From Trichosphaerium sp. ATCC 40318 (lineage: Eukaryota > Protista > Tubulinea), in contig JALMLS010000322.1 in the NCBI GenBank assembly GCA_038496445.1, positions 992,001-1,056,000 on the forward strand: a stretch of 64,000 nucleotides of DNA. Direction: 5' to 3'. Every line of letters starts with the position of its first letter. Positions within the stretch are counted from its first letter, which is position 1. Positions 1 to 64,000 of this stretch are shown piece by piece. The position numbers and the translations under genes were made by a program. The notes under the pieces are model-generated. The model was not told the origin of the DNA, did not search any database, and worked only from the letters and a program-made list of their open reading frames with translations.

Positions 1-3000
1 ATGGAAGCCACTGAGGAAGCTCTTCAATTATACTCAAAGAGTCCAAGAATAGGTTAGTTATTGACTGATATGTAACATCATCGCTGAACTTTCTAATATC
101 GCGCATCAAGAAACCAACAGCTTTACATACTTCAGGTTGTGGATCAAGCTACACGTGGGAGAAAACAAATAAGCACCAAAATAACAAAACAAGAAAATAA
201 AAAAAGGAGCTCACAGCGAGCTCCAAGAGAATGAAGAGAATCAAGCGTACCATAATAATTCTGAACATAACAGGTAATAAAGATAGAACCAAGTTTATAT
301 GTTGAGGGTTCTTGCTCATCAAAATAGCTTGAAGGCGAGCAAAAGCACCCCAAGAGTTTAAAACCGATACATCATATTTCTAATTAAAAATGTCATTCAA
401 CAGGACCAACTATAAACCACAAAACCAACAACTCTCATTAACATACCTGAGGACTACCTGAAGGAGATAAAAGGTCTTGACGTTGTCTAAAGAAGTAAGA
501 AAAAAAATCATAGTTAGCTTAGTGTACCCAGAAGAGTAGTGTTGGTGTACGTAGAATAGCATTAGTGCTGTCTGGAAGAAGTGTATGTAAATGTCTCCTG
601 GGTGTTGTACATTCTCAGCAGATAAAGAGAATATCTTCTCAACGAAAACAGCATCAAGAGGAGCTAATAAAAAGTCAGAAGAAAAAACAAATGAACAAAA
701 ATGTAACAAAAACTATAAAACACTCTCGTACGTGATAGTAGTCGTTTTGTGTAAATATCACGCAAGAATACTGTTGTCCAACTCGGATCTACAGAAGCAT
801 ATGATGCCATGAGGATAACAGCTGTCTAAAACAAGATATTAACATCCTATCAGAAAAAAAAAAAAAGAAAAAAAAGAGCTCGTACCTTTAACCTTTCCAA
901 AGTTCCTGCACGCTCCCAAGATATCATCTCAATAAGTTTAGTACCTATAGTAATAGCCAACTGTTCCACAGGTGGTGTGAATTTTACTACATGCATGTAA
1001 GATAACCACAATAGACATACGTAAATTCTTAAAAAAAGGATTTACCTTGAGGTGGAGACGCTATAAACGCTGTAGTACACTCATCAATAGCTCTTCGATA
1101 ATTTTCAATATCATGAGGAGCAGGGAGATCAACAGGGAACGTCTTACGGGCTATAAGATATGCAATCCAATTCAATGAATAAGGGTCAACTGACCATGTC
1201 TTAAAAGGTGCTTTTAAAGTATCTATAATTTAAGGTAAGAAATAATGGCAGAATATATAATCTTAGTACCCAAGAAGGATAATACATCCTTAGGATTGAG
1301 GTAAGCAACATTAGTGCCAAGCTCATTAATCAAGTATTTCATAAATCGTCCATCTTTGGAACCCATAAATCGAAGCTAAAATATTTGTCAACAACAAAAA
1401 AAAAACAATGTTTTCTCCTTTGTAAAATCCGTACAGCGTAAATTGACTCTTGTTTTAAACTATTGTTCCAAGGTGAAGGGTTCTTAGGTTGCCATAAGAA
1501 AGCAAAGAAGAATACTTCCTCAACAACCAACTTGACAAGATCTAAAGGCATATTCCTGTTCATAAAAATATTAGTCTTTTTTATTCATTCACCGTGACGT
1601 ACGGAATATCAACAGAGTGTTGTGCCAGTTCAATCCATATTCTTATTGTTGGGAATCTAACAGAGTGGTTTTTCTTTGCTAGAACAGGCTCTAATTGATA
1701 GACCATCTCAAGAACAGCTTGGTTATTAATCAAGAACTGAATAAACTCTTCTCTGTGAGCCAAACGCCCCTGAAGAGGTGTTGTTGCGTACTCAACCTTT
1801 AAAATCAAGGTGTAAGTATTCAATATCAATAAAGAAGGTAATGACGTACTGGTTTCGATTTAAATAAATGGTACAACTCACCAAATAAGAGAACAACATC
1901 AGAAGCATTCAATTGTTGCCAACTAAATTTGTAAGAAATAATAACAAAAAAAAACCATAAAGATTCCAAAACCACTCGCACCTTAGGTAATACAACTGAG
2001 GTAAAAATAACATCTTACATGGCCAAGGACTCCTTAATAGAACACCAACACATGTCAATATAAGTTGAGGGAACAAACGTGCAAGAGTCTTGAGTGATAA
2101 AAGTAAGAAAACAAAACAATTACAAAGAAGTACTTACCGTAATGCTGTTACCAATGGTTAGCAGAGCTCTCATGTAGTTCTTTTTAGCAATCACTGTTAA
2201 TCCTTTTTGTAAAGGTAATAGCACGTGATTTTTAACCTGCTCAAGGTTGAAGCCGCCAACAAGCGCCCAAGGGACCTACAGAGAATAATCAATGATCGAT
2301 AAGAAAAAAAAATAAAAATGCTTACCTGTGATATGGCTGCTATGTAGTCTTGCTCAAGGAGCTCATGGTCACTATTAAATAAGTGCGATAACCAATTCTC
2401 TTCAGTCAGATCAGTTATAGTAGGTTGAAGCAAAGGCGATCCCCATTGACATGCATTAATGGACATGAGTTTATCTAGTATAAATACAGCAACAGGCTCT
2501 TGCTAAACGAACAAAATTACTACATCATGCTTCAATGTAAGTATGAGCGTACCTTTACTGGAAGATCATCGCTCATCGCGAGATCAAGAAGCATAGGTGC
2601 TGGGGCTTTCTCTGGCTCTGATTTCTTTTGTAACATGTAGTAACCAACCTGAAAATAAAGAATTAAACAAAACAATCACTTTTCTTTAACCTCCACGAAA
2701 TACATACCATAAGAATGAGACCACGAACAACACCAGCTGAATGAGCTGATAATTGTTGTTTATTTTTAGGTGCTTTAGGAGTTAAAGGGCCGAAATAAAT
2801 ACATCAAAAAAAACAAAACTGAGGAATAAAGAAAAGGGAAGAAGGATACACAATAATGTGCAGAGTTGACTAAAGAATTCCTTCAAATGAGAAAAATCTA
2901 GCTTTATCTGAGGTATAGCAGCATGTAAGTATCTCCCAATACTAAGCTCAGCATATGTCTGCTCAAAAAGAGAAAGCCAAACAGGTCGCTTATTGTAAAC

Positions 3001-4259
3001 CTAAAGAAAAAACACTCAGAAAAAAAAAAATCAAATTGAATTCAAAAAAAAGTTTCCAAAAAAGTCTTAAAGTGTCACTTACGCTCAGTAGAGAGAACTT
3101 ATCTTTTAGAACTGTAAACATGCCTTCATTAAGCGTAGCAATTTTTGTAGTAACACTTCAACTGTCAAAGAAAAAAAACGTTCCGGAAAAAAGCGGAGGA
3201 AAACGAAAAAACAAAAAAAAAGTTTTTTGGGGTTGTTGAGGATACGTATGCTCTAATGACTTGCAGCATCTTGTTTTATATTTTTTTGACATTGGTGGAA
3301 ACGACCAAAGGGATGTATGAGACATTTGAGCCTCTGCTTCATGCTAGGAGCGAGTAAGAAATAAAATCAAAAAAAAAAAGTTGATTTTTGATTTTCTCAA
3401 AAGAATGATCGTTAGATGACGTTAAAAGTGGACAGTAATTTTTTTCAGTATTTTTAAGAGCGTAAAAGCGAATAAAGAGCGTGACCACAAATTTTTAGCA
3501 AAAGAAATCGCCACGTGGTTGATAATATGAATTCATTGCTATAGGCTGGTTTTATGTACCATTTGCTTTGCTTGTAGAGCGCCTCCGTGTTGAACGCTCG
3601 CTCGGTACAATTCTTTAACGAGATATTCTAAAATGTCTTTTGTGAAGGCTGCAGCATTCTATTGGGTTATTTGTAAGCGAACGTTAATAGTTTTTAAAAG
3701 CGTTAAACGATTTAAAAGAATAAAAAAGATACTATCGGTTTTAACTTACGCCGCTGCCTACAGCTTCCATATTTCTATTCACCGCTGTCATTGTGATACT
3801 TAATGTAGGATCAATAACGGTTTCCAGCAAATTACCGTTTTCTGCCGCGTCTAGATTCTCCTGAGCGAATAATTGCACCTCCTCGCCTTCTTTTTTATCG
3901 GTATTTTGAGTTTGCTCACTTTGAGAGCTCTGCGTTACGAAAGCCGATAAGACAGGTTGTGGAAGGACCATTTGAGGTGAGTAAGACGGTTGGTTCGTTT
4001 GTAGGTATGAACCTGTCATCATATACGAAGGGTGAAACTGGTTTGTTTGTAGTTGAGGGTTTGTCATTTGCGGCCCACGCACAGTAGCTTGAAAGTTGGG
4101 GTTTGCGTACATTCCAGGCCTTGCAGCGGCAAACGACCCAGCAGGGCCTGTAGTACCCGTGGGTGCGCCAGTAGGCCGTGGTTGTCCTTGAGGAGGATAC
4201 GCACGGTAAACATATTGCCCCGGCTGACGCTGGGTGTTTTGATGTGGTGGTTTCTCCAT
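1..4259 (-). CDS. Large multi-exon protein of unknown function with Q/P-rich N-terminus and helical body; runs off the left edge (may be two genes)
   Basis: ATG at 4259 (MEKPPHQNTQRQPGQ...). GT-AG bounded exon-like segments continue down to base 1 (e.g. VYNKRPVWLSLFEQTYAEL, MNRNMPLDLVKLVVEEVFFF). Splicing at 3240-3600 is ambiguous. No family recognised. Confidence 0.5.
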
Positions 4260-4861
4260 CACTTTGGTAACTCTATGAGCTAACAAGCGTTGATGATTAT
4301 TCCCAAACACTGACGAATGACTTTTCAAAAAAAAAACAAAAAAAAAGTCATACAGAAACTTAACGACGCTTCTTTACCAACCACACGCCATATTTTTTAT
4401 CATGTACAACAGCTGGGCTCATAACTACCGTTAAACCATTACGCAAAAAATAAAAAACGTTACAACGCGTTACTGACAACGTAGCCTTCGTTATTTACCG
4501 TTTGGTGTATCGAGCTCTTTTCTAACGAAGAAAAACCTGACGTGGTTAGCGAATAATGTCAATTTCGCTTTTGAGCATATGTGAGATAACCTTTGAACAT
4601 GTTTAGGACAATATGAAGTTATGTATACTGAGTTTTATCAAAGTTATTTTTGCTTTGTTGTCTGCGTCCCTGCAATGTGCACGGCAATACATTTTCATCG
4701 CTGATGCGACCACATGATTGGGTATAAACTATGACAGACCAGTATATGTCACATGTCACTAACAGGTTGTTCTGTTATTCAGGTAAAGTGTAAAAATAGA
4801 ATTTTAAGCGACGTTTCGCCATTAGTCTTTTAAATTATAACTAAAAAGAAGGCAACACGCA

Positions 4862-5995
4862 ATGAGCAACTCGGTATCACTAGATTCTGTGCCTACAGAG
4901 GTCCTAAGCTGTATTCTAAGCTTTTTGAATACAAACGATGATCTTTTGTCTGCAGCCCAGTGTAATGTCTTGTTTTCAGATATAATACACTCTATAATAG
5001 GATACAAACATGTATACATTACAGACAAGCGAGCAAAGTCAATAGCAAAGCATAAAGGCATCATCAAAAGATCAACACTTCATTTCATTGGTGGCAATAA
5101 AAAAACCTACTACCTCTTTGCTGGTGCACAAAATGTGTCACTCACAAAGTTCCGGAATATAAGTGAAGCAGGGATTAAAGGGTTTGCTGGCGTCAATTAC
5201 ATTAGTTTACGAGGATGTGACAATGTAACAGATGCCAGTGTTAGCGCATTAGCAGGTGTACACGAAATAGTATTGGATTTTACTAGTGTAGGTGATGATG
5301 GTCTCAAAGCACTTGCTGGTGTTTACAAGATTAGTTTAATGACTTGTGGCAATATTACAGATGAAGGTGTTCGTGCATTAGCAGGCGTACATGACATTAA
5401 TCTTTATTTTTGTCACAGAGTGACAGATGAAGGAATTAAAGCACTGAGTGGTGTACACACAATCGGTATAGCTAAGAACAGAAACATTAGTGATGCTGGT
5501 ATTCGAGCTCTTTCAGGTGTTTATGACATTGATCTGAAGCAAAGTACGTCTTTGGTAACTGTAGCAGCCTATAAAGCTATTGCTGGAGTTCACACTATAA
5601 AATTATCTTTTTCAGACGTGACAGATGACTGTCTTCAATATCTTGCTGGAGTTCACACTATTGATTTATCTTATACTTCTGTCAGTGATATTGGCGTCAA
5701 AGCGCTTGCTGGTGTTCATACAATCAACTTGACATGGAACAAGTATTTGACAGACGAAGGTGTGATTGCGCTTGCAGGAGTTACAACTATTCAATTAGGA
5801 CACTGTAAAAAAATCACTGATGTGGGTGTAAAAGCACTTGTTGGTGTTGAGACTATTGTAGTGAATGGATGTCCTCTTGTTACTGCTACAGGGCTACTTA
5901 CTCTTGGCCATGCTGAAATTTTTGCGGATAAACCAGTCTTGGAAGAGTTGGCTTCAATGAAAAAGCAAAAACGAAAAAAAACAGACTTTAAATAA
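4862..5995 (+). CDS. Intronless F-box/leucine-rich repeat protein
   Basis: N-terminal LDSVPTEVLSCILSFL F-box motif, then about 11 repeats of GVHTIxLxxxxVTDEGxKAL in one 377 aa ORF. Confidence 0.9.
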   Translation: MSNSVSLDSVPTEVLSCILSFLNTNDDLLSAAQCNVLFSDIIHSIIGYKHVYITDKRAKSIAKHKGIIKRSTLHFIGGNKKTYYLFAGAQNVSLTKFRNISEAGIKGFAGVNYISLRGCDNVTDASVSALAGVHEIVLDFTSVGDDGLKALAGVYKISLMTCGNITDEGVRALAGVHDINLYFCHRVTDEGIKALSGVHTIGIAKNRNISDAGIRALSGVYDIDLKQSTSLVTVAAYKAIAGVHTIKLSFSDVTDDCLQYLAGVHTIDLSYTSVSDIGVKALAGVHTINLTWNKYLTDEGVIALAGVTTIQLGHCKKITDVGVKALVGVETIVVNGCPLVTATGLLTLGHAEIFADKPVLEELASMKKQKRKKTDFK

Positions 5996-6330
5996 CTATG
6001 AGGGTACTATAGATACTAGACAACGTATTCAACATAATGTCTTGTATGTATATAAACTGATTTATTACAGTTTGATATGACAGAGTTTCGCTCAATCTCA
6101 TAAAAACCTTTCACATAAAAACACAACTTTGTCAAAAAAAAAACCCCGAATTTCTCCACTCTCCTTTATTTTTGTTGATCATTGTTAGTGAAAGTCTCGT
6201 TTGTTCACCTCATTTGTTTAAATTTAGTGGTTTTGAGCGCAATGACAGGTGCTGATTGATCACGCCAGAAATTCCAGTTTCGTCAACCGATGTCTACCCG
6301 TAAAGATTTCGGGCTTATTTTAGAGTTACA

Positions 6331-7277
6331 ATGGGCACTACAGCAACAAAGCAGAAGTTGGCTGAAGTATTATCAGACCCTCAGAACGATGCAACGGTCA
6401 AAGTAGCGTTTGAAGCGTATGATAAAGATAAATCAGGCTTTATTGATAGAAAAGAGGCCAAATGTTTCGCTAAAGACCTTATAAAGATTGTAACGGAAAA
6501 TTCGCCAATAACAAAGGACCAGGTACGAGTTTTAGATAATAGACGCGCAAACCGAACTCCCGGAGGTCTATTGTTATTTGACGTGATATTCTAACCATTA
6601 TTTGCAGTTATTGCGGGGTATTTCGATGACTGAGTATGTGGAGGCTAATTTTCAACTGATGGACAAGAATGGGGACAACCAAGTTAAATACGATGAATTT
6701 AAGGCTTTTTTAGTTGAAAACGGTTAAAATTTAATTAAAGTTGTAAAACTGACTGTAAACTGAACGCAGAGAATGCTACAGAATAAACTAAAATGTCAGC
6801 TATAACTTAAAAGTAAGCTTAGTTTTTTACGCCTCTTCAATGCAAGTAACTCTCCCTACTGCGCTGTATTATAATAAAGAAGCAACTCTGAGCCTTGGTG
6901 GTTATATCGGCACAGAATTTCCATCATTTGAAGCTGTGGCGCTATCACCTAAACCCAGCGCGAGTATCACCTTCATTTTTGGTTCTTTTGATGATGCTTT
7001 AAAGTTTTTTTTTACCAAAGGTATTGAAGCGCTTCGCAAGGAGTTCAAGTACGGGCAATGGTCACCAGGAGAATCAAATGCGAACGGAAAAACGGTTATG
7101 GGCTTTTTTACACATGACGACAAAGAATATGCTTGTAGAATGCTACAACTGTGTAACATACGCGAAGAGAAGCTTGCAGATATCTTAGCAGAGTTTCAAA
7201 AGCCAACCGTCTCAACTACAACGCCGTTCAAGTATAATGATATTAAAGAACCTGAAAAAGAGGATGTACAACCGTAA
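6331..7277 (+). CDS. EF-hand calcium-binding protein, predicted N-myristoylated, with an unrecognised C-terminal domain
   Basis: MGTTATK start; EF loops DKDKSGFIDRKE and DKNGDNQVKYDE; introns at ~6523-6607, ~6723-6769 and ~6813-6850 join it to the 6840-7277 ORF. Confidence 0.75.
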
Positions 7278-7651
7278 TACGACGTTTGTACCCAAAACGT
7301 TTATTGGTTTACTTAAAATCACTATTATGTCACAAACGGACACAGTGACCACTGGCTAGTTCTATCAATCGTCACGCCAGTTACTGTAAATAAGATCTTC
7401 TTTAAACTTGCATTTTGGAAGCGCACTTGTCGTGCTATTTTCACGTGTTGAACTTTAAGTCGTTCTGATGGTTAGAACTGTTGGCATCACGTAGCTGACT
7501 CGTCTTTTCTTTCATTTTCATTGAATTAACACGGTTTGTCAAAACCAAAATCTGGTTTCGCAGTTTTCTGGAAGTTAATAACTAACTGGGCCATAGCCTT
7601 CGATTTTTACATAGCGAAAGCAAATATCTACGACCCGGACCGGATTTGTTG

Positions 7652-10600
7652 TTCAATGATTGGTTATATTGCTTGTGTTCACTTCAATCTTCACAAAGCA
7701 CAACACTGATGGCTGAGATAGCTCTAAGCGGTTTAGACCTTGTTGAGAAGATAGCTGGTATTGTTCAACTAGTAATAGATGTTTACGAAGGCTTAAAGAA
7801 TAACAAGAAGCTATGTGGTCGTCTCGTTGAAAGATTACAAGCAATAGAGGATGTTATACAGCGTACGTTTTAAAGAATGACCTTCACTTTTGTTATTACC
7901 CCTTTTGTGTTAACTATGGCTAGAACCCAATCACAAAAAAGCGTTGGGTGAAGACAGCGCATCAGCTTGTTTGAAAAGACTCCTTAAAGTTTGTGAGGAA
8001 GCACAAAAGTATGTTGAAGAGTTCAAGGACTTGGGATTATTTGGACAGGTGTTCGCATTTCAGTCTGCTAAAGATGACTTTATGGTACTTGTGTTCGATG
8101 CTAGTTACTATTAATTACAGCTTAGGACATTGATAGAAGACTGTCTGATGCGGTTGTCGACCTAAACGCATTGTGCTTATGTAAGTTAGAGACCGCTTTA
8201 TTGTCCAGTGATGAAGTTCAAGAGCTGCTTTGTACACTTCTAATCATTGGTAATTACGTCCTTACGCGTTTAATATAGTGGATAAAGAAACTGGCGCCAT
8301 GGCAATGATGAAAAAAGACAAGACACTGCAGTACACAAACTAGATTTTTTTTTTTGTGTAGTTGTCGACTAAATCGTTTTTAGAATGATCACGTGGTTAG
8401 ATTCTCACCCAGAAAATAATAGTATGATGTTTTAGCGGATTTGTTTTTTTTCTTTATGAAATAGCCAACCGTTCACTAACACGTGCCTGTTTCAGATGTT
8501 TTTATCAAAGCCACTTCAAACGAGAATAAAAATCTGCTTTTTATTCAATGTAAAAGTTACCAAGATGTGCGATCGTAATTTTTGTTTTTACCCTAACTCC
8601 TTTTTTTTGAAGGTGTTCACCAATCTGCTTGCTAACCGCACTCTTGCTAACGAATGCGGTCTGTGGCGTTGGGTACGATGAGGAACGATATTCTGACTAT
8701 GAACTTGTTAACATGAATTGCTAGAGAATTATCTGCAGCGCAAGCCATCTAACGAAAAATGAAGAAGATGGCGAAAACACTTACGAGGACCTTATAAAAA
8801 ACTTGCTAGACCAAAATATGATGGTACCTTAAATCCCCTCAAATAGGTTTGTTGACGACGTTTAGTTGCCAGTGATGGTGTACACTTCAAAACCCAAAGC
8901 TGACACAGTAAGAAAATGTTTGGCAAGCAATGACAACATCTCTTGTCACCCAAATACATGCGCAACATCAATTGCGAAGCACATGAACAAGTATGATCTT
9001 TTACCATGTTTTGTTTTGTTGGTATTAATAGCACGTGCATTAGGTATTGCTGCTTTGAAACTCTTTTGTGGATTGGAGATTCAGATGATGATGAGATTAC
9101 TGCACGTTTAAAGTCACGTGTAGTGTCTCTTGACTAACCTTTCCTTAAGAACACAATTCATGAAATACAGCATAAAGGCGTTGTTGTAGCACATCACGTG
9201 GTATTTGAAGATGATGAGGATGACGAAGGTGAAACTGATGGTATGTTTGGTTTTTATTTAATTGTTTTGATTTACCTTTGTTGTAGTAGAATGGGCCGAG
9301 AAGGTTCTAACAGAAATCCAGGAAACAATTAAAAACAAAGAAAGGTAATCACTTCAGTTTGTTTTTCTTTTTTTACCTTTTCTCGTTTATTCTCACACGT
9401 GATTTGTTTTGTTTAGTAGTATACGCATTCTTGTTCATATTAGTACGTTTGTTTTCTTAGTGTAGTCTTTAAAATTAAAGATCTCAAGTCACAACCGTTG
9501 GACCAAAGACACTCTTCCTAAAATCTTTTTTATTTTTGCCACATCCTTGTCACTTTGTAACTCGTCATATTGAACAGAATAACTTATACATGCCTATTTA
9601 ATATAATCTAAATTGATGTTAGAAAGCGATGAAGATGAAGATGAGATAGAGGAGAAATTGGATCTCATTAAAAAAATTCGAGGAGATTGGACTTGGAAGC
9701 ACAAAGTCATGTTCTACTGCGATGACAAGGCATTTTTGACAGAGCATGTTTCAGAATTTATTAAAGCTGATGGTATTACAGTACGCAAACGACAACAGTA
9801 TTAATACATGACTAACACAAACCAAGGCAACAGACAAGCTTTCTGATGTTGTAAAATATGGTTCAATCCCAAAACCAAAACCAAAAGTAGAAGCACCTGA
9901 AGGAACATTAAAGATAACAAAAATCATCGGCAAAAAGCTGATAGTGTGCGACAGTACGTAACATTAAACGAAAACGATCTTTTTTTTTCTCAGTTTTTTT
10001 CAAACAACATCACGGGATAAAACTATGGATTCTCCTCCCACTTCCAAATCTTCTTCATTAAACAATATTTATTGTATTATCAGATGTACAACTGTAATTT
10101 TATTAATCATTTTGAATAGGGAGATCAAGTGATCCATACATTACTTTTGAACAAAACAAAGTTTTGATTCCAGGAGACAAAGCCAAAACCAAGTATAAGA
10201 AGAGCACCTTAAACCCAAAATGGAATAAATTAAATCTTGAAATGTACGCCAAAGATAGTAATTAATGATATCTTGTTTGTATTTTACTATGTGTTGACTT
10301 ACTTTATCAAAGACCTTGCAAATCTGATGCTACAGTATCTATTGTTTGTTGGGATTGGAACAGATTTGGAAAAGAAATATTTATGGGAGAGGCAGCAATA
10401 GTGTTGTCTACTGATGTTGTGATGAAACAAGCCGATGGACCTGTTGAGTGTACATTCAAATTATCAGATCCAAGCAAACGTGCTAAAAAGAAAAAACCAG
10501 TAAGTCTGCTAAACCTTAAAACTACTCAGCTAGTGATCAAAATAACTAACACCCACGTGTTTCTATTTAGATAAAGACTGGAGAACTGACAGTTACGATG

Positions 10601-10830
10601 CAGTGGATAAAGAAATGATTCTTCCAACGACATTGTATGTGCACTACATGTAACTTTCAATCAATCACTATGTATGAATAAAATCGCACTACAATGTTAT
10701 AACCTTGTCATGGTTCGGTAATACTAGTAGTTCTTGGTGGGTAAATACTTTTGATGATTAACGATGAGCGTTCAACTTTTATTTCTAATTACCTCAATAT
10801 GTACCTGAGCTTGAGCTATGGAAGGCTATT
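7652..10830 (+). repeat. Left arm of a ~3.1 kb inverted segmental duplication (partner 18622-21752)
   Basis: Near-identical to the reverse complement of 18622-21752, including introns, 5' flank (ttcaatgattggtta) and 3' flank (cctgagcttgagctatggaaggctattt). Confidence 0.95.
7709..10618 (+). CDS. MLKL/HeLo-like four-helix bundle + two receiver(REC)-like domains + C2 domain protein, copy A
   Basis: Hand-spliced multi-exon model: MAEIALSGLDLVEKIAGIVQLVIDVYEGLKNNKKLCGRLVERLQAIEDVI...LKRLLKVCEEAQKYVEEF...DDFMDIDRRLSDAVVDL; then ITWLDSHPENN...RIICS...LPVMVYTS; then LLWIGD...IRILVH...DLIKKIR...KVMFYC; then C2 motifs SSDPY, KSTLNPKWN, CWDWNRFGKEIFMG; TGA at 10616-10618. Confidence 0.8.
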
Positions 10831-11083
10831 TCGGCAAAACTCAGATTTTTCAAGTGTTCAAGTATGACGTTTCAACATTCATGAGCACGTCATATAATTT
10901 GATGTTCACGTGCACTATTTAAACCAGTAGTTATGTAGAAACTGTTGAGAAGCCCATAGGAATGTACTTTTTCTGAATTCAGCCTTAACTTCTAAATCAC
11001 TGAATTCCTAAACAGATAAGGCCTTTTTGACCTTAAACGGCCTTCAGTTTGAATACTTATACTCGTAGGTACAATACATCATA

Positions 11084-12474
11084 ATGTACGCAGCTACAGA
11101 AGGCTTTAATGTTGATAGCAAGAGGTATAATCTGAAAACCTTATCTTTTTAACAAACAAATAGATACGATCGTGCAAGGCCTTCTTATAGGCAAGATGTC
11201 GTTGAAAGTGTCATTAAAACATTGGCACTTGACAAGACAAAGACAATCGTTGAAATAGGCGCAGGAACGGGCATATTCACGCGTTTACTAGGTAACTAGC
11301 CTTACAAACGCCAATATACCATAATTGACGTTTATTTAGTTCCAACGAACGCTAAAATCATTGCTATTGAGCCTGTTGAAGGTACGAGTATCTTGTGAGG
11401 CGGTTTAAACCAACATCTATGTAGCTATGAGAAATCTTTTGAAACAAACCCTTCCAGGTTCGTTTTTATGTCGCTTTTATATCCTCTAACACTATTAGAC
11501 ATTGAAGTACATAATGGTAGAGGTGATAGCATACCTTTAGGTGATGGTGTGGCTGATGGTATTGTAATTGCCCAAGCGTTCCATTGGTACAAGAAATGAT
11601 GGTTTAAACATACCAACGAGTACTAGGATGGCAACAAAAGAAACACTTAAAGAACTGTCACGAGTCCTGAAGCCAAAAGGTTCAACGAAATTTTCAAAAC
11701 TCTTGAGTCACGTGTTGTTTTCTTTTTTGAAATCTAAGGATAGGTATTTGTTAAATACTCATAAGCGTATTAGGGAAGGTTGTATTGGTTTGGAATGCAA
11801 TGGATGAGTCCTTTCCATGGGTTAGTTTTCTGTTTGGTTTTTTTTTCTTACAAGAATAAAGGTTAAACAATTATGTGATTTGTTGCACCCTCATAGAGGT
11901 GAAACACCTCAATACTGGTACTATTATAGTGTGATGTTATTGGTGGTTTTTTGAAGTTCACAAAAATATCACGTGCTGATTTAATGTCCTTTTTGTTCCA
12001 AACCTTGCTTCAATTTTTGAAAAGTTTTTATTCAATTGCCTTGTTTGTTACTGACTGGGTATACAAGGCTTGGATGGTGGAAAAAATGTTTCGATGGGCA
12101 AGATATATTTTCAATGCCATTAAATCACCAACATTTTACTGGTGTAAAACAACAAGTGAGCTCTGTGTTAGGTGCGAAAAAAATAGACTCCAAAAATCAT
12201 CATTATTTGTATTCGTCTTTAACGTGCTTTTAGTGATTGAGGACCGTATTTTGAGCATAAGCTACATGTCAAAGCTTGATAAAGAAGTGCAAGAAAAAGT
12301 TAGAGAAAACGTGAAAAAGATAGTGAATGAGAGAAAAGAGAACAAAGACGGTTTGGTAAGTTTAGTTCGGTTCTTCTTTTTTTCTTACAAAAACCCAGAA
12401 TGTTATTAACTAATTTCTTATTATAGTACATCCCATACTACACTGATGTTTTTGCTACAACAAGATTAGATTAA
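11084..12474 (+). CDS. Class I SAM-dependent methyltransferase (Methyltransf_11-like)
   Basis: YDRARPSY, IVEIGAGTGIFTRLL, IIAIEP, AQAFHW, ELSRVLKPKG and terminal IPYYTDVF motifs across spliced exons. Confidence 0.85.
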
Positions 12475-13268
12475 ATGGCTTTTTAACACTAAATATCAAT
12501 AACCAAACACACCTACATACAATAAAAATAACACAAAAAAGGAAATAAAACTCCGTTTGTAACAAAATCCAGTTAGAAGAATCTTTAGGTCAGTACCAAC
12601 GGAAAAAGTAACTAGCCTGGTTGCAAGATATAGTAACGTATCATTGGCTCAAATATAACACATTAGTCTAGTTGTTATATCTTATATACAGGTGATACGG
12701 AGGAAAGAAGATCCACAAATTGGATTTCGGATAAATTCAGTTTTTTTGGATCAGAAAAAGGTTTGAGATAGCTATCAAATCCTTGTACGCATCGGGAACA
12801 ATTACAAGCGTTTCCACATAACCTACACAAAGCACATACAGTACCGCCGTATTGTTTCCCTTGCCCTGGAAGTACATTTTGTATACTGGGCGGTACCAGT
12901 GCATCCACCTTTCAAACTCGTGCTTGTATTGTATAAGGCAAAACCATACCCCTCCGGCTTCAGGATTATATCTTGGACATAGGCTTTAACTTTGACTGGC
13001 CTTTCACTATGATTGATAGTGAAGCCCTAGAGTACAAGGCAATGGCTATTTTTTTCTGCAATTCAGATAGTATTTTTTGCGATTTACGTTGTTGCTAACA
13101 TGAGTTAGCTTTTTCAAAATTTTCTCCACACGTTTCCCATAACATCTCTAGTCACGTGATACTTTGGAGTTAGGTCAGACAAAGTAAAGATATCGCAATC
13201 GCAAATGTTGTAAGAATTATACTTGTACTATCTTCAAGCGCTGCATTTGAATATCTAAGTTAGCCTTA

Positions 13269-13955
13269 ATGACTACGAAAGAAATCGCTCGTCTCAACAT
13301 ACTCCGTCTTCCTGTAGAGATACAGCTTGATCTTATCGATTTAGACTTTGAAGTGTATATAAAGTGGCCTCTCTTATCAAAACACACGGCAACAACAACT
13401 AGGTTCAATACAGAGCTGAATAAACACGGAAAATGGATAAAAAGCAAACCAAAAGGTAAAAATTATCAAAAAGTGTGCCACCAGTTTTGGAACAATGGTA
13501 AACGACAAGGAGAATGTAAGAGATGGTATGACAATGGTGAATTTAAAGACCAATGTACTTATGTAAATGGTAAGCGAGAAGGAAAGTACAAGGGCATGTT
13601 CGAGAATGGGGCACTATGTCAGTGTAATTATGTCAATAATTGCCGTGATGGAGAGTATAAGTGGTGGTATCATACTGGTCAACTTCAGCTACATTGTAGT
13701 TATAAGGAAGGAAGACGTGAAGGAGAGTACAAACGTTGGTACCATAATGGCCAATTGGAAGTTCAAAATATGTGGATTAAAGGCAAATTAGAAGGTGAGT
13801 GCAAGCATTGGTACCTTGGAGGTCAACTATGGGAACAATGTAGTTATATTAGGGGTAAACTTCATGGCAACTACAAGGAGTGGTATATAAATGGTCAGTT
13901 AAAGAGGGAGCGTACTTATTGCCATGGTGCCCTTTTGCAAACTCACTGTTACTAG
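13269..13955 (+). CDS. Intronless F-box-like/MORN-variant (MORN_2) repeat protein
   Basis: ILRLPVEIQLDLIDLDFEVYIKWPLLSK N-terminus, then about 6 repeats of GEYKxWYxNGQLxxxCxYxxGK. Confidence 0.85.
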   Translation: MTTKEIARLNILRLPVEIQLDLIDLDFEVYIKWPLLSKHTATTTRFNTELNKHGKWIKSKPKGKNYQKVCHQFWNNGKRQGECKRWYDNGEFKDQCTYVNGKREGKYKGMFENGALCQCNYVNNCRDGEYKWWYHTGQLQLHCSYKEGRREGEYKRWYHNGQLEVQNMWIKGKLEGECKHWYLGGQLWEQCSYIRGKLHGNYKEWYINGQLKRERTYCHGALLQTHCY

Positions 13956-14439
13956 CATATCTCCTCTTTCCAATAGTAATGGTTACAAACAAACAATAGC
14001 AAACCATTATACGTTATTAGCTTCGATCCCCTGGATCGCATAGCCGGAGACCCTTCCCATTTATTGTTATTAAATAAGAGTTATCTCTTGTACATTTACA
14101 ACAAATTACGTAAATCTATTGAACTTTTCCTGTCTAAAAAAATCATTACACAAATCCGGTTTTTTTCTCGTTTTTAATAAGTACTTATCTTTCACAAAGC
14201 ACTGCACTATAATTCCATCATATACAATAAGGATGAGTTTATAATTTGTCTTATCGGCTGGGTGATTAATTAGCAATAAGAGCCCATCACTAGCTTAAAC
14301 TGATGGTAACTTGTATCACAATCCTTAGAGTATACTTTTGTTGTTTTAATAAGGAATAGTTCTACTCCATTAATTAATACACCAAACGCGGGTATACGTT
14401 AGTTCTAATAAGGTTTATGTCAGGGTTTTTCAAATTTCT

Positions 14440-16100
14440 GGTTATTTGTGGAGAAATTATTTCTTCATGTCCACTTTTGGAACAGTCTTGCTTCTTCTGT
14501 TTGCTTTTTTAAAGCTTCAAGATGGCCAGCTACACCGAGATTTTAGGCTTCATAACAGACGTACTATTCTCACTATCTATAATAGGTGCTCTCTTTACGA
14601 CTCTCTCATTGTAAGCCATCAACTTTCCGTTGTAGTTTTATTACTTACAAGCCTATTTAGTACCCTTTTCGGTAAGATACGAACATATCCAATCAAGGCA
14701 CTCGAACTGGAAAATTACGAATTCGTCTTCTGATTGTGTTAACCTAGTTAATTATTTACCTGTGTGTTACCATATTCTGTGGTCAGCTAGTGTTTGTGGC
14801 AGGGTGGGATTTATTTTGTTACCAACTTTTTTTTAATCACGTGCTTATACGTTTAAGATTCTCTCATGGTTTAGGAAGCAAGATGTGCGCCGTGATAGGC
14901 GCATTGATACATTTTTTCTTTCTAGCGTACGTCCAACTGCTCATTGTAAGTAGAATCTTACTTATCGTATGTTTAGTAATTTTTTTTGGTACGTGTGCAC
15001 AGTTTTCACAAACCTATAACCAGTTTCAAAACATGTTTTTATTTATTGATTAATCATCGCTGTATTCTTAGGTGCTTCTGTGTTGCGTTCAACTTTTACC
15101 AAGTGCGAGAACAATAAAGCAACGCTTTGAGCGATTAATAAATTATTTAGATGATTGTAAAGAGGAACAGCCGTACCAGAGAACTCGAAAAGTGGTATGT
15201 AATTGAAATATATTGTAGTTGTAAATAACTCTATTTTAAGGTACCACATGATAGGATGGGGTTCGGCTAGTTGTTCGTCTTTTGGTTGTTAATCGTTTTA
15301 GGCATTCCTTTGTTGTTTGTATTGGGCGTTGGCTTGAGTAGATCTTATGGACAGACTCTACAAGGAACAGAAGAAGATCCATACAGGGGAGCGTAAGATA
15401 CAAAGAAAGAAAAGCCTCTGACCTGAATCCTTTAGATGCTACCTTAGGTCTGGATTGGCCGTTTTTCTTGGATTTTTCATTCCTGGACTTATAACAATAT
15501 CTGCAAATGCGGTACAAGCCTTTCTATTGATTTTTCGCTTAAAATTTCTCTCAAGGTTTTGTTCTTCTTTGTCGCATCTGAAATTCATGGTACTCTTTCA
15601 AAGGCTCCTGAAACCGAACAAAGAGAAAAAACAAAGGTAACGCCATTTTGTTGTGTTGTCACGTGATTCTCAACTAAATGAACTAAGGAATTCCGTGTTC
15701 TGCTTAGTATCTTTGTAACAGTAGGACTTACGTGGGTATTCGGATTCATAGCTTCTGTTTTGATACTTGTTGTAACCACAACGACAATACCAGGAGATAT
15801 TTTCGAATTTTTGTTTGCAGTTACAACTCCTTTACAGGCACGTGCTTTTCTAATAATCTACCATTTTGGCTTTATTTTGTACTTGATGGTTTTTTGACAT
15901 GTGCCTATCAGGGATTCTTTATATTCGTGGCATACTGCATCAATAGGAAAGTGCGAAACCAGTGGATCAAGTTTTTTGGAAAATGTTTTCCATGTTGTAC
16001 AGTTGAAGAAAAATCAACGACAAGCTCTGCTACCTTCTCTACCCGTGGAAATACAACTTCAGCAGATCGAAAATCTAACTACAACTCACAAAGAGTGTAA
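14440..16100 (+). CDS. Secretin/adhesion-family (7tm_2-like) G-protein-coupled receptor; 5' end uncertain
   Basis: CAVIGALIHFFFL (TM3), WYHMIGWG-IPLLFV (TM4), FFIPGLI (TM5), VGLTWVFG (TM6), LQGFFIFVAYCINRKVR (TM7), S/T-rich tail. Confidence 0.85.
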
Positions 16101-16801
16101 AACTTCTTGTTATGAATGTAGTCGACATCAAATAAACCAGTGTTAAATACACAGTTCCAACTGTACAACCTTTATTTCCGTTGTGAGGTATCTACAAGAC
16201 ACCTGTATAATCGAGTATATACATATGTGATACTCTCATAGAGTCAGTTAGTGAACATTGAAGATAGTACTGTAAAATTACTCATATTGTTCCGAAAGAA
16301 CAGGAACCCTCAAAATGATAGTTGTTGATTTTCGTTTCGTGGTTACTTTAGCTGGACCAACAAAAAGATGATCTTGTTAGGAGAGTTGGCGCCCCCCCAG
16401 CCATTGGTCTTACGGGTGTACAGTGGGGCACCTTTGTATCATTTTAATTTGATACACTGGCACTGGCCATGTTAATGACAGTGCCGGAATGTACATATAG
16501 CCAGTGTAGTTGGTGCATATGTAGCCAACACTTGGGTCCTGTACTGTACCCTTGGTTGAACTACTGCTCCATCCCCTCCCTCTTTTTTGGGGCTTCTTTG
16601 CAGTGTGTAATTCCTTCCTGATGTATGAAGAAAAGTGAAATATTTATGTACCATTCATTTCTTGATAAAAAAAAAAAGTGGTATTGAGAAATGTTGATAA
16701 AACGCAATTTCCTTCACTCCACTACGTTGCGTTGATGTTTATAAACACTTTGTATGCTCGTTTTACATTGATCAAAGGAATTCGATTTTAGTTTCATCGA
16801 A

Positions 16802-17123
16802 TTCACTGAAATATCCAATCAAATACTTCAAATATGGATAATGCACATTTCAGTACGCTAACAAATGCTTGTGAAAGCTATATACACGCGTGGAAACCTT
16901 AGCGGCAAAGTTTTGGTTCAAAAAACGTGCAACTAAACGATAAATTCTTTTTCTGGTTGTATGTCGGTATCTTCACTGAAATATCAATACTAAATACTTA
17001 AATATGGATAATGCATATTTCCAAATGGCATGAACCCTTGTGCTAGCTATTTTCATGTATTGAGAACCATTTCGGCAGTTTTTTGGTCAAAAAACGTGCA
17101 ACTAAACGCTTAATTACTTTTTT
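16802..17123. repeat. Degenerate direct repeat, two units with ~170 bp period
   Basis: ttcactgaaatatc...aaatatggataatgca...aaaaaacgtgcaactaaacg occurs at ~16802 and ~16972. Confidence 0.8.
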
Positions 17124-17641
17124 CCGTTTAACCCACACTGCAAAGTAGCTAACGCTATTCAAACACTATATAGTGTTTGAAGAATGGTGTCAATAACTTT
17201 TTAGCTTGTTACAAGTAATACTCACAAAGGAAATGGTAATCGAACAAAAACCCTAACAACGTTTCTGAGTATGCTCTGTATGGGTTCTCTTCCCTTTGTT
17301 GGTCCTTTTTTACGATTTATTCTTGTATTAGGGCTTTTTTACACCTATACAACCTAAGTAAGTAGAGATTGGTCAAAGTGTACCTATTTTCTTTTTTGAA
17401 GTTACTAGTCTTGATACCTTGTGTGAGCATAACCCACGCAAACCTCGAGCATTGTTTGGTGTAACATTCTTACTCGTTGAGTATTGTGGTCATGCCGTAT
17501 ATGCTACACCCAAGATTAGATTGGCTGTTATTCGCTTTCCTTCCTGTAGTAATACCTGAAAAGAGTACACAAATATTTCGCAGCTTGCCAAGTTACTAAG
17601 AAAACACTATTTTCAAGCTAATGTGACAATACTGGTCAACT

Positions 17642-18319
17642 ATGGTCTGCAACAAAACACGTGGATCAAAGATGTTTTCGCGAACAATGAAGGCTGCACT
17701 CAAAACCAAGGCACGTCAACACTACGTTGTTTGCTACCACTTATGGATATTTTTACAGCCATACACAACAAACTCGGATAATTATAGTCTACTACAGCTT
17801 CCAATGGAGTTACAGCTTGATATCATTGATTTAGATAATGAAGTGTATATAAAATGGCCATTGTTGTCCTTATACACCGCAACAACTTCAAGATTTGACA
17901 ATGACTTGAACAAGCACGGAAAGTGGTACAGAAATGGAAGATCAACATATATAGCCAATAAGAGACACGGTAGCTCTAAAGAGCTAGCCCATTGGAGACA
18001 TGGTCAACAACATGGAGAATACAAGCGGTGGTATCTTAACACCAATCAATTGTACAAGAAGTGTCACTATTCAAACGGTAAGCTTGAAGGAGAGCACATG
18101 CTGTGGGGTTTAACTGGCCAATTGTACCGGCATTGCCATTATGTCAAAGGTAAACTTCATGGAGAATTTAAAATGTGGTGGTCAAACGGTCAGATGCAAA
18201 AAAAGTGCTCATACAGCAATGGTTGTCAGGAAGGCGAAACGAGAGTGTGGAGTAAAGATGGACAACTGATAAATCACAAAACTTATATTAATGGTAAAGT
18301 AGTAGAAGATCATCTGTAG
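17642..18319 (+). CDS. Intronless F-box-like/MORN-variant repeat protein (paralogue of 13269-13955)
   Basis: LLQLPMELQLDIIDLDNEVYIKWPLLS then GEYKRWY/GEFKMWW repeats; true start uncertain. Confidence 0.8.
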   Translation: MVCNKTRGSKMFSRTMKAALKTKARQHYVVCYHLWIFLQPYTTNSDNYSLLQLPMELQLDIIDLDNEVYIKWPLLSLYTATTSRFDNDLNKHGKWYRNGRSTYIANKRHGSSKELAHWRHGQQHGEYKRWYLNTNQLYKKCHYSNGKLEGEHMLWGLTGQLYRHCHYVKGKLHGEFKMWWSNGQMQKKCSYSNGCQEGETRVWSKDGQLINHKTYINGKVVEDHL

Positions 18320-18621
18320 CAGTACTTCTGTGCTGGGTTTGTTGCATTGGTGTTTGTGGATTTTGGTGTCTACAAGTTCGTTAACTGTTCATAAACTTGA
18401 CACTTGTTTTGGTCTTATGGTAATTTGGGTTTAACATAGTGTAAATGTTCTATGCAAAAGAATATGTGCTATGACTTATAGGAGGTCAATGTCGTTAAGC
18501 TTTTCTTCTCCATTTTGTTAATCTCAAAGTATAGGTTCACTGCACAAAGAATAACACGAGCTTTTGAAACAAGATGTGGATTCTAGTAAACAACATCTTA
18601 AGCTCCTCAGCGTTAATCGAC

Positions 18622-21600
18622 AAATAGCCTTCCATAGCTCAAGCTCAGGTATAATTAGAAATAAAAGTTGAATGCTATAACATTGTAGTGATTTTATTCA
18701 TACACAGTGATTGACTGAAAGTTACATGTGGTACACATACACCAATGGTGTTAAAATCATTTCTTTATCCACTGCATCATAACTGTCAGTTCTCCAGTCT
18801 TTATCTAAATAGAAACATGTGGGTGTTAGTTATTTTGATCACTGGCTGATTAGTTTTAAGGTTTAGCAGACTTACTGGTTTTTTCTTTTTAGCACGTTTG
18901 CTTGGATCTGATAATTTGAATGTACACTCAACAGGTCCATCGGCTTGTTTCATCACAACATCAGTAGACAACACTATTGCTGCCTCTCCCATAAATATTT
19001 CTTTTCCAAATCTGTTCCAATCCCAGCAAACAATAGATACTGTAGCATCAGATTTGCAAGGTCTTTGATAAAGTAAGTAAACACATAGTACAATACAAAC
19101 AAGATATCATTAATCACTATCTTCGACGTACATTTCAAGATTTAATTTATTCCATTTTGGGTTTAAGGTGCTCTTCTTATACTTGGTTTTGGCTTTGTCT
19201 CCTGGAATCACAACTTTGTTTTGTTCAAAAGTAATGTATGGATCACTTGATCTCCCTATTCAAAATGATTAATAAAATTACAGTTGTACATCTGATGATA
19301 CAATAAATATTGTTTAATGAAGAAGATTTGGAAGTGGGAGGAGAATCCATAGTTTTATCCCGTGATGTTGTTTGAAAGAAACTGACAAAAAAAATATCGT
19401 TTTCGTTTAATGTTACGTACTGTCGCACACTATCAGCTTTTTGCCAATGATTTTTGTTATCTTCAATGTTCCTTCAGGTGCTTCTACTTTTGGTTCTGGT
19501 TTTGGGATTGAACCATATTTTACAACATCAGAAAGCTTGTCTGTTGCCTTGGTTTGTGTTAGTCATGTACTAATACTGTTGATGATTGCGTACTGTAATA
19601 CCATCAAGTTTAATCAAGTCTTTTACATACTCTGTCAAAAATGCCTTGTCATCGCAGTAGAACATGACTTTGTGTTTCAAAGCCCATTCTCCTCGAATTT
19701 TTTTAATGAGATCCAATTTCTCCTTTATATCTTCTTCATATTCATCGCTTTCTAATATCAATTTAGATAATACTCAATAGCAGGTATTAGTTATTCTGTT
19801 CAATATGACGAGAAAGGTACAAAGTAACAAGGATGTGCAAAGATGAAAAAATTTTAGGAAAGAGTGTCTTTGGTCCAAACGGTTTTGACTCTTGAGATCT
19901 TATATTAAGAAAACAACGTACCAATATGAACAAGAATGCGTATACTACTAAACAAAACAAATCACGTGTGAGAATAAACGAGAAAAGGTAAAAAAAGAAA
20001 AACAAACTGAAGTGACTACCTTTCTTTGTTTTTAATTGTTTTGTGGACTTTTTCTAGAAGCTTATCGGCCCATTGTGCTAATACGACAAAGTTAAATCAA
20101 AAACAATTAAATAAAAACCAACTTACCATCAGTTTGGTCAGCTACATCACCTTCAAATCCGAAGTCATGGAATTCGTCATCGTCATCATAATCATCTTCA
20201 AATACCACATGACGTGCTACAACAACGCCTTTATGCTGTATTTCACGAATTGTGTTCTTAAAGAAAGGTTAGTCAAGAGACACTACACGTGACTTTAAAA
20301 CATACATTAATCTCATCACCACATGAATATCCAATCCACAAAAGAGTTTCAAAGCAGCAATACCTAATGCACGTGCTATTAATACCAACAAAACAAAACA
20401 TGGTAAAAGATCATACTTGTTCATGTGCTTCGCAATTGATGTTGCGCATGTATTTGGGTGACAGGAGATGTTGTCATTGCTTGCCAAACATTTTCTTACT
20501 GTGTCAGCTTTGGGTTTTGAAGTGTACACCATCACTGGCACCTAAACGTCATCAACAAAACTATTTGAGGGTTTTAAGGTACGTGTATATAGGCGTCTAG
20601 CAACCTTTCTATAAAGTCCTCGTAAGTCATGATGTCACTATCTTCTCCATTTTTCGTTCGATGGCTTGCGCTGCAGATAATTCTCTAGCAATCTATGTTA
20701 ACAAGTTCACAGTCAGAATATCGTTGCTCATCACGTACCCAATGCCACAGAGCGCAGTTGTCCCTAGTAAGATTGCGGTTAGCATTCAGATCGTTGTACA
20801 CCTTCAAAAAAAAAAAAGGAGTTAGGTAAAAACAAAAACTATGATCGCACTTCTTGGTAACTTTTACGTTGAATAAAAAGCAGGTTTTTATTCTCGTTTG
20901 AAGCAGCTTTGATAAAAACACCTGAAACAGGCACGTGTTAGTGAACAGTTGGCTATTTCACAAAGAAAAAAAACAAATATCCGCTAAAACATCATACTAT
21001 TATTTTCTGGGTGAGAATCTAACCACACTATCATTCTAAAAACGATTTGATCAACAACTACAAAAAAAAATTCTAGTTTGTGTACTGCAGGTTCTTGTCT
21101 TGATGCATTACTGTATTGGCAGGGCTTGAACCCACTATATTAAACGCGTGAGTACGGAATAACCAAATTCAAAATGTACAAAGCATAATTTGAACTTTAT
21201 CACTGGACAATAAACCGGTCGCTAACTGAGATAAGCACAACGCGTTTAGGTCGACAACCGCATCAGACAGTCTTCTTTCAATGTCCTAAGCTGTAATTAA
21301 TAGTAACTAGCCTTGAACACAAGTACCATAAAGTCATCTTTAGCAGACTGAATAGAGAACACCTCTCCAAATAATGTAAAGTTTTTGAATTGTTCGACAT
21401 ACTTTTGAGCGTCCTCACAAACTTTAACGAGTCTTGTCAAACAAGCTGATGCGTTTCCTCCCTCCAACGCTTTTCTGTGACTGGGTTCTAGCCATAGTTA
21501 ACACAAAAGGGGCAATAACAAAAGTGAAGGTCATTCTTTAAAACGTACTCTTTAACACGTCATACAAATCTTGTAATCTTTCAACAAGACTACGACATAG

Positions 21601-21752
21601 CCCCCTGTTACTCTTTATGCCTTGGTAAATATCTACTACTAGTTGAATAATACTAGTTATCTTCTCAACAATGTCAATAACGCCTAGATCTGCCTCCATC
21701 AGTGTTGTGTGTTGTAAAGATTGAAGTTTAGCGCACGTAACCAATCATTGAA
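18622..21752 (-). repeat. Right arm of the inverted segmental duplication
   Basis: Reverse complement of 7652-10830; lacks a ~65 bp segment present in the 3' flank of the left arm. Confidence 0.95.
18757..21699 (-). CDS. MLKL/HeLo-like four-helix bundle + two REC-like domains + C2 domain protein, copy B
   Basis: Same exon/intron layout as 7709-10618; starts MEADLGVIDIVEKITSIIQLVVDIYQGIKSNRGLCRSLVERLQDLYDVLK; C2 exons almost identical to copy A. Confidence 0.8.
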
Positions 21753-22799
21753 TAGCCTTTACTGATTACGATCTACTGCTGTTTTGCGTTTAAATTACTG
21801 TTAACAGAATGGTACTTGCTAAAACACGTGACTGTGAAAAGTATTATACGTATCATTCAAGTTTGCTAATCTTTGCAACTTTTTGCTGTTTGTGACTTTT
21901 GGTTTTCGTGTTTAGTCAGATCTGACAGATCTTGTTGGTTCTTGCAAGACCTGTTAAAAACTACGAGATCTGAAAGGATCTTGTCAGTTCTGCAAAACTA
22001 AATCCACATCCGTAGCATGAACAGATTATTGCGACACACGTGTTTTTAGCCAAATATGTTTTATTTGGTGCATTAGCAAGTAGTGCTGTTGGCGTCTCTG
22101 AGACCTTTCAGGTATAGCACTTGTCTCATATACTCCAAAACGGATTGTTACACTATGCTAATGCCGTACACTTAGCGCAAGATAGTAATGGTTGTCAGGA
22201 AGGAGAAAGAAAAGTGCTCTATCCTCAAATCATGGAGGACAAATTGTCAGTCTACTACTTCAGAACATAAACAAGAGGCTGTTGGTGACAAGCATTGTTA
22301 ACATCTATCTTTAAGAAACAAGAACCATTGAAACACCTTCTTCGCTTGAGGTGCTATTGAGCAAAGTCGTAAGTCCACAAGCTGCTATTTAAACAGTTTT
22401 CTCTGGCTACAATGAAAAGGACCTGATCACAATATTGGGAAGTGTTACTGAGCACATGCACTACACTCAGAGAAAGCAGCATTCCGAGATTTTTTGTACA
22501 TGGAAAGAAGAGAAACAATGTGGCTGTCACATTACTTCAAGTTTTTTTGTAGTTTTGCACGTGAAAGACCATTTTATTTTTTAGTCATTGTTGTAGTTAT
22601 TGCGCTACTGTACTCAATGTAGCGTACCACTTAAGGGAGTTAAGTCTTCTTCAATCTTATACAAAGACGTATAACGCCATATTGAAAAGTACATGTCCAA
22701 TTATACTCAAGACCATCCGTCACGTAAGTACAAAGCAGATAGGACCTTTATTTTTGTTAAAAACTTTCCAAAACGAAAAGGAAGCTTCTAAATCATTGT

Positions 22800-25700
22800 A
22801 GATAAAACACAAGAGCATATGGAATTCTTAATTGAGAAAATAAAACAAAACGATTACGCTAGCACGATATGCGATTTCTCAGTTGCGTCTCCGAAAAAAT
22901 TTGTTTTACTTTAGTTATCTTCACGCAGTATTTATTGTCTGACGCTATTGTTTAAGGGATATGGATATAAAATATGCCAGATGCTTTCGAAATGTTTAGG
23001 AGCTAACACATACGTTAAAGAACTCCACCTACAGCAGAATTCTCTTCGTGGTAAGGTCAGTTGATACGTAAAAGTTTAAAAAACGGAAAAGAAATTCCCT
23101 TTTTTTTTTATCAAACGCACGTGACCTTTTGTAAAAAAAGGAAATTATGGCTTGTTTCGATCTTATCGATGGTATAGTTCTTAGTACAAATTAGGATTTA
23201 CGTTACATGAAGAAGGTCTTGATGGCAAACAATTCATTGTCGTCTCTGCTCTTGGCAGTGCGTGTTTTTTACTTTTTTAATTAAAATCATGATGACGTTA
23301 TTCGTAGTCAAATAAAATAAGGTCCGAAGGATGTGATATCATATCAGGTGCGAGAAGCCTACGCACACAATTGGATTTAACCCACATTAATTTTAGAATA
23401 CCTTATGGATAGTGCATGTTCGTTGAGGGAGCTGGACATTAGCAAGAACAGCATAGGTATGTAAAACAAACTCAAAAAAAAAAATTAAACACTAAGTCTG
23501 GCAGGTCGCTCTGCTACAAGAAAGCTTGGAAAGGTAAGCTAGTGTACAACGATAATTGATAGTCTATTAATTCATAAAAAGGCGCTGGCGATCAATACTA
23601 CACTCTCCAGCCTAAACATAAGTGCACGTTTTATGTTTTTTTCCATTATATTTTTTCTAAAGTTCTATTTTAGTTTAACACTTTTGGCACTGAAGCTATA
23701 TCGAGTATGTTAATTGTCCCAACGCATATGGAGTTTCTAAATATTCTAATAGAGCTTGCATCTTCACTTAAAATAAATACAACCCTGGAAGAACTTAATA
23801 TTGCTTACACATGTGATCAAATTCGTGAGTTTTTTGATTTGTCTTGGCTTGTTAACGACTTACTCAAAGTAAAGAACTCCGCGATTTATCTTCTCTGACA
23901 AACATAACTTCCTTAAATATTTCCAATAACGACCTTGGTCGCATTCCTACAAGCATCGGATACTTAAAGCGTTCGTATTATTTTCTTTATTTTTCTTGGA
24001 TTTATTTTTGACATACTTGTGTTTACTCCTGATTTGATAGGTCTTGTATCACTTGATTTATCTAAAAATAATCTCGAAGAGTTACCTTTATCTTTGGGTA
24101 ATCTAACAAATTTAACTAAGCTTGTACTTGATGATAATCCGCTCACTAAAATCAATCAGAAGATAAGAAAGAAGTAAGATTGAAATTTCTAAACAAATTA
24201 TTCATTGACGTTTTTCTTTTTGTGTAGGGGTCCTGATAGTATCATTAAGTATTATAGAGATTCTCTATCTATTTCCAAGAAGCCTTGGACGAAAGTCAAG
24301 GTTGTTATCATTGGTAGCGAGAAAGTATCAAACCTCCTTTTATTCAGTTTCTGATTTTTTATTGATTATTTAGGCAGGAAAGACACATCTTGTTCGTAGA
24401 CTACAGGTACACCCATTCACTTTCTTTGGAGATGATTATCTAAAGGACATGTATAGAAAAGAAAATATGGTTTAGATGAGATGAGCACTGAATGTATTGA
24501 AGTTGCTTCGATAGGCTCAAAGAGCCTCGCTCTAAATGTTTTTGACTTGGGTACACTTTCCACTCTACAAATCTCCTATCTTCATTCTCGCTTAAAAACT
24601 GCAAAAAACGGTTGCTTTAGACCGTTACAACGTCAAATTTTCGAAGAAAAAAACATGTGTATTAATCCCTATTTAGGAGGTAGCCAAGTATTTCGTTTAA
24701 CACATAGATTCTTCTTTTCAATGGGATCTGTATATATCATTGTACTAGATGCAACTAAATCACAAGATGAATCTTCTTCAACGTCTACTTATTGGATAAG
24801 ACAGATAAAAGAGGTACACCACAAACAAACAAGTGAAAAAAAAACCATTCACCTAAATTACTTACAAGGCTTGTGGATTGACAATCATAAAAGTGAACAC
24901 TCATTTGGACTGTGTACTAAAGCCATGGTGTTAGGTTTTTACGTTATAACTTACTTGTGTAGGTATCAAGCGATGATGACTATACAGTGCCCTCATTTGA
25001 GGAACCAAGTACAAGCCTTTCTAAACAACTGAAGTTAGCGCCTTGTTTCGAAACAACAATAAGCTGTAAAACTAGTGAGGTATGCCACATTTAAGTTTCT
25101 TCCTCTCAGTCTTCATGAATGTTAGTACTAAGTATTCCATAGGGTATCCCAAAACTTCGTGCTAAGATAAGAGAAGTCGCAATGAAAGTTCCAATATTTG
25201 GTCAACAAATACCAAAATATTACTGGGTATGGTTTTTTTGACCTTTTCACGGTTTCTGTTTAATTCTAGTATTTAGGATTTTGAAAAGAAGTTATCACAG
25301 AGAACTGAGAAGTTGTTATACTGGAGTGAAGTTAAAAAAATGTCAACAGTGACTGAAAAACAGCTTGAAGACATGCTTCAATTTTTTACAATTGTTGGAT
25401 CTGTTATCTGGTATAATAAGGTATTCTGGGCCACTTCACGCCCTTGTCTATCATTTGACTAAATTCCATCGTGTATGGTTATTAGGGATCTCTAAAAAAT
25501 CTGATTATTCTTGACGCTCAGTGGTTGTCTGACTTATTGGATTCATTACTTAACGTTAATATTAAGATGCCGAATTGTTTATTAAACCATGACGATATAA
25601 TTAATTTATGGAAAGGGAAATACTCTAAAGCTATTTATCGTATATTATTTAAGCTGTTGGAGCACTTGGAACTAATATTTCCACTTGAAGGTACGGCCAC

Positions 25701-26785
25701 AGACAGTCAACAAAAATCGATTGCGAAACTAAAACCAGAAAAATTCTAAGAGTTGCCTTTCAAGCACCTTGTAGGGAGCTTAAGCTGCTTTTTCTATTGT
25801 TTGTTGTCAACACTCTTTTCAGTTAAATAATTTGGTGTTCTTGTCATAAACATTATTACTCTATACTTAGAACGAGGCAAAATCTAACTTTTTTTTAAAG
25901 AAAAGCCCGGCTTCAGCATCGTTCCCTGTACGTCAGCCTCATGTGTTTCGTTGGTTTGTAACACTCTTGTTTCTTAGGCATGTTGAAAAACGAAAAGCCA
26001 GGGATAATAGACTACGAACCTGAGTCACCTCCAGTAGATATGTACCAATATTGTCACGTGTACACTTTTGATTTTTTGCCTGTTGGTTTTTTTGGAAGAT
26101 TATATGCTAGTTTATGCAATTCTAAAAAGGTAAGCCATTTTGACGCTCTTTATTGTATTTTGTCGTTTTAATATGCTGTAGACATTTGATATTTTGAGCC
26201 CGTGGCGCCATGGAACAATGATATTATGTGATGGACAAGAAGGATATCTAGAGTACAAAACCTAAAAGCATTTTTTGGTTACTAAAAAACGTTCAAGGCA
26301 TGATATAGAGAAGTTTAAGCTTACTGTGGCTGTAAGAATGCTGCGCTGCGAGTAAGATTACTTGCTATAATCAAACACACTAACTTCATGGTAGTAAGCG
26401 TTTAGTCGACCTATTCTTGATGCTGACGAGTACAGTTGATTCAATTCTAAAAAAATATTAGTATGAGTCTTTTTCTCTTTTTTTTCTTTTTCTGACCTTT
26501 TTTCAGTCCAAGGAATTATGAACATGTGACTATTAAAATACCTTGCACAAGGTGCATATATTCTAGAAACATAGATGATCATATTTTCTCAAAGAAAGAA
26601 CTAACAAAGGTGTGAAATGCAACAAAATCTTATTTTTTTAACAAATGCAATAGGCATGTGCTGACGGCTCACTATCTGTTCCTTGTGGTACTAATTCAAT
26701 ACGTATAGAAGAACTTGCGCCAGGTACTACCGCCAGATTTTTTTTAAATTTGCCATAATCTAAAGATATACTACAGGCTTGGTAA
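22800..26785 (+). CDS. Roco protein (LRR-Roc-COR) with no kinase domain; 5' exons probably extend to ~22400
   Basis: RI-like and typical LRRs (LRELDISKNSIG, LDLSKNNLEELPLSLGNLTNLTKLVLDDNPL); Roc motifs KVVIIGSEKAGKT and VFDLGGSQVFRLTHRFF; COR motifs IILDAQWL, LLEHLELIFPL, FDFLPVGFFGRL; ends IEELAPDILQAW*. Confidence 0.85.
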
Positions 26786-27048
26786 GCGACTTCCAACACA
26801 AGCAAAAAAAACGTGAAAATGTAGAATAAAAATTAAATTATTTATAAACCACATTTATACAAAATCATTGTGTCTACAGTATCTATGTGCGTATTACACG
26901 GTACATATACACTTTCAAAAAGAAAATATCACTTTGGCAGTGACAAAAATAAGGAACTGTTGGGCACCACTTCTTGCAAGAGTTTTTTCTATGTAACTTC
27001 TTTATTTGCCTTTTTTGTTATAGTTAACTCTGCAACATCTACTAAACA

Positions 27049-27836
27049 ATGATTAAAACCGTACTTGTTTTAGCTGCACTATTCGTCCTTGCAAGTGCAT
27101 TTAGCACCGGCGCTCTACTGGAGTACGTAACCTGAAGATACTTCTGTTGTTCACCAATAGTTTAGATTTGTTGAAGGAGTTGCTATTAGCTTGGAACACA
27201 ATTTGGCCGATAACATCACGGGGTACAAATAAGCTTATTTTTTAACTCCTTGTATTATACTAACCACAGCACTATAGCGTGTACACAAGACCAAGATGCA
27301 CTTATGTCGTTGTACGACACCACCATAGACGATTTGAGGAGCGCAATTGCTGACAAGAGCGTTGAACTGCTTAAAAATCCGAACTAAGACATTGGACATG
27401 CGCTCAGTGAAACAAAAACTGTTTTTGAGGTATGCAACGTTTTGTTGTATTCTGGGTTATCATTAATGTATTTGTATAGCCTTGTGGTGGTGATAATCTT
27501 TTTGAAGACTTTGAAACCTTCGGGAAAGAGCTAACTACAAACCCAAAGTAGCTTTTACTTTTTGTTTTTTTTTTTCGGTAGAATGTGGTTCTTTTGTTAA
27601 CTGTTCTTTTCTGTTAAGGCTATAGCTAAGGAGTTTTTTGATGTACTCTTTGGAGGAAGAGAATTAAAGCAGGATCTTCATGATATGATTGAATACTGGG
27701 GAAAACAGAAATATAAACTACTGGTACATCGTAAGTGTTTCTGAAATTCTTTTTTTTCCTTTTTTTTTCCGATATTCATTTCATGCTAATGGATTTCATT
27801 AAAAGGCTCGGCAAACTTATTTGTATCTTTAATTGA
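27049..27836 (+). pseudogene. Small secreted helical protein with an in-frame TAA at 27385-27387
   Basis: Signal peptide MIKTVLVLAALFVLASA. Exon 3 reads ...DKSVELLKNPN*DIGHALSETKTVFE in one frame, and downstream exons stay coherent. Confidence 0.55.
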
Positions 27837-28287
27837 TAATCTTTATATCCCTAATAAGTAAAGTCGCCCGACCCTGTGCAGTTGTGAACAAACCAGCACA
27901 CAACATTTCCATGATACCTTACACCTGTTTTTCACGCCTTCTCCTTTTGGCATAAGTGACCATACATATGTTTGACAACCTTATTTTGTTGAGCCGATTA
28001 TTGCTACATATTTCTTCCATCTTGACACGCTTCAAGTAGTATTAAGCGAGTATACATTAGTCGACGTAGAAGTAACAAGCTTGCGCTAAAAAATGATCAC
28101 TTTCTTGCTTTTTTGTTAAACTTGTCATTTTATCCATCCTTTACTTTTTCACGCTTTTAAACTGATTGTGTAACATGCTAACATGTATTTACTCAAAACA
28201 GACGTTTGTAGAGAAAAACGCTTGATGACATCAGAATTATAGGCAAACACAGTGTGATTTATTTTTCAGTAATTTTCCAAAGACAAA

Positions 28288-29899
28288 ATGTCGAGACGAG
28301 AGGATGTTATTTTACTCACTGAGACAAATACACAAGATGCGCCTATAGAGATAGATGAAAAACCCCCTTCTTATTGTACTACTTTATTGATGAAGCTTCG
28401 AAACGCTACATTACCCCGAAGAGGCCACTACGTATCTTATTTCATAGGTAACTATCAATTCTCCAATTCTTTACTCCGCACTTTCTTTTTTTTTATCTCA
28501 CGTGTTTTTGTAGGCGTCGCTATAGATGTTATTGGTCTCCTTGTATGGGCTACTGTTATTGGTTTTGTTTTAACACGCAAAGGTAAGTTTTGTTAAAATA
28601 CAAGCGTGTAAGGAGTCTCCTACGCTTAAAAACAATTTGGGACTACTTTTCGCTTCTTTTTTAGCAAGCACGTGATTTGTCATCACCTTATTTGCTCTTG
28701 TTGACTTTTTTCTCCTTAAAGAAATGAAAGAACTATGGTATATGCCCTTTGTCGGTATTGCCGGCGCTACGATTGGTATGAGCACTCCCGCCGGAGGAGG
28801 TGTTGTTTTCTTTCCAGTACTTTCAACTTTGCCGAATATGACAGCACCAAAGGCTGTTGCTTTCAGTGTCGCTACTCAATTTGTTGGCATGGGCGTGTTT
28901 GGAACTATGGCTTGGGTAAGGCAAGGAAGGCAGTTCATTATGTTCATACCAGCTATAGTAGCTGTATTTTTTAGGTATGCTAAAACAAAGGAAATTTTTT
29001 TTTTCATCAGCAAGTTCGTGTAGTCTACTACCCCACTTTATCACATTTGTCTGAATCTAAATCTAAACATAGACTTATTATTAACACTGTTGATGTTTAT
29101 TTACTTATTTTGTAGCACTTGTGGCACTGCAATTAGGTAAGGAAAACTACACCTCTCCTAGCTTTTTTTAACAATTTTTTTTTTGTTTTCTAGCCTTTAT
29201 GCTGTTCCTATAAGCAACTCCAGTATCTTGGATATAGTCTTTTCTTGCTTTGGATTCTTATTAGCTCTGTACATGATTTATTTACTTGTCAAGAACGACA
29301 CCGACGAGCCAAATGGAAAAATGAACAGTTTCAAAATAATTGGAAAAGACACCCACAGTCTCATTCGCTTGGGTACACTTATCGTTGCATCTTTTTGTGG
29401 CGGTATTTTAGGTACCCTCTTACATCGCATAATGATAGTACTCATTTACATGAGGTAGTTGGGTATGTGGGTGTTGGTGTTGACGTCCTCTTGTTTGGTG
29501 TATGGACCGCCATATTTAAGGTGTTCTTGCTTGATCCTTTCTGTTTTTCTAATTGATATTAGGTTCATGCTGTAAGAGCTACTGTAACAAGTATTCTTAT
29601 AATGGGTTGGTCTTGTACTCTACCACTACTAACAAACGTTCTTGTCTTCGATGACTTTCCTTTACACATGTGGTTAATGGTTTTGGGTGGTATTATTATT
29701 GGTGCGAGGACTGGTGCTGTGTTAGGTGTACTATTAGGAAAAAGAGGGTACATTCAATAATTTCATTTGTATTGCTTGTATAGGTAACAACTAATTGTTT
29801 TTTTCCAATAGCATCATGGGCTTACTAGTGATACTTCTTTTTGGTGAAATAATTTTGACAATTGTAAAGTTCACAATACTTAAAACTGCACGATTGTAA
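28288..29899 (+). CDS. Sulfite exporter TauE/SafE-like multi-pass membrane protein
   Basis: WYMPFVGIAGATIGMSTPAGGGVVFFPVL, AVAFSVATQFVGM, GGILVGYVGVGVD, GGIIIGARTG and many hydrophobic segments. Confidence 0.75.
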
Positions 29900-30407
29900 T
29901 ACCAATATTTGTGCGCATACTATCACTAATACATGGCCGTTACCAAATTTAAACATAATAAACATAATTTAACAATGTACATAACAACCAATTCACAGAA
30001 ATGAGAAGCAAAGCTCGCACAATAGCCTAAATCTGTTGCCACCAACAACAGAACCTCCAACCACAGTGCCACCAATAACAGTATCACCAACAACACATGT
30101 GCCTACAACAGTATCTCCTACAATCATATTTCTCAACAAAAGCTCCTGCAAATATTTGCAAGCATACTGTAGTTCTTATTATACTTTTGAAGTTCACTGG
30201 GAATACCTTATAAACTCAGGCCAAAGGTTGTGTCGGAAGATTAAGTTAGGATAAGTTGTGTAAACAAATAAAACTATTGGAACGTATTGTATCAACTAGT
30301 GTTCTATTGGTTCATTTTAAATTGAGTATGCTACACGGTAACGTTTATTATCGCTGTACGGCTTAATATCAAGCTTAGAGATTAGCGTTAAAGTAGACAC
30401 TTCAAAA

Positions 30408-31374
30408 ATGAAGCGAAACGCTGAGTTTATAGGCGTAGAAGAGCTCAAGAGGCAACAAAAAGCGCAACTGGACAAATTTGAAAAATGGGCTTCAGATGAG
30501 ACATTTCATATCTTCGGACCAAGGTACCCGTATTTTTACGCCTAACAGGAATTATAACAACGGTTTTAATTCATTTTGTAGCTAATTATAAAACTTCGTC
30601 GTTTCTTTTGGTTTTAAACTATAGTTTAGATACAGTCACTATGATTGGTGGATGTTTCCAATAGAATTAAGTAGTAGTAGAGGTCTAAAGTACGAATCAA
30701 AAGACAACGGCCTCTTTCTTGAGGTTTTTCACTGAATTTTTTTGTATGTAATCGAAAATTACTTACCTTTCACCTGCAATTAGGTACACGTGCTATGAAG
30801 GAGATTTTGCGGACTTGTCACAAGATCTTGAGTATATGAAGAATTATAAACGTGGTGTATTTTTATTATGCTTGTCTTGGGGATACAACATAGAAACAAA
30901 AGAAATCACGTGCGTTTTGAGCAACTTTTTTTTCGAATATTTGTTTATGTTACCCAACACCTTGTCATCTGTTTGCATCACCAAAAGAAAGTTTATCCAA
31001 CACCCCTGGTTTAAAGCAAAGTAGTAAACACTCTAACTATAAGAAAAAAAATGCTTCAACGATGATACCTTGACAAACTTATAAAATATTTTTTGATTTT
31101 CAGAAAACGTTGTGCTTCTTTTGGATTACTACCTTAGTTTTATTATAAGTAAGTTAACCTTAATTTCATTAGTATACGTAAGTCAAAAGGTCAAAAATGG
31201 AAGAAATGGGGTGTAAGATTACGTAAAGTAGGACAATCCTTACTACATTTTGGAGAAGAAGATTATTTCAAATCTCTTGATTATTTTGTACAAAGTACAC
31301 TCTATAAGCAAGATCCATCAATGGATACTTCAGACAATAAAAGCAGGGGTAAGTGGCCTTTCACCAAACCGTGA
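30408..31374 (+). CDS. Uncharacterised protein with HYDWWMFP motif (possibly OGFr-N/DUF1810-like)
   Basis: Spliced: MKRNAEFIGVEELKRQQKAQLDKFEKWA...SHYDWWMFPIELSSSRG...YKRGVFLLCLSWG...WGVRLRKVGQSLLHFG. Confidence 0.65.
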
Positions 31375-31496
31375 TCTGATATTACACAAAAATACTATCC
31401 AGTCTAAAACGCAATGAGTACAAACAACTGTCGATAAAAATAAAACTGTCAAAGAATAAATTGGTCAACAAATACACCGTACGCCTTTTCGTCAAG

Positions 31497-31830
31497 TTAA
31501 CTTGTAGTAAATAAGGTGAGGTATATCAAACTCAACCTAACAGTTTGAACTCCTTTTAATGCGGCTACACCTTCATTCGTAAAAGAAAAAACAAAGATCA
31601 CTGAAATGCGCACCAGCAGAGCTTTCAACCCTTCATCTGCTACATATGTGCTCCAAAGGCTAATAGTGTAAAAGCCTTTTAGAGCTTTGATACCTTCATC
31701 TGTTAGTGTTTGCATTTACTGAGGCTAATAGTATGTACGCCTGCATGCGCTTTTACACCTTCATCTGTTACTGAAGTATAATTTTATGTACACTGTTGAC
31801 TGATTTTATGCCTTCATCAGTAAATGATAC
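31497..31830 (-). pseudogene. Decayed fragment of the GVHTI-type LRR family
   Basis: TDEGIK/TDEGVK/GVHTISL repeats in shifting frames, with no F-box or start codon. Confidence 0.75.
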
Positions 31831-31977
31831 CACTCAAGGAACAGGGTTTTCTTGAAGGCCACATAGCAAATGCAACTGCGCAAAAGTAAGGCGTTGAAAA
31901 AACCAAAGATCTTTGACTAAATGTTGACTACAGGGATTCTTCATTTCTGTTTTAACTGCCTACAAAACACTACAACC

Positions 31978-34175
31978 ATGTTACGCTACGCACTAGCGGT
32001 TTTGATATGTATGATAACAGGGATTGCAGCTCTTGACAATGTACGAGTACATTTCTAAACAATTAAAACCAGCAAAACTCGTTTTTTACGCGAAAAAAAC
32101 ACAATCAAAGCCATTTGCCTTCGTTTTCATTTCAGTATTTTTAAAACACTCCACGAATACCTCAACGGGCCATTGCACATCACAAGGTGTTAAATTACGT
32201 ACTGCCAAAAACTTTCCAGCACTTTACAGCAGATATTGAATCTACTAGTACAATTTAGACTCAAAACACTGCGTAGGGTCTAGGAAAGCTACCACCAATG
32301 GGTATACTTGATTTCAAGAAACTACAGAGCTAACCTATTAGGTTGGACCACGTGGTGTACAGACAATGATATTATTCCGTGCAACAACGACTATTGCAGT
32401 GAGGGAGAGGTTAAGGATGTTGTAGACGCCATGGTTTCGAACGGTACGGAAAAATTGTTACAACTTATTTTGTTCAACAAGTAATCTTCTTTAGGGTTAC
32501 TAGAGCTTGGATATAACTACGTCAACCTTGATGGTACGTTAGGTTAAACAATGGTATTAGGAGTATACACGTGACCTCCACATCAGCCTTTAAGGAACTA
32601 CTAGATGAACAAAAAACATCTAGTGTTGTGGCTGTTTGTGCTTTTTTTTTTTGAGTACTTATTTTTATCTAAGATTGCTGGGCTGGAGAGCGTGATAGCA
32701 CCGGTCAAATACAACCAGATCCAAGTATGACTTTGAATAAGTAGTCTTTAGACTCATAACCTAACATGTTTTAATAGAGCGATTCCCTAGTGGTATGAAA
32801 GCACTAGCTGATTACATTCATTCCAAAGGTATAACTTTTTATTTCTGTTTGTCTTACATCTTGCTTAATCGTGTAGGGATGAAATTTGGATTATACACAG
32901 ACGCTGGTACAAAAACATGCAAGTACAGTCGCCCAGGTAGTTATGGATACTACAAACAAGACGCTCAGACCTACGCTGATTGGACAATGGATTTTGTAAA
33001 AATGGATTGGTGTGGTTTTTTTTTTTGCCATTAACGGCCTGTTCATATGTCTTAGGTGTAATCACCCAAGAAACTTTACTGCACAGGAACTTTATAGCGA
33101 AATGCGTGATGCCTTGAATGCTACAGGTAGACCCATGTTCTTTGCAATGTGCGAATGGGGATTGTACGTTTGTTTTGTTGTGTTTTTACTATTGGAGGCT
33201 ACCACTGATGATTGTTTAGGTATAATAGTTGGGAGTGGTCTAAACCTGTGGGTAACAGCTGGAGAGTTGGACCTGATCACCTTCCTTTCTGGTGGACACC
33301 AGGTACGGAAATGTTTTCTTGCAATTTCACTGTTTAAACTTTTCGGTGTAGATACCTCACAAGATCCTGGACAAGGTCAAGGAACTGCAAATATTATTCA
33401 GCACATGGCTAAACTCGGCAAATACGCTGGACCTGGTGGTTGGAACGATCCGGACTTTTTGTTACCTGGTACGCAAAAAAAAGATAGTAAACACTTTTTT
33501 TTTCCTCTTGATTTATAAAGTTGTGTTTAGGTTATAGCTGGATGGGTGAAGATGATAAAAAAACAGAGTTTGCATTCTGGTGCTTGTTCGCAGCACCTTT
33601 AGTAGTTGCAACAGGTACGCTAATACTATTGGCTCTTGATACCCATAAACCAATCGCTAAATTGTTCATAGATGTAAGAAATTTAGAAGATAAAAAAGTC
33701 ATCTTGAACAAAGAAGCTATCGCCGTTAATCAAGCACGTGCACTCTATTCTTCATTTTGACAGAGAAAATTACATCACATTGCTCGCATCTAAAATATCA
33801 CTAGGATCCTCTTGGTGTTCCTGGTGTTATTCGAGTTAACAATACTGATGGCGGACAAGTTTTTAGCAGACCTCTAGCTAACGGTGACTGGGCTGTTATT
33901 ATCTATAATTCGAACATTTTGTGGGGAGACGTTAATATGTCTATCAAATGGACTCAAGAAATACTCCCTGGATGGCCTACAAATGCTGTTAAAGTACGTA
34001 ATAGAACTTTGTAAACAACATTCTAATTTTTTTTGATAAAATTGCTGATTGCGTTTTGTAGGCGTCAGTAAGAGACTTGTGGAAACACACCGATGAAGGA
34101 ATTATGGACGCGTATACTGTTAAGAACTTGAAGCCACATCAAAGTATTATGTTGCGCTTACAGCCAAAAATGTAA
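31978..34175 (+). CDS. Alpha-galactosidase / alpha-N-acetylgalactosaminidase (GH27), secreted
   Basis: Signal peptide then [70 protein letters not shown], VRDLW. Confidence 0.95.
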
Positions 34176-34589
34176 GGCAATAAACCAACACTTAAATTCC
34201 ACTCACGTGATATTGTTATGTCAACATAAAAAAACCTCTATTGTGGTGTGCCTTCGTATGCCTCTGTAAATCGTTATGGGTTTAGTGACTCTGCGTGACG
34301 TGTGTACGATCAATGACGTGAACATTCTGCTGAACTATTTTTAAAACTAAATACAAGTCACATGTGTGACTGCATACACGTTAATATCTCACATGTTTAA
34401 CTACGCGCGTAGCTACCGGGTAATTTTTTGCGTTTTTCTGAAAGAGAAATTATCTAAACCGATAGCGAAGTATTCTCTAGTCAAACAATCACCTGAACGC
34501 AGCAATAAAGCGAAGAAATAATTATTTATAACCATATCTAGCGAGTCACGTGTCATTTGTAAATTATAGATTAAAACCCGATCAAACAA

Positions 34590-37500
34590 ATGGCCCATGT
34601 ACGTCTTTTATCGTCTAAACACGTTTAAGCAGTTCTTTATTACTAACAGAATACTACAGGAGCATAAACATCCTCATCTAGCAGCAATAAAGCATTTACT
34701 ACATATTGAAGAAGAACATCGTACGTAGCTTACAAAGCTCAAGTGATAGCGCTGTGTTGGCTTTAAAAGAAAAAATGTAGCAAATCTACAAAAATAATTC
34801 TTACTCGCCGTTTTTAGATAATAATAAGCGTAACCTTGCTCAGAATGCTATGAACTTGATAGAGTACGTTTTCCTTTTTGTAGATTCGTTTATAAATTAC
34901 AATGCCGACGAAATTCTTCGCTTTACTTAATTGCTCTTAATCTAACGCAACTGCAAGTAAAACTGCGCACGGTCCAAAACCAAGCGCTTTAACAAACGCT
35001 AAACAAGCACCAAGACCTCTGCCAAAACAACCCTTACCACAAATTATTGATCTATCGAGTGCGTTACCAAGCATTACAATGCTCATAAAGGCAAAAAAAC
35101 CGTTTTTTACGCGCAAGTAGAGCTTTTTCATAAACGCGCACAATAGTAAACCTTCGTTCTTCATTTGTAAACCGATACAAACGCATAGCGAGAGTATAGG
35201 TTTGAGTTAGAAAAAGTAGAAAAAAATAATCAAAAATTCTTTTCCCCTTTCCGCTTTTGCGTATTGAGCACTTGGCACAATAGTATAACTAACACGGTAA
35301 CAATAGAACCAGGGGAACACGGAACAATGTCAAATGCAAAACCAAAGTTATCGAGGCGTCCAACAGAGGCATTAAGACCTAATAGAAAAGCACCTAGGCC
35401 TCCAGCATCCAACGGTAGTAATAAACCACGTAGATCATTAAGTAGAGCGGCTGGTACAAAAAAAACTGATTCCAGGCGCCATTTTACAATTTAACAAACA
35501 CTACACAGTTTTTAATCAGCTTTGAAACAAAACTACTAAAAAAAATCGATTACTGCAACTTTTCCGCTTATTTATTATGCTTGTGTATAAACTCTAGCCA
35601 GAAGAGTATCTAAAAAACTGCAAATGAGTTCAATTTATTCTAGTTAACCGACTAAAAAATGATTTGCAACTTTTTTTCCTTTTTTAGAACTCTTCAAAAA
35701 TTTTTTTGATTTTTTCTCTTCAGAATAGACTTATACATAAAATACAACAAGGTCTCATAAGTAAAAAAACTACCAACAAAAACCGTAAACTTTTTTTTGT
35801 GTCACTGCCAGACATTTCTGGTGATGACACGAACTTGACTTGTTAGTAGTTTTTCTGGAAACGCTTTTGACTGCAGTTTTTTTTTTTGGATTTTTTTCGT
35901 ATTAGTGGTAGCGTAGGAGTTAGTTATTCTGTCATAGGAATGTTTGGTTTTCTAACTATTTACTAGGATCAAAGAAACTTAGTGTTATATCTCCTAGAAA
36001 AAAACGAAACACAACACCTAAAGTACCAAAGATTGGACTCAAAGGTAAACGCCGTCGGTTTCAGACTGCGCCAAATTCTCCTATGCGTTCTCCATCAGGA
36101 AGATCACCTAGGAAACCACCAACAAGCGCTCCTGATAGGAAGCCAACAAGTGCGCCTGACAGGCAGACAAACGTACAGAACCTGATTGGCTTATTGCTTT
36201 GTTAACTCAATTTTTTATAGCTTCAAGCTGCTGATAGTTACAGAGAAGAAGATTTAGGCACTAAGCTTAATAGTGGAACTTGGTCAGATGATGGAGAAGA
36301 AGAAGGGGAACTACGTATGTTTTATCCCGAAAAATTAAAGCTTGTTTAAATTCTAAAACACTTTTCGTTTTAGAACCTAGTAGACCACCCCCAGCTCCGC
36401 CAACTTTAAAGAAGAATATGTCAGTTAAAGCAGAAGACTCTGCATCAAAGGATAAGAGACGTTCAGGTATGTAAAATCGTCGCAGTAGATCAGAAATTGC
36501 GATTCTTTGTACTTATTTTTTTGAAGAAAAGAGACCTCGGATAGTAACAGAAATATTCGAGACTGAGCAAGTATATGTGGCAAATCTAACAAGCTGTTTA
36601 AAGGTACCATAAACGTTTTTAAAATAATGATACAACTGAGGCACTTGCTGCTTGACACAAATTTTTTGTTGACGTTTTTTTTTTTTAGGTTTATTTGCCA
36701 GCTGTTGAGGTTTTGGTAGATACTAAAAAGTTTATTAAAAAACAAGATAAAGAATTATTGTTTGGTAATTTACAATCAATATTAAACTTTAATCAACAGC
36801 TATGTGCTGAAATTAAAGAATGCCATGAGAGTTGGGACTCTTCTTCAATGATTGGTCCTATTTTTTCAAGACTGGTGCGTTTTATTGTCATTGTAATAGT
36901 TAATTTGATTCAGAAATAATTTATTAAACTCTGTTAGGCTCCATTCCTTAAGATGTACACTATTTATGCTGATAATTATAAACGTGCATTGGAAACAATG
37001 AAAACTCTTGAAAATAACTCAGAGTGGTTGAAAACAATGGATGTACGTGTCAACGTTTCTGTCTCTTTGAATTTTTGCAACCTCTTTACAGAACAACGTG
37101 TTAGATGTTTTTATTTATGGTTATCATAGGCTTGTAAACAAAAAACAAAGACAACTCTAGAATCATATTTAATTTGTCCAGTACAGCGTATCCCAAGGTA
37201 CAAAAAACGGCGTGTGTGTTTAAAAAGAACTCATAAAGAATTTTTGTAGGTATCAGCTGTTACTACGAGATTTGCTAAAAGCAACTCCTGAGGATCATCC
37301 GGGTATGTAAAAAGATTTATTTTTCGTTGAACCATTTATTTTCTGTTTTTTTTACTTCTTTTTTGCTTATACCTCTCTTAAGATTACAAGCCACTTGCGA
37401 AGGCTCTTGTAGAAATGAAGATGATATGCAAGAAAGTGAATAACTTTGTTAGACAACAAGATCAAGGAAAACGCATGATTGCGCTTGGTTTTACGGTAAT

Positions 37501-39834
37501 AATATTAGTTTCACCAGTTTTACGATCGTTTTCTCAAAATTTTCTTGCTTGACATTTTGACACGTCGTGTCAAATGTTTTTGATTTCGTTTATTAAATCC
37601 CTTGTAGAAATTACTTGCGCCACATAGATTTTTGGTTAGAGATAAAGTATTTCAAGCTGAATCAAACGGTGCAAGTGCAAAAGATGTTCATTTCTTTATT
37701 TTCAACGACTTGCTTGTTCGTAATGAAAACCCAAAGTACGTTTTGCTTTCTATCTCCAAAAGAGCAGTATTATGCGTGTAAAGTATGCGCTTTACAGATA
37801 AAAATTCTTGACGTCGGAGTATCCACAAAAAAATTACACTGAAAGATTCTTATTTTTTTTCGTAGAAAACGAAAATGGTATCCAGCAAAAAAGAAGAATT
37901 GGTGGCCACTTCAACTTTCTTGGGTTATTGAAGACCGTACGTCTTATTGCTGTTACGAGCGCCAGCTGCATTTTATTAATACTTTGTATTAGGTAAGCAA
38001 CCAACTGTACTTGAAATCATAGGACCAGATGGTAGATACCGTGTTCATTGTCCTAGCAGACCTGAAAGAGATGCTTTCGCTAATGATATGCGCGAATTTA
38101 TTGACGCAGGTTTCTCAACACCTGGTGCTGATTCTTCACGTCGGTATGGAAGGTATGAGTACTTGGACGGTAGTGTATACAAAGGATGGTTCATAAACGG
38201 CATGGTACGACTTTAATGATTTTTTTAGAACTGCTGCTGTTTTTGTTTGCTTACTATTTGTCATAGCGCTATGGTCATGGTGAATTACGCCTATTCTTTC
38301 AATCATACAAAGGAGAATGGAAGCGTAATGTCAGGCATGGTCAAGGAACAATGGTGTTTATAACAGGATCAAATTATGATGGTAGTTGGAAAGATGATAA
38401 AATGCGTATGCTCTTCTATACGTCTTTTACCGTATACTTATTCTTTCAAGATGGCGAGGGTACATTCTTGTCTGCAGATGGTAGTAGCTACAAGGGCAAT
38501 TGGCGATGCGGGAAAAAGCATGGAAGGGTACAATAAGTTCTTGTTCTCTTTTCTTTTGGTTTTTTCTTCAACATACTTTTTTTGTGCTTACCACTGTTCT
38601 AGGGTGTTTTAACGTATAGTAATGGCGATGTATTTGAGGGATACTTTGAAGATGATGTCATGGTCGGAGAAGGTTGTCTAACACAAGTACATGGCGTATC
38701 ATACAAGGGAGCGTTTAAGGATAGTTGCGTAAGTACTCAGTTAAGAAAAAAAACAGGTTTTAATCATTGTTCACTAGTTCCATGGCAACGGATGCTTAGT
38801 TATGGCTGATGGAACCAAATATCAGGGCATGTTTGATATGAATAAGAGGGAGGGTATGGGCGTTATAACCCTTCCAAATGGTGATACATACCGTGGTAAT
38901 TTCTTCAATAATATGGTACGTTTTTTCACTCGATTTTTTCTGTTGCTGTAGTTGTGTATTTATTCACAGATACCCTCTCGTTTTGTTTTTGTTGTTATGT
39001 CCACCTTTTCTGATTTTGTTATATTTAGTTCCATGGCGAGGGTGTTTTAAATCATAGATCAAAGAAAGCTATTTATAAAGGTCATTTCCATCTTGGTAAA
39101 AAATCAGTACGTGGTTTCTTTCACCTCACGTTTTTTTGCCTTTCGACTATTAAACAATTGTTAACAATGCTCAGGGTGAAGGCATAATGACGTATTCGGA
39201 TGGATCTAAATATGATGGTACATGGAGAGACAATAAGGTTAGTTGAAGAAAAACCATCATTTTTTTTTATGGGAATTTATTGTTGTTTTAGCGACATGGT
39301 CAAGGCTCCTTTATTTATAAGACCGGTGTCTTTGATAAGTATATTGGTCAATGGCTTAATAATTTCCGACATGGAGACGGTATACTACAATGGACTTCTG
39401 GTATGCGCTATGAAGGAACATTCAAAGAAGGAAAGGTACGAAAAAAACCAACTTTTTTTCCTCCTTGACTAAGTTTCCTTTTTTTAAAGCCTTCTGGTGT
39501 TGGTGTCATGAAATATCCTACAGGTGTTACTATAACATCAAAATGGATAGAAGGTAACCTTGTACAAGGTGGTAAAACAACACTTCGTGCACCACAAGGT
39601 CAAAAGGAAAAATCAGATGATAATGGTAAAACATCATTAAAGAATATTTTATTTGGTGCAGACAAAGGAGAAAAGTCAGCTGAAGTTGAAGGTGTTGTAG
39701 AGAATAGTATGTACTTGAACTGTGGTGATAGCCCTTATAACAAGCCACTCATGTATCAACTTGAGCCACCAACAATGGGATTCAGTATAACTTCTTTTCC
39801 ACCTGTTGATGAAGGTCCTCATCAAAGTTTTTAA
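34590..39834 (+). CDS. RhoGEF (DH-PH) with C-terminal MORN repeats and proline-rich N-terminus (alsin-like layout)
   Basis: [65 protein letters not shown] (DH); FLFNDLL (PH); more than 10 YxGxW/FxxxxxxGxG MORN repeats. Confidence 0.9.
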
Positions 39835-40335
39835 AGCCAAAAAAAAAAACCTTTCGGTTGCTCCAACCAACCAAAAAAAAATGTACATACCAAACTCACT
39901 GTTGTTAATAAAAGTCAATCAAACAGCATTCACCAGTACTTCGGTTGTTTCTTAGAAATGCAAAGTCAAGCCTCCCAAGAGACTGCGAGGATATCATGAA
40001 TGCGTTTGGGCTTACACTACTTCTGTGGGAAGTGTATCTCTTTCTACTGTTAACATCCGTTAGCTTTAATATATTGTCCACTTCTTTAGCAGTACAATGT
40101 AACTTCACTGTAAGCCTCAAAAGACATCATGCCCAATGTGATTGAAGTAACGAAATCTTGTAAGAACTCTGCCACCTCATCATTATGTTAACTATACACA
40201 ATTCTTTGTTGCTATGCCTGGAAGGTTTCGTCATTGTTGATGTGTTAAGGGTCCTTAAAATATAATTTTTCATGACCACGTGTTCAGGTCAATGGTAGTT
40301 TTATAACGACAGGCACTTCTCGTTTACATCACATT

Positions 40336-41130
40336 ATGGAAGATAATAACACATTGGACCTTATTTACCTGCCTGTGGAGATAATCGTTCATATCCTGAA
40401 ACAAGGCTATTTTACGCTCCGTTCAGCACAAACATGCCGTTTATTACGAGATATCGTTCACAACCATGTTGGATACGGAGTAATAAAGGTTAAAAGTGAT
40501 AGGGAAATATCTCTTCTTTCTGGAAGCCCATTACTTCAAAATACCTCTATTTCAACTCGCTTGATTTCAGAAGATGTTGGTGATAAGCACTTGTACTTGT
40601 TGAAGGGCGTACATACTATTAACTTATCACGTTGCCATGAAATAACAGATGAGGGCATCGAGGCATTAGCTGGTGTTCATACCATTGATTTATCCTGTAC
40701 AGGTGTTACAGATAAAAGTTTGAAGGCATTACATGGTGTTCATACAATTGATTTATCCTGTACAGGTGTTACAGATAAAAGTTTGAAGGCATTACATGGT
40801 GTTCATACAATTGATTTATCCTGTACAGGTGTTACAGATAAAGGTTTGAAGGCGTTACGTGGTGTTCATACTATTACCTTGAAATTTTGTTTCACCATAA
40901 CAGATGAAGGTGTAAAGGCATTGGCTGGTGTTCATGAGATTGATTTAGAAAGTAGTCCAATTACAAATGAATGTTTGAAGTACTTAGTTGGTGTTCATAC
41001 TATTAGATTATATGGTACACATGCAACTAAAGAGGGTGCCAAGGTATTGATTGGTGTACATAAAGTTAAATGGGATAGTAATTTATTTCGACAAATACCA
41101 GAAAGGAGAAGTAATGTGCGTAGAATATAG
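40336..41130 (+). CDS. Intronless F-box/LRR protein
   Basis: LIYLPVEIIVHIL...AQTCRLLRDIV, then GVHTIDLS repeats. Confidence 0.9.
   Translation: MEDNNTLDLIYLPVEIIVHILKQGYFTLRSAQTCRLLRDIVHNHVGYGVIKVKSDREISLLSGSPLLQNTSISTRLISEDVGDKHLYLLKGVHTINLSRCHEITDEGIEALAGVHTIDLSCTGVTDKSLKALHGVHTIDLSCTGVTDKSLKALHGVHTIDLSCTGVTDKGLKALRGVHTITLKFCFTITDEGVKALAGVHEIDLESSPITNECLKYLVGVHTIRLYGTHATKEGAKVLIGVHKVKWDSNLFRQIPERRSNVRRI
40672..40860 (+). repeat. Three near-exact 63 bp tandem units (one LRR each)
   Basis: GVHTIDLSCTGVTDKSLKALH x3 with very few nucleotide differences. Confidence 0.9.
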
Positions 41131-41843
41131 GGAGTTTACTAGAGGTTACCATTTTATGGTGAGTACATCTTTGCTTTTTATGAAGCCAAAAATAAGATCA
41201 ATGGCAGGAGGTGAAAAACGACACGTATGGAGGTTTAGTGATTGTTTGGTAAAGGCTTAAAATATCGACTTAGCCAAATGAAACAAAACAAAGTCAGTAA
41301 AATGGCTCATGCAACAGTGGCTGTCACGTGTTTTACTCCGTTACAGACGTTTGGGTAAACTTCAGTTGATTTCGTATAAATCAACAACAACAACAACCAA
41401 CAAAGCTTAAACAACATGGCGAGCAGCAATCACCCACATCCCACCTAATTTCCTTTTGAATTTGTTTTTAATAAACTGTAAAAACCTTTCTTTTATTTTC
41501 CAAGTGTTCTTGTTTAATATAACAAATGCTTGGCGCTGCGCTAGAGCCACAAGACAGTTTGTCTTCCTTCCAACATCGTCTTAGTTAGTGTTCCTTGGTT
41601 AGTTGATAGAAGAAAGTCAACTGAGAGTGTTAGAAACTCTAACACATTTTTTAATTTATAGAATTCTCAATGTTTTCTCGAATAACATGTTGAGCTAACT
41701 CTTGATATGAAAAGAAGCTGCCAAATGCAGTACAAACCCACGTGTGTATACTAATCTTGATAGACTTGACCATTAGCCTAACGGTATTTTATTGAAAGCC
41801 ACAGACTACTAACTTTTTTTTTTGAAAAAAATGCGAGTGTGAG

Positions 41844-42956
41844 CTATAAACTAAAAGGAAGCTCTGTGAGGTCTGTCGCAAAAATTTCAATTAATGAAGG
41901 ACAACGATATTTGATTTCACTCTTATGATCTGCATTAAGCAGTTTACTCCTTATTTTGGCTTTATCTGGTGACCTACTATCATGTCAACCTTCCTAGAAT
42001 TCATTGTTGTTTTGTTTTATATGTACCAAAAGACCATCATTACTTTGCTATCACTGGCACCAAATTTGACACGCTTAAAGTTTTGATTCCAATCTTCTTT
42101 GTATACTCTTGCATATACACATAAAGCTTCATCCTTGGGAAATATATGAGAAAGAAATAAGAAAAAACAAAGAACTGAGTACATCTGGGAAAATACTCTG
42201 CAATGCACTTGATTTGTCAAGCTTTTGATTCCCTTTACAATAAACATGTGTTACAGTATCTTTTTTTCTAGTAGTTTTCAGCGACATCCAGGTACAACTT
42301 CCATGCAGTAGTCGATAGTACGTGATCATAACTTCAGCTGAAAAAGATGGATTCCTAAAGTCATACCAGAGTTTCTTAAGATTAGATGATGCTATAATCC
42401 TTTCTTCTTCTACAGATGGGTTGTTTAATTGATTTGTATAGAACTCCTTTAGATTTGGAAACAATTTCAAGACTCGCGAGTGAATACCATCACACAGAGC
42501 ACCTACAAGATAAAATGTCAATATTTTTAATGCCACAATACTGAGAATGTGTCCACCACCCTTGCTAGGCAAGGGGTGTGTATCTCCTCTGCATGCTTAT
42601 AGCATTGTTTGGTGACACCCTTGTCAGCTATACACAGTCACTTGATTACAGAGAAATCGTACCAAATCGGAGTTTTTTGATTTTGGTGTATTTTTTTGCT
42701 TTGGCGAGATCTATCACCATGTTAAATGATATTAAACACCTTTAATGTACTAAACGTACCTGTTGACCTTGTTAAAGTCAAATAGCGTACACATAGGACC
42801 GAAATACTGTTCCATTGCTTACAAACAGTTCTAGTAACTCTTGTTAGCCTTGCGTTAGTTTTATTATGCGTATTACCCGACATTAAATAACGTTTTATCA
42901 GCCATACCAGAGAATAAGTAAAAAAACAACTCTACAGGGAGCTCTGATATTTCCAT
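41844..42956 (-). CDS. Intron-containing F-box protein with unrecognised C-terminal region
   Basis: MEISELPVELFFYLFSGM...RTVCKQWNSIS; spliced to the 42129-42572 ORF. Confidence 0.7.
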
Positions 42957-43777
42957 GAGTGCTGTAAGTTAAGTATGACGTTGAAGGGCAGATTAAATAC
43001 GTGTAAGAGACGTGGCCTTAGTTGTAAGATAATAGTATCATTTATCATGTGCGTTTAGTACAACACATTCAGAGAATACATTTAGTAGCATGAATTTCGT
43101 CAAAGTTCAAAATAGGTTCGAGTAAATACTAGAAAGAAAGTGTAACTGAATATGGTGACTTTGCACTTGCAAAGTAGTTAGTTTTACAGTTTACTAGATC
43201 ACACTGCTGTAATGTTCTAACATCCTCACTGACTAACTGTGACCCTAAATGTCAACAAAGCAATTCGGTTCAAAACCCACCTGACACCACTCTCTAAACT
43301 TGGTTGGTAAGGACATTGTGGACATGGCGATATTATTCAGGCCGCTGTCAAGCCAGACGGATACTGGCAACCCCTCATCAAACCCACAGGATGGAGTCCA
43401 ACAACCCAACACCCTACACCTATCAACTTTCAAAAAAACAACCATTGTAGCACCCACAAGCCCGCTTGTATCAATCGTTTAACGGCGAAGGGATCAGTCC
43501 AGTTCGTTCAAACGCCTGAAATGTCTCACGTGTTTTCAAAACTCTTCCTGTGGACAACGCGGTATTTTATACCATATGAAGTGCATTATTTTAAAATATC
43601 TGGATATTTCGCAAAACCTAATTCACAGATATCTAAACATCTCGATACAGGCTTTTTAGTACTATCTCATTTCAACGATAAGCATCTAATTATGTTAAAA
43701 CACAGATTAACAGCCAAAAATCAAAGGCATGTTTAAATTAGCGTCTAAGCCTTTCTAACTACCAATAAAACAGCATT

Positions 43778-44296
43778 TTGGATCTTCCAACAGAGATTTT
43801 AGCGCATATTTTACGTCAAACAAGAACCAAATCGCGATTTGCAGCTTGTCGAACATGTCATCAATTTGCCTCTATTGTTCACGACATTATTGGATACTAT
43901 GAGGTTTGCATTTTCAATATGTCAGAAGCTACAGCAGTTTTAAGACATTCAAGTACTCTCAGACAAACCAAAATCTTTCTTTGTGGTGAATCCATTTCTG
44001 ATGCTATTCTCACAGCATTTGCTGGAGTGTATGATATTGAGGTTAGGTATACAAACATAACAGACAAAGGATTAGCAACACTTGCTGGAGTACATAAGAT
44101 TGCTCTTGAAGGATGTAAATTCATTACAGATGAAGGGATAAAAGCTCTTTCTAGTGTTCATACCATTTCATCTTGCTAATACACATGTAACAGATGAAGG
44201 GTTAAAAGCGCTTTCTGGTGTTCATACCATTTATCTTGTAAGGATATAGCAGATGAAGGGATAAAGGTTCTAACTCAATATAAAATTGTGCAATAA
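43778..44296 (+). pseudogene. F-box/LRR pseudogene
   Basis: LDLPTEILAHIL F-box without an in-frame ATG; frameshift near 44168 after which LRR units (THVTDEGLKALSGVHTI) continue in another frame. Confidence 0.75.
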
Positions 44297-44632
44297 AATA
44301 CCACTTATCAGCCAGAACAATCATAAAATTGTTAACAAATAAATGGTTAAGTTAAGTTCACTTTCACACAAGCAGACAATAGGTGTGTAAGAAACAGGTG
44401 AATGCTATGAAGTTCACTCACAACTTGTTTTGTACTGATTCAATTATGACGATGGCTAAGTTGGTACTTCTTTGTCAGCCACCAGACTCCATCCAAACTA
44501 TCATACACTTTAAAAAATATGAATTGGTTACCAACATTTTCACCATAGCTATGGTCGCAAAGGCTATAACTCTCTACTATTCTAACTATGTAAGTTTTCT
44601 TTGTTTAGTTTGTTTCATATAAGGTTTTATTA

Positions 44633-47600
44633 TTATGTAAATACATTACCAGCCAAGAGAGCAATATCCAAGTCTCCAGCTTGTGGGTTTAAAATATCTT
44701 GTGTAAAGTAATTAAGTGGGTAAGGAATCAAGTGTCCTTTTATGCCATCAAGAAGCTTTATCTTATCCAATGCTGTAACTGGTTGAAGTTTATCCATCTC
44801 ATATATAGATTGCATCATCTTAGCAACTTGACTTCGTGATTGATGAGGAACAACAGGAAAGATTTGTCTAAAAATACATGTTAAAAAAAACTCAAGACTT
44901 GAACAACAAAGAGATGTCTTAAGTGGTCCAGCAGTTTTTTGACGTACGAGAAAATGTCATTGTTGTTTTCAGCAGTACCATCCCATAGGTTAAATGTTTT
45001 TGATGTGAGTGGGTCCTTAACAGACATGTCGTCCTACGAAAGTCATGAGAAGAAGAAAAAATTGGAGAAAAAAAGTATGTACACATTCAAGACCCAAGTG
45101 TTCCTGCCATAGACTTATACGGAACTCATGAACCCTTTTACCTACTTTGAAGGGTTTACCGTTCATAGTAGAGTCAATCATTTCAGTATCAGTTGATACA
45201 ATAGCAATCTCTGAATCACGTCTTCCAAACATTGACCTAACACAATTGTTAAAAAATTTTATACTAGCGCTTTTTTTTAGGGTTGAGCTCTAACCTATCA
45301 TTGATATTTGCAGATCCAATGACAATATGAGTATCATCAACTATAAATAACATAGGATTAGAACAAGAAAACCAAGTATGAGAATAAGACAGGGAAGAAA
45401 AGGTCAAGCCAAAAAAAAAACAAAACCGAGTTACTTACCAATCATCATTTTGGAGTGTATATAAATTTGCTCCGTTACAGGCCTTGTTCTTCCTGTTTCT
45501 TGTTCAGTTGTTGATGAAGCAATACGAGGTAAGAATCCATAGCATCTCAATGAATAAAAATTGACATAAGTGCCTATATCAACACGTGGAAACTCTCGTT
45601 TTAAAGTGGCAAAAATAGACTTTCTGCTGTATGCTATAGTATCATATTGCCATTTCATAATATAACGTGTAGCCGCTTCCTCTATAATAAATAGCATTAG
45701 CACCATATAAAACTATAATTCAAAAAGACTACCATAAGGACAACGTGAAGAAAAAGTACAAACTGAAACAAAGAGTTTTTTTATGATTTGTCAAAATCAA
45801 ACTGTTGTAAAGCGCAACAGTTGCTGTATTTAGAAAAGAAAATATTACCTTTATAGTTATCGTCTGGATGAATAGGTAACATGATAACAACTCTATAATC
45901 TGCCCTGTCCCGAATAGCTCTGCGCAATCTATTTTTTTCGTCAGAACTTAATTTTTTTGCACTGTTTTTTTTGCTAATCATTGATATCTACTACATCGTA
46001 CCTGTTAAGAAGGGTTTCAGCAATCTTGTTAAATATAAGGTCTCCCTTTTCATTAGCCAAGGAAGAGATGAAGAATTGATTCTCTACAAGCAGTGAGTAC
46101 AAGAAGAAACCAAAAAAATTAAAGAAAGAAGAGAGATTCGGTGTCTCTTTTCTTTACACTGTAACACCTACCAATATAAATAAAATGCTTGCTCTGCTCT
46201 ATAAGCTTCAAATAAGCATTATAAATAGACCGTTCCATAAAATCTTTTTTACATCCAACATGCCACTGTCCAACACTTCGAACAACCTTAAAAAACCTCT
46301 TAGTTTAAAAAAACCTAGCAACTCAAAATCATACTTGGCAGTCAACTGTACCGCGCCACAAAGGTGCGACCGCACGTGTTTTGGGTACTATATATGGATA
46401 TCTCGTTTGTAAATCTTCTCGGTGATGGTTCCACCGTTGTATAAAATTGTAGCTACAAAGTCAAGGAAGAACTTCCACTATTCGCCAAAAGAAAAAAAAA
46501 TGAGAAAAAAGGATACGCAACATCACGAGCAACTGAGCCCTCCACACGCATATGTATATCATGCCATGGCATGCGAGGAACTCTTCTTCTATCTACAATA
46601 TCTAAAGAATACATAAGAGACAACATAGACAGTAGCAAAAGGTAAAAAAAAAAAGTACCAATGTCTGGTTTATGCAGTTGATCGAAAGGCGCAAAAGTAG
46701 GGTTGTAGAAATCTTTGCCAGGGAACACAAATCCGTTTGTATCGATACAATCATGATCGTGATCTATTCAAATAGAAATTTATTAGCTAGATACGTCAAA
46801 GATTAAAAGTAACAGCACCATCCCAGCGTCCAAAACATAAATCAAGACCACCAACAAACTAAACAATTTTTAGGTTTAAGTTAAAATGGCTTTCAACTTT
46901 CTCTGCACGCACAGCAACATCTTGATCGACTATTACTAGCTTCTGGTGATGAGACCATTTTAAAGGCTAAGTAAATATTAGAACCATTGTTATTGGTGAT
47001 TGCTTGTGGTGGTAAACAAAAAAAACCGTACAGCAAACATTGGATGACATTGAACTAATATGTTTGGATGTAACTTTTCCATAACTTCTTTTACACGTGC
47101 AGAAGCAAGATTCATTGCTACTTTTGTTTCATTCCAAGGTAATATATAAATTTTAACTCCCTCCTAGAAAATGTATGAGTAAACAAGCAGGAAACCAATG
47201 CGATTAAATAAAGAAAAAAAAACAGAAAAAAATGAGATTAATCTCATAAAAACAGACGCACCTCTGCTTTCTTCTTTAAAATATTATCTAAACGATGCTC
47301 TGGTTTTAATTTTCCATTCCTAATCAAGTATACTTCTGGACTGAAAAACCAATCTGCAATAAATATCTGTAACAGCAAGTATTAGAATATCACAAAAAAT
47401 AAAACCGTTTTTGTTGTTGTCACAACATACCTCCTCTTTGGCGTTTATCATTGCTTTATGCATGGCGGCATATGTATCTTTTCCATCAGCATAATAATTA
47501 GCAACACATCTAACACGTTCACGTGCAAAAGACTCAAAGCGATTCGACTCTAAAAATCAGTTAAGTCTAATCCAAAAAAAAAAAAACTAAATAGTACTTT

Positions 47601-50600
47601 GTATATTGTATCGAAGGATCTTCACCCAAGCCTCCAAATCTTCTTTAGAATCTGCTACAAATCTCTTTGCAGATAGATGCGGTATTTGTAATGTGAATTG
47701 AAGTTTTTTCCTTCCTTTACCAGTAACAAGAGTGGCATACGCCAAAGATATAACACGCTCTGGTTTTTTATACTTGAAAAAAAAAAAAAGTCAGCTTTCG
47801 CTCACAGTTGTTACCCAAGCTTTCTCAAATTATGAATCAACATCACTACGTACATTTTTTAAGTCTCTATAGTAATAAAAAAATCCATTACTCACAACAG
47901 CCCTACACAATACGTAAAAATTACAACATTAAATAGACACATGCAATTTCGAAGAAAAAACGTTTTGTTCCGTACCATCTATATTCTACTCTTTTGTTTA
48001 CTTGCTTCCGCAAGAAGCCTTCTTTACTTGGTAACCAAAATAAAGCTTTCTGCTCAAAACGTCTTAACTACAAAGACAAAAAAATTAGAAAAAATGTCAA
48101 CTTAAGTTCGCAGTACCTTAGTTGGATTGACTCTTTCCACCGTGAGTTTCTGTATAACTGGGAACAAGCAAAAACACTTACATAGCATATCTGATGTCTT
48201 ACCAAGCTTAAGAAATACCTCCAATGTAAATGGCTTATCCTTCAAGTGTCCAAACATTGTATCAAGTTCAGATTTTATAAAAGACTTTTTGTAATCTACT
48301 TTGCCTTGTAACTTTCCAACATTCTCATGAATGATTTCAGCATTCTTGAAAAGAGTTGACTGTGATAATCCTTTTGAATTCTTAAATGCTTCATATATTA
48401 GTTCAAGTCTATCTCTAGATGTGCCATAACATAGATGAGATAGATTAGTTATGAAGCCAACAAAGTCGATATTTTCTTTTGAGATTGGGCTGACTCTGAA
48501 TATATTAAATATTATACGGATCATTTGTTTACTGAAGAATGCCGGGAATAGGTTCCTTTTTTTGAAAGAATTAGGATATGGTATAGTAACTAGTACGTAC
48601 TTGATTTGCTCACAAGTACGTTGATGAGGTTTATCACCTTTACAAGAAAAGTTTCGATAAAGATAAAACAACTGTTCAAAAACAGGCTTCTTAACTATAA
48701 AAAAAAAGTTAATACAGAATCACTTGTCAACGCTTCACTTGGCCAAAAAACACGCTGTGATTTTCTAGTTTTACGTACAAGCAACATAGTTTTTGTATTT
48801 TCTATAAAAGACATCACCATAACCTTCCTCAGGCCTCTTGATATTATTCACTTTAAATAGATGTTAACACAAAAAGACGAGGTTGTCTAGTTTAGCTCGT
48901 ACATGAGGAGTGTCCGCTTCCTATCTGCTGTCTAGCTATACTACGAAAACCTGAAGAAATCTTTGCATTTAACCACTGAGAAGCTGCAGAGGCTTTCTGT
49001 CCATATAGGGCAGCGACAGAAGTCTGAAAATTTTTAACCAGCAAGAATCGTTCATTGTCATCCTTGGTCAACACATTCTCACGTGTTTGAGTATTTTTAG
49101 CGCCTATATCATCTATATCCTTCTTCGAGAATATCTACAGGTTGTTAGCTCAAGAACGTAAGAAGTATATCGTTTATTCGCAGACAACATACCATACGAG
49201 TTAGTTTACCAGGTTTTGAAGTAATATTAAGTTGATAGGCAATAAGAGGATCTATACCGGCTAGTTGAAGTGCAACGCTCTCATCAAATGCTGATTGTGA
49301 GCGATTACGGCTTGACACTGTATAACACAGTTAAAAGAATTAAGCAACACTGTAAATAAAGTACCTCGAGAATAAGAAGAGCGCCTAGTCCTCCGAGGAC
49401 TACCAGTAGCGATGCTTGCTGACCTTGTTTCAGAAACAACTTCAGAATCATCTTCTGAGTCAGAACCTGATTCTGATGACTCGGAATCCGAAGAGGAAGA
49501 AGAAAAGTCATCATCAGATTCGTCACTTAGTGTTGCAGGTGATGATGCATTTAGGGATGGGTTAAAGTCTCTTGTTAACTTTTTTTTTAGTTTTTTCTTT
49601 CGGACTGTAGCAATTGACGCAGATCTCGCCAACATGTTCTCACGAGGAGCAGTGGGTATAACCTGTTTCGGTTTACGTGGTGTCTTATCTCGTTTTTTCT
49701 TTTTAGTAACTCTTAGAGGTACTGGTGGTAACACCTGTAAGAGTAAAGTCAACAATAATGTTAAAATCCGGAGAAAATGTTGTGTAGTTTTTCCGTACAT
49801 TGTGCAACCGCCACAACGGTTTCGCAAGTTCTGAGTCGCTTACAGAATGCAGAATGTATCTTGGCTGAATGTTTAACGTTCTAGACAACGCAACAGAGCA
49901 AAGATCTTTGCATGCTAATAATAAAAACGTTCAGTGAAAAATATTAGTCGTGTAATTAATTGGCCCTTTGCCGGTTAAATTAATTCGCACCTAGATCATC
50001 TGGAAGACGCTCGAAACTCTTAATCATAGTTTCTCCCTTACTAGTAGAATTTGTGCTACCACTTGCAGAGCTATCCGTCCTCGAGTATTGTAAGAATCCC
50101 TTTGGCAATCCAATGTCAATAAAACTAAACGTTCAAAAACAAAAAACAGACCTGGGGACCACTGGCTCCTTCAGATTCTTCTTTTGTATCCATATACGCC
50201 AAGAAACCTGCAAAATAATGAGGTAAGAACATTGTTAGTGACATACCATGTGCAGCAGCTTGTGACTCAGTTTGCTTTGCTGTCGAAGACACCCTTGCTA
50301 TTGCAGGAGGCAGTGAATCATTATCGACATAAGACAAAAATCCTGTACGGAGTGAGTTTGTAAATAACTTAATTCATCATCAAGTACCGTGAGCTGATGC
50401 TTGAGATTCTGTTTGAGACGATTTAGAAACACGTCTAACTAAAGGTGGAGTAGAATCTTGTGAAACATACGACAAGAATCCTTTTTTTGTTTCAAAGAAA
50501 TATTAGTTACTGGTGGTAACACATGTTAGTAAATCATACCTTGAGCATGTGAATTAGATGGTCTATCGGTATTAAACCTACCATGCTTTTTTATTTTCCG

Positions 50601-51351
50601 TATAGGTTCAGGTGACGTCTAAAAAAAAATTAAACAAACAAAGGGGAAAAATTTGTTTCAAAAAAACTTACAGCGTCGTCCATGTACTGCATAAACCCAA
50701 CTGCTAAAGTCTGTGATTCAGTTGCTTTACGTTCATGTAAACCCATAGGAACCGATTGAGACTGTGTAAGGGGAGGAAGAGATTCCTTATAAACCTCCAT
50801 CAGCTCAAGAAAGAAAAAACAAAACGAACCGGTTTTATCGTTTTCTTCTTTGAATGCTTTTTCTTTTCCTCACCACGTGCACTTTTTTTTTCCTTGCTAG
50901 TACCTCTAGGTGACTTCTTACCAATTGATGAAGCATTTGTCAAAATACTCTGAGCAACAAGTGCACTTGCACCGAGAACAACAGGAGCTTGTTGTTTTGG
51001 TCTCTTGTGATGTTCGTGTTTTCCGTTATCTTGAAGAGACGAAAGGCTTTTTGCATGTGAATGCTTTTTAACGCGTTCTTTCTTTGTTTGTGTCGATTCT
51101 GATGTTGCTGTGGCTTGATTTCTTTCAGTTTTTGGTCTATTACGCGTTTCATGCTTTTTTGAGCCCTTGGAGCGTTCTGTAACCTAATTAGTAGTTAATG
51201 ACGTTTTTTGAGGTTTTACTATCGGGACACGTATAGCACGTACACTACCCTTGTGTGAGGAACGACGTTTAGGCTTTTTAGAACGTTTTGATCGTGAACT
51301 ACTCGCTTCCTCCACATCAACCTCTGGGACTTTACCTTTCTTCTCGCTCAT
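44633..51351 (-). CDS. Phospholipase D (two HKD motifs) with PH domain, EF-hand-like region and long low-complexity N-terminus
   Basis: WSHHQKLVIVDQ, FVGGLDLCFGRWD, RMPWHDIH, ENQFFISS, EQIYIHSKMMIVDD, IGSANINDRS, RDSEIA, FRISLWQEHLG; ends AGNVFT*. ATG at 51351 inferred. Confidence 0.9.
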
Positions 51352-51622
51352 GGCGTCGTAAACAGAATTGACGCTTTTGGCTCTAAACGCAGATGCTCAC
51401 AGACTGTCTGATTTAAAATTTAACGCTTTATTGTTAATAGTTAATACCGTAACAGGTATGGCCGGGCCAGTGTGAGTTAAAACCGTCAAAATGTACCGAA
51501 ACGAAAATTGACTTTAATTGACGTCAAAATCCAACAAAATCGTATAGAGTACATTGTTTATTGTAATTTAACATCTGTCAAAGCGATTAAAACCATTTTT
51601 AGATAAAATAAAACAAGTTGGC

Positions 51623-53578
51623 TTAACGGAAATTATTTTTTTGATCAGTAACCTTTCTTTTTACGCTATGTCTATTAGTTGAAGCCCGAGGAGTTTCATC
51701 CTCCGCTTTTCTCTTCTTACAACTCTTTTTTGTAAAAAAAGAATCTATGGAGTTCGATACCAAGTTCTTAAACTGAAAACAAAGTTAAAGAAAAACAAAG
51801 CAAAACATTGATGATTTTTTTTTTGAAACAAGAAAAAAACTGAGATAACATCTTGATTACCTGGGTAGCAATGACACCCATCCACCTCAATTTCCACTTC
51901 TCATCGCCAAAAGATTTCTTGAAGAGCTTCATAACACTATCAGTGAGCACTAATATAAGCAAAGTGAGGATCAATGAACACAATAATAAACAAAAGTTAA
52001 ACCTTTCGAGTTGTAGGTTTGCCCACTCTTTGCTGTTACCATTTGAGTAAATCGCTTAGTTATACGCTTTTCTTTACAATCTACGCATCTATAACAAAGA
52101 GAAAACGAATAAGGTACTCGTCTATATTTCGCTTTCTAGGAAACAAATAAGGTTAAACAACTTTTTTACTATAACTTCACAACATAAAAAATCACTTACA
52201 TCACCCGCTAGTCGTGTGACAAGTTCCGAGCATATTTGAGATAGCACTTTTCGAAGATGAGGCCAGTTAGTATCAATCGGTATAAGCGACATGCTGCACA
52301 TTATTGACTTTTGTGGACCTAATACAAATTTGAAAAAAGTTACAACCATATCATTGTGGAAAACTAACCTTTCGACACGACCTTCTGATTATTAGCACCA
52401 CGGCATGCCCAAAAAACCCATTCAGCATTATTCAATTTCATTGATTCTATATCTTCAAGAGACAGCGCTTTCAAGTCACATATCATAGCGTCCTCACCAA
52501 GAACTTCTTTCAACTTTTTAACACCTTCAAGCCCAATTTTAGAGCTAAGTCCAGGAAGCTTATTCAAAGGAACACGTGACAAAACACCTTAACAAAATTT
52601 AAACTTAACATTGCAATAAAGTAGATCGTACTTGATGTATTAGAGTAAGGTACACATGTTTGGGCATCAGGCTTATGTAAGTTCGAGGCTATCTTTGCAA
52701 GTAACTTGTTGTGTGCTATGCCTATAAACAGATGAAAGGTTGCCTTCCGAAGAGATTATACCTGCAGAGCATGTGAAGCCCAGTTTTTCCTTTAATTTAG
52801 CACGAATAGCTGCTATAATATTACTACCTAATATAGTAGGATTGTCACGTGGTGTAGATGAATTTTTATTATCTCCAGCAATGTTTCCAACCCACCAACA
52901 TGCATCAATATTCAACCCATCTTAAAAAACAAAGCGTCAGAAGTCATAAGAAAAACCACGTCTGGGGTAAATCCACGTGTTTAATAACATACATTGACCA
53001 ATCTTAGGCATCTCTGGAGACACCTCAAACGTCAAATCGATATAAAATTCGTCAATGGAGCCACGTTCAACGCTTGTGAATTCTTGCTCTAGAAAAGCTT
53101 GAATTTGCGTCGAAGCCTCTTGGTAAGCACGGTAGGAGACCTTTGAGCCATATTCTTTAGAAAGAGGGACTACTATAACGCTTGGAAAGTCTTTTATAAC
53201 CTACAACTAATAAGTTGGCGAACATGTAATAAATACGCCTGCATCTGTTATATTGGAGTGTTTTTTAACGCCTAGAGCTCTCGCTGTATAACGGTTAAAA
53301 AATAATAAGAAGTTGCGGTTTATAATACCTTCATACGATACACAGATAACATCTCCATGCTATTGAGGCGTAAACGAGTGTTGGTTGTGCGTTTCAAATA
53401 ATTCTAACCTGACTAACTACAAAAGGCTACAAACATATCAACTACGCATTAATTAACAAGTACATACCTTATTGAGTAATTCTGGGCGACGTTTGCGTTC
53501 AACTTGTACAAAAAAAGCGTCCAAGTCAACACATGCTATTACGCGACTCACACTCTCAACATCTGGTGCCTGCGCCAT
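51623..53578 (-). CDS. Y-family translesion DNA polymerase, eta-like
   Basis: VIACVDLDAFFVQVE, VSYEARALGVK, VERGSIDEFYIDLT, LGFTCSAGI, LPGL; C-terminal PIP-box-like NSIDSFF followed by a basic NLS-like stretch. Confidence 0.88.
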
Positions 53579-53667
53579 GTTTTAGTAAGGTTTCAAAGTG
53601 CTAAGAAAAGTTCAGATAAGCGAGAAAGTTCAAACATTTTCCGTCTTGCTATCCGTTCGTAAACATA

Positions 53668-55367
53668 ATGAGCGACCCAACAATCATTGCAAATTTCGCT
53701 GCAGGTCCAGCATCACTCCCTAAGGATGTTTTAGACGAGATCGAAACAAAATTGCGGGATTACCCTCGTAAAGGTATTTTTAAGCCTTTATACGCGTAAG
53801 AATCACTCATTATAACGTTTTCAGGCGTTTCTATTCTCGAAATTAGTCACAGAGACTCAGAGTTCGTTAAAATAAGAGATGAAGCCGAGGCGACGCTAAG
53901 AGAAGTACTGTAAGGCTATTACAACTGTGCTCAACTAACCTACCACAAAGTAACGTACCAGACACTCACAGCATCATATTTCTACAAGGAGGTGGTACAG
54001 GACAATTCTCAGCAGTGCCTATGAACCTATTGGGGAAAGCAAAAACCGCTCCAGAGTACATAGTCACCGGTAGATGGGTATTAACTTCATCTCTTTTTTT
54101 TTTTTGCCCATTCACTCTTTTATTGTTGTTTAGTCTCAAAAAGCGTTTGACGAAGCTTGCAAGTATACAAAGCCGTTGAAGGCAGGCACAGATACTAAAT
54201 GTAACATCCCAGATTATAAAGGTAATGAGACAAACACGATTTACTTTCAAAAATGAAGCACGTGTTGTATCGTTTTTACTAAAATAGGAAAACGTTTTGT
54301 TTTGGATTTTCTTGTTCTTGAGAGCTTATTTTTATGTTAGATGATGCTACTCCACCTTATATTTATTATTGTGATAACGAAACCGTTGATGGTAAGGAAT
54401 TCGCTAAAGTTCCAGAGTCAAAAGTGCCACTTGTTTGTGATATGTCATCAAATTTTTTGACACGCCAAGTGCCAATTGAAAAGTACGTTATTTATTCTCT
54501 AATATGGACATGAATTATTTTATAATCACTACTTTTATGATACCAAAAGCCGAAGTGTTTTCTTCTAAACGTGATGAGTATTAGACTTTTTGAGTTTTTT
54601 TTTTTGACAATAATTTTTTTACACTTTGTTCCTTGTTGATTTATTCAATTGAACCGCGACCAATTCAAACCTTGTGTGTCCAAAAAGTATACAGGATATG
54701 ATATATTTATTACTCCTAGGTATGATTTAATTTTTGCTGGGGCTCAGAAGAATTGTGGCATTCCAGGACTTACAATCGTTATTGTAAAGAACGATGTTCT
54801 TGAAAACGCATTACCAATAACACCAGCTGTATTCCACTACAAGAAAAACCTTGGTTCACTCATGAATACTATACCTACATTCCCTCTATTCGTTACTTTA
54901 CTTGTACTTAAATGGGTAAAGAAACAAGGAGGTGTAAAAGCCATGGAAGAGGTAATGAATTTTTTTAAAGTTCTTTTGTTGAACAAAACGTTGACAGCTT
55001 CTTAGAGAACAAAAGAAAAAAGTAAGATGCTTTATGATACATTAGAGAAGATACCTTTGTTTAAGCCTATTGTGGAACCATATTGTAGATCAAGACTTAA
55101 CGTTGTATGGAAAATAGAAAAACCAGAAGATGAAGCCAAAGCACTTAAAGAAAAATTATTAAGCGAAGCCAAATCTAAAGGTACCTTGATTAGTTTCTTC
55201 CGAAATAATCACGTGATCACAAATTAAAATTTATGTAAGGTATCGTTGGGATCGCAGGACATAGATCAGTCGGTGGTTTCAGGGCATCTTTGTACAATGC
55301 AGTCACTTTGGAACAAACAAAGTTACTCTGTCAACTTCTTCAAAAGTTTGCAAGTGAAAACGAATAA
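53668..55367 (+). CDS. serC: Phosphoserine aminotransferase
   Basis: [76 protein letters not shown]. Confidence 0.95.
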
Positions 55368-55701
55368 AAATGCAACATATTCATAAACAATAGAGTTTCA
55401 ACTTTGTGTCAATCTATGCCTACAAACTCATACTGTCAAACTTGAAGATGTACAGCTGAAAGGAAGTAAGAAAAGCAAATGGCACATTCAATATGAGTAT
55501 TTCAGTGAACTAGTCTTAGGTGCTTAAACTTTTTCTTCACTCAACACTTGTCCCAATCTTTTTAAAAAAAAGCAAAGAATTATGTCAACCTTACATATAA
55601 TACTATCTTCCCAGCCTAACTCACTTGAAGTCTCAATACAGTTTACTTAAAAAATGTTTGAATACATTTAATTGACATAACAGGTAAGCCTTCCACCAAA
55701 T

Positions 55702-56454
55702 CTATTGTCGCGCTCTACCATCATTTATTGCTTGTGTTTGCATTTCGCCTTGCCTTGACCATGAAGTATATTCTCCTTGTAAGGTGCCTTTAACAAAAGT
55801 ACACTGTACACTCTTCTGTCCATTTTCATACCAAGTTGTATGTACACCATGCTTGATATTATTAACAAAACTACAAACTTCAGATAATTGCCCATTCTCA
55901 TACCAACGCTTATACTCTCCTTCACGACAGCCATCAACATATTCACACTCAACAAATAACTGACAAGGTTCATCAGGGAGATCCCCTCTCCATTGCTTAA
56001 ATAAGCCATGTCTCTTACCCTTAGAATAGCTACAATGGACATGCAATAAACCATTCTTGAACCACTTCTTGTATTCACCTTCTCTTAAGCCATTGACAAA
56101 ATAACAATGAATGTGTAGCTCACCAGTACAACGCCACTCTTTAAAATCTCCTTCAAGCTTGCCATTGACATACATGCTTTTTACCCATACTTTGTCCTCA
56201 CTCCATATAATGCATTCTCCGTTCAGTTGACCGTTAACAAAGTGGCATTGTTTCTTTTTAGACAAGAATTGAGTGGTTTCTTTGATCTGTCGCTTAAACT
56301 TAATCCATTGCCCTTTCTTTTGTAGTAATTCATCAAAACGTAACCTAGCTGCTTTCTTACATAGTAAAGGCCACTGTATATAAACTTCTGGGTCTGTTTC
56401 CATTATTTCTCGTTTCATATCCATCGGAAGCCTTAGTAGTAGCTCCTGGTCCAT
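55702..56454 (-). CDS. Intronless F-box-like/MORN-variant repeat protein
   Basis: LLRLPMDMKREIMETDPEVYIQWPLLCK, then about 7 GEYKxWxxNGxL repeats. Confidence 0.85.
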   Translation of the reverse strand: MDQELLLRLPMDMKREIMETDPEVYIQWPLLCKKAARLRFDELLQKKGQWIKFKRQIKETTQFLSKKKQCHFVNGQLNGECIIWSEDKVWVKSMYVNGKLEGDFKEWRCTGELHIHCYFVNGLREGEYKKWFKNGLLHVHCSYSKGKRHGLFKQWRGDLPDEPCQLFVECEYVDGCREGEYKRWYENGQLSEVCSFVNNIKHGVHTTWYENGQKSVQCTFVKGTLQGEYTSWSRQGEMQTQAINDGRARQ

Positions 56455-56645
56455 TCCTAGAGTGCAAGTGAGGATGCACTACTGTTGTGTCACTTGGCTT
56501 AGAATATAATGCTCCTAAAAGAAACAATTCTGTGAAAAATGAACTTTCTAGAAAGTTCCAGGCCTGGAACTCACGTGTTGAAATTCATGGGAATTTCGAT
56601 GCATTTCTTAGATCTGAACAATCTTGTATTGCATACATAAACTCT

Positions 56646-57002
56646 ATGGCAACGAAATTACAAGTACGTAGTGTGTTAATTGGTCACGGATCCCAAATTA
56701 TTAACAACAATGGAGAGCTACGATTTTTAGTTAATCACGTGAATGACAAGCGTGAAGGAGAGTATAATGAGTGGCATAAAAACGGACAGTTGCGCTCACA
56801 AGTCAATTATGTAAATGACATCAAAGATGGAGAATACAAGGAGTGGTATGAAGCAGGACAGTTGCACAAACAATTGTATTATGTTGACAGCGAAGTTGGA
56901 GGAGAACGTAAGAGGTGGTATACTAACGGGCAATTGGAGAGTCATTATTATATCAATGGTAAGATAACAAGATGGTTTCGTGATGGCAGAGTAAAGGACT
57001 AA
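56646..57002 (+). CDS. Short MORN-variant repeat ORF lacking the F-box-like leader (possibly a fragment)
   Basis: REGEYNEWHKNGQL, KDGEYKEWYEAGQL, GERKRWYTNGQL; frame open from 56487, plausible ATG at 56646. Confidence 0.6.
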   Translation: MATKLQVRSVLIGHGSQIINNNGELRFLVNHVNDKREGEYNEWHKNGQLRSQVNYVNDIKDGEYKEWYEAGQLHKQLYYVDSEVGGERKRWYTNGQLESHYYINGKITRWFRDGRVKD

Positions 57003-57634
57003 TGTTGTAATGATGAAGTAGTTGACAAAAACTAAAGATGGTCAAGTGACGTGTTAGTATTTTTGTCTACATAAAGAACACGATTTTCGAGCTCTCCTAC
57101 TTGTCCTTTTTCAAAAGAATATTGAGATATTTTTAGATAATGTCAAAAGTATGCACAGTTTTGATCATGAGCGTTACAAAAGGAAAAGGGTGACTATTAT
57201 TTTACAAATTGAATCAAGGTGGTAAACAGGTAAGATGTAAATACTTTTTAACAAGTTTACGGTAGCAACAGATGTTACAATACATTCTGGTACATTGTCT
57301 CATCAAGGTAAAATATCAAGTGTATGCTACCTGTGATGAAACACCACGTGATCCAGTGACAAAGTCAGAAAGAACACAATGATGTGGAACGAAAAATGCA
57401 TCTAATAGTGCCAACTTTGCAGACACCAAAGATGGCTCCGTCTATCCTCCAGCACCCTACACAAGGCCAGCAATCTATTGACCAGCATATTTATCATAAA
57501 TTGTGGTTCTGCTTTAGACAAACTTGTTAAAGTGCACGTAAGTTGAAATAAGGTGACCGCTCTGGGGTTTTTTAAGCCAAGTTTGTGTTGACTTAATAAA
57601 GTTGCACTTGTAAGTTTGCTACAGGTTGTTAACG

Positions 57635-59078
57635 ATGACGTACGCGTAGTTTTATAAGGATAAGTCGCTAATTATTAGCGAGACTCTTCCTACTGAACTT
57701 TGGTACAAGATTGCTTCATTCCTTCCAATATCATGCTTGATCAATCGATTTGGTGTTTGTTCTACATTTTACAGAGAAACAGCGACCCACAACTACATTT
57801 GGCGCTCTAAGATTAAAGAATACTATGGAGCCACTTATATTACAGATGAGTCATGTTTAGAGACGTTTAAGCAACTCTACCTTGTTAGATGGGATGTCTC
57901 CAAATGTGGAACGTAAGTTTCGTTTCAAAAGGCGTTAACGCACTTGAGAATGCTTCAGCATTTCTCACATCGCGTAGGAACGTTGTAATAGAAGAAAACG
58001 GAACAGTCCTCAAAATGCCATTAAATGACAGTATTACTCTATCCAATAGATGCTTTAAAGGTGAAGAGAGGTACTATTGGGAGATGGAAACTTCGCTTCC
58101 AAACAGTTCCAGCAGTGAAATGGGTACGATACTTTTTTGTTGGGAATTTCATGAACAATACGCAGAAGGTTTGCATCAAAGCTAAGCCTGGCTACAAAAA
58201 TCACGTGTTTTTTCCTGAAAGTAGAAGTGAGTGAGCTAATCCTGGTTTGGTTTTAGGTAATAAACGGACTTTCCGCCTTGGTGTTGCTGATAAAAGCGCT
58301 TTAGATTTTCCTGGTGGTGATTTATGGTATATCAATAGAAATTAGATTGAAACTCGTTTTTTTTTTGCTGCTGTTGTCTAGAGGAGGCTTTTTAACTACT
58401 ATAGCCGGTTAGCCGTTTAAGTTTTTGTAGTCGGCTATAACCGGCTATAGTAGGCTAAAAAAATAGAACCAGATACTGTCAAAAAGTACAAAGAATGTAC
58501 AAATGTTGTTGAAAAAAAGCAAGTATCATATTCTTCGAATTCGAATTTTATTTCTCTCATTTTCTTAGCCGGTAGTTAGCCAGCTACGAATTTTTGTAGC
58601 CGGATAAGCTGGTACCACAACCACCTCTAAATGAGAGTGATTGTTTTTTTGTTGCTGTTGTAACAACAATTTCTCTACAAACACGTTTTTTTCAGGCACC
58701 ACGGTTGGTCAGTCAATGCCATTGGCAGTGTTCATGCAAAAAGAACGAAAATTAAAGGTATAAAAGCATACAATAGAACAGAAGAAAGGGTTGGTTTCCT
58801 TCTTGATATGAAAGAACGTACTGTAAAGTACTTTCTAGGTGGAAAGTTTATTGACACTGTATTCACTGATCTACCAGGTGTGTACCTTCAACTTCCCCCC
58901 AACCGCTTAGTTTTTAGTTAATTGTTTGATACTAGATGAGATCTACCTAGCAGCTAGTAATGGTATAGGTGTAGGAATTGTAAAGACATATTTTGGTTTA
59001 CCAATACCAGTAATCATTGAAGAAGAGAACTATAGTCGCGGCAGTCAAGTTTTGTTAGAGTTTATACGGCAAACATAA
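57635..59078 (+). CDS. F-box/SPRY (B30.2) domain protein
   Basis: MTETLPTELWYKIASFLP F-box; SPRY motifs RYYWEM, FRLGVA, RVGFLLDMKERTVKYFLGG, IYLAAS. Confidence 0.85.
58379..58629. mobile_element. Putative MITE-like element inside an intron of the F-box/SPRY gene
   Basis: Ends TAGAGGAGG...CCACCTCTA (9 bp inverted, 1 mismatch); two subterminal TAGCCG/CGGCTA-rich hairpins; no clear target-site duplication. Confidence 0.5.
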
Positions 59079-59354
59079 CTTCACCTTGTTAAAATGGACA
59101 ACACTTTATCAGGTTCAAAGATATTCACTATTTCTTTATGCCTTTTGGCCAGTTGTTATTATTGTTGACTTTGACCACACTTTACAATTACGCTATTATG
59201 CTCCAGTTAAGCCGTTTTGTTCAAGCAAGAAAAGTGCAGCGTTGGCTATGTTAATAATTGTTAATTTTTACTAACTTGACCGTGTCGACAATACTGTTTA
59301 GACCCAATAAATAATAATTTGTTATTCTTGAAGGAAATGGTAATAATAGGTCAT

Positions 59355-61096
59355 TCAGCTTGCCTTCTGAACTCTTAGTTTGGTGACTTTGTAATATATT
59401 TGATAGTTGCTTAAGTTCATGGTTTGAAGAGAAGTTTCAAGTTTATCACGAGTATGCTGTTCCATGCGCTTCTCCTGAACGTTTATGATTGATCGTAACC
59501 CTGCTATAGAATGCAACATAGCTCTAGGGAACGTTGCCCAGTTGTAAATATCCACGTGCACATACGGAGTCCTATTGAAAAGTGTTGGGTGAGGGAAGGA
59601 GGAAACAAACAAATTTGGTTCTGGTGACAATACAACTCGTGTAATTGTAATCCAGGTATAACCCTACCCTACACAGTATTGTGATATCATTTAAAATACA
59701 AATCATAGTTGTCAGAGAAAACACCTGCTGGAAAAAGATACAGAACAACGTTACAATAAAATACAATATTTCATGTCAAATATCCAAAACAAAGTTTATT
59801 CAACGAACATTAATCCAACAAGTGGTACTTCCATAGGTAAGTAAGAACATTGTTGTTGTCCTTTTTCAGTAGGACTAATTCTACATAAATTCTGTGGCTT
59901 CTTTTGTTGAGATTTCAAGTCACGAAGATGATAATTCGATCCATAAAAGACACTTTCCTCTTTATCCCAAATACCATTATAATACGCATCTCTGAACCTA
60001 TCTTTAAGCTGTTTAATCTCACAACCTTGAGGCTTATTATCCTTTATAGGTATAGTAAGACCTAGCTTTCCATATCTTGTGTAAGGTTCACCGTAAATAA
60101 TAATCATAAAAAAAGCTTGTTTCTCTTCATCAAAATGATACCAAGCACCACGTGTTACGTATTTGTCACGTATGACGTCAATACCACAAACCTTAATAAA
60201 AAACCGCATTAGACAGTCTACTGACTGATGTACAGTGGACAAAATGTGTTCGGCATGAAGACGTTGATACTTACCTTATAGAAGTCAACGGAGTACTGGT
60301 AGTGATACCCATCAACTGAACTGCTGTTGAAGCTATGAACGACGACATCTCTTTCATCACCTTGCATACTATATATTCTCTCTCCGTTATTCAATATCCT
60401 CTCTGGAGGAAATCCTTCAAGGGTTCCTAGATAGAAAGACAATAAGCAACACAAATTGGCAATACAAAAAAAAAAGCACATGATACGCACTTTCTTTTGG
60501 AACAGGAGATGGGTCTTTAAGGTCTATTGAGTATATCTTAAAGAGGTCCGTGGTACCATTTCTGTGAATAGAACGCATCATGAAGAGGGTATCTCTTAAT
60601 TCTTCAGTGTCAATGTGGAACATTCTAAAGAAAGTATCAGCGAAAACAATTCTTCGATTATTTTTTTTTAAATGATACTACTGTGTCGGTCGTACACTGA
60701 GAAATAACCTTTAACTAGATTTGTGTGAAGAATCTTTCCAGTCTTAACGTTAATAGTTTGAAATGTTGTATTAGCGAGGTCCTCAGTAATCATGCCTATG
60801 ACGGCAACATCGTCGCCTATTCTAACGTTTCCAACCACTTCTCTGAAGGAATCTGTGTATCTTACTGGTGTAACACAAGCAGGCTCGAAAATGGCTGTTT
60901 TGGTATTAGTTTCGTTCCGATTTGCTCTAGTTTTGTTACCTTGGTCTCCTTTAAGCGTTATCCTAGCTATAGCGTAGTAAGGATCTCCACCGTCGGCTGC
61001 TGGGCTCTGATAACGCGCATATACAGTCTGTGCGTTAACGAGAGCTAATTGTATGCTTATAAGCACTAATAGGGTACAGAGGAGTTGTTGCAGCAT
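59355..61096 (-). CDS. Uncharacterised secreted, beta-rich protein
   Basis: Signal peptide MLQQLLCTLLVLISIQLALVNA; long open exons linked by GT-AG introns; 3' end approximate. Confidence 0.65.
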
Positions 61097-62128
61097 TTAG
61101 ATTGTCGCACAAATAATGGTGAAGATAGTGCGAGAAAATTCAAGTTTTTTTGTTTTGTAAATCCAACATTCCAAAAAAGGAAGCTTAGTATTTTCCTTGT
61201 AGTTGTCGGTAGGAAGGAACCTTTCGTGGTTTTTTTCGTTGTTACTAAAAGTATGAAAGGTACATTAATTTGGTGCAAACAGAAGTACCGTAAGCTCTTA
61301 AGTCCAAGTTTCGTTCCAAAAAGGGTGATTAAGTTTCGGAGTGAGACAGGAAAGATATGTCATGTATGTTTTTAACTATGTCTACAACCATTAGTATTCG
61401 ATGGTATGTACGCGGATAGAGTACGGAAACGCCGATTCGTACTAGCCGTTTTTCAAGGCGTGACTATGTACTGCCGAGATAGAATCTACTATGTAAACTT
61501 TCATACTTTGTGAAGTGAATGGCGTTGAGTCAACGCACTTGAACGGGAGTCTATCTGTGCTACAGGCAGTAAACATAACGCTTTATGCGTTACATTACAT
61601 ATTTCCTGTTACTTGTTGCTTGGCCACGACCTTTGGAGATGACATGAGCGTGTTGAACTTTTATTCTAGTTCGTATTCTCCTGGTTAAGTGTAGTATTTG
61701 TGCTAACGTCATCAAGAACTTGATACGGACAAGTTGATCCAGACTGTAAAAAAGGAATAGGTGGCTATATACTAATCTTTGTTGTATGTAAAACTATACT
61801 AACATAGTCTTGTTGAAAACTGTTGAACATTAGCATTTGAGCTGTTTCGTTTCAATGACCTGAATGTACCACAACACAAGCAGCAAATATTGAGAGCAAG
61901 CATAACTAATACACTCCCCCTTGCCCTTACGATGTCCGTCAGGACAGACGTATCTACTTCCAAAGCTTGTCACTTGAGTGTATTTTACAATAAAATTTTG
62001 TTTCGCGTTTTTATTTTCGCGTTTTTTTCCCCTTTTTGTTAATCGTTACCTTAGGAATTGGTTAAGTCTCTGTAGCCATCCTGAGCCATTTGGTTGATGT
62101 ACTCTCACACGTTATACCTAAAGCCATT

Positions 62129-63267
62129 ATGTGGAAGTTTATAGGAAGCCAATTGGAGTCGTTGGAGCGCAAAGATGAAGGGAAGGCAGACTTGACTAAA
62201 AAAGTTGTGTTTAACGGCAAGGCGTGGCTTATAAACAACGTATTAACACCTGAAGAGTCTCAAATTATAGTTGGCGGTATCGAAAAACTGGTACGAAATC
62301 CGTTTTGTTGAAAAGAGCTCAGTTTATCGCTAAATGTGTTGTAGACTCTTAAAACATGCGATCTTGGGTATAGGTTGTGTCTACGGAAGGAAATTAAGTC
62401 CGTTCAATTAACCAAATACGTACGCCTTTCTAGAGTATTCAAATCGCTCTAAAACCGTATTAAAACGCGTGAGAGTAACTTTGTTTAAAGATTTGGGATA
62501 AAATAAGCGATTTTGTTCCTATAACAATAACAAGCCGTTATCCTAAGGCTAGAGAGGGTAGTCCTGTTTTCAAGTGGGATTTGGTTGGTTTAAACCCTGA
62601 TATACGAGTTGTAAAGTATAACAAGAATATGAAGTTCGAAGTCCACTATGATTACCCTAGAAAGCAAGGAAAGGGTGTATTGAGTATGATGACATTTATG
62701 ATTTACTTAAACAAGGGATTCAAAGGAGGTCAGACACTATTTTTTGAAAATGATGAAAAAACGGTCACAAAGTCTATATCTCCTGAGCCTGGGTTATTGT
62801 TGATGTTCTTGCAAGGTGAAAGAGAAGGTAAGGTTATCATTTCAATATCTCATTTTTTTCTTCGTCTTGCTGGAATGACTCGGATTGTCTTTCAAAAAAA
62901 ATGACAAAAAAACCAATGATAATTTTTTCAATCCTGGTCCTCTCTAGCTATACATGCGTTCTAGTCACAACCCATGGTGTATGTACATACTACATTGGTT
63001 TTTTGTAAAAGAACATAGTGTAGGCAGTACATATTAATGTGGGTATCCTCGGCAAGCGTTGAAAAAAAAATGTCAAAGTTTTGAAACTGTTTTATTTTTT
63101 ATGTTGATAATCCGGGTCATCATTCCTCATTTCTATGTACCATATGTGGTGTAACTTATTTTTTTAGGGTTAAAACACAGTGGAACTCCTGTAGAAGAAG
63201 GGACAAAGTATATTCTGAGAACAGATGTATTTTATAAAAAATGCAGTGCAATGTGAATGACCAATAA
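62129..63267 (+). CDS. 2OG-Fe(II) oxygenase (prolyl-4-hydroxylase-like)
   Basis: INNVLTPEES, GLNPDIRVVKY, FEVHYD (HxD), TFMIYLN..F.GGQTLF, KHSGTPVEEGTKYILRTDVFY. Confidence 0.88.
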
Positions 63268-63299
63268 ATTTTTAATAGCACAATCAGAAAAGGAGGTCT

Positions 63300-64000
63300 A
63301 AACTGAATCCTAACAGTAACTTTTGAAATACTATATGCATCCATACGGACCGAATATCCAACTAGTACAAATATTTATAGGTGATCCCATATCAAAAGTG
63401 CGGTTAAGTCTTTTTTTCGAAGAAAGAAAAAACAAAAAAAAACTCAATGTTTGTTTACAGTAATTGAGCGAGCCACATTTAAAGTCTCTACTGCTTGATA
63501 CATGTGTTAACTCTGCAATACCTGCATGAGAGCTATTATACTTCCGAAATTCGCATGCTGATGCTATGTGCATCGCTAGGTTTTAGCATTGTTACCAAGC
63601 GATATAGCTGGGTGCAACATCAACGGACTAAGTAAACATGCACAATATACAATTTATGACACTGTATTATGATGGCACACTTGGTAAGATGTAATCAATT
63701 CAAAGAATATCTATTATCTTGTGTGCTAAAGATTCAGCTATTTGGCAAAAAATGCAACAACCTACTCTCTGATGCATTGAGCATCTCTTAGATATCATCA
63801 GAATTGAAGATAAAACAGATTTAATTTGTAACTTACTTGGATGGCTTGACTACTTTTTGTTTGCTTATTTTGCGTGTATAAGAGCTCTTACGATATGATA
63901 TTGGGTGTATACCACTTTTAGCTTGTACTATGTCCCTTGGTCTGCTAATTGTCCTGGCACTTTTTGAACCTCTTGGCGTTTGTTTCTTATGTCCTTTTGA
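63300..64000 (-). CDS. 3' part of an unidentified gene entering from the right edge
   Basis: Open basic low-complexity frame at 63840-64000 ending in a GTAAGT donor; further exon-like segments downstream; end not resolved. Confidence 0.35.

Follow-up and report, generated by a model that had tools for sequence, protein, structure and literature searches.

Two convergent copies of one gene, carried on the inverted arms of a repeat in Trichosphaerium sp. ATCC 40318, have exchanged sequence with each other and with a third copy 0.5 Mb away, by interlocus gene conversion or recombination. The arms now differ in a patchwork, with near-identical introns beside strongly diverged exon segments. This patchwork is of a known kind, and it is probably best explained by exchange between the copies together with a fast-evolving protein head. 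Below, the window is the whole 64,000-nt stretch of DNA that was analysed, and A and B are the copies on its two arms.

The inverted gene pair and its family

Global alignment of arm A against arm B confirmed the inverted repeat as a tail-to-tail duplicate of a single 18-exon gene (Table 1). The 18-exon model gives intact reading frames in A, B and the third copy, C, and all introns of gene A are GT-AG except one with a GC donor. A 15-exon model was dropped when blastn showed that parts of its 'long introns' are kept in distant paralogs; three small exons (8279-8330, 8384-8421 and 9417-9442) lie inside these apparent long introns. An exon-3 donor at 8250 was also rejected, as it brings an in-frame stop in B, and a GTACA donor common to the copies was used instead. 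Spliced coding sequences and their proteins, assembled from the window and from the paralog loci, served for dN/dS calculations and for exon mapping by local tblastn.

The family comprises about nine copies in an intron-rich genome of 70 Mb. Copies A, B and C span the full length of the gene and resemble one another closely, with C lying 0.5 Mb from the arms. Copy D is a pseudogene-like fragment that is probably dead. The distant paralogs E-I keep the positions of introns 1 and 2, and the sequence of these introns is unrecognisable in them. The 386 nt upstream of A are common only to the fragment copy D; a repeat-element origin for this upstream DNA was rejected, as there are just two copies genome-wide. 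A short upstream motif, TTCAATGATTGGTT, may have a promoter role.

Between the arms lies a unique spacer, assembled in one orientation. The preliminary description had placed a methyltransferase gene, a GPCR gene and two MORN genes here; the MORN pair stands, and no Pfam match was obtained for the methyltransferase or GPCR label with the single ORFs that were tried. Inversion of the spacer through recombination between the arms is plausible from the sequence, because the innermost ~860 bp of the inverted arms, which adjoin the spacer, are ~98% identical.

The encoded protein is predicted to consist of a helical head weakly like MLKL_N, followed by a middle part and, at the C terminus, a C2 domain. 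With exons searched singly, the MLKL_N profile (PF22215) scored 17.1 and 14.7 bits for copy A and 12.0 and 13.9 for copy B, all below the 27-bit cut-off. These weak matches are collinear in both arms, with exon 1 covering profile positions 1-40 and exon 2 positions 52-94, and suggest a likeness to the four-helix bundles of MLKL, HeLo and plant MLKL-type proteins. Unlike MLKL, the protein has no pseudokinase, its head being fused instead to the middle part and the C2 domain. A scan of the whole genome with PF22215 returned sub-threshold exon matches only, and MLKL was absent among the matches of exon-wise family profiles to solved structures. The C2 profile (PF00168) matched exon 16 at 22.9 bits (profile 21-52), above its 22-bit cut-off, and exon 17 collinearly at 20.3 bits (profile 62-96). 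The protein is intracellular-looking.

Table 1 Coordinates within the window of the two arms, the predicted genes and the blocks discussed in the text.
Feature	Position	Strand	Remarks
Arm A	7660..10705	+	Almost exactly one gene, from 50 nt 5' of the ATG to ~90 nt 3' of the stop
Arm B	18672..21750	-	Reverse-complement copy of arm A; genes A and B convergent
Gene A (predicted)	7709..10618	+	18 exons, 583 aa, complete ORF
Gene A exons 1-9	7709-7862, 7924-8084, 8126-8231, 8279-8330, 8384-8421, 8496-8566, 8613-8672, 8725-8823, 8866-8990	+	
Gene A exons 10-18	9032-9101, 9150-9240, 9290-9344, 9417-9442, 9623-9780, 9827-9953, 10120-10243, 10313-10499, 10571-10618	+	
Gene B (predicted)	18757..21699	-	18 exons, 597 aa; 17/17 introns GT-AG
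Gene B exons 1-9	21699-21549, 21487-21327, 21285-21180, 21134-21086, 21035-20998, 20921-20851, 20801-20739, 20684-20583, 20541-20417	-	
Gene B exons 10-18	20375-20306, 20256-20127, 20077-20020, 19947-19922, 19751-19594, 19547-19421, 19255-19132, 19062-18876, 18804-18757	-	
Intron 10 donor, arm A	9102..9103	+	GC not GT (GCACGT); GTATGT in B, GTACGT in C
Spacer	10706..18671	.	Unique, ~8 kb; contains two MORN-repeat genes
MORN-repeat genes of spacer	13269-13955 and 17642-18319	+	Both on the same strand
Upstream motif TTCAATGATTGGTT	7660..7674	+	Common to copies A-D; start of arm homology; CCAAT-box-like words
Exons 1-3 and introns 1-2	7709..8231	+	Predicted helical N-terminal domain; A-B exons 21.9, 14.9, 10.4%, introns 1.6, 4.9%
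Near-identical block	7863..7947	+	Intron 1 and first ~24 nt of exon 2; conserved in A-D, not in E-I
Near-identical block	8060..8180	+	End of exon 2, intron 2, start of exon 3
Arm-homogenised block	8836..9085	+	Exon 9, intron 9, start of exon 10; includes a 134-nt stretch without difference
C2-coding third adjoining spacer	9781..10640	+	Exons 15-18 and introns; A-B ~1-4% even in introns

Patchy divergence and exchange between copies

Between the arms, exon 1 differs at 33 of 151 nt (21.9%) and the adjoining 61-nt intron 1 (7863-7923) at a single nucleotide (1.6%; Fisher p = 1.1e-4). Exon 2 differs at 24 of 161 nt (14.9%), exon 3 at 10.4% of positions and the 41-nt intron 2 at two (4.9%), giving p = 1.6e-4 for exons 1-3 against introns 1-2. 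Alignment of the exon-1 protein strings quoted in the preliminary description gives 18 differing residues among 42, as was stated there, and its observations of near-identical introns beside exon 1 and of almost identical C2 exons (6 of 486 nt differ) also hold. The reversal of the usual exon/intron pattern that it reported is seen locally, in exons 1-3 and introns 1-2, but not over the gene as a whole, where divergence is 9.7% in the exons and 7.7% in the introns, with introns 3, 6, 11 and 13 at 15-25%. Gene-wide, A-B dS (0.105) is about equal to intron divergence (0.09), so introns and exons are out of step only in local blocks and not in general. Overall, the arms are ~9% apart, and their in-frame indels reach 39 nt. 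Exon indels always come in multiples of three, which preserves the frames; intron indels are not so restricted.

Around introns 1 and 2, one of four block edges falls on a splice site, and the blocks run into the exons; the exon parts of the block that spans intron 2 encode a motif conserved family-wide. The C2-coding third beside the spacer marks a recent conversion from arm to arm or a younger history: A and B are ~1-4% apart there, against 21-26% for copy C in introns 15-16. Short introns are free to diverge, as we see in the 42-nt intron 8, which lies 26-29% from copy C.

Copies A, B and C give strongly mosaic site patterns, which shows that conversion or recombination has taken place between them. 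Over the whole gene, 232 patterns were identical to their neighbour against 162 expected (permutation, p ≤ 1e-4), and permutation of the patterns in the 5' part alone also gave p ≤ 1e-4. There are runs of 13 A=C sites and of 18 A=B sites; within one intron, 9 A=B sites are followed directly by 13 A=C sites. Kinship is incongruent along the gene, with the 386 nt upstream of A common only to D, copy A the outlier in exon 1 (A-B 21.9%, B-C 14.6%, C-D 11.3%), and A and B close in the C2 third. Homogenised tracts extend into introns: intron 15 differs by 2.4% in A-B versus 25.9% in A-C, intron 9 has no A-B difference in 41 nt, and intron 17 has no A-C difference in 60 nt between flanking exons that are 7.5-8.3% different. 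Because the homogenised tracts cover silent and intron sites, protein constraint alone is not their cause. Patchy gene conversion between the arms, which had been put forward as one explanation of the pattern, is thus supported, and the third copy 0.5 Mb away is involved as well. A prediction that conserved exon edges anchor the conversion fared poorly: intron divergence was weakly related to the divergence of the flanking exon edges in A-B (rho 0.47, p = 0.056), and no correlation was seen for pairs with C.

The process that we favour would begin with duplication of one 18-exon gene as inverted DNA, giving the two arms. Conversion would persist where the copies are still alike, namely in conserved exon segments, in the tiny introns between them and in the whole C2 third. 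Fast-diverging exon segments would escape it, either through mismatches that block exchange or through selection that removes homogenised variants, and the outcome would be an exon 1 at 22% divergence beside an intron 1 at 1.6%. Several points tell against this explanation. Random tracts should not spare exons so consistently, exons 1-3 being more diverged than introns 1-2 in all six pairs of copies A to D. In addition, silent sites in exons 1-3 (dS 0.07-0.21) lie above the divergence of introns 1-2 (Ki 0.03-0.10) in five of the six pairs.

Selection and competing explanations

The first three quarters of the protein are under almost no constraint on amino-acid identity, with the frame strictly kept, and the C2 domain is under purifying selection: dN/dS is about 1 in exons 1-14 (0.84-1.48) and 0.26-0.34 in C2. 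In exons 1-3 the ratio ranges from 0.86 to 1.34, not significant, and the diversifying selection on the helical bundle that the preliminary description had proposed is not demonstrated, because divergence in the head exons is about equal at silent and replacement sites. Comparably high silent divergence in exon 1 had been named in advance as an argument against selection, and roughly this is found (dS 0.15 against dN 0.29, not significant). The observation is not decisive, because the peak-of-divergence model (PMC3924837) expects high linked silent sites too.

Diversifying selection in an arms race, acting on the head and on parts of the middle domain, is a possible though rather unlikely main cause of the pattern. 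Conversion would then homogenise the copies, selection would reject tracts that erase amino-acid differences, and silent sites in the protected exons would hitch-hike. Such a process fits the Teshima-Innan model (PMC3924837), and exon divergence exceeds non-coding divergence in every pair; between A and D, for example, divergence is 7.3% over a contiguous non-coding stretch of 479 nt and 19.1% in the exons (p = 1.3e-7). Replacement divergence in A-B is 14.0% against a pooled silent value of 9.2% (p = 0.0006, or p = 0.004 without splice bases), but this is the only pair with such an excess, and dN/dS is not significantly above 1 in five of six pairs, with A-C at 0.86 and B-C at 1.02. The B lineage carries 16 replacement changes and one silent change, with no B-specific change visible by eye in introns 1-2, and B-D reaches a dN/dS of 4.3 at sites that vary in the distant paralogs E, F and G (one-sided p = 0.002). 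Variable sites among copies A to D show no third-position excess (50/31/33 by codon position), and frames are strictly kept. Against this, the pooled lineage-specific changes (72 replacement, 17 silent) are indistinguishable from the neutral 3.7:1 (p = 0.36), the pseudogene-like D has the same ratio (19:3), and many of the replacements stay within I/L/V or K/R/E/Q, conservative changes that retain the helix pattern. The A-B excess itself may be mechanical, as conversion limited to conserved segments finds no replacement differences there to remove; homology-dependent conversion alone could explain it, and selection for difference fits equally.

It is very unlikely that introns 1-2 and the proximal upstream DNA are held by a function of their own, for instance as splicing signals or as a regulatory element, while the exons drift. 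Introns 1, 5, 9 and 17 are low in A-B, A-C and B-C alike, and by a rough estimate splice signals may fill at least a third of the bases in such short introns, but the equally short introns 8 and 11 differ by 15-29%. Across the window the word CACGTG is strongly enriched, with copies within several conserved introns, yet it is absent from introns 1 and 2. A family-wide intron element is unlikely because these two introns are unconserved in E-I despite their kept positions; the fragment copy D, probably dead, retains them. An RNA element in intron 1 was considered and rejected, with no Rfam match in 7400-22000 (E ≤ 1) and a fold no stabler than shuffles (z = 0.76). We regard as highly improbable an exon-focused mutational input, in which short segments from other or lost copies, comparable to the 'segment switching' of venom genes, or local hypermutation, would raise silent and replacement divergence together. 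Both classes of site are indeed raised about equally relative to non-coding DNA, and the exons alone can be aligned across the wider family, which would make them the sole possible receivers of distant donors. About eight A-specific differences from C and D cluster in the last 22 nt of exon 1 of arm A, and among the 21 polarised sites unique to A, 9 agree with the outgroup copy E. However, no donor for this unique end occurs in the assembly within 3 mismatches, the nearest paralog to A's exon 1 is copy D at 69%, the differences are mostly lineage-specific singletons, and no signature of hypermutation, C-to-T or other, is seen (ts/tv 0.8-0.95). It is barely credible that mis-placed haplotypes gave rise to the arms, or that read mis-mapping during polishing of paralogs produced the mosaic. 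No point in favour of such an artefact was found; the arms share a single 1.18 Mb contig, on which they face each other across 8 kb of unique DNA and have differing outer flanks, their divergence and indels far exceed haplotype level, and paralogs on other contigs carry the same block pattern.

Comparison with known systems

For mosaic divergence of paralogs under interlocus gene conversion, the nearest precedent is the red/green opsin pair, in which divergence peaks in exon 5 and the flanking introns are homogenised, as modelled by Teshima and Innan (PMC3924837). Tigriopus GOT1 paralogs (PMC3728101) and an HMA4 model (bioRxiv 10.1101/2025.10.29.685298) are related cases. As with the opsins, the paralogs are linked, homogenised blocks alternate with diverged ones, introns adjoining diverged exon segments are near-identical, and kinship is incongruent along the gene. 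Unlike the opsins, the exchange here takes in at least three loci, including one at a distance of 0.5 Mb; the arms are inverted and not tandem, and dN/dS is about 1, without a clear functional split or a known selected site.

Accelerated exon evolution with conserved introns is a feature of snake PLA2 genes. Among other venom families it is described for three-finger toxins, with 'segment switching' (PMC2474615), and as ASSET (PMC2711939). The present genes likewise form a multigene family in which exon segments, silent sites included, locally diverge more than the introns between them. They differ from venom genes in that gene-wide silent and intron divergence are similar (0.105 vs 0.09), dN/dS is not significantly above 1, the product looks intracellular and is no secreted toxin, and segments are not swapped for unrelated sequence. 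Genomic palindromes and inverted repeats, such as those of sex chromosomes, undergo arm-to-arm conversion. The arms described here resemble them in being inverted around a unique spacer, with spacer-adjoining parts that are near-identical even at silent sites; unlike such palindromes, they are only 3 kb long and 9% diverged overall, with high identity confined to the inner third.

In short, the locus is a small, clean case in which exchange between copies and near-neutral protein evolution can mimic the arms-race signature of exons more diverged than introns, and the lesson is that silent sites and third copies should be checked before any claim of selection. If selection on the helical head is nevertheless real, the gene would represent a protist module for cell death or defence that is diversifying, with a bearing on the deep evolutionary past of MLKL-type executioners. 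It is unlikely, but conceivable, that this MLKL-like/C2 family comprises protist cell-death or immunity effectors under pathogen-driven diversification, with conversion reshuffling variants and selection keeping divergent heads. If true, this would be a paralog-level analogue, in a unicellular eukaryote, of MHC or resistance-gene evolution.

Gene models and family members

The inverted repeat is formed by two arms, A and B, separated by about 8 kb of unique DNA, a spacer in which the two MORN genes of the preliminary description were found again. Each arm comprises little more than a single gene, starting 50 nt before the ATG and ending about 90 nt beyond the stop. Gene models were built by combining splice signals and reading frames with a comparison between the copies. 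A 15-exon model was rejected, as its three 'long introns' hold pieces that are 84-91% conserved in distant paralogs (blastn). The 18-exon model is open in A (583 aa), B (597 aa) and a third copy, C (576 aa). The introns, mostly 41-74 nt long, are GT-AG throughout, with the single exception of intron 10 of arm A, where the GC donor may mark either a functioning GC-AG intron or a splicing defect. We also see a 43-nt inverted match that is offset by about 80 nt from the main arm alignment, a sign that one 3' flank has gained or lost sequence. Arms A and B have unrelated upstream DNA.

Pfam scans were run exon by exon, with cut-offs of 27 bits for MLKL_N and 22 bits for C2. In both arms the helical N-terminal domain, or head (exons 1-3), gave weak, collinear MLKL_N matches in exons 1 and 2 (17.1 and 14.7 bits in A, 12.0 and 13.9 bits in B). 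In the lipid-binding tail (exons 15-18), C2 was matched by exons 16 (22.9 bits) and 17 (20.3 bits). This exon-wise scan gave no Pfam match in the middle exons, and exon-wise family profiles used as queries found no MLKL among solved structures. Joined coding sequences and proteins were used to calculate dN/dS and to place exons on paralog loci by local tblastn.

The genome (70 Mb, 642 contigs; G+C of the window about 36%) contains about nine members of the family, A to I. Copies H and I are a second inverted pair, with arms of about 6.8 kb and a spacer of about 3.6 kb; they are 94.8% identical over the 3' two thirds of the gene and 87.9% over the 5' part and upstream DNA. Copy D duplicates only the 5' part of A: exon 5 and most of exon 4 are missing, exon 6 has lost 1 nt, and the copy breaks off inside exon 8. 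Its sequence suggests that it is probably a pseudogene, with exons 1-3 still open. Introns 1 and 2 occupy the same positions in every member; in E-I their sequences can no longer be recognised, and an intron element common to the whole family is therefore absent. No Rfam match was found in the arms and spacer, and no unusual fold in intron 1.

We count 58 occurrences of the palindrome CACGTG in the 64-kb window, where 8.7 are expected, and no shuffle gave as many. Of the seven in arm A, four are retained in arm B; several are situated within short introns or at intron edges.

Coordinates of the arms, their features and the family members (window positions unless a contig is named; G000, genome; C2, C5, C140 and C249, its contigs; L numbers, loci)
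Feature	Position	Details
Inverted repeat	7660-10705 (+) paired with 21750-18672 (-)	arms A and B
Exons completing 18-exon model, arm A	8279-8330, 8384-8421, 9417-9442
Intron 10 donor	9102-9103	A, GCACGT; B, GTATGT; C, GTACGT
Conserved block 1	7863-~7947	intron 1 and 24 nt of exon 2
Conserved block 2	~8060-8180	exon 2 end, intron 2, exon 3 start
Intron 17	10500-10570
43-nt inverted match	10789-10831 and 18622-18664
DNA upstream of arm B	21750-26800
CACGTG in arm A	8390, 8480, 9032, 9115, 9195, 9396, 10554
Copies A, B	this window	the two arms
Copy C	G000:C2:~499.8-502.7k	same contig as arms, 0.5 Mb away; L003/L044
Copy D	G000:C140:100320-101828 (-)	L004, L043
Copy E	contig C5
Copies F, G	contig C249	tandem
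Copies H, I	G000:C5:343835-350633 and 361291-354263	L045, L046; head to head

Local contrast between exons and introns

The preliminary description reported strongly diverged exons beside near-identical introns and almost identical C2 exons, and its counts proved correct on recount. Between A and B, exon 1 differs at 33/151 positions (21.9%) and intron 1 at 1/61 (Fisher p=1.1e-4), exon 2 at 24/161, intron 2 at 2/41 and exon 3 at 11/106, with 6/486 differences in the C2 exons. The contrast is local, since gene-wide divergence is 9.7% in exons and 7.7% in introns, introns 3, 6, 11 and 13 are diverged by 15-25%, and what is conserved is two blocks that extend into exons, not introns as such. The exon parts of block 2 encode a motif present in all nine family members.

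Intron 17 offers a second local instance of an intron that is better conserved than the exons beside it: A equals C there over 60/60 aligned bases, and the C2 exons on either side are 7.5-8.3% apart.

Exchange between copies

A, B and C were aligned, and each variable site was classed by which two copies agree. Sites of the same class run together (232 adjacent-identical pairs, where 162 are expected, p<=1e-4), and do so even when only the 5' two thirds are considered. The longest runs span 13 and 18 sites; nine A=B sites in intron 12, for example, are followed by 13 A=C sites across exon 13 into intron 13. Kinship also shifts along the gene. Upstream, A shares DNA with D alone, a stretch of 386 nt present in two copies genome-wide. 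Exon 1 sets A apart from the other copies (A-B 21.9%, B-C 14.6%, C-D 11.3%). From intron 14 onward, A and B are only 1-4% apart, introns included, and in introns 15-16 C is 21-26% from both. The patchy gene conversion proposed earlier is thus borne out by the site-class runs and kinship shifts, which show exchange in which both arms and at least one distant copy take part. The C2-coding third adjoining the spacer appears to have been homogenised recently.

Selection and the diverged head

Whichever two of A-D are compared, divergence is higher in exons 1-3 than in introns 1-2; between A and D, a continuous non-coding stretch of 479 nt shows 7.3% differences and the exons 19.1% (p=1.3e-7). Silent sites of exons 1-3 exceed intron divergence in five of six pairs, with mostly borderline significance. 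For A-B, the rate of replacement differences (14.0%) is higher than that of pooled silent differences (9.2%; p=0.0006, rising to p=0.004 once splice bases are dropped); A-C and B-C show equal rates for both classes. These observations agree with selection that resists homogenisation of the head, the situation described by the peak-of-divergence model for paralogs under gene conversion, in which linked silent sites stay diverged too (PMC3924837). They would also fit a mechanical bias alone, whereby conversion works only where copies remain alike, that is, in conserved segments, which hold no replacement differences for conversion to erase. Intron divergence, predicted to follow that of the flanking exon edges, is only weakly related to it in A-B (rho 0.47, p=0.056) and does not track it in pairs with C. 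A search of the assembly gave no donor for the exon-1 end that is unique to A, and there was no hypermutation signature.

Of the earlier interpretation, conversion stands; the tests did not show diversifying selection. Among A, B and C, dN/dS in exons 1-3 is 0.86-1.34, not significant; the B-D pair reaches 2.46. The lineage-specific changes in these exons, 72 replacement and 17 silent, do not differ significantly from the neutral expectation of 3.7:1 (p=0.36). The fragment copy D alone has 19:3 replacement to silent changes, and when sites were classed by variability in E, F and G, dN/dS exceeded 1 in B-D only. Over exons 1-14, dN/dS is 0.84-1.48, and in C2 it is 0.26-0.34, significant in pairs with C. 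Many replacements are I/L/V or K/R/E/Q swaps, in agreement with the first-position excess among changes by codon position (50/31/33) and with a retained helix pattern. Exon indels are multiples of three without exception in all three pairs (3, 3, 3, 3, 39; 3, 3, 12, 6, 3; 3, 12, 3, 48) and intron indels are of all lengths, which indicates that reading frames are maintained and that the full-length copies are not decaying.

The pattern recalls venom gene families, in which conserved introns accompany diverged exons (PMC2474615). It is of a known kind, namely mosaic divergence of paralogs under interlocus conversion.
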